DNA of 53,159 nt, the filler included, from an uncultured virus (IMG/VR IMGVR_UViG_2049941000_000878) (Duplodnaviria > Heunggongvirae > Uroviricota > Caudoviricetes). It is 6 parts of one record of this genome, joined end to end, with 100 filler letters (N's around TTAATTAATTAA, not from the genome) between each part and the next. Parts side by side here need not be neighbours in the genome. Positions count along the whole stretch, not along the records: positions 17,119 to 33,324 come from IMGVR_UViG_2049941000_000878; 5 more parts are not named here. One strand, written 5' to 3'. Under the pieces are notes generated by a model that ran no database searches, had not been told where the DNA came from, and worked only from the letters and a program-made list of their open reading frames with translations. Positions 1 to 53,159 of the stretch are shown here, piece after piece (positions within the stretch are counted from its first letter, which is position 1; each line of letters opens with the position of its first letter). The position numbers and the translations under genes were made by a program.

Positions 1-250
1 GAGGTGCAGAAAGCGCTCAACACCGTCCTCGCCGCACAGGCCGCGACGTCGCAGCCGGCGGAGGGGATGCTGCCGAATGTACTCTACACCCTCGGCGAGC
101 TGTCCGGCAGCGTCGCCTTCCATCTCGCGCCTGCGGGCGAAGGCGTCCTGCCGCACTGGTATTGGACCTTCGACACCGGTCAGGTAGTCCCGACACTCAC
201 ATGGCCGACGGAGATCCTGCGCTGGTGCAAGGGGAGCGCCCCGGAGCTGA
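1..250 (+). CDS. Fragment of a putative virion protein (continues the fragment at 8471-8616)
   Basis: EVQKALNTVL overlaps EVQKALDTVL at the end of 8471-8616; function unknown. Confidence 0.4.
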
Positions 251-261
251 ANNNNNNNNNN

Positions 262-516
262 CATAGCGAAGGCAGCGCTCGCGGCGACCAACGCAGCCGG
301 CGTCCTCGCGTCCGGCATCGCCACCACGGCGAAGATCCGCAGCACGCAGTTCGGCGGCGGGGGAGTCGGCACAGCCGCCATCGCAGCCGCAGCGCCGTCC
401 GTTGCGACCTCGCTGCCGCAGGTCCTCCAGGCGCAGACGGCCTCCGATGTGGACCGTCTCAACCGCGCGGCGGAACCGTCCCGCGTGTATATCCTCCAGA
501 GCGACATAGAAGCCGC
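262..516 (+). CDS. Tape measure protein, C-terminal fragment (variant copy)
   Basis: IAKAALAATNAAGVLASGIATTAKI...RVYILQSDIEA; matches minus-strand pieces at 34466-34775 and 36766-36883. Confidence 0.65.
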
Positions 517-526
517 NNNNNNNNNN

Positions 527-620
527 GGTCCTCGGCACCTTCGCCGCAGCTCCCGTCACACCCACTCCGGGCGTTACCGCCCTCGGCCAGATCGCCGAGA
601 ACACCACTCCCACCACCTAA
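527..620 (+). CDS. Major capsid protein C-terminus (variant copy)
   Basis: Near-identical to 4171-4267; TAA at 618-620. Confidence 0.8.
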
Positions 621-694
621 CAGCGGAGACACGACCAGCGGCGGTCGCATGACCGTGGCCGCCGCATTTTAACCCTCAAAAAATCCGAAACAAT

Positions 695-787
695 ATGGCT
701 TGTAACCAGACTATATCCGGAATCGTCCAGGACTGCCTGACCAGCAAGGGCGGCGTGGCGGAGGTCTATCTTGCGAACTATGAGGAC
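695..787 (+). CDS. Major tail protein N-terminus (variant copy)
   Basis: MACNQTISGIVQDCLTSKGG, same as the 4403 gene. Confidence 0.8.
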
Positions 788-837
788 NNNNNNNNNNATT
801 CCGGGCGCTATTATGTGCGTAGTTTAACCCGAAGTGT

Positions 838-1092
838 ATGACAACTATTGACGGAATACCAGTCTACCGCGTGCTGGTGGACGACGAGAACGACGGGATG
901 GTCCGGGTGTCGCTGGTCGATGACCCTGCCGTGATGTCGGACTTCGTCGCCTTCGACGCGCAGAAGCGTTCCCAGACCTTCGCGGTCGAGGACGAGGACA
1001 AGCGCCTCGTCTTCGGTGTCGTGGCCCGTGCCGACTTCCCAATCTTCCGCAAGGACGACCGGCTCGGCGAGCATTACGTCACGTCGCCGTCN
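838..1092 (+). CDS. XkdF-like prohead protease, N-terminal fragment (variant)
   Basis: VSLVDDPAVMSDFVAF and KRLVFGVVARADFPIFR motifs. Confidence 0.8.
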
Positions 1093-1201
1093 NNNNNNNN
1101 NGCTTTGGCCGACATCCAGGAACATCGCCGACCCTGTGCTTTTCGTGTCTTTNNNNNNNNNNTACAAGGGCGCTATTATGCCATTGATTAACCGAAAAAG
1201 C

Positions 1202-2193
1202 ATGGTCAGTTCAATAGCAACGATAGACGGCGTTCCCGTGTACCGCGTCCTTGTGGACGACGAGCGTGACGGCATGATCCGGGTGTCCCTGGTGGACGAT
1301 CCCGCGGTCATGTCGGACTTCGTTGCCTTCGACGCGCAGAAACGCGCCCGGATGTTCGCCGTGGAGAGCGAGGAGAAACGCCTCGTCTTCGGCGTCGTGG
1401 CCCGCGCGGACTTCCCCATCTTCCGCACCGATCCCGTGCTGGGCGACCACTACGTCATCTTCCCCGCCGAGAGCATCCGCGAAATGGCGCAGAAATACCT
1501 CACCGAGGGCCGCGCCGACCGCGTGGACGAGATGCACGACGGCGACGACGTCGAAGATGTCCACCTCGTCCAGTGGTTCATCAAGGACAGCGCGAAGGGC
1601 ATCAATCCGGAAGGCTTCGACGACATCGCGGACGGGTCCCTTTTCGCGGAGTACCACGTCGAGGACGACGAGATCTGGCAGCAGATAAAGGACGGCACTT
1701 TCAAGGGCTTCTCGATGGAGGTATTCTACACCCTCCAGCCGGAGGAAAACGCGGGCTACGTCCGCGAGGCGGTCGAGGATGCCGACGGTATGTTCGAGCG
1801 CATCATGGCAGCACTTACAAATCCTGCAAATATGGTTATCAAGAAACGAAACAATCTTCTGCGGAAGCTGGGACGTTACCTGTCCAGCTTCGCAACCGTC
1901 ACCACCGACAAGGGCGTTCTCGCCTGGGACGGTGACGAGGACCTGAAGGCGGGCGACCGCGTCTACATCGAGGACGCGGACGGTGAGCGCACCGAGGCCG
2001 CCGACGGAGACTACAAGACCGAGGACGGCAAGATCATCGTCGTAGCCGACGGCGCCGTCGCCGAGATCCGCGACCCTGAAGCGGAGGTAGCACCCGCCGC
2101 CGCAGACGAGTTCGGCAGCAAGACCACCGACAAGGGCGAGCTGTACTGGGAAGGCGAGGACGACCTGAAGGAAGGCGACCGCGTCTATGTGCG
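1202..2193 (+). CDS. XkdF-like prohead serine protease fused to a scaffold-like repeat region (truncated by gap)
   Basis: SLVDDPA, ADFPIFR, EMH and IWQQIKDGTFKGFSME motifs, followed by acidic DGDYKTEDG repeats. Confidence 0.85.
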
Positions 2194-2203
2194 NNNNNNN
2201 NNN

Positions 2204-3252
2204 CTCCCTTTTCGCGGAGTACCACGTCGAGGACGACGAGGTCTGGCAGCAGATAAAGGACGGCACCTTCAAGGGTTTCAGCATGGAGGTATTCTACACG
2301 CTGACGCCGGAGTCCGACACCGCCGCCGTGGCGGAGACCGTCGCGGACCTGGACGGTATGTTCGAGCGCATCATCGCAGCACTCACTTCAAAGAACAATA
2401 TGAACAAGAAGAATCTACTGCGCAAGCTCCGCCAGATGGTGGCGGAGTTCGCAACCGTCACCACCGACAAGGGCGTTCTCGCCTGGGACGGTGACGAGGA
2501 CCTGAAGGCGGGCGACCGCGTCTACATCGAGGACGCGGACGGCAACCGTGAAAACGCCCCCGACGGAGACTATACAACGGAAGACGGCAAGGTCATCGTC
2601 GTGGCCGACGGTGCAGTCTCGGAGATACGCGACTCCGAAGCGGAGGTCGGTTCCGAGGGCGAGTTCGGCAACAAGTCCACCGACAAGGGCGAGCTTTACT
2701 GGGAAGGCGAGGACGACCTGAAGGAAGGCGACCGCGTCTATGTGCGTGACGAGGAAGGAAACCTCGCCGACGCTCCGGACGGCGACTACCGCACCGAGGA
2801 CGGAAAGGTCATCGCCGTCGCTGACGGTGTCGTGGCCGAAATCCGTGACGACGAGGCCGAGGTCGCACCAGAACCCTCACCCGCCGAGGAAGAACTGCGC
2901 GCACAGGTCGCCGACCTCACCGCCCGCATGGCTGAACTCTCCGCGGAGAACGAGCAGCTGAAGGCCCAGGTCGCGAAGCTCGGACGCATCCCCCTGAAGG
3001 AACACACCCGCAAGGGCGTAGCCGGCGAGAGTCACTACGTTCCGGGAGCAACCGGGAACAAGCGCCTCGACGCGCTCAACAAGTACCTCAAGAANNNNNN
3101 NNNNTGAGCAACTGAAGGCCCAGGTCGCGAAGCTGTCCCGCATTCCCCTCAAGGAACACCTCCGCAAGACCGTAGCCGGCGAGAGCCACTACGTCCCCGG
3201 AGCAACCGGGAACAAGCGCCTCGACGCGCTCAACAAGTACCTCAAGAAATAA
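2204..3252 (+). CDS. Protease C-terminus and scaffold region (variant; the end lies in overlapping fragment 3105-3252)
   Basis: KGFSME motif, two ~65-aa TDKG..W.G..DLK.GDRVY..DGDY.TEDGK repeats, coiled coil, TAA at 3250-3252 just before the capsid gene. Confidence 0.8.
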
Positions 3253-3274
3253 CCTTCAAAACAATTTTACAACT

Positions 3275-4267
3275 ATGCCTGCTGTAACAAATTTCAACGT
3301 CTCCGGCCTCACCGCCTACGTCGAGGAGAACCGGGACCTCATCATTGGCAGCTTCGGCCTCGCCAACCGTGACACCCGCAGCCGCATCTCCATCCAGACC
3401 GGCGTCAAGGGTTCCATGCGTCTCCACTACCTGGGGATCACTCCCGTCATCCAGGACGGCTCCTCCTGCGGCTTCAACGCCCAGGATGCCATCGCCCTCA
3501 CCGAGCGCACCATCTCCGTCGCCCTCCACAAGGTAGACGGCCAGATCTGCCCGGAGACCCTCATCGGCAAATATGCCGAGTATCTCGTCCGTGTCAACGC
3601 ACGCGACAACGACCTCCCCTATGAGCAGTACATCGTCGACACCCTCGTCGAGCAGGTGAACAAGGCCATCGAGACCGAGATCTGGCTGGGCAAGACCGTC
3701 GCACACAGCGGCAGCGCCCTCATCGACGGCTTCATCTACCAGTTCGACAACGACGCCTCCGTCGTGGACGTCAGCATCACCAGCGGCTCCAGCGCCTACG
3801 CCGGCATCTCCGCCGTCTACGCCGCCATGACCGAGGAGACCCTGGAGAAGGGTGGCGTCATCTTCGTGTCGCCCGCCATCTTCCGTTCCTTCATGATGGA
3901 GATGGTCGCCCTCAACCTGTTCCACTACTCCGGCGCCGTCAACGACAACCCGGACGAGTTCATCCTTCCCGGCAGCGACGTCCGCGTCATCAAGACCCCC
4001 GGCCTCGCCACCAGCCTCAAGATCGTCGGAACCTTCGCCGACAACCTCGTCTACGGAACCGACATGGAGAACGACGAGGAGAAGTTCGACCTGTGGTGGA
4101 GCCAGGACGACCGCCTCTGGAAGTACCAGATCAAGTGGGCGGGCGGCGTCGCCTACCACTTCCCCGCACAGGTCGTCCTCGGCACCTTCGCCGCTGCCCC
4201 TGTCACCCCGACTCCGGGCGTGACCGCCCTCGGCCAGATCGCCGAGAACACCACCCCCACTTCCTAA
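3275..4267 (+). CDS. Major capsid protein
   Basis: 330 aa, directly after protease/scaffold, strongly biased codon usage, SSCGF and NLVYGTD..D..KFDLWWSQDDR motifs of Bacteroidota siphovirus capsids. Confidence 0.85.
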   Translation: MPAVTNFNVSGLTAYVEENRDLIIGSFGLANRDTRSRISIQTGVKGSMRLHYLGITPVIQDGSSCGFNAQDAIALTERTISVALHKVDGQICPETLIGKYAEYLVRVNARDNDLPYEQYIVDTLVEQVNKAIETEIWLGKTVAHSGSALIDGFIYQFDNDASVVDVSITSGSSAYAGISAVYAAMTEETLEKGGVIFVSPAIFRSFMMEMVALNLFHYSGAVNDNPDEFILPGSDVRVIKTPGLATSLKIVGTFADNLVYGTDMENDEEKFDLWWSQDDRLWKYQIKWAGGVAYHFPAQVVLGTFAAAPVTPTPGVTALGQIAENTTPTS

Positions 4268-4402
4268 TCCGGCCATCTTCTTAATAGATGCGGAAGGGAA
4301 GCAAGTTTTCGACCGTGACGGCTACGCGATAGCCGTGGCCGCCGCGGCGGAACTTGCAAGCCGGAGTTCCCACAAACTACCATCGTAAAAAATCGTACAT
4401 CT

Positions 4403-4930
4403 ATGGCTTGTAATCAGACTATATCCGGAATCGTCCAGGACTGCTTGACCAGCAAGGGCGGCGTGGCGGAGGTCTATCTTGCGAACTATGAGGACGTCAC
4501 CGACGTGACCGTGTCCAGCGACAAGGTCAACGGCATCACAATGGCGTCCGGCAAGAAGTTCAAGAGGTTCTACTTCCGTCCCGGCACCTCGTCGATGACT
4601 TCTACCCTGAACATCGACAACGCCGCCGGCGTGAACTTCGTGCAGACCTTGCTGACGATGCTGTTCTCGCGCATGGAGACCACCAAGCGCGTGGAGATGT
4701 CGGCCCTGGCCGTGAACGACCTCCGTGCCATTGTCAAGGACGCCAACGGCGTCTACTGGCTGCTCGGCGAGGAGGAACCGGTCATCGCCAACGCGGGAGA
4801 CGGCCAGACCGGAACCGCAAAGACCGACGCCAACCGCTACTCCATCACCCTGGAGGACAACAACGGCACCTTCCCGAAGGAGATCCTCATCGGCAGCGGC
4901 GGCGTGGACCTCGACGCCATCGTCGAATAA
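4403..4930 (+). CDS. Major tail (tube) protein
   Basis: 175 aa; DC..SKGG, AIVKDANG.YW.LG and GQTGTAKTDAN.YSITL motifs. Confidence 0.75.
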   Translation: MACNQTISGIVQDCLTSKGGVAEVYLANYEDVTDVTVSSDKVNGITMASGKKFKRFYFRPGTSSMTSTLNIDNAAGVNFVQTLLTMLFSRMETTKRVEMSALAVNDLRAIVKDANGVYWLLGEEEPVIANAGDGQTGTAKTDANRYSITLEDNNGTFPKEILIGSGGVDLDAIVE

Positions 4931-4951
4931 GTACGCACACACCAACCGCAT

Positions 4952-4980
4952 AACCGGGGGCCGATACGCCTCCGGTTTTT
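4952..4980 (+). terminator. Intrinsic terminator after the tail tube gene
   Basis: AACCGGGGGC-cgatac-GCCTCCGGTT followed by a T run. Confidence 0.75.
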
Positions 4981-5020
4981 GTGTTTCTAAACTGCGCCCT
5001 TCCGCTATTATGCTTTCGAG

Positions 5021-5201
5021 ATGATATACCTGAAAAACATATCCGACCCGCAGTTCGTCCGCATCCCTGTCAGCGGTCCGACCCCGGAGGGCGTCATCAC
5101 GCTGGAGATGGAGAACACCATCAACCGCGGCGGCGCGCGGTCCTTCACCTACGACCCCGCGATCTACTTCGTGGACGCGGACGGCAAGTACTTCCACGAC
5201 G
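5021..5201 (+). CDS. Structural-region protein N-terminus (variant at 27467-27647 minus; probable C-terminus at 8996-9162)
   Basis: MIYLKN start after a GCTATT motif; 8996-9162 (..GEYEY..) ends overlapping the portal start. Confidence 0.55.
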
Positions 5202-5211
5202 NNNNNNNNNN

Positions 5212-5908
5212 CTGGTGGAGCGACAAGTGGGAGAAGGGCGGACGTGACGCGAAGATGTACCCCGCTTTCATGCCGGACATCGAATGGGAGCGTCTCGGTG
5301 ACGAGGAGCGCGACCGCCACGCCTCCAGCATCCTCTATGTGAAGAACACCCGAAAGCAGGTGTACCCCATGCCGCTGTACGCGCAGGCCGTCAAGGCGTG
5401 CGAGACCGAGCGCTGCATCGACGAATACCACCTCAACAGCATCAACAACGAGTTCGCCGCCAGCGTGTTCATCCAGCTGTGTAACGGCGTCCCTCCGACT
5501 CCGGAACTGAAGGAGGAAGTGGAGCGCGACTTCCAGGAGAAATTCACCGGCAAGGAAAACGCCGGGCGCGTGGTGCTTTCCTTCAGTCCTGACCGGCAGC
5601 ACAGCGCCATCATACAGGAGCTGCACACCGAGGACTTCGGCGCGCGCTACGAGGCCCTGGCGAAGCGCAGCCGCCAGCAGATCTTCACGTCCTTCAGGGC
5701 GAATCCCAACCTGTTCGGCATCCCGACGGACAACCTCGGCTTCAGCAGTGAGGAATACGCCGAGGCGTTCGAGCTGTTCAACCGCACGCAGATCCAGCCG
5801 GTGCAGGGGCGCATCGCGGACGCCTTCGACCGCATCTGCGGCGTCCAGGGCGTCCTGACCATCCAGCCGTTCAACATTGCGGGAGACCGCGCGCAAACCG
5901 TGGAATGA
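5212..5908 (+). CDS. Portal protein, C-terminal part (duplicate tail at 5939-6122)
   Basis: YPMPLY, HLNSINNEF, KFTGKENAG, QIFTSFR..P.LFGI and FNRTQIQP.Q motifs. Confidence 0.8.
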
Positions 5909-6123
5909 TATGGCGACAATGTACCTTCNNNNNNNNNNTACCGACAACCTCGGCTTCAGCAGTGAGGAATACGCCGAGGCGTTCGACCTTTTCAACCGCA
6001 CCCAAATCCAGCCGGTGCAGGCGCGCATCGCGGACGCTTTCGACCGCATCTGCGGCGTCCAGGGCGTCCTTTCCATCCAGCCGTTCAACATCGCGGGAGA
6101 CCGCGCGCAAACCGTGGAATGAT

Positions 6124-6763
6124 ATGGCGACAATGTACCTTCTGACATCGGAGGACCGAATCAAGTCCATCACGAACATCTCCGACAACCTGTCCGGGAA
6201 ATATCTCCAGTCCGCTATACGCGAGGCGCAGGAGTTCGACCTGAAAGGCATCATCGGACCGCGCCTGCTCCGCACCCTCAAAGGCATGGGGCAGACCGGC
6301 GAATGGCAACCCGACTATCAGGACCTCGTCGACGAGGCGCANNNNNNNNNNGGGCATAATCGGACCGCGCCTGCTCCGCACCCTCAAGGGCATGGGTCAG
6401 ACCGGCGAATGGCAACCCGACTATCAGGACCTCGTCGACGAGGCGCAGGACTTCCTCGCATACACCGCCATCGCAAAGCTCCCCATGATGGTCAGCTACA
6501 AGGTTACGAATTTCGGCCTCGCAAAGAGCGCCGACGAGAATCTCCAGGTCGCCACTATGGACGAGATCGTGGCGAATATAGGCTACTACCAGGCGAAGGC
6601 GGACAGCGCCTGCTTCCAGTTCCAGAACTGGCTCCTGGCACACCGCGCCCTGTTCCCGGAGCTTGACGACTGCGCCTGCTCGCGCATCAAGGCGAACCTC
6701 ACCGAGGCCGCGACCTGCGGCATCTGGCTGGGAGGCGTCAGAGGAAAGGAGGTAAGGAGATGA
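6124..6763 (+). CDS. Head-tail adaptor-like protein (two overlapping fragments; variants at 7792-7954 and 8374-8460)
   Basis: Follows the portal; IREAQ..LK.IIG.RL and FPEL motifs. Confidence 0.6.
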
Positions 6764-7950
6764 CACTGCTGGAGGTCATACGATCNNNNNNNNNNNNNNN
6801 NNNNNNNNNNNNNNNNNNNNNNNNNNNNNNNNNNNNNNNNNNNNNNNNNNNNNNNNNNNNNNNNNNNNNNNNNNNNNNNNNNNNNNNNNNNNNNNNNNNN
6901 NNNNNNNNNNNNNNNNNNNNNNNNNNNNNNNNNNNNNNNNNNNNNNNNNNNNNNNNNNNNNNNNNNNNNNNNNNNNNNNNNNNNNNNNNNNNNNNNNNNN
7001 NNNNNNNNNNNNNNNNNNNNNNNNNNNNNNNNNNNNNNNNNNNNNNNNNNNNNNNNNNNNNNNNNNNNNNNNNNNNNNNNNNNNNNNNNNNNNNNNNNNN
7101 NNNNNNNNNNNNNNNNNNNNNNNNNNNNNNNNNNNNNNNNNNNNNNNNNNNNNNNNNNNNNNNNNNNNNNNNNNNNNNNNNNNNNNNNNNNNNNNNNNNN
7201 NNNNNNNNNNNNNNNNNNNNNNNNNNNNNNNNNNNNNNNNNNNNNNNNNNNNNNNNNNNNNNNNNNNNNNNNNNNNNNNNNNNNNNNNNNNNNNNNNNNC
7301 CCGCCGAGAGCATCCGCGAAATGGCGCAGAAGTACCTCACCGAGGGCCGCGCCGACAACGTGGACGAGATGCACGACGGCGACGACGTCGAAGATGTCCA
7401 CCTCGTCCNNNNNNNNNNCGTGTTCCGACTGAACAGCTATGCGGACGCCCGTTACGGCGTGTTCGCGTGGACGCAGGGGCGGCACCGTTCCGACGCTACG
7501 GCCCCGGACTGGGTCCGCTATTCCTTCACGCTGTTCTATGTCGACCGCCTGCGGAACGACATCGCCAACCAGGTCGAGGTTCAGTCCGTCGGCATGGACG
7601 TCTTGCAGAACGTCCTGCGCATCCTGCGGGACGCCGGGATCGAGCCGGAGTCCTACGAGTTCCAGACGTTCAACCAGCGCTTCACGGACGAGTGTGCCGG
7701 TGTGTATTGCTCGGCTGTGCTGCTTGTCGAAGCCGGGACCGACTGCGCCGAGGATGAGAACGGCAGGCCTTTCGTTATGGANNNNNNNNNNCGACAGCGC
7801 CTGCTATCAGTTCCAGACGTGGTTGCTGGCGCACCGCGACCTATTCCCGGAGCTTGACGCCTGCGCCTGCTCACGCATCAAGGCGAACCTCACCGAGGCC
7901 GCGACCTGCGGCATCTGGCTGGGCGGCTGCCGTGGAAAGGAGGTAAGGAG

Positions 7951-8363
7951 ATGACACTGCTGGAGGTCATACGGTCCATTGAGATAGCCGCACGGCGACA
8001 GCCGGCGGTCCGGATGGTCGTGCAGAACGACATCTTCCGGCTCAACACCATCGCGGACGCCCGCTACGGCGTGTTCGCGTGGACCCAGGGACGGCACCGC
8101 GCCACGGTGACGGATGACTATATCCGCTATTCCTTCGTCCTGTACTACGTCGATAGGCTCCGCAACGATCAGGCGAACCAGATCGAGGTGCAGAGCGTCG
8201 GCATCTCCACGCTGACGAACATCCTGCGCACGCTGGAAGGCTGGGGACTCACGCCGGAAACGTATGAGTTCCAAACCTTCAACCAGCGTTTCACGGACGA
8301 GTGCGCCGGCGTGTACTGCTCGGTCGTCCTCATCGCTCCGGAGGACTACATCTGCCCGGAGAA
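7951..8363 (+). CDS. Tail terminator/completion-like protein (variants at 7419-7781 + and 21498-21947 -)
   Basis: Follows the adaptor with ATGA overlap; YVDRL and FNQRF.DECAGVY motifs; functional call is positional. Confidence 0.55.
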
Positions 8364-8627
8364 NNNNNNNNNNGACGAATTTCGGCCTCGCCAAAAGCGC
8401 CGACGAGAACCTCCAGGTCGCCACTATGGACGAGATCGTGGCGAATATAGGCTACTACCANNNNNNNNNNACTACGACGAGGAAGGAGACGTCATAGCCG
8501 CCTCGGATGCGTCCCTGCGGACGTGGGACGACATGGCCCTCGCCGGTCGTGACGGTTCCGCGTATGTGCTGGAGCAGACCGCCTCGGAGGTGCAGAAAGC
8601 ACTCGACACCGTACTCNNNNNNNNNNC

Positions 8628-8790
8628 AATGAGGAAGATTTACCTCGTCCCCTCGGCTGACCCGCAGACGCAGAACGTGAAGGACGAATACATCACCATT
8701 GACAACGGCGCGGGTGCAGAAACCAGGTACACCTGGGAGCAGATCGGCAGCACGGCCATCGACCTTTCCGGCTACGTCACGACGACCCAG
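8628..8790 (+). CDS. Tail fibre fragment (variant N-terminal region)
   Basis: KIYLVP..KDEYITI..TWEQIGSTAIDLSGY, typical of Bacteroidales phage fibre N-termini. Confidence 0.55.
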
Positions 8791-9136
8791 NNNNNNNNNN
8801 NNNNNNNNNNNNNNNNNNNNNNNNNNNNNNNNNNNNNNNNNNNNNNNNNNNNNNNNNNNNNNNNNNNNNACACGAACAACGGCGCGGCCATCTCCGGCGA
8901 CCCCGGATCTGCCTCGGAGTTCGCGTTCTCCATCACCTTCACGAACATCCCGGAGAATACCAGCATATCGAGCCTGGTGTCGCAGNNNNNNNNNNTGAAC
9001 GTGACGCTCCCGGAGGACGTCACGCCGGGCGAGTACGAGTACCGCGCCAGCGCAGGCGGCGAGACCATATCCTGCGGCCTCGCCATCGTGGGCAACCCCA
9101 CGGCGCGCGTAACATCCTATGACAATCATCAGCAAT

Positions 9137-9399
9137 ATGAGCAATACAAATCCAATCACTGACCCGGTGAAGATGTCCATGCCGGTCGTTTTCCGCGCGG
9201 TCGACAAATACGTCGAGAGCAACATCGTCCCAGCGACCGAGACCAAGGCGCGCGGCGACAGCGGACGCATCCTCTGGGGACCGGGCAACAACTATCCGGC
9301 CTACTTGCTGGGCCTCTACAAGGACGTGGCGACGCTCGGCTCCATCGTCAACGGATGCGTCGACTATGTGGCCGGAAATGACGTGCAGCTGGCGAGCGA
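9137..9399 (+). CDS. Portal protein N-terminus
   Basis: WG..NNYPAYL..LY....TL.SIVNG..DYVAG motif. Confidence 0.75.
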
Positions 9400-9409
9400 N
9401 NNNNNNNNN

Positions 9410-11096
9410 CGCCTACTCCTGGGTGGGGCCGCTCGGCACTACGCAGATCTCGCTGGCGAACTACGCCACGAAGGCCGAACTCAGTCAGTTAGACCAAGAA
9501 GTTGGTTACTTGTCGGGGCATCTTGACTATGAATCATCAAGTGCTTCTGGTTGGAAAAATTATGGAAAGACACATATTAAAGCCGGCGATAAAATAACAG
9601 CCACTATTTCATTTAGCGCGTTTACCGGGGACAAGAAATACTTCGCTTTTGGTAGTTCGGCAACAAATGATTCGCTTACCTATGTCGCTTTAAACGCCGG
9701 AGAGACAACGGCCCAAATTACATACACGGCATCGGCTGATACTGATGTATACATCAACACATATGGCAACCTTTCCAATATTATTATATCCGTCAATATT
9801 TGGGGGAAGACTATCGAGGGACTTAATTCGAGTCTCAATGCGATTTCCACGAAGTTAAATGAGCTATATGGTGATTTATGGGGTGCATCTGGGCAGTCTG
9901 TTTCCCTCGGCACACATAGGAATGGCGTCATAAATCTCTCGGTTACTACAGGGTGGGAAAATCGTTCACTTGTTGGCCATTATATGATTCCCGTCATTGG
10001 CGGGTGTGGCTATAAAGTGATAACAAATGCATCTGGATACAAGTATGTGTTCTTAAAGGAAGAGCCGACCTATTCAAACGGAGGGATTCGCCCGGAAACA
10101 TATCCCGTCCTCGCAAGTGAACAATATGATGTTGTCTCTCTTGCGGTGGGTGCAACGGGAATCAACGCGCCTTACGACGCGAAATATTTATATTTGCAAG
10201 TAACGGAAGGGCTGTCTGACCCAGCCTTGTCTTTTGACAAGCCGATAGTCGCGCAGGTTTACGGATTGATTCCGAAGGGGGGTATACAATATTCTGGCGA
10301 GCAAATAAAACTAAAGCGTAATGCTTTTACAAATACAATGTATGGCGTTATTCTTAATGCATCACATCAAGGCGGCGCAGTATATGGAGATACGTTGTTT
10401 CTCTGTAAGTCCGATGGGACCGGTATTGTTTATGACCTCGCCGATAAAACGCTTCTCGGCACATTCAACCTCGGCGTAGCATTACACTGCAACGCTGTTT
10501 TCTTCGGAGAAAAATACTCATCCGGCGACGATTTCCCCGTACTCTATGTAAACTCCTATCTTGACAACGTTCAAAAAGGGACGATTTACGGATTCCGTAT
10601 TACGGAAAGTGGTGGCGTTTATACTTGCACACTTGTGCAGACTATCAATGTTGGGTTTGTTACAAGTAGCATCTGGACAGATGGAGCCGGCGATACGAGG
10701 ACTTATGGGAATTTTGTCCTTGATAAAGATTTGGGGGTGCTTTATGCTTACACATTGCTCGATACTACTAATGTGACGCGCTTTTTTGCTTTCCCTATGC
10801 CAGAACCGACAGCCGGAAATGTAACATTCGCTGAATCCGATATTTTATCACGATTCGATGTACCGTACCTTTCGATAATACAAGATTCGTGTTTTGCTGG
10901 TGGGCGCATTTTTATTGAGTCCGGAGACGGGACTACTTTGGATGGGTTGATAAGTGTTGTCGACCCAGTTATGCAAGCCATCGTTTCTCAAATAAATTTG
11001 AACAAAATAGGAATTACTTTTGAGCCAGAGTGCATTGATGTTTATAAGGATTCCATTTTATATGGTTCTTCTACTTTCTACGAGGCAAGGTTTTAA
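9410..11096 (+). CDS. Tail fibre / receptor-binding protein: end of the conserved N-part plus a low-GC variable module with a C-terminal beta-propeller
   Basis: Open frame; abrupt GC drop after ELSQLDQEV; propeller-like blades HQGGAVYG, HCNAVFFG, IIQDSCF and EPECIDVY. Confidence 0.75.
9478..9491 (+). repeat. Left 14-bp inverted repeat of the tail-fibre module (AACTCAGTCAGTTA)
   Basis: 13/14 identical to the reverse complement of 11127-11140; sits at the GC transition. Confidence 0.7.
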
Positions 11097-11126
11097 CTTG
11101 CCGTATAAATTAGTCATTTTAACCAA

Positions 11127-11140
11127 TAACTGACCGAGTT
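11127..11140 (-). repeat. Right 14-bp inverted repeat of the tail-fibre module (TAACTGACCGAGTT)
   Basis: Reverse complement is AACTCGGTCAGTTA; GC-rich phage sequence resumes immediately after it. Confidence 0.7.
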
Positions 11141-11210
11141 ACCGTCCCGCCTCCGGAAGTCTGCCGGAAGGACGACCGGAGGCCCCGGACGGAACCAATA
11201 ACAAAACGAC

Positions 11211-11435
11211 ATGGACAAGAGAACATTCTGCAAGCGTGTGGCGATATGGGTGGCGGTGATAGCCGCGGCCCTCATCGCAGTCATCGGCCTGTGCTTCGGT
11301 CGCGTCATTGAAGGCTCACTCTTTGCCGAGGTGGCGAAGTGGGTGGTCATGGGCGTGGTGGTCATCGGCATACTGGAAGGCTTCGTGTATTTCCTCGCGC
11401 CGCTGTGGTGGCACTTCAAGCAAAAGGGCGAATGA
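11211..11435 (+). CDS. Small two-TM membrane protein (lysis region)
   Basis: Two hydrophobic helices; A-rich start context. Confidence 0.65.
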   Translation: MDKRTFCKRVAIWVAVIAAALIAVIGLCFGRVIEGSLFAEVAKWVVMGVVVIGILEGFVYFLAPLWWHFKQKGE

Positions 11436-11653
11436 TCCGGCGCGACCATCTCCTGCACGCCGAGAGCTGCGCGCTCATCGCCGTGGCGGCCTCGACCGTC
11501 CTACCCTGGTGGGCGGCTGGCCTGCTGGCGCTGGGTGCCGGCATCGGGAAGGAGATCCGCGACAAGCTGCGGGGCGGCGTCCCTTCGTGGACTGACCTCG
11601 CGTGGGACTGCGCAGGTGTTCTGCTGGGTGTGACATTGATTCTAATACGATAG
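11432..11653 (+). CDS. Small membrane protein, YfiM/VanZ-like
   Basis: DH.LH...C, GIGKEIRD and SWTDLAWD..G motifs. Confidence 0.6.
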   Translation: MIRRDHLLHAESCALIAVAASTVLPWWAAGLLALGAGIGKEIRDKLRGGVPSWTDLAWDCAGVLLGVTLILIR

Positions 11654-11657
11654 CGAT

Positions 11658-11717
11658 ATGAATGAGCTTCACGACATGACCAAGATCCAGACACGACTCG
11701 CCATCGCGTCCTTCAGC
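11658..11717 (+). CDS. Putative holin N-terminus (probable C-terminus at 16168-16359)
   Basis: MNELHDMTKIQTRLAIASF; lies before the endolysin in the reconstructed order. Confidence 0.45.
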
Positions 11718-12623
11718 NNNNNNNNNNNNNNNNNNNNNNNNNNNNNNNNNNNNNNNNNNNNNNNNNNNNNNNNNNNNNNNNNNNNNNNNNNNNNNNNNNN
11801 NNNNNNNNNNNNNNNNNNNNNNNNNNNNNNNNNNNNNNNNNNNNNNNNNNNNNNNNNNNNNNNNNNNNNNNNNNNNNNNNNNNNNNNNNNNNNNNNNNNN
11901 NNNNNNNNNNNNNNNNNNNNNNNNNNNNNNNNNNNNNNNNNNNNNNNNNNNNNNNNNNNNNNNNNNNNNNNNNNNNNNNNNNNNNNNNNNNNNNNNNNNN
12001 NNNNNNNNNNNNNNNNNNNNNNNNNNNNNNNNNNNNNNNNNNNNNNNNNNNNNNNNNNNNNNNNNNNNNNNNNNNNNNNNNNNNNNNNNNNNNNNNNNNN
12101 NNNNNNNNNNNNNNNNNNNNNNNNNNNNNNNNNNNNNNNNNNNNNNNNNNNNNNNNNNNNNNNNNNNNNNNNNNNNNNNNNNNNNNNNNNNNNNNNNNNN
12201 NNNNNNNNNNNNNNNNNNNNNNNNNNNNNNNNNNNNNNNNNNNNNNNNNNNNNNNNNNNNNNNNNNNNNNNNNNNNNNNNNNNNNNNNNNNNNNNNNNNN
12301 NNNNNNNNNNNNNNNNNNNNNNNNNNNNNNNNNNNNNNNNNNNNNNNNNNNNNNNNNNNNNNNNNNNNNNNNNNNNNNNNNNNNNNNNNNNNNNNNNNNN
12401 NNNNNNNNNNNNNNNNNNNNNNNNNNNNNNNNNNNNNNNNNNNNNNNNNNNNNNNNNNNNNNNNNNNNNNNNNNNNNNNNNNNNNNNNNNNNNNNNNNNN
12501 NNNNNNNNNNNNNNNNNNNNNNNNNNNNNNNNNNNNNNNNNNNNNNNNNNNNNNNNNNNNNNNNNNNNNNNNNNNNNNNNNNNNNNNNNNNNNNNNNNNN
12601 NNTCAGAACCTTGTGATAACCGG

Positions 12624-13356
12624 ATGACCGAGAACACCGCGAAATTCCTGCAAGTCATGGCGGCGCTCATGTTCGCCGCCGGCATCGTGCTGTACTGCGG
12701 GATAAGGTTCCGTCCCGCGTCCCCGGAGGTGATCGTCCGCGAGGTCCACGACACCGTCGTGCAGGTGCGCGTCGATACGTTCGTCGCGTACAAGCCGGTG
12801 CCGTTCAACGTCTACACCGTGGACACCCTCTACGTCCCGGTCGCCGTTCCGGGCCAGCATGACACCGTCTGGGCCGCGCTGCCGTGGGAGGAGAAGGAGT
12901 ACAGGGACACGACCTACCGNNNNNNNNNNGCGTTTCCGTCCCGCGTCCCCGGAGGTGATCGTGCGCGAGGTCCACGACACCGTCGTGCAGGTGCGCGTCG
13001 ACACGCTCGTCGCGTACAAGCCGGTTCCGTTCAACGTCTACACGGTCGACACCCTCTACGTCCCGGTCGCCGTTCCGGGCCAGCACGACACCGTCTGGGC
13101 GGCGCTGCCGTGGGAGGAGAAGGAGTACAGGGACACGACCTACCGCGCGGTGGTCGAAGGGTTCCGTCCGGGCCTGAAGGAGATAGAGGTCTACCAGAGG
13201 ACCAAGACCGTCACGGTGACGGAGCGCGTGAAGGTGGAGCCGTCCCGGTGGAGCTGGGGAGTGCAGGCCGGTGTCGGCACGAACGGCACGCAGGTGACGC
13301 CTTATCTCGGCGTCGGCATCCAATACCGCATCGGCTACTTTGATTTCACGAAATAA
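12624..13356 (+). CDS. Spanin-like (Rz-type) membrane-anchored protein, two overlapping variant fragments
   Basis: N-terminal TM, repeated DT(V/L) motifs, C-terminal beta strands WSWGVQAGVG..PYLGVGIQY. Confidence 0.6.
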
Positions 13357-13384
13357 TCGCTATATTTGTAGTCGCATACTATCG

Positions 13385-13425
13385 AGGAAGGTCCCGCAGG
13401 CAGCACGCCGGGGGCCTTCCTTTTT
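13385..13425 (+). terminator. Intrinsic terminator after the lysis genes
   Basis: AGGAAGGTCCC...GGGGCCTTCCT followed by a T run. Confidence 0.7.
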
Positions 13426-13579
13426 GCTGAAAACGTCACGATGTTGTCGGAAGAAAATGGCCAAAGTGTCAAAAATGACACCCCGCGCATCTCTGCGCAG
13501 GGTGCCTGCAATTCTAACCAAAAAGACCGGAAAAACGGCCACCCACGCACGTCAGGGGGCGGTCAGCGCNNNNNNNNNN

Positions 13580-14236
13580 GATGCGGCTGAAGGGGTCGCG
13601 CGGTATCAATATCCGCCCGGTGTCCTCGTCGTTGTAGCGCGCACGCGCAGCGTCGTAGATGTGCGCCAGCTTCATGACGTGACGCGAAGCCGTCCCGCCG
13701 CCCTTCGGCTTGCCGGTCTCCACCAGCGCCTTCTTCGTGTACGACCACTGCAACTTGTTCTCCGCGTCCGTCGCCTCCATGTAGTCCAGGATCAGCCGCC
13801 GCGTGATGTCGTTCACGTCAAGCTCGCGCCGCCCCAGGTACCGTTCCAGCGAACGCAGCGCGCCCTCGTAGTTCCGCCGCGTCGACTCCGCCTTGCAGGT
13901 GATCCACGAATCCGCGAAGGTGAAGAAATCCAGCCGGAACGCATCGGCACGCATGGCAGCGCGGATGTGGTCCACCAGTTGCACGACCGTCATGTCCTCC
14001 AGGTCGAAGGGGTTGATGTCCGCGATGGCGGCGCGCATCTGGACGATGATCTCGTCGCAGCGCGACAGGATCTCCGGGTTCTTTATCTTCAGGGAGCGCG
14101 TGAGGTCCGAGGGCCGCGCGTACAGGGACGTGGGTATGCGCCGCTGCCCGCGGTTGTGCAGGACGCGGATCTTGACGTTGTAGGTGCCGTCCCCTCGCTT
14201 GTCGCCGGGGATGACCACCGCCTTGAATGATGGCAT
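13580..14236 (-). CDS. int: Tyrosine integrase, N-terminal arm-binding and core-binding part
   Basis: K..DGTYNVKIRV.H....RIPT, DFFTFA and STRRNY...L..LE.YLG motifs of Bacteroidota integrases. Confidence 0.85.
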
Positions 14237-14303
14237 GATGTATCAGTGTTAAGCGTGCCGACAACACCGGACGAGCCGACATTTATCCGACAACATTTGC
14301 ACC

Positions 14304-14311
14304 CAAAGATA
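14304..14311 (-). promoter_or_regulatory. Bacteroidota -7 promoter element (TATCTTTG) upstream of the integrase
   Basis: Matches TAnnTTTG; conserved in variant copy 14415-14536. Confidence 0.6.
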
Positions 14312-14546
14312 TGGAAATTTTGCGTAAAATTGCAACGGTCCGCCCACTTCAGTGGCGCTGACCGCCCCCTGACGTGCGTGGGTGGCCGTTTTTCCGGTCT
14401 TTTTNNNNNNNNNNATATCCGACAACATTTGCACCCAAAGATACGCTAAATTTAGCGAAAATTGCACACATCCGGCGATGTCACCTGCGCTGACCGCCCC
14501 CTGACGTGCGTGGGTGGCCGTTTTTCCGGTCTTTTTNNNNNNNNNN

Positions 14547-15069
14547 ACAAGTGACTTCTCCGGAAATCCGATAGTGGCCCTTGCAACGCCAGCAACGCCG
14601 GACGGAACGCTTATCGCTACGCTCGCCAACGGAGACACCATCGTCATCGACCTCAATCACAACCATCCGCAATATCCGAAGTATGTGATGCTCCAGAGCG
14701 AAAGCGATATGCTTGCAACCCCTGACAGCACAACCCTATATATGTGGCCGGAGGAGTAGCTTATGAAATATGGCAACACAACGGTAGGAGGAATGTCATT
14801 CGGCTCTGTCAAGATTGGCGGTGCGCGAATGGGGAACGTCCTTGTCTATCGGCAGGGGACGCGCCCGCCCCTNNNNNNNNNNACCGCGCTGGCCGCATAT
14901 ACGACCACTGCGAACCTGACCACGCTGCTCGCCGCGAAGCAGGACACCATCTCGGACCTCGCATCTATCCGCAGCGGCGCGAATGCTGGCGCTACGGCCT
15001 ACCAGAAGCCGCCAACAGGCATCCCCGCGTCCGACCTTGCAGAAGGCGTCATTCCGACCGTGCCGACAG
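14547..15069 (+). CDS. Fragments of tail-fibre-associated structural proteins (14547-14759, 14763-14872, 14883-15069)
   Basis: PDSTTLY.., MKYGNTTVG.. and KQDTISDL..IRSGA..GATAYQKP..GIP.SDL motifs. Confidence 0.5.
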
Positions 15070-15449
15070 NNNNNNNNNNNNNNNNNNNNNNNNNNNNNNN
15101 NNNNNNNNNNNNNNNNNNNNNNNNNNNNNNNNNNNNNNNNNNNNNNNNNNNNNNNNNNNNNNNNNNNNNNNNNNNNNNNNNNNNNNNNNNNNNNNNNNNN
15201 NNNNNNNNNNNNNNNNNNNNNNNNNNNNNNNNNNNNNNNNNNNNNNNNNNNNNNNNNNNNNNNNNNNNNNNNNNNNNNNNNNNNNNNNNNNNNNNNNNNN
15301 NNNNNNNNNNNNNNNNNNNNNNNNNNNNNNNNNNNNNNNNNNNNNNNNNNNNNNNNNNNNNNNNNNNNNNNNNNNNNNNNNNNNNNNNNNNNNNNNNNNN
15401 NNNNNNNNNNNNNNNNNNNNNNNNNNNNNNNNNNNNNNNNNNNNNNNNN

Positions 15450-15988
15450 TCACATCTTCTACCCCGAAGTCAAGTATCGAACAGATCCTGGACATTCGCG
15501 AGTTTATTGACTGCTATCTTATGATGGAAGTATGTAACGTATGGGATTCGTGGGCGAGGAATACGCTGTATGGTAGTTGGGACGGTCAGCATTTCGCCCC
15601 GATGGTGTACGACATGAACAACTCCTTCAATGGGTTTGGCGGAAAGAATACCGGCCCTTATACCGCATATTATCCTCCGACCAGCGACACCTACAACCAA
15701 AAAGCGCGTTCGATGTCGTGGTTCGTCGCTCTTGAAGCCATCCTCGCCAACGACATAAGGGACAGGTACAAGGAGCTGCAATCGCTCGGCGTGTTTACGG
15801 TAGAAAACATTGTAGGGCTGTTCGACGAATGGGCGGAATGGGTCGGATTCAACGCCTACGCCAGGCACGCGAGCAGATGGCCGGATTGCCCCAGCCTTAT
15901 CGGCACCAACCGTGACATAGATAAAATTTCAGTTCTCCGTGATTGGGTGTCACAGAGAATAGCGTTCCTTAACAACAAATATCTTTAA
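15450..15988 (+). CDS. CotH-kinase-like C-terminal domain (alternative tail module)
   Basis: FIDCYL......WDSWARN....W......PMVYDMNNSF...WV.QRI.FL pattern; lower GC. Confidence 0.65.
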
Positions 15989-15990
15989 TC

Positions 15991-16157
15991 ATGGGAAAGA
16001 AACTGATAATTCCGGACGTGAATTATTTGCCGTATGCGCTTAATACAGATGCGCTGCCGCTTGCGGACTATGCGGTCCGCGGATATTACGACTCCACCAC
16101 GAACAAGATCATCGACACACCCGCTGATAATGGCTATCAGGTGGCAGTCCTGCCCAT
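15991..16157 (+). CDS. Tail-module accessory protein N-terminus
   Basis: MGKKLIIPDVNY start directly after the CotH-like gene. Confidence 0.45.
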
Positions 16158-16167
16158 NNNNNNNNNN

Positions 16168-16359
16168 ACGGGCGTCCTCATCGCCTGCGTGTGCATCTTC
16201 TTCATCGATCCCATAGGCGAGATAGCGAACAGCGCCATCTCCATCGTGTCGGAGTTCCTGGTGTTGTGCGGCGCGCTGCTGGGAATCAAGACATCCTTCG
16301 ACATCAAGCTTAAGCGGTTCCAGTCAGAAATCGACGACATCAAGAGAAACGAGAAATGA
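16168..16359 (+). CDS. Putative holin C-terminal part
   Basis: TM-PIGEI.NS-TM-charged tail; upstream of the endolysin. Confidence 0.55.
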   Translation, partial: TGVLIACVCIFFIDPIGEIANSAISIVSEFLVLCGALLGIKTSFDIKLKRFQSEIDDIKRNEK

Positions 16360-16544
16360 ACAAGGAAACACTCAAGAAACTGGCGGCGTTCTTCTGCACC
16401 TGCTTCGGTGTGGTAGGCGCTCTGGGCGGGACGATCGTCGCCGCCGTCAACGGCTCCGGCTTCATCGCGTTCTGCGTGGCAGCGTGCGGTGCTATGGCCG
16501 CGCCGTTCATACTGAAACTATGGAAGGATGATCCCTGCGAGTAA
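16356..16544 (+). CDS. Small two-TM protein
   Basis: Hydrophobic 62-aa ORF overlapping both neighbours. Confidence 0.55.
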   Translation: MNKETLKKLAAFFCTCFGVVGALGGTIVAAVNGSGFIAFCVAACGAMAAPFILKLWKDDPCE

Positions 16545-16946
16545 GCATTATTTCGACCTGTGGGAGTTCATCAAAAGCGACACCGCCGAGGCGAAGGGGA
16601 TAAGCAATTTCCCGACGTTCGAGGTGGTGGCGCGTCTCTCGCAGTTGCGTGACGAGATCCTGGACCCCATGCGCGAGGCGTGGGGCGGTCCGCTGGTGGT
16701 GACGTCCGGCTATCGCTGCAAGGCGCTGAACAAGGCGGTCGGAGGCGTGGCGAACTCCGCGCACCTGTCCGGGTGGGCGGCTGACATCCGTCCGACGGAC
16801 AAGCGACGCACGGCGAAGTTCATCCTCTGGGCGGCGTGCTGGCTGGAGGAGAACCGCATCAACTACGACCAGGCGATAGACGAGAACGTGAAGGGTGAGA
16901 GGTGGCTGCACATCGCCCTGAAGTCCAACGACGGAAGGCAGCGCCG
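16528..16946 (+). CDS. Endolysin, peptidase M15 (Zn D-Ala-D-Ala peptidase fold)
   Basis: TSGYRC..LN..VGG...SAH..G.AADI and WLHI motifs. Confidence 0.88.
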
Positions 16947-17118
16947 NNNNNNNNNNCAGATCGGGGGCGAGAGGTGGCTGCACATCGCCCTGAAGTCCAA
17001 CGACGGAAGGCAGCGCCGNNNNNNNNNNNNNNNNNNNNNNNNNNNNNNNNNNNNNNNNNNNNTTAATTAATTAANNNNNNNNNNNNNNNNNNNNNNNNNN
17101 NNNNNNNNNNNNNNNNNN

Positions 17119-17448
17119 GGTCACATCCAACGACGTCCTCCACTCTGCGGTGGTAATTACACCGCTTATGTAAATAAGGAACTCAAAGCCTTGAGCGCAT
17201 TTGATTGTATAATCGCCATTGTCTTGAGTAATCAGCTGTGAGACCATACGGATGCGCGTATTGTCGGCGTAGTTGGTGATGTTTCCCGAAGAATTGGGCG
17301 CGTTTATCGAACCGACCTCAAATTCTCCCAAGTCAATCTTGCTGTTTCTCTCAAGGATTGTATCTGTTCTGTCTCCCAAGACCTTTCCCATTTGGGCGGT
17401 CAATGCTTTGTCGGCGCCTCCTGTGTGAAGGTCATTCACCAGGCCGAT
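17119..17448 (-). CDS. Tail fibre fragment (another variable module)
   Basis: VNDL.TGG.DKALTAQMGK.L fibre motif followed by low-GC beta-rich sequence. Confidence 0.55.
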
Positions 17449-17459
17449 NNNNNNNNNNG

Positions 17460-17804
17460 ATCGCCGACCCCTCGGTGTCTTGGTGCGGCCAGCTCGGACA
17501 CGGTCTCGTCTTCGCTTACGGACGTTTCCGACCGAGGGCGTTACCCTTCGTCTGCTGGCTGAACGTGCCGATGGCGCGGGAACACGGTATCCGCTACTTC
17601 GACGAGACGCGGACCTGGAAGCTGGAGCCGACGATGTTCTACGATACGGGGGCGTCCTTCTATCTCGACTGCCGACGGTTCGACCTGCCGGAGCGCCAGA
17701 TCTGCTGGGAGGATTACGCCGTCCACTTCAAGGGCGGCAGCTGGGATGACCGCGACCCGGCGGAGTTCCTGTGGGAGAACCGCGCGCTGTACGTTTCCAA
17801 GTGA
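17460..17804 (+). CDS. Glycosyltransferase, C-terminal half
   Basis: The first ~50 bp overlap 18727-18776; YDTG and HFKGGSW motifs. Confidence 0.7.
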   Translation: MADPSVSWCGQLGHGLVFAYGRFRPRALPFVCWLNVPMAREHGIRYFDETRTWKLEPTMFYDTGASFYLDCRRFDLPERQICWEDYAVHFKGGSWDDRDPAEFLWENRALYVSK

Positions 17805-17811
17805 GGGCGCA

Positions 17812-17897
17812 GCGCTATTATTATAGTGAGAGTTCAAAAGTTGACAGAATCTTGAGATTATCAGTGTTAAGCAGGGGCCGCAGTGATGCGGCCCTTT
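17812..17897 (+). ncRNA. Candidate small antisense RNA, unit 2 (motif + variable region + GUGA hairpin)
   Basis: GCGCTATTATTATAGTG, ~44 nt, then the 10-bp stem AGGGGCCGCA-GTGA-TGCGGCCCTT; contains 14 nt complementary to the integrase leader. Confidence 0.55.
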
Positions 17898-17923
17898 GCT
17901 ATTTTATAGTGAAGTCTTTTTTT
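17898..17923 (+). ncRNA. Start of candidate small RNA unit 3 (truncated by gap)
   Basis: GCTATTTTATAGTG immediately after the unit-2 hairpin. Confidence 0.4.
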
Positions 17924-17933
17924 NNNNNNNNNN

Positions 17934-18276
17934 GGTCCTTCAGGCGCGTCTGCGGCGTCTTGGTGCGGTTTCTGACGGCACATGGTGGCTGCCGGTCCTG
18001 CGCGACCTTGACGACGACAAGAGCGTGGCATCGCAGAAGGTGAACCGCGGCCTGTCGAACTGGTGCAGGAAGAACGGCGTGGACCGCTTCACCTTCTACG
18101 CGGCGCGTCACACATGGGCGACGCTGGCGAGGAAGGCCGGCGTGGAGAAGGCGCTGGTGGACGAGTGCCTGTGCCATGTGGGTGATTACGAACTCACGGA
18201 CATCTACGCCGAGCGCGACTGGGACCTCATCAACGGCGCAAACGCGAAGGTGCTGGCGTTGTTTAGTTGGGACTAA
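17934..18276 (+). CDS. int: Tyrosine integrase, catalytic C-terminus
   Basis: TFYAARHTWATLA, L.H and TDIY motifs. Confidence 0.88.
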
Positions 18277-18297
18277 ACCTTTCCAATGGGCCGGCTG

Positions 18298-18379
18298 GCG
18301 CTATTTTATAGTGTCAAAAATTTTAGTTTCATAGTGGTTTGAGTAATTCGCGCCTGCGCCGTGACGGTGCGGGCGTTTT
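18298..18379 (+). ncRNA. Candidate small antisense RNA, unit 1
   Basis: GCGCTATTTTATAGTG, ~36 nt whose complement reads like a translation start, then the CGCCTGCGCC-GTGAC-GGTGCGGGCG-TTTT hairpin. Confidence 0.55.
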
Positions 18380-18387
18380 CCGTATGT

Positions 18388-18776
18388 ATGGATATAGCCT
18401 TCGTTCACTACAATACGCCGGAGCTGTCCGGCGCGCTCGTCCGCAGCATTCGCAAATGGACGCCGGACGCGCGGATCACCGTCTTCGACAACAGCGACCG
18501 CAAGCCCTTCCCGGAGACGGAGGGCGTCACTATCTACGACAACACCCGCGCCCAGATTATTGACTTCGACGCGTTCCTCGAAAGGTTCCCGCGACGGAAG
18601 CTCGACGAGAAATCGAACTTCGGCAGCGTCAAGCATACGATGTCCGTGGACTGGCTGTTTGACGTCCTGACGGACGGGTTCGTCCTGCTCGACTCGGACG
18701 TCCTGCTGAAGCGTGACGTCTCGGAAATCGCCGACCCCTCGGTGTCTTGGTGCGGCCAGCTCGGACACGGTCTCGT
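18388..18776 (+). CDS. GT-A fold (GT2-like) glycosyltransferase, N-terminal half
   Basis: VHYNTPE, VFDNSD and LLDSD (DxD) motifs. Confidence 0.75.
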
Positions 18777-18786
18777 NNNNNNNNNN

Positions 18787-19011
18787 ATGCTCCGACGGCT
18801 GGACGCGCTTATCAAGCTCGTTCGCAATCTTTATGGCCTTTGCTACCAGCGAATCCGTCAGCAGCCGCGGGTTCCCATTCATGGCTGAACTCAATGTGGT
18901 CCTATTTATATCCAGCAGGGCGGCAAATTCCGTCTGATTTCTGACGATGCCGGAGGAAAGGCAGCGCTCGTATGCGTCCTTGAGCGCGTCCAGTTTGACG
19001 TTTTGTTCCAT
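18787..19011 (-). CDS. CI-like repressor N-terminal HTH (variant A)
   Basis: NQTEFAALLDINRTTLSSAMNG XRE-type HTH, divergent from the early genes. Confidence 0.75.
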
Positions 19012-19069
19012 AGTGTAGATTTTTTGAAAATAATTGTCGAGAAATTGTTGATTATTTGATTTTTTGTTG

Positions 19070-19099
19070 TATCTTTGTAACACCTTACAAACAAAGTTA
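19070..19099. promoter_or_regulatory. Overlapping divergent promoters with a palindromic operator candidate
   Basis: TATCTTTG (+, 19070-19077), TAACTTTG (-, 19092-19099) and TTTGTAA-cacc-TTACAAA (19074-19091); the variant at 19438-19467 has the same two-promoter layout. Confidence 0.65.
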
Positions 19100-19123
19100 A
19101 ACAAAATTCAACAGCACACCACT

Positions 19124-19312
19124 ATGACACGCGAAGAAATTACCCAAAGAATCGAGGCCCTTTCGGAGGAAATGTTCCTGCTCGGTAAAGACTGCACCTC
19201 CCAGCACTTCAATGAAGAAGGGAATATCCGTGCCGCCCTCCGCATCGCAGGCGAACTTCTAAAGAACACATCCTACACGCTGGACGACATCGCCGGCGAG
19301 TTGAGCGCATAA
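19124..19312 (+). CDS. First early gene, hypothetical (variant at 19493-19684)
   Basis: Two homologous copies (LG..CT..HF...G..RA.L..AGE.LKNTS). Confidence 0.7.
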   Translation: MTREEITQRIEALSEEMFLLGKDCTSQHFNEEGNIRAALRIAGELLKNTSYTLDDIAGELSA

Positions 19313-19685
19313 GACTGAACCGAGGGGCGTGTTTCGGAAACGCCTGGCAGCCTTCGTAAGTCCAGGAGCGCAGGTNNNNNNNNNNAAATAAACGTGAAAT
19401 TTTTACACAAATGTTTTGTTTTTACAAAATAAATGTGTAGATTTGCATCAAACAATACACAAAGGTACAACAAAACTCAAAACAACAAGGCCATGACAAT
19501 CGAAGAACTCTCCCAGAAGATAGACGATCTCTCCCAGAAGGTCTACGAACTTGGAAGGAGCTGCACCGATGAACACTTCCAGCAGGACGGCAAGCACCGC
19601 GCGATTCTCTGCCTCGCCGGAGAGTTCCTGAAGAATACGTCCTTCACTATGGATTCAATCTTTGAAGAATTAACTACCGAATAAT

Positions 19686-19880
19686 ATGGCAACTGACACC
19701 CCCTTACTCACTCGTTTACGCGAAATGAACATCGGCGACAAAGTGACCGTGAGCATCGACACCTACGGCTACAACACCGTGCGCCGCTACGCCTGCGACC
19801 TCGGAGTGTTTCTGGACCGCCGTTACTCTACGCACGTCAACCGCGCCGACCGCACCTACACCGTCACCCGCTTATCGTAA
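19686..19880 (+). CDS. Small Cro/Xis-like DNA-binding protein (variant at 21969-22154)
   Basis: L..M.IG......Y.TVR.YA..LG family; position in the early operon. Confidence 0.55.
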   Translation: MATDTPLLTRLREMNIGDKVTVSIDTYGYNTVRRYACDLGVFLDRRYSTHVNRADRTYTVTRLS

Positions 19881-19977
19881 CGCCATGATCCCGCAGAACG
19901 TCCCCGCACAATACCGCAACCTCNNNNNNNNNNGGAGCCGTGACGGTCCCGCCTGCTTCTTTTATGTCCGGGCGTGT

Positions 19978-20722
19978 CTACTGGATCATCCGGAGGAGGA
20001 CGCGCCAGACGCCGCGGATCTCGTCGCGTGTGACGACTATCGGCTGGTAGGCGGGATTGTCGCTTCGCAGGATGAACGTGCCGTTCTCGCCCTGGTCGAT
20101 GCGCTTCAGGACCGGACCGTCCACGGTGTCGATGACGTGGACCTCACCCCATGCGATGACGGACTTGACACGTTTGAGAAGCACGCGCGCGCCCGCAGGG
20201 AAGCCCGGAGCCATTGAGTCGCCTGTTACCTCGAAGGCCAGCTCTGCGCCGCGTATGGGCGACGTGATGCGCTCGCACTCCCATTCCTCGACACCCTCGG
20301 AGAATCCCTGGAGGGCGCCGCCNNNNNNNNNNTGGAGCCATTGAGTCGCCTGTTACCTCGAAGGCCAGCTCTGCGCCGCGTACAGGGGACGTGATGCGTT
20401 CGCACTCCCATTCCTCGACACCCTCGGAGAATCCCTGGAGGGCGCCGCCTCTGACGGCGTAGGGGACGATGGGGACGGTGTCGGCTGGAGGCGCTTCCTC
20501 GCCCTCCATCACCGGACCTTCACCGGTCAATAAATATTCCATGCGGAATCCGAACACGTCGGCCCAGCTCCGCGCCACGGTCGGTCCGAGCTTGCGCCCG
20601 GATAACTGATTGCTGACCGCTTGCTGGGAAACACCCAGGCGGTCGGCTGCATCGCTCATGCTGATACCGTTTTCTGATAAGAACGCCCTCATCTTGGACG
20701 CGATCTCTTTTCCTTTTTCCAT
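19978..20722 (-). CDS. CI-like repressor (variant B): XRE HTH plus S24 peptidase, in overlapping fragments
   Basis: AADRLGVSQQAVSNQL HTH; V.GDSM.P and LKR catalytic motifs. Confidence 0.85.
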
Positions 20723-21148
20723 ANNNNNNNNNNNNNNNNNNNNNNNNNNNNNNNNNNNNNNNNNNNNNNNNNNNNNNNNNNNNNNNNNNNNNNNNNNNNN
20801 NNNNNNNNNNNNNNNNNNNNNNNNNNNNNNNNNNNNNNNNNNNNNNNNNNNNNNNNNNNNNNNNNNNNNNNNNNNNNNNNNNNNNNNNNNNNNNNNNNNN
20901 NNNNNNNNNNNNNNNNNNNNNNNNNNNNNNNNNNNNNNNNNNNNNNNNNNNNNNNNNNNNNNNNNNNNNNNNNNNNNNNNNNNNNNNNNNNNNNNNNNNN
21001 NNNNNNNNNNNNNNNNNNNNNNNNNNNNNNNNNNNNNNNNNNNNNNNNNNNNNNNNNNNNNNNNNNNNNNNNNNNNNNNNNNNNNNNNNNNNNNNNNNNN
21101 NNNNNNNNNNNNNNNNNNNNNNNNNNNNNNNNNNNNNNNNNNNNNNNN

Positions 21149-21485
21149 CGACGAGGTAGATCTTCCCCAGCGTGGAGGCGGAAGCCGTCGGAAGGGTGGC
21201 CACGTCGACGTAGTCCATGCCGTTGATGGCGGCGAGAAGCTGGTCGACCTCGCTCTTGGTGTAGTAGTCCGCCAGCGACTGCACGGCGGTGTTCGCCTTC
21301 GCCAGCGCAGCCTGCACGTCCGCGTCCATGTCGGTGGACGGGATGCCGCTTGCCGGCTTGACGTATTTCTGCGCGACGACGGTGGTCAGTGCCTCCAGGG
21401 CGGCGGTGAGCTGCGCCACCGCGGTGAACCTCTCGTCCATCTCTTGTCCGGTAAATACGGACTGATAGGTTAGTTCGTTTGCCAT
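21149..21485 (-). CDS. Tail fibre conserved N-terminus
   Basis: YQS.FTG.EMD, YYTKSEVD and LPTASASTLGKIYLV motifs; follows the tail terminator gene. Confidence 0.65.
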
Positions 21486-22158
21486 TGTTCTCAATTATTA
21501 AAATTTTCGGATAATCACATCGGAGGCGACCTGCTCCCAGCCGTCGTCGCCGCGGAGGCCGCCGTCCGCGATCTCGGCGCAGTCACTTCCGGCCTCGGCC
21601 AGCAGGACCACGGAACAATAGACGCCGGCGCACTCGTCGGCGAAGCGCTGGTTGAAGGTCTGGAACTCGTAGGACTCCGGCTCGATCCCGGCGTCCCGGA
21701 GGATGCGCAGGACGTTCTGCAAGACGTCCATCCCCACGCTCTGCACTTCGACTTGGTTGGCGATGTCGTTGCGCAGGCGGTCGACATAGAACAGCGTAAA
21801 TGAATAGCGGACCCAGTCCGGGGCCGTAGCGTCGGAACGGTGCCGCCCCTGGGTCCACGCGAACACGCCGTAGCGTGCGTCCGCGTAGGAGTTGAGGCGG
21901 AACACGTCGTTCTCCACTATCATCGCCACGGCAGGCTGCACCGCCGCNNNNNNNNNNTGAAAAAGAAAATGGAATCACTACGCAACCGTTTCGACGCGAT
22001 GAAGGTCGGCGAGGTCATGGCCGTCAGCTTTGACGAATATGCCTACCGCACCATCCGTTCCTACGCCTCCGAGCGCGGCCTGGTCCTGGGCCGTGTCTAT
22101 TCTACGCAGTTAAGCCGCCAGACCCGCTGCATCTTCGTCACCCGCAAATCGTAACGCC

Positions 22159-22431
22159 ATGATCCCGCAGAACGTCCCCGCACAATACCGCAACCTCGTC
22201 AAGCTCGCAGTCGCAGAAGCGCTCACCGAGCTGGGAATCACCGCCGGAGAGATCTCCGAGCGCAACGCCCTGAAGGTCTACGGCTCATGGTTCCGCAAAG
22301 CAGTTGCCGACGGACGCATCCGCGCGCACCGCAACGGCTGCGGACGCACCTCCAAGAAAATGTATAACGTGGCCGAGATCCTCGCGCTGAAGGCCAGCGA
22401 CACGGAGTCCGCCACACTAATCATCAGATAG
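22159..22431 (+). CDS. Excisionase-like winged-helix protein
   Basis: ISER.A.K.YG.WF...V..G.I pattern; early operon. Confidence 0.5.
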   Translation: MIPQNVPAQYRNLVKLAVAEALTELGITAGEISERNALKVYGSWFRKAVADGRIRAHRNGCGRTSKKMYNVAEILALKASDTESATLIIR

Positions 22432-22432
22432 T

Positions 22433-22645
22433 ATGCAACACTCTCACACCCATCACACCCCTGCCGAGATGCAGGAAATGTGCGACTGCCTCAACATGGT
22501 ACACCGCCGCCTGTGGACATTCCTCGCCGGAGTCCTCGCAGTGTGCGCCCTCATCTGGAACCCCGGCCACATCCTGACCGCTGCGCTCCTGCTCCTGTTC
22601 TCCCGCTTCGAGTGGGAAGTCCGCGACCTCCAAACCCTCGACTGA
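22433..22645 (+). CDS. Small membrane protein
   Basis: Hydrophobic ORF packed tightly in the operon; variant at 26508-26570. Confidence 0.55.
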   Translation: MQHSHTHHTPAEMQEMCDCLNMVHRRLWTFLAGVLAVCALIWNPGHILTAALLLLFSRFEWEVRDLQTLD

Positions 22646-22646
22646 T

Positions 22647-22928
22647 ATGGACACGAACTGCAAGCCTATCTGGCAGTGGGTCGTCCGCTTCGAGTGGCAC
22701 CGGTCCATGAATTTCGACAATCCCTGGTGGTATTGGTTCAACGACGTGCGCTGCTTCAACACCAGCGCCGAGGCGGACGAGTTCGCCCACGCCGACCATC
22801 CGGAGTTCCCCGGCTTCCGCGTCAAGGCGGTCTATGCCGAGGCCATTCCGCGCCTGAAGAACGCCCTCGCATCCGCAGGCGAGGCCTACTATGGACAATG
22901 CACTGACGAACAACTTGTAACGCTTTAA
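22647..22928 (+). CDS. Hypothetical protein
   Basis: Conserved in variant 26573-26740. Confidence 0.6.
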   Translation: MDTNCKPIWQWVVRFEWHRSMNFDNPWWYWFNDVRCFNTSAEADEFAHADHPEFPGFRVKAVYAEAIPRLKNALASAGEAYYGQCTDEQLVTL

Positions 22929-22941
22929 CACTTAACCCACT

Positions 22942-23477
22942 ATGGCAGATAATCTCAACCTCTACAACAAGTGGCGCACGGCGCCGGAGAACGCGCTGAA
23001 AACCATCACCGCGGGCAACCTCAAGGGTAAGTCCGACATCAATCCGCAGTGGCGTATTCAGGTGCTGACCGAGACCTTCGGCCCGGTCGGCTTCGGCTGG
23101 TACACCAAGATCATCGAACACTGGACCGACACCGAGACGATCGGCGGCAAGCTGGAGCGCGTCGCGTGGGTCCGCGTGGAACTCTATATCAAGCAGGGCG
23201 GCGAATGGTCCGCACCTATCGAGGGCATCGGCGGCAGCAAGTACGCCGGAAAGGGCCGCGGGGACGAACTCAACGACGAGGCGTTCAAGATGGCCGAGAC
23301 GGACGCGATCAGCGTGGCCTGTAAGAAGCTCGGCATCGCCGCGGACGTGTACTGGAACACGACCAACACGAAGTACAGCGCAACCCAGCCGGAGCCGCAG
23401 CAGCAGGCCTCGACGAAGTACAAGCCAATCGGGCTGCACCCGGAGGACATCGACTGGCGGAACTGGCTGGTACAGCA
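22942..23477 (+). CDS. Rad52/Sak-family single-strand annealing protein (truncated)
   Basis: DINPQWRI..LTE.FG..G.GW and EAFKMA.TDAIS.A.K.LGI..DVY motifs. Confidence 0.8.
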
Positions 23478-23708
23478 NNNNNNNNNNAGTACAGACTTTA
23501 TCGGTGGATGCTCGACATCCCCGAAATCAAGAGCAATAAGACCAGGACAGCTTTCGCCTTCGCCCTGGAAGGTAGGCGCAGGGGGATGGACCGCAAGACC
23601 ATCACCGAACTGGCAGCGAAGTACGGTATGAGGGTCACGCCTGCTACATGGAGGCTCACCGACCAATACCTTGACAGGCTTATTGAGGAATACAATAACG
23701 AGTAAGAA

Positions 23709-24309
23709 ATGAACACTACCGACTACGACGACGACGGATTCGTGTATATCCCAAAGTGGATATACCGGCTCGACCTCACCCTCTCCGAGACCGCAGCTTA
23801 CGGCATTATCTACGTTTTCAGCCAGGAGAAGCAAGGGTGTTTCTTCGGTTCGCTGGAATACCTCGCACGCTATTGCAAGGTGTCACGCCGCCATGCCATA
23901 AACATTCTCAAGAAGCTGGAAGATGCCGGCCTCATAATCNNNNNNNNNNTCGCATCCCGGTAGCACGACACACTTCTACGCTGTGGACAAGAGGACGGCG
24001 ATGAAACTTCACCCGTGCAATAATTTCACCCGTGAAAATATTTCACCCCTCCCGTGCAATAATTTCACCCCTACCCGTGAAAATATTTCACCCAATAATA
24101 AAGATGATAATAAAGATTATAACATAGATACAGAGAGTCCTTTCCGCGCGCGCGAGGATGACGGAAAGAAGGCATACGGGACGAAGGTCCGCATGACCCC
24201 GGACGAGTACGCCAAGATCGTCAGCCGCTATGGCGCAGACGACGCCGCCGCGATGGTCCAGATGCTGGACGACTACCTCGTAGATCACCCGCGCAAGCAC
24301 TACGCGAAC
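23709..24309 (+). CDS. Replication initiator (N-terminal wHTH), variant A, in fragments
   Basis: YG.IY.FSQ....FFGSLEYLA HTH; internal iterons. Confidence 0.7.
24013..24093. repeat. Four iterons (GTG(C/A)A(T/A)..TTTCAC), putative replication origin
   Basis: Four quasi-palindromic repeats inside the rep gene, followed by an A-rich tract. Confidence 0.7.
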
Positions 24310-24414
24310 NNNNNNNNNNGACCCACTCCTTGTTCACAGTCGCTTTGTTCAGCGATACTGTCTTGTAACTTAGTGTGTCCACTGTCTTGATCTTTAATTA
24401 GTTAATAATAAAAA

Positions 24415-24450
24415 TTGCGATCCCTACACAAAATAGGGACCGCAAAGGTA
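24415..24450 (-). promoter_or_regulatory. Host rplM promoter (-7 TACCTTTG) and leader hairpin (second copy at ~25074-25109)
   Basis: TAnnTTTG plus a TCCCTA/TAGGGA stem upstream of the rplM GTG start. Confidence 0.6.
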
Positions 24451-24484
24451 CACAAAAAATATGTATTGGACAAATTTTATCCGA

Positions 24485-24613
24485 CTAGGCGATGAAGTTG
24501 GCCTGGATGAAGGCGTTGACCGCGGTGGCGACGAAGAGGAGGACGATGAGGGTCGCGACGATGACGCCGATGACCTTGAGCCTCTTGAACCAGGTCTGTC
24601 CGCTCCAGCCGAC
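24485..24613 (-). CDS. Host membrane protein C-terminus upstream of rplM
   Basis: Hydrophobic helix ending in a stop before the rplM promoter. Confidence 0.45.
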   Translation of the reverse strand, partial: VGWSGQTWFKRLKVIGVIVATLIVLLFVATAVNAFIQANFIA

Positions 24614-24623
24614 NNNNNNNNNN

Positions 24624-25040
24624 GGCCTGGTGCGGATGCTCGGGGCCTGCATACACATGGAGGTTGCCGAGGATCTTGTTGCCAAGACGGGTCTTCGGGA
24701 GCATACCCTTGACTGCTCTCCGGACCAATTCAGCGGGTCTCGTGGCGAGGATCTCCTTGGGCGTGGTGAAACGCTGGCCACCGGGATATCCGGTGTAGCG
24801 GGTGTACACGCGGTTGGTCATCTTGTTACCCTTGAGGGCGACTTTCTCGGCGTTGACGACGATGACATTGTCACCGCAGTCGACGTTGGGAGTGAAGCCG
24901 GGCTTGTTCTTGCCACGAAGGACAAGAGCGACGCGGGCAGCGAGGCGGCCAAGCGGAAGATCTGTAGCATCAATGACAACCCACTCTTTGTTCACAGTCG
25001 CTTTGTTGAGCGATACTGTCTTGTAGCTAAGTGTGTCCAC
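24624..25040 (-). CDS. rplM: 50S ribosomal protein L13 (partial; variant pieces at 24320-24382 and 25146-25421)
   Basis: W.VIDA...LGRLA, TP.VDCGD, TGYPGG and KGMLPK motifs. Confidence 0.97.
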
Positions 25041-25597
25041 TGTCTTGATCTTTAATTAGTTAATAAATAAAATTGCGATCCCTACACAAAATAGGGACCG
25101 CAAAGGTACACAAAAAATNNNNNNNNNNTGTTCCATTTGCTCTGTTTAAATTTCGTCCAACTTAATAACTTTAGGGTTCTGGGCCTGGTGCGGGTGCTCG
25201 GGACCTGCATACACATGGAGGTTACCGAGGATGTCGTCACCAAGACGGGTCTTAGGGAGCATACCCTTGACTGCTCTCCGGACCAATTCGGTGGGTCTCT
25301 TCTGAAGGATCTCCTTAGGCGTGGTGAAACGCTGTCCACCCGGATAGCCGGTGTAGCGGATGTACACGCGATCGGTCATCTTGTTGCCCTTGAGGGCGAC
25401 TTTCTCGGCGTTGACGACGATNNNNNNNNNNTGTTTTTTTGTTCTCTTTTCATCAAGACCGGAGTAGTGACCTTGTCAGTCTCCTGTCTTTTCCGCAGTC
25501 CCGGCAATCTCCCGGCAGCCAGGCCGGATTCGCATCCATCCATGGATCCGGAGATTTCGCAACCGGACTGTGCAATCTGTAAAACAGCTTTGTAATA

Positions 25598-25979
25598 CTA
25601 ACGTTTGCTGAACTGGAAGCGTCTACGTGCACCGGGCTGTCCGGGCTTCTTCCTTTCGACCTCGCGGGCGTCGCGGGTGAGGAATCCGGCGGCCTTGAGC
25701 GTAGAACGGTAAGCTTCCTTGTCAACCTCGCAGAGGGCGCGGGCGATACCCAGCCTGATGGCCTCGGCCTGACCCTTGATGCCACCGCCGACGACGGTGA
25801 CCTTGAGGTCGAACTGACCCTCGGTCTTGGTGACCGAGAAAGGCTGGTTCACGATGTAACGGAGGGCATCCTCGGCGAAGTAGCTGTCAAGGCTACGGCC
25901 GTTGATGAGGATCTCACCGGTACCGGCTACGAGATAAACGCGAGCTACAGCTGCCTTGCGTCTTCCAAGGGCGTGAATC
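25598..25979 (-). CDS. rpsI: 30S ribosomal protein S9 (start codon in the fragment at 25136)
   Basis: GRRK.AVARV, GGG..GQA.AIR and VERKKPG...ARR.FQFSKR motifs. Confidence 0.97.
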
Positions 25980-25989
25980 NNNNNNNNNN

Positions 25990-26493
25990 TTTCTGTACAT
26001 CAACTACGAAGACGGCCGAAGGGAGACGGCTCATATCACGGATAGAACCGAGGTTCTTCTCCAGCTTAGCCCTCTGGCGGTCGACCTGGAGACGCTCTCT
26101 CTTGGCGAGTTTCTCGAAAGTGCCATCCTCCTTCATCTTGTCGATGGTGCTCATCTTCTTGATGGCCTTGCGGATGGTAGGGAAATTGGTGAGCATGCCG
26201 CCGGCCCAGCGCTCGGTGATGGAAGGCATGTTGACTTCTGCAGCCTTCTCCGAGACGATGTCCTTGGCCTGTTTCTTGGTGGCTACGAAGAGGATCTTGC
26301 GGCCGGACTTGGCCAGGTCCTTCATCACTTCGGCAGCCTCGTCAATCTTGACGACGGTCTTGTGCAGGTCGATGATATGGATGCCGTTCTTCTGGTCGAA
26401 GATATACGGAGCCATTTTAGGGTTCCACTTCCTGGCGAGATGGCCGAAGTGAACGCCTGCATCAAGCAATTCCTGGAAATTTGTTCTAGACAT
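25990..26493 (-). CDS. rpsB: 30S ribosomal protein S2 (partial)
   Basis: LLDAGVHFGH..RKWNPKM and RW.GGMLTN motifs. Confidence 0.97.
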
Positions 26494-26855
26494 TGTTNNN
26501 NNNNNNNAGCGCTCCTCCTCCTGTTCTCCCGCTTCGAGTGGGAAGTCCGTGACCTTCAATCCCTCGACTGATATGGACACGAACTGCAAGCCGATCTGGC
26601 AGTGGGTCGTCCGCTTCGAGTGGCACCGGTCCATGCGCTTCGACAATCCCTGGTGGTATTGGTTCAACGATGTGCGCTGCTTCAATACCGGCGCCGAGGC
26701 GGACGAGTTCGCCCGCGCCGACCATCCGGAGTTCCCCGGCNNNNNNNNNNGGCCGCCAACGGCTGCACCCGCGCAGCGTGCGAGACCGAGGCGCAGAAGC
26801 ATGGCCGCACGATCCCGACCGACGTCTGGAACAAAGTTTTAGAAGCAATATAAAT

Positions 26856-27456
26856 ATGACACAGCAACGCTACATTGTTATCCAGGAGTGGATGCAGGAG
26901 CTGGACCTTAATGCGTCCGAACTCCTTGCATTCGCTCTGATTTGGGGATTCAGTCAGGACGGTGAAAGTGACTTTCATGGGTCGGTCTCATACGTCGCCG
27001 GCTGGTGCAAGGTAAAGGAGCGTCAAGCGAATGAGATCCTGCGGAAGCTGACCGAAAAAGGTTATATCACGAAGCAGGAAAATCCGGGACATCCTAACCA
27101 CTACACCGTCACCCCTGCAAAAATCGCAGACCTGCAAAAATTGCATACCACCCCTGCAATAATTGCATACCCCACCCCTGCAATAATTGCAGACGATAAT
27201 AAAGTAGTGGATAATAAAAGAGATAATAAAGATATACAGTCCCTTCCGCGCACGCGCGAGGATTTGAACGCCTATGGCGAGTTCGTCAGGATGTCCGCAG
27301 AGAACTACGCGCGTCTCGTCACACGCTTCGGCGCGGACGACGCGGCGCGCCTATGCGAGATCCTGGACGCCTACCTCGCAAAGAAACCGAACGCCTACCG
27401 CGATCACTACCGCGCCGCCCTCGGCTGGCCGGTTCAACGCCTCCAGGAGGAGAAGC
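26856..27456 (+). CDS. Replication initiator, variant B (truncated)
   Basis: FALIWGFSQDGES.FHGS..Y HTH; internal iterons. Confidence 0.75.
27114..27191. repeat. Four iterons (CCTGCAA(A/T)AAT(T/C)GCA), putative origin of variant B
   Basis: Four palindromic repeats followed by an A-rich tract. Confidence 0.7.
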
Positions 27457-27680
27457 NNNNNNNNNNCGTCATGGACGTATGCGCCGTCCGCGTCCACCAG
27501 GTACACCGCCTGGTCGAACTCGAATACAAACGCAGGCCCGCGGTCGATGGTGTTCACCATCTCCAGCGTGACCACGCCGTCCGCCTTCGGACCGCTGGCG
27601 GGGATGCGGACGACCTGCGTGTCGGTTGTGTTTTTCAAGTAAATCATTTCGTTAGCATAATAGCGGAGAANNNNNNNNNN

Positions 27681-27897
27681 CACGCATAACGTGTCCATCT
27701 ACGACTCTGCCAACCGGCAGAAGATCTACATCGGCGAACTCCGTCCGCGCGAGCTGGGCGGCACCTCTGACGGCACACGTCCGTCCGCCTTCCCTGCATC
27801 CGGGACCGCACCTGCACCAGCACCGGCACCCGCGCCCGCCGTTCCGAACTACAAGCCGATGTCCGGCGCTGACGAAAACGATTTGCCATTCCTTTAA
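27681..27897 (+). CDS. SSB-like protein C-terminus (probable N-terminus at 32728-32828)
   Basis: Pro/Ala linker and acidic DENDLPF tail. Confidence 0.6.
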
Positions 27898-27918
27898 TAA
27901 CCTGGAAGTGCTTGAGTT

Positions 27919-28446
27919 ATGGAAGAAATGAAAACTTGCTTCAAGTGCGGGGAAACAAAACCGTTATCGGAGTTTTACCGTCATCCGAAAATGGCGGACG
28001 GCCATCTTGGAAAATGTAAGTGCTGCACAAGAAAGGACTCCCATGAAAGATACGCCGCCTTGAGTGAAGACGAATCTTTCATGGAGAAACAACGCCTCCG
28101 TGGTAGAGACAAGTATCGCCGTCTGAACTATGTGGGAAGGTATAAAAACAGCATGAAATCGCGGGCGTTTCCTTCCCTTCGCAACACAAAGCGGCGTTTG
28201 AAAATCAAAACTCCTGCCGGCATCGAGTTACACCACTGGAACTATAATCTCCTGAATAGCGTCATCCTGCTGCCGAGGCGAGTCCATCACCGTCTGCACA
28301 CGCGAATAAAGCTGAAAATGCCGGATGGAATATACTACGAAGGTGACACCGCGCTCGATTCGCTGGAGAAACATCTTACCGTAATACAAGCAGTTTGCAA
28401 AGATTCAGGAATCGACTTCTCCGGTATTGATTTATCACATGTTTAA
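27919..28446 (+). CDS. Zn-finger/HNH-type endonuclease-like protein
   Basis: CFKCG..KPL.EFY...CK.C and HH..Y......L....H..LH motifs; lower GC. Confidence 0.6.
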
Positions 28447-28465
28447 TTTAGAATAATTCCAAATT

Positions 28466-28741
28466 ATGACCACCAAAAACCCCAAAGTACACAGCCTCCA
28501 GGGCGCACCCAAGCCGCCCACCGAGGAGGAGAAGAAGGCCCAGCAGGCGCGGTTCATCATGCAGCAGCGCGGAGCAATCGCCCAGGGCGCACTGAACTCA
28601 CTGCTGTCGAACCCCAGCCTCGACATGAAGGAAAGCACGCCGGACGACCTCGTCGACTACGCCCTCGCCTGCGCCGACGCCTACATCGAGCGCGTCTACG
28701 GATTCATCCTGAAAGCACCGAAGGAGGACGCGGCAGAATGA
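28466..28741 (+). CDS. Hypothetical protein
   Basis: Clean ORF with phage-like codon usage. Confidence 0.6.
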   Translation: MTTKNPKVHSLQGAPKPPTEEEKKAQQARFIMQQRGAIAQGALNSLLSNPSLDMKESTPDDLVDYALACADAYIERVYGFILKAPKEDAAE

Positions 28742-29155
28742 GTGCAGCCATCGGGATAGATTGCGGCAAGCACACGGGCATCGCGGTATGGGACACAATC
28801 AGCCGAGCGTTCTGGATGGTCGACACCGTACCCATCCACAAGGCGCTGGAGCTGGTCCGCGAACTCGACGCACTCCGCGCAGGTCAGATCAAGGTTTACA
28901 TCGAGGACGCACGCCAACGTCAGTACCTCCCGCGAGAACGCAACACCAGCGAGTACCGCGGGAAACTGATGGGCGCCGGCTCCGTNNNNNNNNNNAAATG
29001 AGGACGGAGATGGAGGCGGTAAATGACGTGGAAGCGAAGCGCAGGTTCAACACAATCCTCGCAGCGACGTCGTCGATGGAATCCTCCCGCTTGCTGCAAC
29101 TCGTTTTCTACGCTTCAGATGAAGAATTTGAAAAAGCAATTAAGGACCTGAAGAA

Positions 29156-29575
29156 ATGTACTGCATCGGAATAGACCCCGGAAAGAACACCGGCATCGCC
29201 GTGTGGAATACGAAGGGCCAGCACTTCTTTCATATCGCCACCATGCCGATACATGAAGCGCTGCTCTACGTCAAGAGTTTTCCGGAAGGCGACACCCGCG
29301 TCTACTTCGAGGACGCACGCCAACGTCAGTACCTCCCGCGCGAACGCAACACCAGCGAGTACCGCGGGAAACTGATGGGCGCCGGCTCCGTCAAGCGCGA
29401 CTCCGTGATATGGCAGGACGCCCTCACCGACTGGGGCATACCCTTCGAGATGGTTCCGCCACGCGCCGGAGCAACCAAGTGGGACGCCGATACCTTTGCC
29501 CGGATCACCGGCTACAAGGGACGCACGTCCAACCACGCACGCGACGCCGCACTCCTCGTTTACGGCAGGAAGTGA
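29156..29575 (+). CDS. RuvC-like Holliday junction resolvase (variant at 28738-28985)
   Basis: IGIDPG..TG.A, V..ED and H.RDA.LL motifs. Confidence 0.75.
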   Translation: MYCIGIDPGKNTGIAVWNTKGQHFFHIATMPIHEALLYVKSFPEGDTRVYFEDARQRQYLPRERNTSEYRGKLMGAGSVKRDSVIWQDALTDWGIPFEMVPPRAGATKWDADTFARITGYKGRTSNHARDAALLVYGRK

Positions 29576-29969
29576 CAACCGGAACCGCTGCGCTATTTAC
29601 AAGTGTATGGACCGCTACCAGATAGTCGACGCGCTCGGACGGCAGCGCNNNNNNNNNNAGAACAACGCACCGCCGAGCAGCGCCTGAAGAACGCGCAGGA
29701 AGCCGGACAACGCGCCGCAACTCCGCAGCAGCAGTACTCCGGTTATGGCGCCGTCGGACTCGCCGCATCCAAGCGACTCGAAGAACTACTGAAACAAAAT
29801 TGACATGGACGCACACGATTACATCCAAGCANNNNNNNNNNGCGCCTGAAGAACGCGCAGGAAGCCGGGCAACGCGCCGCTTCACCGCAGCAGCAGCAGT
29901 ACTCCGGTTATGGCGCCGCAGGACTCGAAGCAAACCGCAGACTCGCAGAACTACTGAAACAAAATTGAC

Positions 29970-30704
29970 ATGGACGCACACGATTACATCCAAGCAGCAA
30001 AGGGCGGCGCGATCATCGACCGCCAGGCAGGAGACCGGCGCGAACTCGTCCGCATCGCCGTCACCCGCGCCTTCTCCCTGAAGGGCCAGCCACTGCCCTC
30101 CGATGAGGACTTCAACTTCATGGTCGACGCTATCGAGCAGAAGATCTCCACCGCCTATCCCTACATGACCGGACAGGAACTGACGTACATCACCGAGATG
30201 GGCGTCGCCGGCGAACTCACGAAGGAGACACGGCCCACCGCATCCGCTATCTTCGGCTGGATGGCCGCATACATGAACTCCGAGGAACGCAAGGAAGCCA
30301 TGCGCACCTACCGCCGTACCCTCCAGTGGAACGACCGCCGCGACACCGAACTCACCCGCGAGGAGAAGGACGAACTCAACCGCCAGGCGGAGGTCCGCGC
30401 CCTGCGTACCCTCTGGGACGAGTTCAAGACGCACGGACGCATCCTTGAGACCGAACACTTCCGCGGCTACGTCGCTATGGCGATGGACGGCTTCACGAAG
30501 CGGAACATCATGCAGTTGACCCCGGAGAACTGGGACGCGGCACGTCAGCAGGCGGACCGCAACCGCCGCCGGTTCCAGCTCGCGTCAACCGGCCTGCGTG
30601 CCGTCGCTCCGGACGTGCCTGACAGCATCGTCAAGTGGACCATGCTGGAGATGTGCTTCCAGGGCCTCGCCAACGCGCGCTACGAACTCACCATAAACGC
30701 CTGA
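29970..30704 (+). CDS. Hypothetical replication-associated protein following rep
   Basis: 244-aa ORF directly after the rep C-terminal fragments (29659-29969). Confidence 0.55.
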   Translation: MDAHDYIQAAKGGAIIDRQAGDRRELVRIAVTRAFSLKGQPLPSDEDFNFMVDAIEQKISTAYPYMTGQELTYITEMGVAGELTKETRPTASAIFGWMAAYMNSEERKEAMRTYRRTLQWNDRRDTELTREEKDELNRQAEVRALRTLWDEFKTHGRILETEHFRGYVAMAMDGFTKRNIMQLTPENWDAARQQADRNRRRFQLASTGLRAVAPDVPDSIVKWTMLEMCFQGLANARYELTINA

Positions 30705-30708
30705 CGCC

Positions 30709-31143
30709 ATGACCGACATCCGCATACTCCAGGAACTCGACCGCGAGGTCTCCCACTATACCGGGGCGATCCTCGTCGCACGCAACGAAGCCGAGTCCGA
30801 CCTTTACCGGTCCTGCCTCTCCGTGGCGCAGCGCATCCTGACGCGCGTCCGTGACTGCGACCGCACCGCCGAGGACGAGACCAACTACGCCACCGCGCAG
30901 GTGATCGCACGCCTCGACAAGGCNNNNNNNNNNAACTACGAACTCACCATAACCTCCTGACGCCATGACACACGACGAGACCAACTACGCCACCGCGCAG
31001 GTGATCGCACGCCTCGACAAGGCGTACAACCGTACCAAAGAGCCGTACATCCGCGACCAGATACGCCTCGCCATACGACAGCTCCGCAGGCTCATCGAAC
31101 CCACCACCATCGACAACGAACCTATCGACATCTTCAACATTTA
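30709..31143 (+). CDS. Hypothetical protein (overlapping variant fragments)
   Basis: DETNYATAQVIARLDK shared between fragments. Confidence 0.45.
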
Positions 31144-31155
31144 ACTCATACCATC

Positions 31156-31464
31156 ATGGAAAACCGATTCTTCATCACCGAGGTCTACATCCCCTCCGGA
31201 TGCCGGACGATGGAACACAACCTCGCAGCCGTACCCAGAAAGTACGTCGACCACATCCTCTCCTATGACGCCATGCTCCGACTCGCAGACGAGGTCGCAC
31301 AAACGCAGGCGCAGCTTCTCAACGAGAACCGCCGGCTCAAGCCGGTCGACATCTCCATAAACCTGGACGGAGACACCGACCGCAGCCACCTCGCGGCCTA
31401 CCGCTACTTCCACATCGGACAGGTCTCCGTCAACTTCCGCTACGTCAAGGGCGAAATCATCTAA
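31156..31464 (+). CDS. Hypothetical protein (variant at 32033-32180)
   Basis: Complete ORF with two copies. Confidence 0.65.
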   Translation: MENRFFITEVYIPSGCRTMEHNLAAVPRKYVDHILSYDAMLRLADEVAQTQAQLLNENRRLKPVDISINLDGDTDRSHLAAYRYFHIGQVSVNFRYVKGEII

Positions 31465-32192
31465 ACCGCATACACCATGACCATCGTAAAGAACGGAACG
31501 CCNNNNNNNNNNAGAACCACAAACCATCGACAACGAACCTATCGACATCTTCAACATTTAACTCATACCATCNNNNNNNNNNNNNNNNNNNNNNNNNNNN
31601 NNNNNNNNNNNNNNNNNNNNNNNNNNNNNNNNNNNNNNNNNNNNNNNNNNNNNNNNNNNNNNNNNNNNNNNNNNNNNNNNNNNNNNNNNNNNNNNNNNNN
31701 NNNNNNNNNNNNNNNNNNNNNNNNNNNNNNNNNNNNNNNNNNNNNNNNNNNNNNNNNNNNNNNNNNNNNNNNNNNNNNNNNNNNNNNNNNNNNNNNNNNN
31801 NNNNNNNNNNNNNNNNNNNNNNNNNNNNNNNNNNNNNNNNNNNNNNNNNNNNNNNNNNNNNNNNNNNNNNNNNNNNNNNNNNNNNNNNNNNNNNNNNNNN
31901 NNNNNNNNNNNNNNNNNNNNNNNNNNNNNNNNNNNNNNNNNNNNNNNNNNNNNNNNNNNNNNNNNNNNNNNNNNNNNNNNNNNNNNNNNNNNNNNNNNNN
32001 NNNNNNNNNNNNNNNNNNNNNNNNNNNNNNNNCCTCAACGAGAACCGCCGGCTCAAGCCGGTCGACATCTCCATCAACCTGGACGGAGACACCGACTACA
32101 AGCACAGCCCGGCCTACCGCTACTTCCACATCGGACAGGTCTCCGTGTCCTTCCGCTACGTCAAGGGTGAAATCATCTAAACCGCATACACC

Positions 32193-32723
32193 ATGACCAT
32201 CGTAAAGAACGGAACGCCCACCGGCTTCCAGGACCGCAACGGCCACGACATCAAGACCGCCGACCGCATCAAGCACATCGTCGACGGCTCCATCCTCACC
32301 ATCGACAAGTTCTCCCGCGCCGTATCGCCCCTCGGATTCAAGTACGAGATCGCATCCATGAAAGGCATATCCCGCGGCATGAACCCCGACGGCACCTACT
32401 TCGCACGCCTCACCGACTACGAACTCACCGACGACGTCCCTCCGAAGCACGAAGGACCGACCGTGTCGCCCGGAGACGACGCCGACAACATGGCACCCAC
32501 CCGCGTCCGCGATCCACGGAACAAGGCCCTCCGCAAGGAAAACTGGAAGAAGAACCGCAGCGTCGAAGACATGGAGGAGGAAGCTGTGCAGAATGGCTGC
32601 ACACCTGACGAGGCGCGCCGCCTGCTGCTCCTCCAGGACTATCAGGACGAGGACCTCACCGACGAACTCCGCGCCCGCGGCTACCACGGCGAAATAAAGA
32701 AATCCAAAACAATCAGAATCTAA
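32193..32723 (+). CDS. Hypothetical protein with a YopX-like N-terminal motif
   Basis: TG.QD.NG.DI...D motif. Confidence 0.55.
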   Translation: MTIVKNGTPTGFQDRNGHDIKTADRIKHIVDGSILTIDKFSRAVSPLGFKYEIASMKGISRGMNPDGTYFARLTDYELTDDVPPKHEGPTVSPGDDADNMAPTRVRDPRNKALRKENWKKNRSVEDMEEEAVQNGCTPDEARRLLLLQDYQDEDLTDELRARGYHGEIKKSKTIRI

Positions 32724-32838
32724 TATCATGGCATCAATCCTTACAGGTCGAATCAACCTCTCAAAGATTCCGCAGGACCTCATCAAGCGCAACAACGCCG
32801 GCGAGGCCTTCGTATGGGTGGACGTGGCNNNNNNNNNN

Positions 32839-33273
32839 AACATCATCAAAGCGCTGAAAGGCATCCCAACGGACGCAGAAGTCGTCAACGTCGGTTTCTG
32901 CGGATCTCCTGACCTCCGCATCGGCGACTACGTCTTTGTCGGTCAGACCAAACTCTATCACCCCAACGTAGACTTCGACGAACCGACATATCAAATCGGC
33001 GACATCGGCAACGTCCTCTGTCTGACCGCCGGTGACTTCGTCACTGCCGCAGACCATCTCCCCAAAGGCGCGATCGTGGACATGGAACTGGCATATATCG
33101 CGGCCTTCGGTTTCCGCAGGCTGACTGCGATAAAATACGTAAGCGATAATTTGAATCTTAACCAATACAGCCTGACGAGTTCTTTGACCGATTCTTCGCC
33201 CGCACCCGACCAGGCCGGGGAAAGGCGAACCTCGCGGAATTCCGACGACGCGGGGGCGCAAGGGAATCACTAA
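32839..33273 (+). CDS. MTA/SAH nucleosidase / purine-phosphorylase-fold protein (probable N-terminus at 34165-34238)
   Basis: VNVGFCGS, T.GDFV, VDME and KYVSD motifs. Confidence 0.7.
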   Translation, partial: NIIKALKGIPTDAEVVNVGFCGSPDLRIGDYVFVGQTKLYHPNVDFDEPTYQIGDIGNVLCLTAGDFVTAADHLPKGAIVDMELAYIAAFGFRRLTAIKYVSDNLNLNQYSLTSSLTDSSPAPDQAGERRTSRNSDDAGAQGNH

Positions 33274-33306
33274 ACGAAGCTGGGGGCGGTCAAGCAATCC
33301 CGCCCC
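33168..33306 (+). ncRNA. Candidate structured RNA with a hammerhead-like core
   Basis: CAGC-CTGACGA-GTT...AAC-GAA-GCTG plus nested stems; the 3' 40 nt are repeated at 44354-44393 (minus). Confidence 0.45.
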
Positions 33307-33424
33307 ACCGAGCAACGGAGAAAANNNNNNNNNNNNNNNNNNNNNNNNNNNNNNNNNNNNNNNNNNNNTTAATTAATTAANNNNNNNNNNNNNNNNNNNN
33401 NNNNNNNNNNNNNNNNNNNNNNNN

Positions 33425-34168
33425 CCGCCCTGCTCTACCTTCTCAATGGCAGGAGACCGCGAACACGCCTGGGGCAAGGAAAAGATATTTGCGGAAGGTC
33501 AGGCCCTCCAAACACTCGATGACCTGGTTTTCATCTACTGCGAGACCATAAAGAAGCTGCGTCCAAAATCTTTCATACTTGAGAACGTAAAGGGCCTGGC
33601 ACTCGGTAATGCCAAATCATACCTCCGTCGAATCTTCGACACAATGAAGAAGGCCGGATATAATTGTCAAGTATTCATTCTCAACGCCGCCTCTATGGGC
33701 GTTCCTCAAATTCGTGAAAGGTGCTTCGTTATCGGAAGCCGTGCAGACTTACATTTCCCTCCGATCAAGCTGTCTTTCAGTGAATCTCCGATATACTTCG
33801 GAGAAATCATAGATCGCTCCGATATGCGTCAGACGCTCTCCGGTTCATTGCTTGAAGCATTTGACGCGTGGAAGCGAGGTGACCGTTCCCTCGCGCATAC
33901 AAACGAACGAACGAAAGGAAAAACCTCCGGTTTTACCACAGCGTGGGTATCGGAGGATAAAATATGTAATACACTTACAACTGGCCAGCACCTTTTAACC
34001 TCCATCCCTCGCGACTTGAACGAGATCGAACTGCTCAAGGTCGCCACTTTCCCACAGGACTACGACTACCCCAACATGAACCGTCTGCGATTCCTCACCG
34101 GAATGTCAGTCCCTCCCGTAATGATAGCACAAATAGCTCACCAAATTAACCTCCAATGGTTCAAATGA
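33425..34168 (+). CDS. DNA cytosine-5 methyltransferase (probable N-terminus at 47731-47758)
   Basis: PPC..FS.AG, ENV.G, Q.RER.F and G.SVPP motifs. Confidence 0.9.
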   Translation, partial: PPCSTFSMAGDREHAWGKEKIFAEGQALQTLDDLVFIYCETIKKLRPKSFILENVKGLALGNAKSYLRRIFDTMKKAGYNCQVFILNAASMGVPQIRERCFVIGSRADLHFPPIKLSFSESPIYFGEIIDRSDMRQTLSGSLLEAFDAWKRGDRSLAHTNERTKGKTSGFTTAWVSEDKICNTLTTGQHLLTSIPRDLNEIELLKVATFPQDYDYPNMNRLRFLTGMSVPPVMIAQIAHQINLQWFK

Positions 34169-34465
34169 AACAATATCTCGTTGTCGCAACAATAAAGGAA
34201 CTGGAACTTCCATACGCAAAAGTTATCGCCGCGTCTCGNNNNNNNNNNTGCCTGTATGGTGATGGAGGACGGCGACAGGGATATGCCCGCGCCGGTGCCG
34301 GGTGCCTGGGTGACGGTGAAGGACACCGACTCGCCGGTGGCGTTCGTGAGGGTGACGGTGACGCTGCGGCGACCGGTGCCGGTGTTCGCGCTGCACGTTA
34401 TGATGAGCGTCGACTTGCCGGACGGTCCGGTGGTGCGGTCGAAGGACAGCCACGANNNNNNNNNN

Positions 34466-37381
34466 TCGGCTGCGATGGCGGCTGTGCCGACCCCCCCGCC
34501 GCCGAACTGCGTGGCGCGGATCTTCGCCGTGGTGGCTATGCCGGACGCGAGGACGCCGGCTGCGTTGGTCGCCGCGAGCGTCGCCTTCGCTATTGCGCTG
34601 GGGATGGTCTTGTCGTTCCACGTCGCCCATATCGCCGACGCCATGCCGGACAGGGTGTTCACCCACGTCTCGGCGATCTGGAACCGCTTGCTGTTCTCGA
34701 AGGCCCGCTTGTCGTCGTCCGCGGATGCGTCGTACAGGTCCGCGATGGCGCCGAGGATGTCACCCACGCCGGCGGNNNNNNNNNNGAAGAACTGCATGAC
34801 CGGCTCCAGCGCCTTGAGCGCCTTGTTCAGCGCCTGCGTGGCTTTCTCGTTGTCCTTCAGGCCGTCGGCTATCTTATTGATAAGCGGCGCCAGCAGGGTG
34901 ACGGTGCCGATGATGGGATTCGTGGCCATGAGCTTGAAGGACTTGTCCAGCTGGTCTCCGGCCTTCTTCACCGCGCCCATGCTCGGCGGCAGGTCCTTCA
35001 CGACGTCATGCAGGCCGTCCAGCGCGGACTTGTAGTTTCCGACGTTGCGCTGGTAGTTCCCTTGCAGGGCGTCCAGTTCCTTGAGTTTGTCGTTGACGTC
35101 GTTGACGCTTGATGCCAGTTCCTTGAAGCGCTGCATCCCTTCCTCGGTGGACGTGTCCACGGTCCGGAGTTCTTCCTTGTACGCCGCCATGCGGTGGACG
35201 AGGGCGTTGTAGGATTCGCCGGTGCCGGTCGCCGCCTCGGTCAGTTGGTCCATGCTGGAGGTCGTCGCGTACATCGCGTCCTTCAGCGCGTTCTGGTTGA
35301 CCTTCAGTTCCGACAGGGTGTCCTGGTACTTGGTCGTTCCTATCTCAAGGTCCGAGAGCTGCTCCTTCAGGATCTTGATGTTGTTCTTGAGGTCGCCGAC
35401 GCTCTTGACGGCTTCCTCGGTGCCGACCTTCAGTATGGTGATGGTTTCGATTTCTGCTGCCATTCTATTGCGGGTTTAATAGTTGATTTCGCCTTCGGGG
35501 AGCTGCGCAATGGTGAACACCGCGAACTTTGCGAGGTCCGTGGTCCGGAAGGACACGCTGCGCAGCGCCGTGCGGTCCGTCTCATTNNNNNNNNNNCGCG
35601 CGCTCGTTCATGGCCTCGACCTCTATCTGTACCTCCAGGTCCGCGACCTGCTGCTCGTAGTCCAGGTACGCCGACAGGTCTCCGCGCTGCACGGCGGCCT
35701 GCTGGAACTCACGCAGGGCGGCGAGCTTCCGCTGGTTGCCTTCGACGGCGATGCGGTAGGATTCCTCGGCACGCTTGCGCTCGTCGTCCACGGTNNNNNN
35801 NNNNTATCTGGAAGCGCTTGCTGTTCTCGAAGGCCCGCTTGTCGTCGTCCGCGCTTGCGTCGTACAGGTCCGCGATGGCGCCGAGGATGTCCCCCACACC
35901 GGCGGCGTATGCCTGCATGATCTTCGCCTTCGCCTGCGCGGCCTTCTCCGCGTCTGCGATGTCCTGACGGCGGATGCGTGCGCGCTCGTTCATGGCCTCG
36001 ACCTCTATCTGCACCTCCAGGTCCGCGACCTGCTGCTCGTAGTCCAGGTACGCCGACAGGTCCCCGCGCTGCACGGCGGCCTGCTGGAACTCACGCAGGG
36101 CGGTGAGCTTCCGCTGGTTGCCTTCCACGGCGATGCGGTAGGATTCCTCGGCACGCTTGCGCTCGTCGTCCACGGTGGCGGCGTTGACGTCCTGCTGGTA
36201 TTTCGCGGCCTTGTCGATGGCTTCCAGCCGTTCCTTTTCGTGACGCAGCGCGGCCTTGAGCATATCCGCCTCGGCCTTGTCCAGCGCCGCTGCGGCCTTG
36301 TCCATGTCGGCGGCCATGTCGATGATGATCTCGTCGAAGCCGTCCTTCACCTCCTGGGCGATNNNNNNNNNNCCCTGCTGGTATTTCGCGGCCTTATCTA
36401 TGGCCTCCAGCCGTTCCTTTTCGTGACGCAGTGCGGCCTTGAGCATATCCGCCTCGGCCTTGTCCAGCGCCGCCGCGGCCTTGTCCATGTCGGCAGCCAT
36501 GTCGATGATGATCTCGTCGAAGCCGTCCTTCACCTCCTGGGCGATGGCCTTGCCGCCGTCCTTCGCCTTTTTCCTGCGTGACGACAGGCCGGAGACGAAC
36601 GCATCCGCCGCGACCTGCCCGGCCTCGAAGTTCTGCTTGAAGGCGAAGCCCTTGTCGATGGCTCCGGATATGCCTGCGAGCGCGTTCTTCGCGCTCTCGC
36701 CGGCCTGCTTCCAGTTGCCGCTGAAGATGTCCTTCAGGACGTTGACGAGGCCCTTNNNNNNNNNNCGCGTCCTGCGGCTTCTATGTCGCTCTGGAGGATA
36801 TACACGCGGGACGGTTCCGCCGCACGGTTGAGCCGGTCCACATCGGAGGCCGTCTGCGCCTGGAGGACCTGCGGCAGCGAGGTNNNNNNNNNNTGCGGAC
36901 GGCGAGAACTGCACCATGCCGGGATTGGCGACGAGGCCGTAGGTGGTGTTGCGGATGCGGCAGGACAGGCTGCGCTGGCTGCCGGTGTTCGCTGATACCT
37001 GCACCGTGACCTCNNNNNNNNNNGCCGGCTTCTATGGCGATGCGGAAGGGCGTGACGAGGAAGTTTATCACGGCGTTGCCGACACCGGTGACGCCGGACA
37101 CGATCTTGTTGAAGGTGCCGTCGGATTTGTTCGCCAGTTCTATGAGTTGGTCGACGCACCACGACAGGGCGTCGGCTATCTTGTCAAGGATGCCCTCNNN
37201 NNNNNNNACCGGCTTCTATGGCGATGCGGAAGGGCGTGACGAGGAAGTTAATCACGGCGTTGCCGACACCGGTGACGCCGGACACGATCTTGTTGAAGGT
37301 ACCGTCGGATTTCGCGGCGAGTTCGACGAGCTGGTCGACGCACCACGACAGGGCGTCGGCTATCTTGTCAAGGATGCCCTC
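34466..37381 (-). CDS. Tape measure protein, multiple variant fragments (start at 35463)
   Basis: Long helical Ala/Lys/Glu-rich frames; GNYQRNVGNY and NPIIG motifs; starts right after the BACON tail gene. Confidence 0.8.
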
Positions 37382-37625
37382 NNNNNNNNNNNNNNNNNNN
37401 NNNNNNNNNNNNNNNNNNNNNNNNNNNNNNNNNNNNNNNNNNNNNNNNNNNNNNNNNNNNNNNNNNNNNNNNNNNNNNNNNNNNNNNNNNNNNNNNNNNN
37501 NNNNNNNNNNNNNNNNNNNNNNNNNNNNNNNNNNNNNNNNNNNNNNNNNNNNNNNNNNNNNNNNNNNNNNNNNNNNNNNNNNNNNNNNNNNNNNNNNNNN
37601 NNNNNNNNNNNNNNGTATCTGCTTG

Positions 37626-40600
37626 TTAGTTGTTGATTTCGCCTTCGGGGAGCTGCGCGATGGTGAACACCGCCGTCTTTGCGAGGTCCGTGGTCCGGAA
37701 GGACACGCTCCGCAGCGCCGTGCGGTCCGTCTCGTTCGCCGGATAGGTGTAGAGGACCGACGTGTTGCCGGTGCCGTAGGTCGGACTGACGGTAACGTTG
37801 CCGAGGATCTCGGCCACCTGCCACGACGTNNNNNNNNNNACACCGGAGGACGGCGTGACGGTGATGCCGCCGAGGATCTCGCCGACCTCCCACGCCGTGT
37901 TGCTGGTTATCTGGAGCAGGCCGTCTCCGGCGTTGTGGTCCACGTTGATCTCCGAGGGTGCGACGTACAGGGACGAGCCGGACGCCTGCGACACCGCCAC
38001 GCCGTCGTAGACGAACTGGTTGAGCGCGAAGTTCAGCGTCGTCTCATAGGCGCTGCCGGAGATGTTCTCGCCCTTCGTGCGGACCGTTACCGCCTCGCCG
38101 TTCTGGCTGCCGTTGCCGGACGCGGGTGTCACCTCCAGCCATGAGGGCGGATTGACGTACCAGGGGCCGGAAGCGAACACGACGAGCTGGGCGGAGCCGC
38201 CGCCGCTGGGGAACGACAGGCTGTCGCGGTCCACGGAGATGGTGCCGCCCGGCCCCTGCGCGATGGTGACGGTCGCGGTCTTGCCCGCGGCGGTGAACGT
38301 CACGGTGCCGTGGCGGATGTCCTGCGAGAGGTTCTCCGTGACGGTGATGGCGACGGTCTGGCCGTCTCCAGCCGGACCGGATGCCGCGACGCTTATCCAT
38401 GAGGCGTTCTTCGACGCGGTCCATTCCGCGCTGGTGTCAAGCGTGACGTTATAGCTCTGCGCGTCCTTCGTGAGCCGCACGGTGTCCGGGTCCACATCGC
38501 AGTAACCCTGCGGCGGTGCGCCCTGGACGAGGATCACCTGCTGCGTCAGGCCGGAGCCGTTGGTCGTGGCGAAGTTCAGCGTGACGGTGCGCTGCGTCGT
38601 GCCGGGGTTCGGTCCGAGCGACACACGCACGGAGCCGTCGCCGGAGCCGGTCGTGGGTGATATGGTGAGGTCGGAATAGGATGCCGGGGTCGTCACCTGC
38701 CACGATGTCGTACAGGACACGCTGAAATCCTGATAGCCGCCGGTGTTCGCCATGCGGACCGTGCCGAAGGGGACGACGTTCAGGATGTCCTCGGCGGAGG
38801 GCGAGAGCTGCACCATGCCGGGCGTGGCGACGAGGCCGTAGGTAGTGTTGCGGATGCGGCACGACAGGCTGCGCTGGCTGCCGGTGTTCGCCGATACCTG
38901 CACCGTGATCTCGTCCGGACCGGTGCCGCTTGTCTTGGACATATTCGATATGCCGGAGCTGATCTGGTCGATGGACCACGCGAGGCCGGACGGCGCGTTG
39001 ATGGTCAGGTAGACCTCCTGCGCGTCGGATGTAATGCGGTCCTTGCTGAAGTTCGCGTTCAGGTACTTGTCCGAGCCGGGACCGGCCTGGTAGACGTAGA
39101 AGGTGGACGTCTGCCCGGTGGCGGTCAGCGTGCCGACGATCGTGCCGACGCGAGGGCTGCCGGTGTTCTCGTCCGCGTTGAACCAGCGCGTCTTGTTGCC
39201 GGTGCCGGACCATGCCGTGCCGGTGGGATGCAGCCAGGGCGTATTGGTGGCGACGGTCCACGCGCCGTTGGAGCGCACGTCGAAGCCTTCGCCCTGCGCT
39301 GCGGCGGTTATCTCCACGCTGTTATACATGGAGTTCTCTCGCCTTGTCAGTTCGATGCGGTCGCCCCCGGAGGTGGCGGGGTTCTGGATGACGTAGAACA
39401 TCGCGCCCTGTGTGTAGCCGTCGCGCGTGGCAGTGATGATGCCCTGCCGTGACGTCGTGCCGGTGTAGTTCGGCACGGTGACGGCCAGCGTGCCGTTCCC
39501 TGCGCCGGAAAGCGGCGTGACGGTTATCCAGTTGGCGCTGTTGGTGATGGTCCAGCCGTCACCCTCCGGCACCACGACGTAGAGGGTGGTGGAGCCGCCG
39601 GTGGACTGGAAGGTGGCGTTGTCGTTGCCGTTGCCGTCCAGCAGGGTGATGTCTCCGGTGCCGCCCTCCCCTGCCAGCTGCGTGACCGCGAGCGTGGCCC
39701 AGATGGTGGTGTCGCCGGTGAGGTAGACCTTGATGGATGCGCTGCGCTCGTCGCCGGGGTTCGCGCCTGTGCGGAGCGATATGCCGGTGAGCGATGTCGA
39801 CACGGTCAGCCATGACGGAACGGTGGAGTAGTCCACGGCCCACGCGCCGGAAGCGGTGACGAGGGACGACCGTCCGCGGGANNNNNNNNNNCCCTGCGCG
39901 GAGCGATATGCCGGTGAGCGATGTCGACACGGTAAGCCATGACGGTACGGTGGAGTAATCCACGGCCCACGCGCCGGAAGCGGTGACGAGGGACGACCGT
40001 CCGCGGGACGCCTGTCCGGGGATGGCCGTGCCGGCAGCCTGTATGGTGATGGAGGACGGCGAGAGGGATATGCCCGCGCCGGTTCCGGGCGCCTGTGTCA
40101 CGGTGAAGGGCACCGATTCGCCGGTGGCGTTCGTGAGGGTGACGGTGACGTTACGGCGACCGGTGCCGGTGTTCGCGCTGCAAGTGATGATCAGCGTCGA
40201 CTTGCCGGACGGTCCGGTGGTGCGGTCGAAGGACAGCCACGACGGCGAGGCGGATGCGGTCAGCGACCATGCGCTGGAGCTGCGCACCTCGACGGCCTGC
40301 GAGTTCCCTCCGGGGAGGAAGGCGAACGAGGCGGAATCCGGCGTGATGTTGATGTAGTGTGCGGGGACGCTGCCGGGGCCGTTGGTATAGGCGGCCATGT
40401 CCTGCACCTTGACGAACTCGCACTCGGAGAGGTCCCACGTCGTGAGGCTGTGGTTGCGGATGGCGTTGAGCGTCCACAGGGCGTTGTCGTACCAATAGAA
40501 GCGCCGTAGCAGCGCCTGACCGACCGGAAGGCCCCGGAGGTCCACCCGCGCCTTCAGGACGCGTGTGTCAGCCGCGAAGCGGTCGGAGAGGTATGCCTTC

Positions 40601-40777
40601 CAGTAGAGGTCGTAGACGGAGACGGCTCCGCCTGCGGGCGTCTCCAGATCCGGCACGGCGCGCACCGCGGGATTCCCCCACTCCCACGCCTTATCGATGT
40701 ATCGGCCTATGACGGTCACGCGGCGGAAGGACGGCAGGGAGCCGACGTAGATGCCGCTGCGCGTGAGGTCCCAGCAG
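37626..40777 (-). CDS. Large tail protein, C-terminal part with tandem BACON/Ig-like domains (fragments)
   Basis: Repeated W...SW(L/I).V.P.SG.G.....V..N.G..R...I.......V.Q units. Confidence 0.8.
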
Positions 40778-40905
40778 GNNNNNNNNNNTCCTTCAGCCAG
40801 CCGGTGCGGAGCGTCCATGTGCGCGTCACCTCGTTGACGTACTCCACGGTGCCGCGTGCGCTGCGCTGGGTGTTGTCGTAGCGCTGCTGCATGGTNNNNN
40901 NNNNN

Positions 40906-42605
40906 CCGGCGAGCGCCTCCATGCTGCCGCTGTCCTCGGTCAGCCAGTAATTCTTGTGTACGTTCCAGGAGCCGGATGCGTAGACCGGCGTGTCCTCCAT
41001 GCCGTCGAAGAACACCAGCACGTCGGAGCCGTCGAAACCCTTGTTGTCGGCATCGTGGAGCTGGAGCTTCGGGAGCCAGTCCGCGCCGGGGTTGTCGGGG
41101 TTGTCCCAGTAGGTCGTGTCGAGGTCGCACTGCATGGTGAACGTCTTGGACTCGCCCTCGTCCGTCCACATCTCGAACGTCACCGGCTCCCATTTCGGAA
41201 GCTGGAAGAACCGCTGCCAGGTGCGACCGTTCAGCACGCGCTCGGCGGCGGAGAACATCCGGTTGGACTCGGACACCTCGGCGGCGTCCTGGAACGCGAG
41301 GCCGTCCGTCAGGATCTTCGTCCCTGCGTCGAACTCGTAGCCGGTGTCGATGCGCTGGGTGCCGTAGCCGCGTCCGTAGTCCATGCGGTACTGGTCAGCG
41401 AACTGACCCTTGCCGCCGTCGCCCATCTGATACCAGCGCGAGTCCGCGAGGACCGGGTCCTGCGTGACCGGCTGGCCGCGGTCGATGCGCTTGGTCAGGT
41501 CTATCACCTCGTCCGCGTTCTCGCCGTAGAAGGTGGCGCGCGTGACGATGCGCACGGACCTCCGACCGTTGTCCCAGAGGAACAGCAGGCCGAACACCTT
41601 TGCGAAGCTGACGAGGTAGTCCATCGGGGACTTGCTCGCCGCGAGGACGTTGTTCAGGCACGCCTGCGAGGTGCGGTCCTCGGACGCGATCATGGACAGC
41701 GTCCACCACGCGGCGCCGTAGTAGGGGTTGTCGTCGGTGAAGAAGGTGTTGTCGAGGGTGACGGTGAACCCGCCGTTGTTGCGCGGGTCGCAGACGGCGG
41801 CGATGAACGCCTTGACGGAGATCACCGGACGCTGGAGGTACCAGCGCAGGTCGCACACCTCCCATTCCGTGTGCGGGTTGCTGAAGTTCACCAGCGCGCA
41901 GTCCAGTCCGGCCTTGTAGCCGTACTCATACCCGCGCTCGCCGTCCTCGTCCACGCCGATGGGCATATTCGCCCACTCGTCGTTCATAAGGGCGTGCGAG
42001 GCGTCGAAATCGTCCGGGAGGCCGTTGTAGGCCGGGGCGAAGTTGACGATGTTCCAGAAGGCGTTGGCGGGTGCGTTCTCCGACAGGTGGTCCCATGCGT
42101 CCTTGACGGTGTCGGATGCGACCGGCGTGACGCTGAAGTCCGTCACGTCGTTTCCGTTGCGGTCCGCGTAGATGAGGTCGCGCAGGGTGCGCGGCGTGCC
42201 GTCGTCCTTGTATGCCAGGGAATAGAAGAAGCTGCCGAGGCCGCCGTAGAGGGTGACGGTGTAGGCGTGGCGGCGGTTGTGGGTGTCCACCGCGTCGAGG
42301 CGGCAGTAGCCGGACTCCAGGACGGTGCCGTCCGCATCGAACAGGGAGAACGGCGTCTTGCGTGTCGGGTCGAACTGCGTGCCGTCGTAGCGGATGCCGA
42401 AAACCGTCCGGCGGTCCAGGCGGAACGCAGCGCCGAACACGCCGTTGTTCCGGCACGTTCCGGGGAGCTGCACCTGGTGGCTGGAGGAGTTCTTCAGGGC
42501 GGTGGGGTTGGACATATCCTCGCGGACCCAGTTGTAGAGAATCCACGAATCGTCGCCGAGGTCCACGCGCTGCCCGGCGATGTAGAGTTGGACCTTGCGT
42601 CTCAT
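40906..42605 (-). CDS. Large tail (hub/tip) protein, N-terminal part
   Basis: LYI.G..VDL, S....LPGT..NN..F, FDPT.K and Y.VTLYGGLG.FF motifs. Confidence 0.75.
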
Positions 42606-43025
42606 CGGCGTATGATGTTTTGTGCGAGTTCGCAGGTGACAGCGTAGTTCACCAGCCGGGCGCCGTTGCCGCGGTAGGTCTTATATTCGCAGGCCTGGTC
42701 GGCGATGACGACCGGCGTGAGCGTCCCTGCGGGGATGTCGTACAGGTAGACGTGTGTGCTGCCGAGGACGTGGTGCATCCGGAACGCCTCGTCGNNNNNN
42801 NNNNTTCTTGTAGCGGAGCGTCGCGGAGGTGGCGCCGGTTGACAGGACCGACAGGACGATGGCCTGTTCGGCTGACACGCGACCGTTCACCGGATCGGCG
42901 AGCGCGGAGGTGGCGTGGTCGTAGTCGTGGGACCAATCGGCGACGAACTGCACGCTGTCGACGGTGGTGCCGCCCGCGTCCTTCACGGTGAAGGTGGCGG
43001 CGGAGGGTTCGTTGACCGCGGTGCG
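42602..43025 (-). CDS. Distal-tail-like protein fragments (variant of the 51286 gene)
   Basis: Near-identical to parts of 51286-52084. Confidence 0.6.
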
Positions 43026-43124
43026 NNNNNNNNNNNNNNNNNNNNNNNNNNNNNNNNNNNNNNNNNNNNTTAATTAATTAANNNNNNNNNNNNNNNNNNN
43101 NNNNNNNNNNNNNNNNNNNNNNNN

Positions 43125-43957
43125 NTCATAGGGAATGTTCTGGATCTCGTTAAGAAAAAGGCGGTCGCGTGCCGGTCCGTGTACCTTACTGGGTGCGTCT
43201 GCGCTGAAAAACTCAATTAGAGAGCCATTTGGAAGCGTATAGATACTTTCTGACTTATTCCATGCCCTTTCGTTATAATAGTCCCCAAGGGCATCAGGAA
43301 AGTCACGGATGGCACCTCGTTTGAGGTGGTTNNNNNNNNNNNNNNNNNNNNNNNNNNNNNNNNNGTACGCGATTTTGCGCCCGGTGTCTGCGAGGATGCG
43401 CACGATGGCGGTGGGGTCGTGTGTAAAGCCGAAGTCAATCCCCCACACTTCGCGGAGGCCATAAGGGTCTGGCAGGGAGTCAATAGTGTCGAATTCGTAG
43501 ATCAGGCCTTCCAGCGTTCCGAATTGTCCGAGGCCATAAACCTGCCACCAGTTGCGGTCGCCTTGGTTGGATTCTATCTCGCGTATCTGTTCCGGCGTGA
43601 GGTGCGTGTTGTCCCTGTATGTCGAGTGAATGGTCACGCAGTCGGGGCGCGTTTCGATTTGTTCGTTGCCCCAGAAGGTCGCAGTAGGATTGTAGTCCAT
43701 GAGGATCAGGCCTCGGGTACGGACGAAAAGCTGGCGCGCGNNNNNNNNNNNNNNNNNNNNNNNNNNNNNGTTTCTGAAACCACGGAGGTCAGCGTGGGGA
43801 CTTCGTCCTGGATGGCGAGTTCGTAAATGGCCTGGAGGTTGGCGAAGGTTTTGCCGGATCGTGTACCGCCACAAGACGAGACGAAGCGGTCCGTCTGGCA
43901 GATCGCTTGCATCGTCTTGTAGTATACCGGCGTATATATCATTTTTTCGTGCTCCAT
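43125..43957 (-). CDS. terL: Terminase large subunit, divergent variant (gapped)
   Basis: GGTRSGKT, LFLNE and IDFGF motifs. Confidence 0.85.
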
Positions 43958-44337
43958 TTTGAGGCCGCGTCCGCTGCCGCCTGGGAGATGACGACCGTGA
44001 CGTTGCCCCCTTGCTGGCGGTCTTCGTCTTCGGTATATCCTGCGGCCTTGAATACGGCGTTGTAGGCGTTGGTGTCGGCTTTACGTTTGGCTTTCTGAAT
44101 CTGCCGGGCGTGCATGGCGACCTCGTTGGTGATGTCCTTCGGATTGAGGCCGAGGCCCTGCAATTCCTTGAGCATTTGTTCGTCAGTTTCCGGCATGGAG
44201 AGCAGGAGGCGGAGCAGTTCGCGTCCGTGTTTTTTGCGTAGGCGTGCTTTACCGGAGGCGATGCCGCCCCGGCGAGAAATTTCCTTTGCTTCCTCTTTGG
44301 TTCGCTCCGTTACTGGTATGAGGTCTTTCTTTGCCAT
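43939..44337 (-). CDS. Terminase small subunit, variant A
   Basis: EI.RRGG.ASG..R motif; overlaps the terL start. Confidence 0.7.
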   Translation of the reverse strand: MAKKDLIPVTERTKEEAKEISRRGGIASGKARLRKKHGRELLRLLLSMPETDEQMLKELQGLGLNPKDITNEVAMHARQIQKAKRKADTNAYNAVFKAAGYTEDEDRQQGGNVTVVISQAAADAASKWSTKK

Positions 44338-44469
44338 AGTTTTTGATTAAAAGGGGGCGGGATTGCTTGACCGCCCCCAGCTTCGTTTAGTGACGGTGAA
44401 CCCGCCGTTGNNNNNNNNNNATCGCATTCATCATCGGATTCGCCGCTGGACGCATACACGAAAAACGAC

Positions 44470-44754
44470 ATGGAAAGCAATCTACATAAAGCATCCGAAC
44501 GCCTGAAGGAGATACGACCCGACTACGCCTGGGACCCCTCCATCTTCAGCGACAGCGACGCACGCGCCGACGCCGTGCGCTGCATCATCGACAAGCGCCT
44601 GTCGCTCGCAGACCGCACGATCATCCTGCTTTATGTCGACTGCCACAACTATCACGAACTGGGACGGCTGCTCGGATTCAGCCACATGACCGCCCGGAAG
44701 GAGGTCCTGCGAATCAAGCGCCGCATCCTGCAAATCTATACCGGACAAGCATGA
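44470..44754 (+). CDS. Stand-alone sigma-70 region-4-like HTH protein
   Basis: LS..DRTI.LL.......Y.ELG.LLG.S..T....V.RI. Confidence 0.65.
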   Translation: MESNLHKASERLKEIRPDYAWDPSIFSDSDARADAVRCIIDKRLSLADRTIILLYVDCHNYHELGRLLGFSHMTARKEVLRIKRRILQIYTGQA

Positions 44755-45686
44755 AGATCGGAATGGTAGATGTAGACGGTGGCAAGCGTTTCCCAAACCT
44801 CGCGCTGATGAAATTGTCGGCGTGGCACAAAGCGCATGGCGATACCGTAGAATGGTACGACGCTATGTTCGGCGGACACTTCGATAAGGTCTACCTCTCG
44901 AAGGTGTTTTCTTTTACGCCGGACTACGACCTGCCGATAGACGCGGACGAAGTGGAACGCGGCGGCTCCGGCTACTGCATTGATATGGTGGACGGCAAGG
45001 AGGTATTCCACAAGGAACGCGACAAGCACCTCCCGGACGAGGTCGAGCATATCTACCCGGACTACTCGCTCTATCCTGCGCTGACGCAGGACACGGCCTT
45101 CGGTTTCCTTTCGCGTGGGTGTCCTCGCGGCTGCGACTTCTGCATCGTCAAGGACAAGGAGGGCCGATGTTCCACGAAGGTCGCCGACTTGTCGGAGTTC
45201 TGGCGCGGCCAGAAGAACATCGTCCTCTGCGATCCGAACATACTCGCGTGCCACGACTGGAAGGACCTCCTTCAGCAGCTCATCGACAGCCGCGCCTGGG
45301 TAGACTTCAACCAGGGTCTCGACATCCGGCTTATGACGGAGGAGAAGGCGGAAATGCTCGGACGCATCAAGGTCAAGGAGATACACTTCGCCTGGGACCG
45401 ATATGAGGACCGCGACAAGATTCTGCCAAAACTCCAGATGTTTGCACGGGTGACGAAACAACGCCCGCACTCGCATAACGCCATCGTCTACACGCTGGTA
45501 AATTTTACGACTACGCTGGACCAGGATCTTGACCGCATCTACACGCTGCGCGATCTCGGTTACTGGCCGTATGTTATGATTTACGACAAGGAACACTGCG
45601 CGAAAGTCTACCGCCACCTCCAGCGATGGGTGAATATGCGTGCGACCTTCGCCGCCGTCAAACGATTTGAAGATTACAACGCATGA
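44751..45686 (+). CDS. Radical SAM protein
   Basis: RGCPRGCDFC (CxxxCxxC), FPNLALMK and DFNQGLD motifs. Confidence 0.9.
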   Translation: MKIGMVDVDGGKRFPNLALMKLSAWHKAHGDTVEWYDAMFGGHFDKVYLSKVFSFTPDYDLPIDADEVERGGSGYCIDMVDGKEVFHKERDKHLPDEVEHIYPDYSLYPALTQDTAFGFLSRGCPRGCDFCIVKDKEGRCSTKVADLSEFWRGQKNIVLCDPNILACHDWKDLLQQLIDSRAWVDFNQGLDIRLMTEEKAEMLGRIKVKEIHFAWDRYEDRDKILPKLQMFARVTKQRPHSHNAIVYTLVNFTTTLDQDLDRIYTLRDLGYWPYVMIYDKEHCAKVYRHLQRWVNMRATFAAVKRFEDYNA

Positions 45687-46009
45687 TATACACAGAACTC
45701 GCCACCGTCGCCCTCATCGTCGACTACATCGTCGGAGCGTCAGGATTCACCCAGTCCTGGCGGCGCGCACTCGCCAGGCGCCTCCAACTGAAGGAACACC
45801 AGCTGCGGCCACTCAAGCCGTTCGACTGCGCCACCTGCATGACGTGGTGGACCTGCCTGGCATACGCCCTCATCCAGCACGACCTCACGCTCTGGACCGT
45901 CGCAGCATCCGCAGCGCTGTCCCTGCTCTCAATTCCGATAACGGATTTGTTGCTATTTATACGCGAAGGACTCTCCGCAATCCTCCGCAAACTATTCGAC
46001 AAGTTATGA
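45683..46009 (+). CDS. Membrane protein with CxxC
   Basis: KPFDC..C.TWW motif and TM helices. Confidence 0.6.
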   Translation: MIYTELATVALIVDYIVGASGFTQSWRRALARRLQLKEHQLRPLKPFDCATCMTWWTCLAYALIQHDLTLWTVAASAALSLLSIPITDLLLFIREGLSAILRKLFDKL

Positions 46010-46317
46010 CGCTCAAGGATACTTTCGCGCAGATGCGCACCGCGATGGAGGCCGCCGGCTATCCGGTGATCCTCTCACGCGGAAAGACCGAACAGGCGCT
46101 CTACTGGCCGCGCGCCATCATCGCGTACTACCTCTACGCCGACCGCTGGAACGACCGACGCATCGCCGTACTGCTCAACCGCAGCCGTCCGACCATATCC
46201 TGCGCACGCTACCGCGTACAGGCCGCGCTCGAACTGCCGGCCATGTATGACGACGTCATCGAAATCATCGACAACTTCAAAACGAAATACCATGAACTTT
46301 ACGGACAAGACCTTTGA
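46006..46317 (+). CDS. HTH protein resembling the DnaA C-terminal domain
   Basis: R.IIAY.L.......IA..LNR...TI. Confidence 0.5.
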   Translation: MTLKDTFAQMRTAMEAAGYPVILSRGKTEQALYWPRAIIAYYLYADRWNDRRIAVLLNRSRPTISCARYRVQAALELPAMYDDVIEIIDNFKTKYHELYGQDL

Positions 46318-46627
46318 AACGCTCGCACCGTTCGAGCGCTACTTCAAAACGGCCACGGAGGCGGACTGGTGTCCGAACCCCGGACGCGCCGCGCTGGACG
46401 TCATGGCCGCCGCCCTCACCGAGAAGGACGGACGCCGCACCGTCGTCAACCACGCCTGCGGCTCCTGCATCCTCAACGTGGTCAAGCGCACCGGCTACCT
46501 CTGGTACGAGGACATGTGGCAACGCGCCGCAGAAGCCGCATACGACGCGCAGGACGCGCCCGAAGCACCCCAGCCGACCAAGACCCCGGCAAAGAAAACA
46601 ACCGCAAAGAAAACGACCAAGAAATGA
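46292..46627 (+). CDS. Hypothetical CxxC protein with a Lys-rich tail (variant end at 47769-47853)
   Basis: ACGSC motif and KKTTAKKTTKK tail. Confidence 0.6.
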   Translation: MNFTDKTFETLAPFERYFKTATEADWCPNPGRAALDVMAAALTEKDGRRTVVNHACGSCILNVVKRTGYLWYEDMWQRAAEAAYDAQDAPEAPQPTKTPAKKTTAKKTTKK

Positions 46628-47184
46628 CAGTCCAAAACATAGACATATCCTTGCTCCGCCACAACGTCGGACAGATCGACGGACTACCCGCCAATCCAAG
46701 GACATGGACGCAGGACGACATCAACCGCCTCGCAGAATCCCTTCTGGAAACTCCGGAACTTTTTGCCGCCCGTCCATGCATCGTATACCCGGTCGGCAAG
46801 GCTTACGTCATACTCGCCGGAAACCTCCGTTATTCCGCCTGCCGTCAAAACAACGCCAGGACCGTCCCCTGTGTAGTGCTCCCTTCCAACCTTCCTACGC
46901 ACAAACTCGCAGAAATAGTCCTCAAGGACAACGGCGAATTCGGAGAATGGAACACCGCCCTGCTTGCTTCGCTATGGACCGACCTGCCGCTTGAACGCTG
47001 GGGCGTGGAAGTGCAGGAGATGGAGGACTTCAGTGGAAAGAACAAGGAACTCAACGTCGGAGATTTTGATGAGAACATCACCCTCCGACTGAAGTATGAC
47101 AAGGTGCACGCCTTACTGGTGCAAAACCGCCTCGGCGAGGACAAGAAGACCACCCTCTTAAACGCCCTGCACTATGGAAACTAA
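46624..47184 (+). CDS. ParB/Srx N-terminal domain protein
   Basis: N.GQI.GLP.NPR, GN.R and KDN..FG.W motifs. Confidence 0.8.
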   Translation: MTVQNIDISLLRHNVGQIDGLPANPRTWTQDDINRLAESLLETPELFAARPCIVYPVGKAYVILAGNLRYSACRQNNARTVPCVVLPSNLPTHKLAEIVLKDNGEFGEWNTALLASLWTDLPLERWGVEVQEMEDFSGKNKELNVGDFDENITLRLKYDKVHALLVQNRLGEDKKTTLLNALHYGN

Positions 47185-47734
47185 AACAATCCAGATCGCT
47201 CTCATTGACGCAAACGAGGGACAGTTCCCCGGCCTCCCCAGGAATCCCCGGAGTTGGTCCGTCCGTGAACTGTCGAAACTCAAGAAGTCAATCCAGGAAA
47301 CCCCGGAGCTCGTGGAACTCCGCCCTCCGATAGTGGTGGAATACAACGGCCGCTATGTCGCACTCGGCGGCAACATGCGCCTCACCGCCATCCGCGACCT
47401 CGGACAGACCGAGGTGTCCTGCTGCGTTCTCCCTTCTGACACTCCGATCCGGAAGTTGAAGGAAATCGTCATAAAGGACAACTCGAAATTCGGTTCATGG
47501 GATTACGACGCACTCGCCAACAACTGGACCGACTACGACCTCGCCGACTATGGAATACCCGTCTACGACTACACGGACGAACCCGCGTCCGCAGACGGAA
47601 ACGCAAGTCCTTTGGATGAACGCGTCAGCATTGACATAGAACTCACCCCGGACGAGTTCAACTTCGTCACGGCAAAGCTCCGCACCATAGCTGCCACGCC
47701 TGAAGAAGCCGTCCTTAAACTCCTGAACCTATGA
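47174..47734 (+). CDS. ParB/Srx N-terminal domain protein (paralog)
   Basis: N.GQ..GLP.NPR, GGNMR and KDN..FG.WD motifs. Confidence 0.8.
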   Translation: METKTIQIALIDANEGQFPGLPRNPRSWSVRELSKLKKSIQETPELVELRPPIVVEYNGRYVALGGNMRLTAIRDLGQTEVSCCVLPSDTPIRKLKEIVIKDNSKFGSWDYDALANNWTDYDLADYGIPVYDYTDEPASADGNASPLDERVSIDIELTPDEFNFVTAKLRTIAATPEEAVLKLLNL

Positions 47735-47849
47735 CGCACTTGTTCCCATACGACTGGANNNNNNNNNNCGAGGCTGCTGCCGCGCCTGAAACACCCAAGC
47801 CGAGCAAGACGCCGGCGAAGAAAACAACCGCGAAGAAAACGACCAAGAA

Positions 47850-48032
47850 ATGAAGCCAGTCAGAACCGCCCGCGTAGTAAAGACCGCCTGCGACAACGGC
47901 GCCGGACTCACTGAATCATTCTGGAACGTGCAGACCAAGCGCCTCCTCGGCTGGCACACCGTGGCCACATTCGGCAACGCCACCGCGGCGCTCATACACG
48001 CAAAACACATCGTAACAGGAACAGCAGAATGA
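47850..48032 (+). CDS. Hypothetical protein
   Basis: ATGA-coupled on both sides. Confidence 0.5.
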   Translation: MKPVRTARVVKTACDNGAGLTESFWNVQTKRLLGWHTVATFGNATAALIHAKHIVTGTAE

Positions 48033-48460
48033 CTTACGACCTTGCACAACGACTCGACCGCGAACGGTTCGCCACGCGCTGCCGCTACCTCACCGAGAAA
48101 GGCGCAGTCGTGGAAGTGACCGAGCGCACCTTCAGGTCCGGCTCGCAGAACCGCTACCTGCACCTGCTCATCGGACTGGTCGCGCTGGAGGTCGGAGCGT
48201 CCGCCGAGTACGTCAAGGCCACATACTTCAAACGGCTGGTGAACCCGGACACGTTCGTCCTGACAGCCAACGACCCCTACGCCGGACAAGTGGAGACGCT
48301 GCGCTCCACGGCGGCCCTGACGAAAGAGGAGATGTCCACGGCCATCGACCGGTTCAAGAACTGGGGACGCGAACAGGGATGGATCATGCCGGACCCCGGA
48401 GACACGGAGATCCTCCGCCAGCTGGAAATCGAACTCGCCCGGCACCGTGACTGGGTGTAG
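48029..48460 (+). CDS. NinB/Orf-like recombination protein
   Basis: RS..QN.YLH and RST..L...EM...ID motifs. Confidence 0.7.
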   Translation: MTYDLAQRLDRERFATRCRYLTEKGAVVEVTERTFRSGSQNRYLHLLIGLVALEVGASAEYVKATYFKRLVNPDTFVLTANDPYAGQVETLRSTAALTKEEMSTAIDRFKNWGREQGWIMPDPGDTEILRQLEIELARHRDWV

Positions 48461-48484
48461 AATTGCAATTTGCGTTTTATTGCT

Positions 48485-48805
48485 ATGGAGAAAACGTACC
48501 ACATTACATCGGAGAACGCCCGCGAGATGCAGGCGAAATCCGTGGCGGCGCGGAAGCAGAACCGCATCTTCCAGACGGAGGCCCTGAAGCACGCAAAGGA
48601 GATCGCACAGGGTCTGCGCGTCCTCGCAAAGTCCGCCGCCACCGGGGACCGCACCGCACTCGCCGACCTGTACCGCTACACCGGTGAGGAACGCCAGCAG
48701 ATAGACATCACCTCCAACGGCCAGACCGTGAATTTCGTCGTACCGCAGGAAACGAAAGACATCCTGGACGAAATCGCAGATGGAGCAGACGGTCAGGACG
48801 AGTAA
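48485..48805 (+). CDS. Terminase small subunit, variant B
   Basis: Directly upstream of and overlapping terL; IDITSNG motif. Confidence 0.65.
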   Translation: MEKTYHITSENAREMQAKSVAARKQNRIFQTEALKHAKEIAQGLRVLAKSAATGDRTALADLYRYTGEERQQIDITSNGQTVNFVVPQETKDILDEIADGADGQDE

Positions 48806-50000
48806 GGTGTTCGTCGAGACCGCGCGAGCTTGGCGGCAGACGGAACGCTATGTGTCCTCATGTGGGGGGACGCGTAGCGGCAAGACGTTTGCGAACCTCC
48901 AGCTGCTTTACGCCGTCGGATGCCGTGACAAGAAACCGACCATCACCTCCGTAGTCAGTGAGACCATCCCGCACCTGAAGCGCGGCGCCATCCGTGACTT
49001 CCAGCAGATCCTCGGACCGGCCTTCGACGACAAGGCGTGGAACAAGTCCGACCTCATATACACCCTCCCTTCCGGCTCCATCATCGAGTTCTTCAGCGCG
49101 GACCAACCCGGGAAGGTACACGGACCGGCACGCGACCGCCTGTTCATGAACGAGGTGCAAAACATCTCCTATGACATCGCGCGTCAGTTGTTCGTCCGTA
49201 CACGCGGGAAGATCCTGCTGGACTACAACCCGACCGCCTCGTTCTGGGCGAACGAACTCATCGAAACGCGCGAGAACTGCATCCGCGTCCATTCGACCTA
49301 CCTCGACAACGTGGACTCCGTGACCGGCGAGTCCTTCCTGACCGCCGAACAGCTCGCGGAAATCGAAAGCAACCGCGGCGACGCGAACTGGTGGACCGTC
49401 TACGGCGAGGGTAAGGTCGGCACGCTGGAGGGCGTCATCTACAACTTCGAGCAGGTGGACGACCTTCCGCAGGCGGACGGCCTCCGTGAGGTATGGGGGA
49501 TGGACTTCGGCTTTACACACGACCCCACCGCCATCGTCCGCATACTCGCCGACACCGGGCGCAAGATAGCGTACATCGACGAGATCGCCTACCAGACCGG
49601 CATGATGAACGCGCAGATAGCGCAGACCCTCCGGGCCTCCGGAGCGCGCCCTGGCGTCCGTATATGGGCCGATGCAGCCGACCCCAAGTCCATCGCGGAG
49701 ATAGGACAGGCGTCCGGCCTGAACGTCGAAGCGTGCGACAAGGGCGCACCGGTCCGCAGCGCAAAGCGTCAGTTCCAGATCCAATGGATGCAAGGCTGGC
49801 AGCTCCGACCGACGAAACGCTCGCTGAACTGGATAAGGGAGGCGCGTAACTATACATGGGCGAAGGACCGCGACGGCAACTTCACCGGCTATCCTATCGA
49901 AGCGTGGGACCACCTTATGGATGCGACACGCTATGCACTTTATTCTGAATTTGCAGACCGCCTCCAGGCGGGACAATACGCCTTATCAAGATTGAGATGA
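48780..50000 (+). CDS. terL: Terminase large subunit (PBSX-like)
   Basis: Walker A GGTRSGKT, Walker B LFMNE, and nuclease motifs DFGF..DP and DH.MDA.RY. Confidence 0.95.
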   Translation: MEQTVRTSKVFVETARAWRQTERYVSSCGGTRSGKTFANLQLLYAVGCRDKKPTITSVVSETIPHLKRGAIRDFQQILGPAFDDKAWNKSDLIYTLPSGSIIEFFSADQPGKVHGPARDRLFMNEVQNISYDIARQLFVRTRGKILLDYNPTASFWANELIETRENCIRVHSTYLDNVDSVTGESFLTAEQLAEIESNRGDANWWTVYGEGKVGTLEGVIYNFEQVDDLPQADGLREVWGMDFGFTHDPTAIVRILADTGRKIAYIDEIAYQTGMMNAQIAQTLRASGARPGVRIWADAADPKSIAEIGQASGLNVEACDKGAPVRSAKRQFQIQWMQGWQLRPTKRSLNWIREARNYTWAKDRDGNFTGYPIEAWDHLMDATRYALYSEFADRLQAGQYALSRLR

Positions 50001-50787
50001 TAGACAACTTCCAAGACCTGAAGCTCGGCGCCATGCTGCGCCTCCAAGCCATACCAGACGACATCGACCCGCTGGACAGGCAGGTCGCCATACTCGCCGT
50101 CCTGTCCGGATGCTCCGAGGACGACATCCTTGCACTCCCGCTGGACGAGTACAGCCGCCGCGTCAGCGCGTCACGCTTCCTTGACCGCGACCTCCCGAAG
50201 CGCGTACCGCAGCGCTCCTACAAGGTCGGAGGGTACACCCTCGAACCGGTCCGGGACTTCCGCAAGATAACCACCGCGCAGTTCGTGGACTTCAAGACCT
50301 TCATGGAGCAGGCGGGCCACGACGAGCGCAAGGTCGCCGCCATCACCGTGGAGCTGCTGTCGTGTATGCTCGTCCCTGCCGGACACACCTACTGCGACGA
50401 CTACGACCCGATGGACGTGCAGGCCGCCATACGCGACCACCTGCGCGCTGACGACGCCGTCGCCCTGTCCGCTTTTTTTTTGAGTCGATGGATGCGATCG
50501 TCCAAGCATATCCTAACATCTTCCCGCCGGATCGCTCGGAGGATGCGGCGAAAGGACCTGCTGGCGAAGGTGAAGGACCTGCTGACGATGCGGCGGAACC
50601 TGCTGACGACTACACCACGCGCTGGGGATGGATCTCGTTAGTGGACACGGTGAGCGAGACGCAGCGCTGCTCCTGGGACGAGGTATGGCGCAAGCCGATG
50701 ATAGAAGCGCTCAACACGTTCGCCTACGCGAAGGACAGGAACGCACGGCGCGAGGAAGAAATGGAGAAATACAAGAAAACGCACTGA
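49997..50787 (+). CDS. Tail assembly chaperone pair (49997-50641 and a -1 frameshift extension to 50787)
   Basis: T9 run at 50473-50481 in T-TTT-TTT phase; the -1 frame is open to 50787 with WGW and EAL...AY.KD motifs. Confidence 0.7.
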
Positions 50788-50788
50788 C

Positions 50789-51206
50789 ATGGCAGACGAA
50801 CTACTGAATACCGACAACTTGCAGGCCGTGCTGATGGAGTACGGCGTGGCGGTCCGGAACCTCTACCAGGACCGGCTCATCCTGCACGACCGCATCGCCA
50901 CCGGCGACCTGCTGAACAGCGTCGAGGTCCATGTCGACTACAACGGCGAGGCCTACGAGGTGAAGCTGGACCTCGCGTCNNNNNNNNNNGCCGGTCCTGC
51001 CGCGTCCCCTGAAGAACGGCAAGCTCCCCACGCCGCAGCAGCTGGCGTACCTCATCGGACGGAAGATCTCCGAGAAAGGCACGAAGGGCATCCCCGACCT
51101 CACCGACTCCGTGGAAGATATGAACAAGGCCTTCCAGGAGCGCATCGCGGCGGCGCTGGCGCAGGATGTCGGCTCGTACATACGGAAACTCGTCCGCACC
51201 CCTTAA
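50789..51206 (+). CDS. HK97 gp10-like tail completion protein (gapped)
   Basis: ATG.L.NS and AYLIGRKI...G motifs. Confidence 0.6.
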
Positions 51207-51285
51207 CGCGCGCCTGCGCGCCCGGAAACGGCTCTCATTCCACGATGGGGGCCGTCGCTATTTATAGTCGTAAGAATCTACGACT

Positions 51286-52084
51286 ATGCCATCTATCTGG
51301 AAAGACTATTTTGTCAGCTTCGGAGCAGTCGACGAGGCGGACTACACCATTCAGACCGGCGGCGAGACCATCTACGCCGGACACGCCGTCAGGCGCCCCG
51401 ACCAGCAGCAGCTCACCGTCCGGATCAATGACGTCTGCGCCGACTACCTCGCGCACGTCGTCCCCTCCGTCGCATCGCGCACCGCGGTCAACGAACCCTC
51501 CGCCGCCACCTTCACCGTGAAGGACGCAGGCGGCACCACCGTCGACAGCGTGCAGTTCGTCGCCGACTGGTCCCACGACTACGACCACGCCACGTCCGCG
51601 CTCGCCGATCCGGTGAACGGTCGCGTGTCAGCCGACCAGGCCATCGTCCTGTCGGTCCTGTCCACCGTCGCCACATCCGCGACGCTCCGCTACAAGAGCG
51701 GCACCACCGACACCATCTCCGTGTCCTCCGCAGGCGGACCCCTCCAGGTCGTGTCCATACCGCTGGCATCCATAGCGAACCTCGCAGCCGTCACCGTCGG
51801 CGGACACACCTACACCGTCGTCGGCGCCTGCGCACGCTACGCCCTGCTGTACGTCAACGCCTTCGGCGGCTGGGACACCCTGCTGATGGAGGGACGCGAA
51901 GGCCTCGCGGACTCCTACGACCGCCACACCATGCAGCAGCGCTACGACAACACCCAGCGCAGCGCACGCGGCACCGTCGAGTACGTCAACGAGGTCACGC
52001 GCACATGGACGCTCCGCACCGGCTGGCTGAAGGGCGACGAGGCGTTCCGGATGCACCACGTCCTCGGCAGCACACACGTCTACC
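51286..52084 (+). CDS. Distal-tail-like protein (truncated)
   Basis: YVN.FGGWD and L.TGWL......M...L.S..VY motifs; precedes the large tail gene. Confidence 0.6.
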
Positions 52085-52736
52085 NNNNNNNNNNNNNNNN
52101 NNNNNNNNNNNNNNNNNNNNNNNNNNNNTTAATTAATTAANNNNNNNNNNNNNNNNNNNNNNNNNNNNNNNNNNNNNNNNNNNNACGACCACCCTCTACG
52201 TCGTAGTGCCGGAGGGCGACGGCTGGACCATCACCAACAGCGCGGACTGGATAACCGTCACGCCGCTTTCCGGCGCAGGGAACGGTACCCTCGCCGTCAC
52301 CGTGCCGAACTACACCGGAACGACGTCACGGCAGGGCATCATCACCGCCACCCGCGACGGCTACACACAGGGCGCGATGTTCTACGTCATCCAGAACCCC
52401 GCNNNNNNNNNNNNNNNNNNNNNNNNNNNNNNNNNNNNNNNNNNNNTTAATTAATTAANNNNNNNNNNNNNNNNNNNNNNNNNNNNNNNNNNNNNNNNNN
52501 NNCAGAAATACCTCACCGAGGACCGCGCCGACCGCGTGGACCTCATGCACGACGGCAACGACGTGGAAGGCGTCCACCTCGTCCAGTGGTTCATCAAGGA
52601 CAGCGCGAAGGGCNNNNNNNNNNTTGCAAAGATACGGCAAAAAAATAGATATGCAAAACATCAGTGAATTCGAAAAAAACGTGTAAATTTGTACTTTGTT
52701 TTAAGAGTGAAATTTTAATTATCTCATAAATCAGTT

Positions 52737-53041
52737 ATGTACCAAGCATTCAAAAGACTTTTGACCGTTGTCGCGGTCATGCTGGTGGGAATTTCGGCAT
52801 TCGCCCAGGTTACCACCTCTTCCCTTAACGGCAAGGTTGCCGACAGAGATGGCGAGCCCGTCGTAGGCGCCGCCGTTATCGCTGTCCATACCCCTTCCGG
52901 TACGCAGTACTATGCTGTCGCCAATGCGGAAGGCCGTTTCGCCATCAACGGTATGCGCTCCGGCGGCCCTTACTCCGTAGAGGTCAGCTGTCTCGGATAC
53001 CAGACGGTCACTTACACCGACATCACCCTTCAGCTCGGTGA
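52737..53041 (+). CDS. Host TonB-dependent receptor N-terminus (carboxypeptidase-regulatory-like domain)
   Basis: Signal peptide, QVTTS.L.G.V, H.PSGT.Y and GMR.GGPY motifs; TAAATTTG promoter at 52684-52691. Confidence 0.85.
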
Positions 53042-53159
53042 NNNNNNNNNNNCACGGCCAACACCAAGTTCGCCACCGAGAAGACCGGTGCCGCCACCAA
53101 CATCAACAACAGCCAGATCGTCTCCCTCCCTACCGTCAGCCGCAACCTCACCGACGTGA

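What the first reader, a model, noticed from the sequence alone, without database searches (positions are those of the whole stretch)
9478..11140. Receptor-binding module of the tail fibre is a cassette bounded by 14-bp inverted repeats
Seen: AACTCAGTCAGTTA (9478-9491, inside the ORF, encoding ELSQL) and TAACTGACCGAGTT (11127-11140, 30 bp past the stop) are 13/14 inverted repeats. They coincide with both edges of the low-GC block. Inversion would keep the frame (ELGQLLVKMTNL...) but stop about 22 codons later. Known: Mu Gin, P1 Cin and shufflons switch fibre C-termini at in-gene crossover sites, but they carry an alternative C-terminus and an adjacent invertase, and neither is visible here. 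Inference: either an ON/OFF inversion or a cassette-exchange system in which whole host-range modules are swapped at defined sites, possibly by the phage tyrosine recombinase or a host enzyme.
Basis: partly seen in the sequence, partly recalled or inferred. Interest (0 to 1): 0.8.

Follow-up and report, generated by a model that had tools for sequence, protein, structure and literature searches.

The report
Conserved inverted joints flank swappable fibre modules
The receptor-binding end of this gut-phage tail fibre sits between two copies of one short motif in opposite orientation, and the same two motifs flank unrelated modules in related phages, so they mark the points where host-range modules are swapped.

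Summary
The 13/14 inverted repeat is real (9478-9491, 11127-11140) and sits at both edges of the low-GC block. On its own it is close to chance level. Comparison with other loci makes it significant.

- **Same arms, different modules.** In 7 loci from four fibre-anchor families, the same arms flank C-terminal modules that are mostly unrelated. The left arm is (G)AACTYARTCAGTTA, encoding E-L/V-S-Q-L. The right arm is TAACTGACYRAG, just after the stop.
- **Same module, different anchor.** An independent bovine-gut contig carries this window's module at 99.5% identity on a different anchor. Likeness starts exactly at 9478.
- **Foreign codons.** The left arm uses codons (AGT, TTA) that the phage backbone almost never uses.
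- **Three-frame stop.** The right arm holds stop codons in all three frames. In three loci it supplies the gene's actual stop.

No invertase, no alternative C-terminus, and no inverted or empty junction was found.

Verdict: the arms are conserved joints for module exchange. The enzyme is unknown. Short-homology recombination is slightly favoured, and site-specific exchange at inverted core sites remains a live option. An ON/OFF inversion switch is unlikely. The annotated ORF start at 9366 is an artefact of a scaffold join (N10 at 9400-9409).

The parts
9119..9399 (+). Portal-protein N-terminus. This is an unrelated scaffold piece and not part of the fibre.
   Evidence: It matches the portal starts of L001 and L002 at 66-68% identity. 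The reading frame and the gene both change across the N10 run.
9400..9409 (.). N10 scaffold join. It makes the 'ORF 9366-11096' start spurious.
9410..9477 (+). Last 22 codons of the conserved fibre anchor domain (...AYSWVGPLGTTQISLANYATKA). GC-rich.
   Evidence: 100% identical to P0002 residues 131-152. Conserved in 19 aligned fibres.
9477..9500 (+). Left joint, GAACTCAGTCAGTTAGACCAAGAA (E L S Q L D Q E). The left arm is 9478-9491. Its reverse complement carries stops in all three frames.
   Evidence: Identical or nearly identical DNA in L007-L011, L001 and L002. The last invariant residue, L157, is the TTA of the arm. AGT and TTA are almost absent from the backbone.
9501..11096 (+). Exchangeable C-terminal module with its stop codon; GC of the stretch between the arms is 0.43. 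It comprises a beta-sandwich, a long helix, a second beta domain and a distal beta-propeller-like domain.
   Evidence: The distal domain has 707 representative relatives. The same module is present at 99.5% identity in run X5.
11097..11126 (+). AT-rich 3' tail of the module, ending in TTTTAACCAA.
   Evidence: The TTWAACC part is conserved in L007, L009, L011, L001 and L003.
11127..11140 (+). Right arm, TAACTGACCGAGTT. It is a member of the TAA-c-TGA-c-TRA three-frame stop motif. In this window the third stop has decayed to CGA.
11141..11192 (+). GC-rich hairpin, about -39 kcal/mol with its flanks. It has no T-run and matches no Rfam family.
   Evidence: Conserved in L007, L009 and L011, and absent in L003.
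11211..11435 (+). Small membrane protein, holin-like by position. It is the first gene of the lysis block.
   Evidence: Relatives are L003-L006. In L007 the downstream order is a membrane protein, an M15 peptidase, DUF6808 and then the integrase.
21150..21485 (-). The 5' part of the same fibre gene (P0002 residues 1-112), displaced by the scaffold.
   Evidence: tblastn, 100% identity

Best explanation
**What the arms are.** They are the conserved joints of an exchangeable receptor-binding module. The fibre has a conserved anchor of about 160 residues. The anchor ends in a short helical linker, E-L/V-S-Q-L-x-Q-x-V. Everything after that linker is replaceable.

**The two copies of the motif.**
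- In the CTCAGTCAGTTA orientation the roughly 12-15-nt motif is open in all three frames. It encodes LSQL at the entry to the module.
- In the TAACTGACTGAG orientation it is closed in all three frames. It sits just after the module and in front of the lysis genes.

**How exchange works.** Modules move between phages by two crossovers, one at or beside each joint. On the left, the joint of about 23 bp is the only sequence shared by different anchors. On the right, the shared sequence is the stop motif, plus a hairpin in this lineage.

**Shown.** The joints are conserved around unrelated modules. One module sits on two different anchors, with its left breakpoint at the left arm. On the right, divergence rises at or shortly before the right arm. 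The left arm's codons are foreign to the backbone. The right motif is used as a stop.

**Inferred.** I infer that the crossovers are made by general or short-homology recombination of the phage or the host, as described for other conserved linkers in phage genomes. I also infer that the right motif's main everyday job is to end translation in any frame ahead of the holin-like gene. Homology-driven exchange does not explain why the two joints are inverted copies of one motif.
For: 1. **One switch point.** 19 of the 32 hits share the anchor. These were the hits whose match was the short N-terminal stretch, plus P0002. They become unalignable right after ELSQLDQ(E/K), and the last invariant residue is L157. 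Their C-termini carry different Pfam families.
2. **Arms in close loci.** The left joint is present in 6 of 6 close loci. Both joints are present in 4 of 4 loci that reach both ends: W, L007, L009 and L011, which come from four different assemblies.
3. **Arms in distant fibres.** Fibres with other anchors also have both arms: L001/L033, L022 and L027. In each, the best inverted match of the 12-nt right core lies at E-x-S-Q-L.
4. **Modules are mostly unrelated.** Of 21 module pairs, 19 show no BLASTP likeness below E 0.01. The exceptions are W-L022, which share a distal domain, and L007-L009, at E 0.008.
5. **The same module on another anchor.** A 7714-bp contig in run X5, from another study, carries this module. 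It differs at 9 of 1635 positions in the module and at 16 of 577 in the right flank (Fisher p = 7e-5). Upstream of 9478 it is unlike the window. X7 shows the same module from 9480. X7 also shows this window's left flank joined to a different module after 9500.
6. **Foreign codons.** AGT is 1 of 79 Ser codons and TTA 0 of 121 Leu codons in the L007 backbone. The figures for L001 are 2 of 111 and 0 of 135.
7. **The motif works as a stop.** The upstream ORF ends on its first stop in L024, its second in L025 and its third in L030.
8. **One copy per orientation.** The motif occurs at most once in each orientation in each of 17 sources examined.
Against: - Homology-driven exchange gives no reason for the two joints to be inverted copies of one near-palindromic motif.
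- Twenty-three base pairs is short for general recombination.
- In a second anchor family (L027 type), the conserved anchor ends at NLVKSGGV. Only 4 of the 18 proteins whose junction I could locate go on with the SQL linker. Modules therefore also switch elsewhere.
- Two fibre-like loci have the right motif but no left arm (L024 and L030).
- DNA was available for only about a dozen loci. All breakpoint evidence rests on assembled contigs, not on reads.
Confidence: 0.45

Rival explanations
1. **Site-specific cassette exchange.** Each arm is a core-type site, xAAC-TCAGTCA-GTTA, with 4-5-bp inverted arms around an asymmetric 7-bp centre. The two sites lie in inverted orientation. A tyrosine recombinase, either the phage integrase or a host enzyme, recombines left with left and right with right between two phages. 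This swaps the module without ever excising it. The logic is that of engineered recombinase-mediated cassette exchange with inverted or mismatched sites.
For: - The arms are inverted copies of one motif that is 12/15 self-complementary (reading).
- That motif is conserved as an island between variable sequence on both sides.
- The invariant 8-mer (GTCAGTTA / TAACTGAC) faces the module at both ends.
- A Bacteroidota-type tyrosine integrase gene lies 1.2-1.7 kb beyond the right arm in L007 and L022.
- The X5 breakpoints fall at 9478 and between 10926 and 11135.
- The centres of the left and right sites differ by one or two bases in 6 of 7 loci. That would block inversion but still allow left-left and right-right exchange.
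Against: - No recombinase is dedicated to the locus. The integrase looks like an ordinary prophage integrase with an arm-binding domain.
- The conserved arms are very short for a recombinase site.
- The right motif occurs without a left partner in L020, L024, L025 and L030. It also has a translational use.
- No circle, inverted junction or empty junction was seen. These are weak negatives.
- No such system is known to me in phages. The paper searches turned up none.
Confidence: 0.27
2. **No recombination role.** The right motif is kept only as a three-frame stop or coupling signal in front of the lysis genes. The left motif is kept only as the start of a trimer-forming helix. Modules switch there because it is a domain boundary, and selection keeps only in-frame, foldable joins.
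For: - The right motif supplies real stops in three frames. It occurs upstream of start codons in non-fibre contexts (L020 and L025).
- The linker is predicted as a helix, H151-160, at low confidence.
- In the L027-type family the switch point is a different conserved peptide.
Against: - It does not explain why S-Q-L is written AGT CAG TTA in 7 of the 10 loci whose DNA I could read (W, L007-L010, L022, L027). L002 has CAA for Gln. L001 and L011 encode N-Q-L as AAT CAG TTA. The backbones almost never use AGT or TTA.
- It does not explain why that wording is the exact complement of the stop motif.
- In all 7 loci that have both arms, the best inverted match of the right core lies at the linker. 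Shuffles reached it 0/200 times in three loci, 2/200 in two, and 15/200 and 24/200 in the other two.
Confidence: 0.15
3. **ON/OFF, or a relic of a Mu-like inversion switch.** Recombination between the two arms flips the module. The result is a truncated fibre. In an ancestor, the flip would have exposed a second C-terminus.
For: - The arms are in inverted orientation at the constant/variable junction, as in the Mu G and P1 C segments (recalled).
- Inversion keeps the frame across the arm.
Against: - The inverted reading stops after 22 codons here. By my reading of the sequences, it stops after 2 to about 10 codons in L007, L009 and L001.
- No second module lies on the other strand.
- No serine recombinase was found in 98 ORFs scanned.
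- No strand-changing joint appeared in 4 runs.
- None of the 8 short anchor proteins found ends in an inverted junction.
- The site centres mismatch within 6 of 7 loci.
Confidence: 0.06
4. **Chance or an assembly artefact.**
For: - An inverted pair of this quality arises in 22% of shuffles of the piece.
- The window is a jumbled scaffold.
Against: - Both arms lie on a single 2319-bp contig of depth 22.
- The same arms recur in contigs from several independent collections and assemblies.
Confidence: 0.02

Closest known systems
Mu G segment / P1 C segment (Gin, Cin) and related invertible tail-fibre segments
   Same: An inverted repeat lies inside the fibre gene, exactly at the border between the constant and variable parts. 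The variable part decides host range.
   Different: Those systems hold two alternative C-termini in opposite orientation and an adjacent serine invertase (recalled; the passages I read in PMC9881135 confirm that tail-fibre genes are common inversion targets). Here there is one module, no second reading frame and no serine recombinase. Variation is seen between genomes, not within one.
Promoter-early stem-loop (PeSL) cassettes of T4-type phages (PMC2839356; abstract and outline read)
   Same: Short conserved non-coding cassettes, which include a stem-loop, flank non-homologous genes. Recombination between them shuffles modules. The right joint here is likewise a short signal plus a stem-loop, shared by different neighbours on both sides.
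   Different: PeSLs are intergenic promoter-terminator units and occur as direct copies. Here the left joint lies inside a coding sequence. The two joints are inverted copies of one motif, and the motif is a three-frame stop rather than a promoter.
C-terminal displacement in polymorphic toxins (CdiA, Rhs; PMC3482391, only the start of the abstract seen in a listing)
   Same: A short conserved peptide marks where a constant N-terminal part gives way to many unrelated C-terminal parts. Recombination at that marker swaps them.
   Different: Those loci keep silent 'orphan' cassettes nearby (recalled). Here only one pair of motifs occurs per locus, and no orphan module was seen.
Integron gene cassettes
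   Same: Modules of unrelated content lie between short conserved sites, with a hairpin at the 3' end. The left joint even contains GTTAGAC, which fits the recalled core consensus GTTRRRY.
   Different: The hairpin is conserved in sequence rather than specific to each cassette. It is absent in L003, L022 and L027. No IntI-type integrase or attI site was identified. The module is an in-frame part of a gene.
Modular tailspikes and tail fibres with a conserved N-terminal anchor (P22-like and Klebsiella depolymerase phages; PMC10408124, seen in a listing only)
   Same: A conserved anchor is combined with interchangeable receptor-binding or enzymatic C-termini that are exchanged horizontally.
   Different: To my knowledge, no defined nucleotide motif in inverted copies has been reported at both ends of those modules.

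Membership tests
Serine-invertase fibre switch (Gin/Cin/Pin/Hin type) | A serine recombinase gene next to the invertible segment | tested here: not met
   No resolvase/invertase family matched at E <= 0.001-0.01 among 14 + 49 window ORFs and 35 ORFs of L001, L007, L022, L024 and L027. The window is a fragmented scaffold, so a gene hidden in masked stretches cannot be excluded.
Serine-invertase fibre switch (Gin/Cin/Pin/Hin type) | Two alternative C-terminal coding parts in opposite orientation between the repeats | tested here: not met
   Reading in from the right arm stops after 22 codons. The reverse-strand ORFs inside the module (9680-9931, 10748-10981) do not touch the arm.
Serine-invertase fibre switch (Gin/Cin/Pin/Hin type) | Both orientations are present in a population | tested here: inconclusive
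   No strand-changing joint was seen in 4 runs, but all were kept as contigs, which drop rare forms. None of the 8 short anchor proteins carries an inverted junction.
Shufflon (Rci type) | Several (more than two) repeats bounding several segments, plus an adjacent Rci-type tyrosine recombinase | tested here: not met
   There is at most one motif per orientation per locus in 17 sources. The nearby tyrosine recombinase has phage-integrase arm-binding and SAM-like domains.
Integron cassette | A cassette-specific attC hairpin, an attI site and an IntI integrase | tested here: not met
   The hairpin is nearly identical behind four different modules and is absent in L003, L022 and L027. No IntI was identified. 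The core consensus is recalled, not tested.
Linker-mediated modular shuffling (PeSL-like, boundary sequences) | The same short conserved sequence lies between non-homologous neighbours on both sides | tested here: met
   Left joint: it follows different anchors (W type, X5, L001, L022, L027) and precedes different modules. Right joint: it follows different modules and precedes different downstream genes (W/L009/L011 against L007/L001).
Linker-mediated modular shuffling (PeSL-like, boundary sequences) | Recombinant breakpoints fall in the linkers | tested here: met
   X5 and X7: likeness to the window starts at 9478-9480. X7 record 13: likeness ends at 9500. X5: divergence rises fivefold from the right arm onwards. 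This rests on contigs only.
Linker-mediated modular shuffling (PeSL-like, boundary sequences) | Circular or other recombination intermediates | not testable with these tools
   No raw reads were on offer for the runs that hold the stretch.
Diversity-generating retroelement | A reverse transcriptase and a template repeat, with changes confined to adenine positions | tested here: not met
   Whole unrelated modules replace each other. No reverse-transcriptase family appeared in the ORFs scanned.

The most novel reading that the evidence does not exclude
This would be a natural counterpart of recombinase-mediated cassette exchange. Two inverted core sites, often with slightly mismatched centres (xAAC-TCAGTCA-GTTA), flank the host-range module of Bacteroidota-type gut prophages. 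A tyrosine recombinase swaps whole receptor-binding modules between phages at these sites. The inverted arrangement protects the module from excision. The motif's double nature, open in all frames one way and closed in all frames the other, keeps every swap translatable at entry and terminated at exit.
Probability: 0.22. Interest if true: 0.9.

Novelty: new variant of a known kind. Interest (0 to 1): 0.65.

Why it matters
Swapping receptor-binding modules is the main way phages change host. The crossover points are usually explained only by protein domain borders.

Here a defined nucleotide motif marks both ends of the module across several fibre families. Its features point to a function at the DNA level:
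- Its codons are foreign to the backbone.
- It occurs in inverted copies.
- It has a built-in stop in all three frames.

If the joints prove sufficient for exchange, three things follow:
- They explain how rumen and gut prophages reshuffle many enzymatic and binding modules onto one anchor.
- They give a simple sequence signature for finding exchangeable host-range modules in metagenomes.
- They offer a natural docking design for engineering phages of gut commensals.

Whether the exchange is homology-driven or site-specific can be tested directly.

Tried and rejected
- **Own genome.** None is held.
- **Cultured-phage collection.** No match to the module as protein or to the 3.8-kb region as DNA.
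- **IMG/VR.** No relative of the module, of the 11339-11650 product or of the close anchor family.
- **Species genomes.** No relative of the anchor. An exact scan for the left joint gave one hit in a planctomycete MAG, which I took as chance and did not examine further. The same scan gave none in IMG/VR.
- **Pfam and PHROGs.** Nothing for the module or the anchor piece.
- **Rfam.** Nothing at 11050-11260.
- **Hairpin.** It is not a consensus terminator. Covariation is weak: 2 of 18 pairs.
- **Right-core scan in IMG/VR.** 21 loci were found. I set aside 14 as chance or other contexts (L013-L019, L021, L023, L026, L028, L029, L031, L032) after reading their surroundings.
- **Direct repeats as spacers.** I considered direct repeats at the inner edges as the spacers of an insertion site: TTAGACCAA on the left and TTAACCAA on the right in this window. 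I dropped the idea because the other loci do not share it (reading).
- **Transposon-like terminal repeats.** I considered these and dropped them because the right motif also occurs alone.
- **Structure.** The model is of moderate quality (mean pLDDT 73.6; the anchor-linker region is below 50). It says only that the distal domain is beta-propeller-like.
Full report
**1. The observation**

The left one is read GAA CTC AGT CAG TTA (ELSQL) in the fibre frame. The right one starts 30 nt after the TAA stop at 11094-11096. GC falls from 0.69 to 0.43 at the left arm and rises to 0.64 after the right arm. An in-silico inversion keeps the frame and stops after 22 codons.

As a bare inverted repeat it is not significant. 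A second 13/14 pair lies in the same 2.6 kb. In addition, 22% of 60 shuffles of the 2308-nt piece contain at least one such pair.

**2. The window is a jumbled scaffold**

It holds 87 runs of N, 66 of them exactly 10 long. Across these runs the coding frame and even the gene change. A portal N-terminus (9119-9399) abuts the N10 run at 9400-9409. After that run comes the middle of a fibre gene.

The ATG at 9366 is therefore not the fibre start. The real protein is the 691-aa P0002, 100% identical over the window's part. Its first 112 residues are encoded at 21485-21150 on the other strand. Both arms lie on a single 2319-bp contig of depth 22 in run X1, so the finding itself is not affected.

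**3. What the gene is**

In relatives the gene order is portal, DUF6712, a small protein, the fibre, a small membrane protein, an M15 peptidase, DUF6808 and a tyrosine integrase with Bacteroidota-type arm-binding and SAM-like domains. The window also holds BACON-domain proteins, an S24 repressor, integrase pieces and bacterial genes. The runs that hold the stretch are bovine gut metagenomes. This points to a temperate phage of a Bacteroidota-type host, which is an inference.

The model of P0002 has mean pLDDT 73.6. It shows N-terminal helices, a helix at the linker (151-160, low confidence), two beta domains separated by a long helix, and a confident distal beta-propeller-like domain. That distal domain has 707 representative relatives at the ends of proteins of many sizes.

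**4. Homologous fibres switch at one place**

Of the 32 hits, I aligned 19. These were P0002 plus the 18 hits whose match was the short N-terminal stretch. I left out 13 hits that were module homologues or had other anchors.

All 19 share about 160 residues ending ...YATKAELSQLDQ(E/K) and are unalignable afterwards. The last invariant residue, L157, is the TTA of the left arm. Their C-termini carry different Pfam families, including metallophosphoesterase, GDSL-like, GDPD and SASA.

**5. The arms flank unrelated modules**

A scan of metagenome contigs gave five loci.
- The left joint GAACTYARTCAGTTAGACCA is present in 6 of 6 close loci (W, L007-L011).
- In all 4 loci that reach both ends (W, L007, L009, L011), the module's stop is followed by AACCnnTAACTGACYRAGTT and then the same GC-rich hairpin.

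More distant fibres also have both arms:
- L001: GAACTCAATCAGTTA ... TAACTGACTGAG.
- L022: GAAGTCAGTCAGTTA, encoding EVSQL.
- L027: GAGGTTAGTCAGTTA, encoding EVSQL.

In each of the 7 loci, the best inverted match of the 12-nt right core within up to 4.5 kb upstream is at this linker. Shuffles reached that match 0/200 times in three loci, 2/200 in two, and 15/200 and 24/200 in the other two.

Of 21 module pairs, only W-L022 (a shared distal domain, E 3e-22) and L007-L009 (E 0.008) show any likeness. The 8-mer occurs at most once per orientation in each of 17 sources.

**6. One module on two anchors**

Laying contigs of four runs gave the following:
- A 7714-bp contig from another study (X5) carries this module through to 11717. 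Upstream of 9478 it is unlike the window. By my count its last 30 letters match the window at 16 of 30 positions, and they read as a diverged anchor.
- X7 shows the same module from 9480.
- Another X7 contig has the window's left flank up to 9500 and then a different module.
- X20 differs before 9461.

X5 differs from the window at 9 of 1635 module positions and at 16 of 577 positions right of the arm (p = 7e-5). The first differences after 10926 lie in the outer half of the right arm. So this module moved recently between backbones. The left breakpoint is at the arm. On the right, divergence rises at or shortly before the arm.

**7. Signs of a function at the DNA level**

The backbones almost never use AGT (1/79 and 2/111 Ser codons) or TTA (0/121 and 0/135 Leu codons). 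Yet S-Q-L is written AGT CAG TTA in 7 of the 10 loci whose DNA I could read. L002 has CAA for Gln. L001 and L011 encode N-Q-L as AAT CAG TTA.

The right motif reads TAA-c-TGA-c-TGA/TAA, which gives a stop in every frame. The upstream ORF ends on its first stop in L024, its second in L025 and its third in L030. In this window the third stop has decayed to CGA.

The left arm is the complement of that motif. It is open in all three forward frames and closed in all three reverse frames. Each arm is also close to a palindrome (TAACT-N5-AGTTA, 12 of 15 positions). Only three central bases define its orientation. The invariant 8-mer faces the module at both ends.

**8. Results against a simple story**

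- In the L027-type anchor family I aligned the top 22 of 63 hits. The conserved part ends at NLVKSGGV. Only 4 of the 18 proteins whose junction my pattern located go on with Y-x-E-V/I-S-Q-L. Four others could not be placed. The SQL linker is therefore a short joint of its own and is not universal.
- L024 and L030 have the right motif behind long ORFs, but no left arm. L020 and L025 have it in other contexts.
- The hairpin is absent in L003, L022 and L027. One X1 contig has the hairpin behind other sequence.
- No serine recombinase was found in 98 ORFs scanned.
- No strand-changing joint was seen. None of the 8 short anchor proteins has an inverted or empty junction. All read-level evidence is from contigs, which cannot show rare forms.

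**9. Mechanism**

What is shown: the joints bound the exchangeable module, and exchange has happened at them.

For the enzymology I give these odds:
- 0.45 to recombination driven by the short shared joints. This has a precedent in the promoter-stem-loop cassettes of T4-type phages (PMC2839356, abstract read).
- 0.27 to site-specific exchange at inverted core sites.

Only the site-specific reading explains why the joints are inverted copies of one near-palindromic motif. It fits the mismatched centres seen within 6 of 7 loci, which would block inversion yet allow left-left and right-right exchange. It lacks a dedicated enzyme and any observed intermediate.

The remaining odds are:
- 0.15 for a purely translational or structural reading.
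- 0.06 for an inversion switch.
- 0.02 for chance.

**10. Novelty**

Modular receptor-binding proteins and fibre inversion systems are well known (passages of PMC9881135 read). I found no description of a defined motif in inverted copies at both ends of fibre modules, nor of a natural three-frame stop used this way. The full-text searches turned up none. The 12 papers that hold the 11-mer are on unrelated topics by their titles, and I opened none of them. I file this as a new variant of a known kind.

Noticed in passing
window, whole (e.g. 7396-7752, 7948-8361, 21222-21947 minus strand): The window is a scaffold of short pieces joined by N10 runs. The pieces are out of order and partly redundant. 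The same small structural gene appears three times. Portal parts appear at 5213-5908, 5940-6122 and 9155-9397. Any ORF that crosses an N10 run should be distrusted.
   Followed up: partly
window 11141-11192, with 11121-11130 and 11193-11202: A GC-rich hairpin is nearly identical behind four different fibre modules. In this window it is flanked by a 10-bp direct repeat, AACCAATAAC. It is absent in the close relative L003. In run X1 its first 30 letters are shared by three contigs, one of which has other sequence in front. It may be a small repeated or mobile element rather than a terminator.
   Followed up: partly
L016 4501-4515 and L029 4501-4515: In an AT-rich viral contig, the same 15-mer is part of a perfect small hairpin, CCCTAAC-TGACTAA-GTTAGGG, between an A-run and a T-run. 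It looks like a two-way terminator. The motif's near-palindrome can therefore also serve as a stem-loop.
   Followed up: no
window 17019-17118, 33325-33424, 43026-43125, 52085-52184, 52403-52502: Five pairs of 44-base N runs are each separated by exactly 12 readable bases. This is a regular masking pattern of unknown meaning.
   Followed up: no
window 25948-26838 (-), 52737-53159 (+), 34141-35475 (-), 37629-40097 (-): The scaffold mixes host-like genes with phage DNA and points to a Bacteroidota-type host. The genes include ribosomal protein S2, a SusC-like carboxypeptidase-regulatory domain, and large BACON-domain proteins.
   Followed up: no
window 14744-15988 (+): This is a second fibre-like piece. 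Its 5' part resembles the L001 fibre (14826-15068). Its end carries a CotH-like domain. It probably comes from another strain's fibre of the long-anchor type.
   Followed up: no
L007, L009, L011 modules and window 9501-11126: All four modules of the close family have lower GC (0.43-0.51) than their backbones (0.58-0.69). The pool of modules seems to circulate among phages of lower GC than these backbones.
   Followed up: partly
window 10128, 10134, 10139: At three positions the window differs from all four laid runs, including the likely source run. This changes EQYNVISL to EQYDVVSL. It is a local variant or a consensus error in the scaffold.
   Followed up: no

Follow-up and report, generated by a model that had tools for sequence, protein, structure and literature searches.

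The window analysed here (53,159 nucleotides, filler included) comes from a temperate phage of rumen Bacteroidales and carries a set of short repeated units between the integrase and repressor genes. It is a scrambled scaffold of 88 fragments with runs of N between them, and the tyrosine integrase gene is divided between two fragments. The 3' part of this gene (17935-18276, plus strand; 113 codons and stop; Pfam Phage_integrase) matches the integrase of L345, the closest well-assembled relative, at 93% identity across 111 residues, and the 5' part (13580-14242, minus strand; Pfam Phage_int_SAM_5 / Arm-DNA-bind_5) lies on another fragment. The repressor gene is convergent, with its stop at 19978-19980 and its S24 peptidase part at 19981-20322 on the minus strand (Pfam Peptidase_S24). 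The reconstructed order is integrase, unit 1, a glycosyltransferase-like ORF, unit 2 and the head of unit 3. An earlier reading made from the DNA alone (the sequence-only reading) had proposed this same order, and it is upheld both by an exact 50-nt overlap (17460-17509 = 18727-18776) and by the layout of L345, in which the integrase gene is followed by two units, an orthologous ORF, two further units and then the repressor stop. A Pfam scan of the 88 ORFs of the window found no cas gene, as had been claimed, and ARAGORN found no tRNA or tmRNA in the whole window. Rfam gave no match at E 1 or better in 16000-22000, and comparison of the region with GenBank phages gave no match. No RNA run was found among those covering 17934-18776; the contigs of the four runs that do cover it, of unspecified kind, contain strain variants only.

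The ORF between the units is 223-235 aa long and is also carried on two fragments of the plus strand. Its 5' part (18388-18776) starts 9 nt past the T run of unit 1 and 12 nt past the hairpin, and its 3' part (17460-17804, stop at 17802-17804) shares the 50-nt overlap with 18727-18776. The 3' part is 81% identical in DNA to L119; the ORF has no sequence match in Pfam, PHROG or PDB, and the fragment has none among the viral contigs. A structural model of the L345 orthologue (pLDDT 74.6, pTM 0.78), the one usable model beside four poor ones, matches GT-A glycosyltransferases (LgtC, E 1.4e-6), suggesting that this ORF encodes a GT-A glycosyltransferase-like fold.

Three heads and two strong hairpins, all read on the plus strand, make up the units of the window. 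The head GCTATTTTATAGTG occurs at 17898 and 18300 (2 matches against 0.05 expected from shuffles) and its variant GCTATTATTATAGTG at 17814 (1 against 0.02). Between head and hairpin lies an AT-rich spacer of 36 nt in unit 1 (18314-18349) and 44 nt in unit 2 (17829-17872). In unit 1 the hairpin is a 12-bp stem (18350-18376) followed by TTTT; that of unit 2 (17873-17896) has a 10-bp stem with a GUGA loop and is followed by TTT. From head to T run the folds reach -25.7 kcal/mol for unit 1 and -28.8 kcal/mol for unit 2 (z -2.4 and -3.0), and with the head left out -24.4 and -23.0 kcal/mol (z -3.5 and -3.1). The predicted RNA of unit 1 would span 18312-18379 (about 68 nt), its start being placed roughly 5-8 nt past the -10 element, and would include the AU-rich part, with a TTTCAT at 18327-18332, the hairpin and the T run to 18379. 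That of unit 2 would span 17827-17899 with a 44-nt AU-rich part that lacks TTTCAT. Unit 3 is a head alone (17898-17923), consisting of a -10 and start region with no -35; it stands directly 3' of the hairpin of unit 2, and a gap truncates it at 17923. The same layout opens a full unit in L348 and L349, where a head directly follows a hairpin. The architecture described in the sequence-only reading, with a head, a variable AT-rich part, a GC hairpin and Ts, is thus real as a set of sequence features. A further hairpin had been reported against the repressor stop. The GC hairpin there (19934-19980 with the stop, plus strand), which is of the CCGTGACGG class and cut by the gap, folds no better than shuffles over 19934-19960 (z -0.2), but L120, L119 and L345 do have a hairpin adjoining the repressor stop.

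The heads had been called promoter-like, and this description gains from their wider context. Each is the -10 part of a motif of fixed spacing, (G/C)TTT(A/C)C-17 nt-TATTAT. In unit 1 the motif occupies 18279-18307 (plus strand; CTTTCC at 18279-18284, a 17-nt spacer, TATTTT at 18302-18307), and the head at 18300-18313 corresponds to the -10 and start region; in unit 2 it occupies 17793-17821 (plus strand; GTTTCC at 17793-17798, a 17-nt spacer, TATTAT at 17816-17821) and overlaps the end of the glycosyltransferase-like ORF. The pattern TTTCCR-N12-GCGCTATTWT has 2 matches in the window against 0.00 expected, and GCGCTATTWT has 4, all on the plus strand, against 0.07. In the window and in G001, G002 and G003, the motif recurs 18-33 nt ahead of two start codons (ATG), that of an XkdF-like protease gene and that of a second conserved ORF; the structural-gene copy in G002 has a different -35. 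Across the whole set of viral contigs the motif has only 83 matches, of which G001 and G003 supply 6. A looser bipartite form with TTTCC at variable distance (L120 unit 3, L124) was dropped in favour of the fixed 17-nt form. The exact head GCTATTTTATAGTG by itself recurs in at least 118 stretches of the viral contigs; because the best 25 of these by downstream fold energy lack the unit architecture, they are regarded as chance matches. A point against promoter-driven units is that their motif is sigma-70-like, unlike the Bacteroidetes-type motif that precedes the early genes at 19070 and 19436. Promoters of the Bacteroidetes type (-33 TTTG / -7 TAnnTTTG) are read by the main sigma factor of the phylum. 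The recurrence at fixed spacing before structural genes suggests that the head and its upstream partner may be a phage-type promoter. That the heads are instead DNA-level sites, bound by the integrase at its arm-type sites or by an excision factor within the attachment region, is hardly credible: they are direct repeats beside the gene of an integrase with an arm-binding domain, but the motif with its fixed upstream partner also stands before structural genes far from that gene, and the conserved sequence that stands as candidate core upstream of that gene, GCAATTCTAACC, is a different one.

On several counts the hairpins look like RNA elements encoded on the integrase strand: their loops are of the GNRA type, their tails are rich in T, some G-U pairs never vary, and the stems show compensatory changes. 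The hairpin centre carries GNGA in 56 of 76 non-redundant units and the complement of GNGA in none of them, and in 61 of the 76 the 9 nt at and after the stem end include at least four T. Among nine distinct homologous hairpins 98.1% of cells are paired, compensatory changes occur in 5 of 12 stem pairs (a level reached by 0 of 500 shuffles), and two G-U pairs are invariant that would become mismatches on the opposite strand. By their tops the hairpins divide into two conserved classes, GCAGNGATGC and CCGTGAGG/CCGTGACGG, and in four complete relatives 13 of 15 hairpins of the unit type lie within the integrase-repressor interval. Units 1 and 2 both have the stem and the U tract of an intrinsic terminator, and the unit 2 hairpin is terminator-like. 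Of the two roles that had been offered for the common hairpin, a terminator or a protein handle, these features favour a terminator acting at the RNA level. If the same promoter drives the glycosyltransferase-like ORF, however, the unit 1 hairpin cannot be an efficient terminator, because the ORF starts so soon after its T run.

Such hairpins could account for the locus by themselves. The units would then be a stack of leaky terminators shielding the convergent repressor gene against transcripts that come from the integrase and moron genes, with no small-RNA function, and the spacers would be the decaying remains of orfX 5' ends (orfX being a gene of related phages described below) and of moron insertions. 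This account is possible but doubtful. It agrees with hairpins that have every terminator feature and sit between convergent genes, with the GCAGNGATGC top being enriched in host MAGs as well (20-43 matches against 4-18 in the control), and with the scarcity of promoters inside the arrays, since most internal units in relatives lack the full head or the full promoter. It leaves unexplained why, in the window, L119, L120 and L345, the array nearest the repressor gene still opens with a full promoter-like motif that has no ORF behind it, and why up to seven units are kept where one terminator would suffice.

Relatives found through the integrase have one to seven units at the same position. Two to seven units follow the integrase gene in 7 of the 12 viral-contig relatives examined; among 53 metagenome relatives, 34 have at least one unit and 24 at least two; and the closest relatives, L345-L349, have two to five. 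The architecture is thus conserved, and the variability that had been ascribed to the middle of the unit is borne out by fast turnover between relatives and between strains. In aligned first units the promoter and hairpin are kept and the middle has diverged, and one contig of run X7 has 13 substitutions and 5 insertions in the variable part of unit 2, with no difference listed past 17860, across the unit 2 hairpin and the next head. Fast turnover of the spacers is also what a stack of terminators separated by debris would display.

A conserved head and hairpin around a variable middle, hairpin tops of two conserved classes and strain variation concentrated in the middle of unit 2 are likewise the features that had suggested guide RNAs, that is, a CRISPR-independent silencing system in which the variable part is the guide and the hairpin a protein handle. 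The targets claimed for it, however, are at chance level. In unit 1 the one exact complementary match above chance is the head repeat itself (14 nt, to the unit 3 head), and the match at 19118 put forward in the sequence-only reading is 10 nt long; for spacers with no match longer than 10 nt, 44-78% of shuffles do equally well. The longest match of unit 2, 11 nt, is reached by 31% of 200 shuffles. Duplex energies (RNAduplex) against 158 start windows do not exceed those of dinucleotide shuffles (unit 1, p 0.14; unit 2, p 0.28), and the proposed target at 19124, ranked second by duplex energy, lies near the null mean. Complementarity to translation starts is therefore no better than in shuffles, by exact match or by energy. 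When 25 spacers were compared with their own phage genomes, head repeats set aside, one fell nominally below 0.05 (L121, 12 nt, 0.045, uncorrected for 25 tests). Against other fetched phages no spacer had an antisense match at E 0.05 or better; against all fetched phage and MAG loci, a small database, the only matches were homologous units in sense orientation; and the units of L201 and L192 gave nothing below E 0.06 against their own two MAGs, which have related prophages. The absence of targets in these searches suits the terminator stack. As regards guide RNAs, the hairpins also differ in sequence and carry terminator-like U tracts, and no conserved associated protein gene was seen beside the arrays. 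Nothing in these data has the character of CRISPR-like guides, and a guide-like silencing system is decidedly unlikely.

One motif is nevertheless common to the variable parts. Of 25 spacers, 13 contain TTTCAT, where shuffles give a mean of 1.4, and none contains ATGAAA; of 76 units, 36 contain TTCAT, where 1000 shuffles give a mean of 7.2 and at most 15, and 5 contain ATGAA. The distance from the -10 element to the CAT is 22 nt in unit 1 of the window and 21-22 nt in the first units of L345, L348 and L121. In related phages, a small conserved gene of the opposite strand, here named orfX, has its start codon at this CAT; orfX lies between the repressor and integrase genes and was found at 27 loci (22 distinct proteins). 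The protein is acidic, with a conserved motif DPE.MLRLVDLIFFLDD..PS; its family gave no lead in Pfam, PHROG or the Atlas, and inspection of the orfX alignment shows no hydrophobic span of the kind found in type I toxins.

The orfX proteins form two subfamilies. For each of the 13 distinct proteins of the short one, the N-terminal codons contain the promoter motif in antisense, usually 19-22 nt ahead of the CAT; the 12 with sufficient flanking sequence also have, 19-30 nt past the CAT, a strong hairpin whose tail is T-rich. In the long one, none of nine proteins has the promoter motif, and the strongest adjoining hairpins are weaker or 56-73 nt away. In short-type orfX the -10 and -35 elements coincide with the rare codons AAT-ATA and GTA-AAC, in phages of 60% GC, which argues for constraint at the DNA level. 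Because the promoter motif is antisense inside the first codons of orfX and the CAT is its start, the ancestral unit would have been a cis-antisense RNA gene, and the units appear to descend from such a gene over the orfX start. Searches by tblastn found orfX absent from the window and from G001-G003, and no opposite-strand gene is present at the window units, so that an overlap with the start or end of a target gene, as known from sar and OOP, is found in the orfX-bearing relatives only. The antisense idea of the sequence-only reading is accordingly carried by the homologous unit of the relatives, which is antisense to the orfX start, and fails for the targets claimed in this phage. Retention of TTTCAT and of its 21-22-nt spacing in clades that lack orfX, with the flanks diverging, also tells against spacers that are debris between terminators.

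The motif could be viewed from the other strand, on which the ATG would begin tiny translated ORFs within the repressor transcript, to serve as leader peptides or minigenes. Each TTTCAT is a minus-strand ATGAAA in a context like that of real gene starts, and in relatives it is the true start of orfX. Outside orfX, however, these ORFs are 3-23 codons long with no preferred length, roughly as chance would give in stop-rich, AT-rich sequence; the few that read through (29-58 codons) lack the orfX motif; conservation of a peptide was not seen; and the RNA-level signals, namely the GNRA loops, G-U pairs and U tracts, belong to the other strand. Opposite-strand minigenes are thus very improbable.

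On balance, and with a confidence only a little better than even, the units of the window seem to be small non-coding transcription units related to phage antisense RNAs and descended from an antisense RNA to orfX. A full unit would consist of the promoter (G/C)TTT(A/C)C-17 nt-TATTAT, an AU-rich segment of 36-44 nt and an intrinsic terminator with a GC stem, a GNRA loop and a U tract, giving an RNA of roughly 65-75 nt. In orfX-bearing relatives, this RNA would run over the orfX start codon and leader and stop at the hairpin between orfX and the repressor gene, in the layout of P22 sar or lambda OOP, and UUUCAU would be conserved because the RNA crosses the orfX start codon. In the clade of the window, the body of orfX would have been lost, with the promoter, the anti-start motif at 21-22 nt and the terminator kept, and the units would have multiplied in tandem as orphans. 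The glycosyltransferase-like ORF would be a moron among them that must be read from the unit 1 promoter through the unit 1 hairpin. The motifs, their conservation, the strand-specific RNA signals and the overlap with orfX in relatives are shown by the sequences; discrete RNAs would be made from the units, and the orphan units may still act. If active, orphan units may act in trans on translation starts through the UUUCAU segment, or may insulate the repressor gene from convergent transcription; they could also be slowly decaying relics. A bolder and unlikely extension is that they form a fast-evolving battery of trans-acting anti-start-codon RNAs, kept by the prophage after loss of the cis target, with specificity set by the variable flanks and directed against orfX-like or early genes of incoming related phages or against host surface-protein mRNAs beginning AUGAAA. 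If true, this would be an RNA-based superinfection immunity like that of P1/P7 c4, but multiplexed.

Regulatory RNAs of Bacteroidota phages are essentially undescribed: a full-text literature search found no report of them, and no word beginning 'bacteroid' occurs in a 2025 review of phage small RNAs (PMC12197685). The locus offers a candidate sigma-70-like class of phage promoter in a phylum whose main sigma factor has a different motif, together with a putative cis-antisense RNA and a new small protein family, orfX, in a lysogeny module. It also offers a natural series, relevant to the origin of trans-acting small RNAs from cis-antisense ones, in which the target is lost and the putative RNA genes are kept and multiplied.

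Several known systems resemble the units in part. CRISPR arrays share the alternation of similar structured elements with variable segments of about 40 nt; in the units, however, the 'repeats' are non-identical (only the heads repeat) and have terminator-like U tracts, there is no cas gene among the 88 ORFs, and no spacer matches other fetched phages, a small database. Multi-copy sibling small RNAs occur in Listeria (LhrC1-5) and Vibrio (Qrr). The Pas small RNAs are multi-copy and prophage-encoded in pathogenic E. coli (10.64898/2026.05.13.724894). All three groups comprise, as the units would, several related small RNA genes with terminators, on a mobile element or in tandem and in strain-variable copy number. 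In these groups, however, the seeds are conserved and every copy is transcribed from a promoter of its own, whereas a full promoter is missing from most internal units and UUUCAU alone is common to the units.

By analogy, the kind of element proposed here is already known, since antisense RNAs of about 70 nt that run from a promoter to a terminator are a classical feature of temperate phages. The sequence-only reading did not recognise a described system in the units, a view that gives way to three RNAs of similar size, sar, OOP and c4, listed as promoter-to-terminator antisense RNAs in the 2025 review (PMC12197685). In that source, lambda OOP is a 77-nt RNA antisense to cII (PMC12197685). As proposed for the units, it is short, antisense and bounded by a promoter and a terminator of its own, and it lies beside lysogeny genes; as described there, it affects a neighbouring lysogeny gene; it overlaps the 3' end of its target, whereas the units overlap the 5' end, and it is single-copy and without homology to the units. 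P22 sar, in the same account, is an antisense RNA of 68/69 nt that pairs with the ant translation start (PMC12197685). As there described, sar is a small promoter-to-terminator RNA of an immunity region, opposite a small regulatory gene whose start it covers, and the orfX-overlapping units would have the same layout. The two differ in host phylum and promoter type and have no sequence or Rfam relation; the window units, moreover, are tandem orphans that lack the cis target. The c4 RNA of P1/P7, again following the review, is 77 nt long, acts on ant mRNA near the ribosome binding site and underlies heteroimmunity (PMC12197685). Judging from that description, c4 is processed from a longer transcript and has known targets, whereas searches with the units identified none; it is nonetheless an RNA immunity element acting on a translation start, and its specificity bases, which differ between related phages, provide a model for a possible trans action of the variable orphan units.

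The three promoter-like heads of the window lie where the sequence-only reading had placed them, at a frequency far above chance. Behind the head, unit 1 (18298-18379) has 36 and unit 2 (17812-17897) 44 AT-rich nt, and each closes with a strong hairpin that has T's after it. An exact 50-nt overlap gives the order integrase, unit 1, ORF, unit 2, head of unit 3 (from 17898), and L345 shows a matching layout. In this relative, the closest one that is assembled (integrase C-terminus 93% identical to that of the window), the integrase is followed by two units, the same ORF, two further units and the repressor stop. The proposed fourth hairpin is cut by a gap in the window and its fold is not significant alone, but relatives do carry a hairpin next to the stop of the repressor gene. 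The window contains only part of the array.

Relatives were retrieved from viral contigs, genomes and metagenomes with the integrase fragment as query. Two to seven units follow the integrase gene in 7 of the 12 closest viral-contig loci, while at least one unit is present in 34 of 53 metagenome loci and at least two in 24; these counts, obtained with hairpin criteria of our own, are lower bounds as some loci are truncated. Under strict criteria (at most -16 kcal/mol, GNRA centre, T tail and AT-rich upstream region) only units 1 and 2 are recovered in the window, and 13 of the 15 hairpins recovered in four complete genomes fall within the integrase-repressor interval. Because units recur after the integrase gene across relatives and strict-criteria hairpins concentrate in this interval, the architecture is conserved, which removes lack of conservation as a ground for refuting the array.

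The hairpins indicate on which strand, and at which level, selection operates. Of 76 non-redundant units, 56 have GNGA at the centre of the hairpin and none has its complement TCNC, and T-rich tails lie behind the hairpins. In the family of the unit 1 hairpin (10 homologous copies, 9 distinct), 98.1% of cells are paired, 5 of 12 pairs show compensatory changes, a level reached by none of 500 shuffles, and two invariant G-U pairs correspond to A-C mismatches on the other strand. These features argue that the hairpins are selected as RNA on the integrase strand, in the form of intrinsic terminators. That the units are instead DNA binding sites fits the data poorly and is exceedingly improbable; opposite-strand minigenes, likewise a poor fit, are very unlikely. 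As for the idea of the common hairpin as a protein handle, its top, GCAGNGATGC, is found in excess in host MAGs too (20-43 matches versus 4-18 for a control); it probably represents a terminator design widespread among the hosts, not a special handle.

The head resembles a promoter. The window has four plus-strand matches to GCGCTATTWT and none on the minus strand (0.07 expected), and two matches with TTTCCR 12 nt upstream (0.00 expected); the aligned first units read (G/C)TT(T/G)(A/C)C, 17 nt, TATTAT, with GTTGAC in one relative. In the window and in two related phage genomes, G001 and G003, the bipartite motif also stands 18-33 nt ahead of the ATG of two genes, the protease gene and another conserved ORF; a third related genome, G002, has it with a different -35. 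In all four it is on the strand of the downstream gene, and a fifth, slightly variant copy precedes the window ORF at 51287. Copies of the form (G/C)TTT(A/C)C-17 nt-TATTAT, ahead of structural ORFs that include the XkdF-like protease gene, are located at 805-814, 1170-1179 and 51240-51270 in the window, 7664 and 10707 in G001, 15895 and 18994 in G003, and 12514 in G002. Only 83 bipartite matches exist in all viral contigs, six of them in G001 and G003. The motif appears sigma-70-like, unlike the TAnnTTTG boxes of the early genes, suggesting a second promoter class beside them; no sigma-factor gene was seen in a Pfam scan of the window.

The variable parts share one motif, TTTCAT, found in 13 of 25 spacers (1.4 expected), with its reverse complement in none; TTCAT occurs in 36 of the 76 units, where 7.2 are expected and none of 1000 shuffles exceeds 15. 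For at least 8 of these 36, an ORF of 47-49 aa on the opposite strand, orfX, has this CAT as its start codon. This gene, located between those for the repressor and the integrase, encodes a new family of small acidic proteins (42-64 aa; 27 loci, 22 distinct proteins) that share a conserved C-terminal motif (DPE.MLRLVDLIFFLDD..PS) and match no known family in Pfam, PHROG or Atlas; it lies on the minus strand at L356 3243-3389, L371 3017-3163, L372 2900-3049 and 24 further loci. In the short subfamily, the integrase-strand promoter motif lies inside the N-terminal codons of all 13 distinct proteins, mostly 19-22 nt before CAT, and the 12 whose flank is long enough all have a strong hairpin, T-rich in its tail, 19-30 nt beyond CAT, between orfX and the repressor gene. 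In the long subfamily none of nine proteins has the motif, and even the strongest hairpins nearby are weaker or more distant. Within orfX, the -10 and -35 fall on the codons AAT-ATA and GTA-AAC, unusual choices in 60% GC genomes, and conservation of the encoded peptide NIE.PE.V is confined to proteins whose gene has the promoter, which suggests a DNA-level constraint. Since this promoter lies antisense in the N-terminal codons of orfX, with the hairpin beyond CAT, the ancestral unit would be a cis-antisense RNA gene covering the orfX translation start.

By tblastn, orfX is missing from the window and G001-G003. Despite its loss, the first units of the window, L345, L348 and L121 still have promoter, terminator and a TTTCAT 21-22 nt after the -10, and in this orfX-less clade the units have multiplied. 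On balance, the units are best read as genuine short RNAs of the plus strand, driven by promoters, ending at leaky terminators and derived from an anti-orfX antisense RNA; the orphan copies could act in trans, insulate the repressor gene or be relics. The window, L119, L120 and L345 have all retained a promoter with nothing but units between it and the stop of the repressor gene. The main rival, a terminator stack without function whose spacers are decaying, is a possible though clearly weaker reading. The full promoter is missing from most internal units, and in the orfX-less clade the sequence between promoter and terminator of the first units cannot be aligned. In some internal units the head directly follows the preceding hairpin (window unit 3, L348 unit 2, L349 unit 4), and by inspection the hairpin loop CGTGAC lies 17 nt before the -10 in L348 and L349. 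In a strain-variant contig of sequence run X7, nearly all differences from the window fall in the unit 2 variable part (13 substitutions and five small insertions at 17827-17860), with no difference listed after 17860, across the hairpin and next head; a second, 22-kb X7 contig shares only hairpin plus head (17874-17906).

The claim that the variable parts complement translation starts found no support. Head repeats aside, the longest complementary matches that spacers find in their own genomes are no longer than those of shuffles (1 of 25 nominally below 0.05, at 0.045 uncorrected), units 1 and 2 reach p of 0.14 and 0.28 for their best duplex energy with 158 start windows, and the target proposed at 19124 scores about the null mean. 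No antisense matches to spacers were found in other fetched loci or in two MAGs. Short seed pairing is beyond the reach of these three tests (match length, duplex energy, antisense search). A CRISPR-like guide system fits the data poorly and is improbable.

The ORF between units 1 and 2, previously labelled a glycosyltransferase, has no sequence-family match in Pfam, PHROG or PDB sequence searches; the label is plausible at fold level because one good model of five for the L345 orthologue (5 input sequences, pLDDT 74.6) matches GT-A glycosyltransferases such as LgtC (E 1.4e-6). One unit precedes it in the window, two in L345, three in L119 and L348, four in L349 and seven in L121. In all six its start lies within about 12 nt of a hairpin; on this layout its transcription must pass through unit hairpins, except where a minimal head stands before it, as is seen in L349. 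The interval between orfX and the integrase gene appears to be a moron insertion spot. By inspection, a more distant relative (L122 4330-4660, minus strand) has a lipoprotein-like ORF (MKRILIALVFLLVAGC...) there in the units' place.

Upstream of the integrase gene, a Bacteroidetes-type promoter box (TATATTTG) and, after it, a strong hairpin that has TTTTTG point to a candidate RNA of about 50 nt; a second hairpin with conserved GCAATTCTAACC directly behind comes next (window 13360-13520; L120 2760-2930; L121 2750-2915; L125 2738-2890; L128 2833-2970). GCAATTCTAACC is common to phages with integrases only 56-59% identical to that of the window and is possibly an attachment core.

The window consists of 88 fragments joined by N runs, out of order and including many redundant strain variants. 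Five 12-base islands of 0% G+C, each flanked by two 44-N runs (17063-17074, 33369-33380, 43070-43081, 52129-52140, 52447-52458), are probably an assembly or masking artefact. The Pfam scan identified an XkdF-like protease, terminase, integrase and S24/HTH repressor, as well as BACON-domain proteins and fragments of ribosomal protein L13 and a SusC-like protein. The source was treated as a temperate phage of rumen Bacteroidales, a host assignment drawn from gene content, because TAnnTTTG boxes, the Bacteroidetes promoter type, precede the early genes at 19125 and 19495, neither of which has a Shine-Dalgarno sequence, and its closest integrase matches in genome collections come from rumen MAGs that are for the most part Bacteroidia or Bacteroidales; the Firmicutes label on some of these MAGs is taken to be binning noise. 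These early genes are paralogous 62-aa ORFs (MT.EE...; 19125-19312 and 19495-19684), each behind such a box. A divergent HTH gene (18787-19016, minus strand) adjoins the first, and a 7-bp inverted repeat (CATAGTG/CACTATG) covers the two start codons of this divergent pair.

Full-text literature searches and a review (PMC12197685) yielded nothing on small RNAs of Bacteroidota phages. From E. coli, multicopy small RNAs of prophages have been described (10.64898/2026.05.13.724894). The comparable phage RNAs are P22 sar, lambda OOP and P1/P7 c4 (PMC12197685). The orfX-overlapping form would work like one of these, although it has neither sequence nor an Rfam family in common with them. The window units are not classifiable as cis-antisense RNA because the opposite gene is missing; they appear to be orphan derivatives of such a form.

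Follow-up and report, generated by a model that had tools for sequence, protein, structure and literature searches.

Gene order around the integrase gene

The window, by which we mean the whole stretch of 53,159 nucleotides that was analysed, comes from an uncultured virus of the Caudoviricetes and is a pseudomolecule (positions 1-53159) interrupted by 88 N runs, mostly of exactly ten letters (N10). Five junctions are N44-TTAATTAATTAA-N44 linkers, for example those at 17019-17118, 33325-33424 and 43026-43125. The pieces are out of order and some are inverted. Adjacent pieces are often near-duplicates that repeat each other at 90-98% identity, which suggests that at least two strains are mixed in the window. 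Because the window is scrambled in this way, distances and orientations within it are unreliable at face value. The genes of the integrase region are found at the following positions.

13580-14236, minus strand: integrase, N-terminal part (residues 1-219), with arm-binding (PF17293) and SAM-like (PF13102) domains
17935-18276, plus strand: integrase, C-terminal part (last 113 residues and stop), PF00589
18388-18725, plus strand: glycosyltransferase-like gene, first part, running straight on at 17459-17804
17459-17804, plus strand: glycosyltransferase-like gene, second part and stop, placed by a contig joint and by the order in relatives
19978-20479, minus strand: CI-like repressor gene (convergent), 3' part
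18787-19011, minus strand: CI-like repressor gene, 5' part, placed by a contig joint

The gene order was rebuilt from the synteny of relatives and from contigs of four bovine-gut DNA runs, with which the part 17119-20723 was compared. One collinear order is common to the close relatives L001/G001, L002/G002, L003/G003, L166, L167, L169 and L170, whose integrase N-terminal parts are 92 to 70% identical to that of the window. Specifically, the lysis genes are followed by the integrase promoter and leader, the integrase gene, small hairpin units and then, in most relatives, the glycosyltransferase-like gene, after which come more units, a convergent repressor gene, and divergent early genes that include a rad52-like gene. 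The rebuilt order of the window is integrase leader, integrase gene, unit 1, glycosyltransferase-like gene, unit 2, unit 3, and the convergent CI-like repressor gene. In the contigs, the joint from 18725/6 to 17459/60 is present in four of four runs and the joint from 20479 to 18787 in three of four, while 17922/3 continues through 43 letters absent from the window into 19934 in all four. The N-terminal integrase piece (13580-14404) is inverted and misplaced, lying on another scaffold than the C-terminal piece; the two are collinear in L001, L002, L003, L166, L167, L169 and L170. About 85 integrase residues between the two pieces are absent from the window (the integrases of the relatives have 417-418 aa), and the same loose end precedes 17934 in all four runs. 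The integrase-leader piece is linked to the unit-2 piece by synteny in relatives, not by a spanning contig.

The G003 homologue of the convergent repressor matches phrog_4 and Peptidase_S24, and the convergent gene in G003 is a predicted CI-like S24 repressor. In the true order, the module just upstream of the integrase gene comprises a CotH-like C-terminal part (15452-15985), an M15 peptidase (16528-16944) and a DUF6808 protein (12931-13353). The structural gene region holds four copies of a 94-nt coding repeat with 67-94% identity (1878-1971, 2100-2193, 2437-2530 and 2653-2746).

Blastn of a phage collection gave no match to either piece (unit-2 side or integrase-leader side), exact scans of viral contigs for the unit-2 and integrase-leader stretches gave 0 matches, and a search of genomes for an integrated close relative found none, the best integrase identity being 39%. 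A repressor-based search for relatives added only L247, a phage without units. Among the sequencing runs listed with the stretch, none is an RNA run. The window and its relatives represent a small clade of temperate phages from the cattle gut, whose hosts are probably Bacteroidales.

Anatomy of the hairpin units

Unit 2 would be one of several small plus-strand genes located after the integrase gene in this clade, each consisting of a phage-specific promoter-like motif or a preceding unit, then a body of 40-70 nt, then a putative intrinsic terminator with a GNRA loop. The elements of the three units of the window are as follows.

18280-18381, plus strand: unit 1, with promoter-like motif (18280-18311), body (18312-18350), and hairpin and T tract (18351-18381)
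17794-17821, plus strand: unit-2 promoter-like motif, TTTCCA, 16 nt, TATTAT, i.e. (G/C)TTTCCA-N13-CGCTATTAT
17828-17899, plus strand: predicted unit-2 RNA of about 72 nt, with its start placed from the −10-like box and its end from the T tract
17873-17896, plus strand: unit-2 terminator hairpin, 10 pairs with a GTGA loop, then a T-rich tail
17899-17923, plus strand: start of unit 3, which continues via the 43 missing letters into 19934 in contigs of all four runs

Both the promoter-like motif and the terminator of unit 2 are consensus matches on the plus strand, and its body spans about 70 nt; a minus-strand sigma-70-like site also lies inside unit 2, at 17847-17820. The hairpin and T tract of unit 3 lie near 19934-19965. 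Relative to the window, three other strains show differences at 17822-4, 17827, 17837, 17874 (plus a TC insertion) and 17884, with no change within 17852-17872 among the differences listed. The unit-2 loop of strains X7, X10 and X11 is GGGA, which is still a GNRA loop.

The relatives carry 3 to 7 hairpin units in tandem. When 20 units are aligned, the consensus structure is a hairpin of 7 pairs, 6 of them showing compensatory changes, and little is shared beyond it. A search of the window against Rfam 15 gave 0 matches at gathering scores, and a search of L001-L003 gave one match, below gathering (BTnc231 in L003, 24.6 bits versus a gathering score of 80.4, E=0.39).

The unit-2 promoter-like motif agrees with the sigma-70 consensus at 9 of 12 positions and differs from the Bacteroidota-type boxes of the integrase gene and the first early gene. 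The window has 3 occurrences of the bipartite pattern, where 0.03 would be expected, and the pattern precedes, with identical spacing, unit 1, some units in G001 and G003, and several structural genes (for example at 5003 in the window, 25633 and 28676 in G001, and 17031 and 20148 in G003). These data suggest that the phage has two promoter classes, the TTTCCA motif and the TATCTTTG boxes at the integrase gene and the first early gene, and that TTTCCA-N16-TATTAT would be a new class of promoter-like motif, common to units and structural genes. A scan of viral contigs for the motif gave at least 119 matches, mostly chance. In the window, (G/C)TTTCCA-N13-CGCTATTAT lies 20-30 nt before structural genes at 4984-5012, 806-814, 1171-1179, 27657-27665 (minus strand) and 51257-51267.

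The placing of the units raises the possibility that they are mainly cis elements, namely promoter-proximal terminators or leader RNAs, and that any complementarity to other genes is a by-product of their origin as inverted copies of gene starts, without function in trans. Such elements would gate read-through into the glycosyltransferase-like gene and insulate the integrase gene from the convergent repressor gene. Consistent with this, unit 1 sits between the integrase stop and the glycosyltransferase-like ATG at 18388, ending 7 nt before that ATG, and the gene has no promoter of its own; G003 has seven tandem terminator units before its glycosyltransferase-like gene; and units lie at the convergent gene junction. 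The structural genes with the same promoter-like motif, however, have no terminator after the motif. Weighing these points together with the phage-specific complementarity described below, we consider a purely cis role unlikely.

The bodies of the units carry a further signature. TTCAT, the complement of a start codon plus AA, is present in 14 of the 20 units (shuffles, mean 2.1 and maximum 7 in 500), while ATGAA is present in 1 of 20; a unit body therefore resembles the reverse complement of a start region. The same signature could be read from the minus strand, where the units would be the starts of mini-ORFs (ATGAA...) on transcripts that extend from the repressor gene: when reverse-complemented, the same 14 units show ATGAA after leader-like sequence, and the hairpins have, by eye, no minus-strand T tract, so that repressor transcripts could read through. 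We regard this as extremely unlikely, since the mini-ORFs, where they exist, vary in both length and sequence, with no ATG by eye in unit 2 itself, and since it is the plus strand that carries every T tract and the conserved −35-like box with its fixed spacing.

Complementarity to translation start regions

The segments of units 1 and 2 and the start regions that they match are located as follows.

17852-17872, plus strand: antisense segment of unit 2, of which 17859-17872 matches the integrase leader at −18 to −5 and 17852-17870 matches two blocks around the ATG at 22942
14241-14254, minus strand: putative target of unit 2, integrase-leader positions −5 to −18 (ATG at 14236-14234)
14304-14311, minus strand: −7 box of the integrase promoter, Bacteroidota type (TATCTTTG, read by eye)
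22925-22958, plus strand: start region of the rad52-like early gene (ORF 22942-23631), where two blocks complementary to unit 2 enclose a 15-nt loop that contains the ATG
19118-19127, plus strand: ACCACTATGA, a stretch spanning the start codon of the first early gene (19124-19312) and matched by unit 1 in antisense

The window contains exactly two copies of TATCAGTGTTAAGC, at 14241-14254 and 17859-17872, both on the plus strand, and no further site even with up to 2 mismatches allowed (100 shuffles, mean 0.07 matches). The integrase ORF is on the minus strand, and 14241-14254 corresponds to positions −18 to −5 of its leader; the plus-strand copy at 17859-17872 is therefore a perfect complement of the integrase leader. 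The overlapping segment matches a second start region. Specifically, the reverse complement of 17852-17862 is GATAATCTCAA, found at 22948-22958, and that of 17863-17870 is TTAACACT, found at 22925-22932, with the ATG at 22942 between the two blocks. An exact scan and the position of the ORF thus bear out two claims of the first-pass annotation, that the 14-mer of unit 2 is identical to the complement of the integrase leader and that two blocks bracket the start codon at 22942. Its gene names fared less well: Pfam, NCBIfam and PDB sequence searches gave no name for either the rad52-like or the glycosyltransferase-like gene, and "Rad52/Sak" and "glycosyltransferase" are only leads. In Atlas neighbour clusters, Rad52_Rad22 appears in 12% of members and GT2 in 20%, the GT2 lead for the glycosyltransferase-like gene being this 20% of one neighbour cluster; phrog_7838 is labelled "exonuclease".

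The predicted duplexes between units and start regions are more stable than most duplexes with shuffled sequences. The unit-2 body and the integrase start region give −24.6 kcal/mol (shuffles −13.2 ± 2.8, 0 of 500 as low), the unit-2 body and the rad52-like start region −20.6 kcal/mol (1 of 500 shuffles as low), and unit 1 and the first early gene −18.9 kcal/mol (5 of 500 as low). The two strands of the window together contain just 3 copies of TTAACAC, one each in the integrase leader, the leader of the gene at 22942, and the reverse complement of unit 2. By our estimates, a 14-mer match of a body of about 50 nt to anywhere in the window is expected about 0.014 times, and a match like the 11-mer alone about once (about 1) by chance somewhere in the window; the 11-mer is notable by its place at a start codon beside the 8-mer.

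The TATCTTTG box at 14304-14311, named from the Bacteroidota −7 consensus, which we take to be TAnnTTTG, places the 14-mer inside the transcribed integrase leader. Among relatives, the integrase promoter is conserved and positions −25 to −5 of the leader are hypervariable. The approximately 20 nt just before the integrase ATG (14237-14262, minus strand) vary in this way between the window and L166, L001, L002, L003, L167, L170 and L171, although the integrases are 70-92% identical.

Two repeated motifs lie close to these start regions. The ATGTTGTCGG motif of the integrase leader is conserved across relatives and occurs as three to four direct copies spread over the integrase promoter, the integrase leader and the final part of the upstream gene (14255-14300 of the window, minus strand; aligned leaders of L001, L002, L003, L166 and L171); the G003 version is ATGTTGCTC. 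They might serve as arm-type sites for the integrase or as an operator. Several early genes in different clade members are preceded by a junction motif, GTTTAACACTT(A/C)A, that contains the stop codon of the upstream gene (35198 and 35565 in G003, as oriented, and 22920-22941 in the window).

The exact 14-mer is lost in relatives because of the hypervariability of the integrase leader from −25 to −5. Units of several relatives nevertheless complement the integrase leader of their own phage, over 11 nt in L166 (with 5 more nt past a one-base bulge, by eye), 9 nt in G001 and 9 nt in L170. The 10-nt match of G003 falls within the repeated ATGTTGCTC motif and is possibly a DNA site, that of L167 is 7 nt, with 284 nt available for the scan, and G002 has no good match to its own leader (6-7 nt). 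The complementary segment differs in place, being in unit 1 in L166, in the sixth unit in G001 and in the last unit in L170. In L166, unit 1 complements two leaders of its own phage, that of the integrase gene over 11 nt and that of the rad52-like gene over 10 nt, with a sequence unrelated to that of the window. Furthermore, unit 1 of G002 contains an 11-mer complementary to its own first early gene at −14, and unit 2 of G003 a 12-mer complementary to its own rad52-like gene at −17. The covariation between guide and integrase leader that had been proposed as a check is thus largely borne out: the complementarity to the phage's own leader stands in L166, G001 and L170, while the 14-mer itself is lost and G002 misses.

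Quantitative comparisons show that complementarity is greater in cognate than in non-cognate pairs. When seven integrase leaders (−25 to −1) were compared with seven regions downstream of the integrase gene, 20 complementary matches of at least 9 nt were found, compared with 3.6 ± 2.2 for shuffled leaders (0 of 300 reached 20), 2 for reversed leaders and 7 in the sense orientation; five of the seven phages have a match of at least 9 nt to their own leader. In a 5 × 5 test, the units of five related phages, taken by terminator-finder coordinates, were compared with three start regions per phage (integrase, first early and rad52-like genes). The mean longest complement is 9.47 nt for cognate pairs (n=15) and 7.07 nt for non-cognate pairs (n=60), versus 5.80 and 6.02 nt in the sense orientation. 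Matches of at least 10 nt are found in 8 of 15 cognate and 3 of 60 non-cognate pairs (Fisher 4.7e-5); the three target genes were picked after matches had been seen and the five phages are kin. Without the three cells that prompted the test, the counts are 5 of 12 and 3 of 60 (p=0.0024), and the true phage pairing is the best of 120 label permutations.

Chance and a shared vocabulary of start regions could produce some of these matches: the leaders are A/C-rich and the unit bodies G/T-rich, and the 14-mer would be a lucky extension. Start regions of the clade do share words of the AACACT, CTCAAC and AAACC type, within and between phages, and matches are therefore inflated; the non-cognate pairs control for this inflation. 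The non-cognate antisense mean (7.07) already exceeds the sense mean (6.02). Matches of 10-12 nt are common in kilobase-scale scans, and single matches of 9-10 nt are within the reach of chance, as 20 shuffles per locus reached 9-13 nt in the scan of the wider integrase family. However, the expectation of about 0.014 for the 14-mer and the shuffle mean of 0.07 with 2 mismatches speak against a lucky extension, and the cognate excess is measured over non-cognate pairs of the same vocabulary, with p from 0.0024 to 4.7e-5. We therefore hold chance and vocabulary to be quite unlikely as the whole explanation.

Broader scans gave little or no signal. An ungapped pairing-score scan of the whole genomes G001-G003 was dominated by GC-rich noise, with start regions not above it. 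Comparing all called start regions of G001-G003 with their own arrays gave a modest excess, 3 of 139 with matches of at least 10 nt against 0 in shuffles, the 139 being those left after three artefact "genes" inside the arrays were dropped. There was no signal in the wider integrase family (94 distinct leaders; averages of 7.9 for antisense, 8.1 for sense and 7.7 for the null) or in the wider rad52-like family (43 start regions compared with 8 kb upstream; 9.0, 9.3, 8.8). The complementarity is confined to the clade that bears the units, or is invisible when kilobases are scanned. A candidate match between the L171 leader and the L181 units (12 bp with one G-U, by eye) was set aside: the duplex is not unusual, with 22 of 300 shuffles as low, and the two contigs may belong to different phages.

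The two copies of the 14-mer could also be DNA sites, either inverted repeats at which the integrase flips its own gene and the glycosyltransferase-like gene, or sites for a phage DNA-binding protein at the integrase gene, early genes and units. As the window stands, the copies are direct repeats on different scaffolds, with the linker 17019-17118 between them. In the rebuilt layout they are inverted repeats about 2.1 kb apart that flank the integrase gene, unit 1 and the glycosyltransferase-like gene. The inverted-repeat geometry that the first-pass annotation had offered as an alternative, with the recombinase gene inside the flanked segment, thus holds in the rebuilt layout only. As 4 nt separate the integrase copy from the ATG, an inversion would cut the gene off from its promoter, and the sites of one binding protein would co-vary between phages too. 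Against inversion, contigs of all four runs cross 17859-17872 with no joint or loose end there among those listed, a weak argument given that contigs drop rare variants. As to an attachment-site core, which would show as direct repeats at prophage ends identical to a host site, the unit-2 copy is internal to the phage in all four runs. In the relatives, the segment is not bounded by such repeats: the complementary stretch sits in differing units (L166, G001, L170), and with unit 1 holding it in L166 and the sixth unit in G001 there is no constant segment to be inverted. Against DNA sites in general, the targets are always sense and the units always antisense, as reflected in the cognate means of 9.47 and 5.80 nt, and the matches are not palindromic by eye. 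We consider DNA sites very unlikely.

The same cognate data bear on the cis reading of the units, which leaves unexplained both the preference for start regions of the own phage over those of relatives and the single L166 segment that matches two genes of its own phage.

Proposed antisense control and its relation to known systems

The complementarity, the plus-strand signals and the cognate specificity in five phages lead us to propose that the units encode trans-acting antisense small RNAs that block the translation starts of the integrase, first early and rad52-like genes, a reading that, coming from sequence comparison, we judge about equally likely to be right or wrong. In this model, unit-2 RNA would pair with the integrase leader at −18 to −5 and also with the rad52-like start, holding the AUG in a 15-nt loop, while unit-1 RNA would bind the first early gene across its start codon; duplexes at these start regions would keep ribosomes off the three messages. 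We infer that the unit RNA is made, acts in trans, represses, and does so at a particular time. The timing is perhaps late in lytic growth, as suggested by the promoter class common to units and structural genes. The same class, however, would also serve unit 1 together with the glycosyltransferase-like gene, in keeping with expression in lysogens. An alternative to action in trans would be action in cis within an integrase read-through transcript, above all if the matching unit directly follows the integrase gene, as in L166. The suggestion in the first-pass annotation that one RNA shuts off integration and recombination thus finds partial support, in the appearance of unit 2 as a plus-strand transcription unit and in the advantage of cognate over non-cognate pairs, and is weakened by G002, whose integrase match is only 6-7 nt.

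In working principle, the closest known analogue would be the c4 RNA of phages P1 and P7, an antisense RNA encoded elsewhere in the same phage genome, short segments of which pair around the ribosome-binding region of the target, and for which matched changes of RNA and target determine the specificity among related phages. Likewise, the units are encoded away from their putative targets, the pairing segments are short and located at start regions, and relatives show matched changes; unit 2 combines promoter and terminator signals (consensus matches), start-region complementarity, and matched change among five phages. The targets of the units would be the integrase and early genes, whereas that of c4 is an antirepressor. 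Also unlike c4, there are several tandem units, each with its own terminator; processing from a longer transcript is not implied; the host is probably a member of the Bacteroidales; and the units are known here from sequence alone.

Other systems are looser parallels. P22 sar and IS10 RNA-OUT are encoded opposite their targets and fully complementary to them, the IS10 target being a recombinase gene. They share with the units an antisense position over the translation start of a mobile-element gene, but unit 2 lies about 2.1 kb from the integrase leader and about 5 kb, in window distance, from its other target, and its complementarity is limited to 14 nt or 8+11 nt. A cis-encoded antisense RNA of this type can be rejected for unit 2, which follows the glycosyltransferase-like gene at about 2.1 kb from the integrase leader. 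In phage lambda, read-through transcripts carry sib, a cis-acting RNase III hairpin, at their 3' end, and OOP is an antisense RNA. As in these lambda controls, to which unit 2 had been likened from the outset, the element is downstream of the integrase gene on the same strand and would limit Int synthesis at the RNA level; unlike sib, unit 2 matches the 5' leader of the integrase message and has its own promoter-like motif. In Bacteroides, the seed-pairing small RNAs GibS, and RteR of CTnDOT, act on start regions or mobile-element operons. The units resemble them as small RNAs, here predicted, with intrinsic terminators in the same phylum, but match no Rfam family, the models of Bacteroides small RNAs included.

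In enterobacteria, the control of phage and transposon genes by antisense RNA is a classic theme, while a full-text literature search, judged at the level of abstracts, found nothing comparable for phages of Bacteroidota. What would be new is the arrangement of units in a tandem modular array, with several targets for each, together with the promoter class and the host group.

Some units complement the integrase leaders of other clade members: window unit 1 (18312-18350) matches that of G003 over 12 of 13 nt by eye, with an exact 9-mer, and unit 1 of G002 (L002 7283-7359) contains an 11-mer complementary to that of L167. Since some units match the leaders of relatives, the units might also act on superinfecting relatives, as an RNA-based layer of exclusion or immunity. 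More broadly, we put forward as a possibility, and a rather doubtful one, that the small RNA genes of the clade form a modular and fast-evolving "anti-start" array, in which inverted copies of start regions lie between a phage-specific promoter and a terminator and together shut down, at a set stage, the integrase, recombination and early-switch genes of the same phage, perhaps with an effect on superinfecting relatives. If this is true, the units would constitute a compact and readable regulatory code in which the target of each unit is legible from sequence, and the matched changes in relatives would show how these phages rewire the control of lysogeny.
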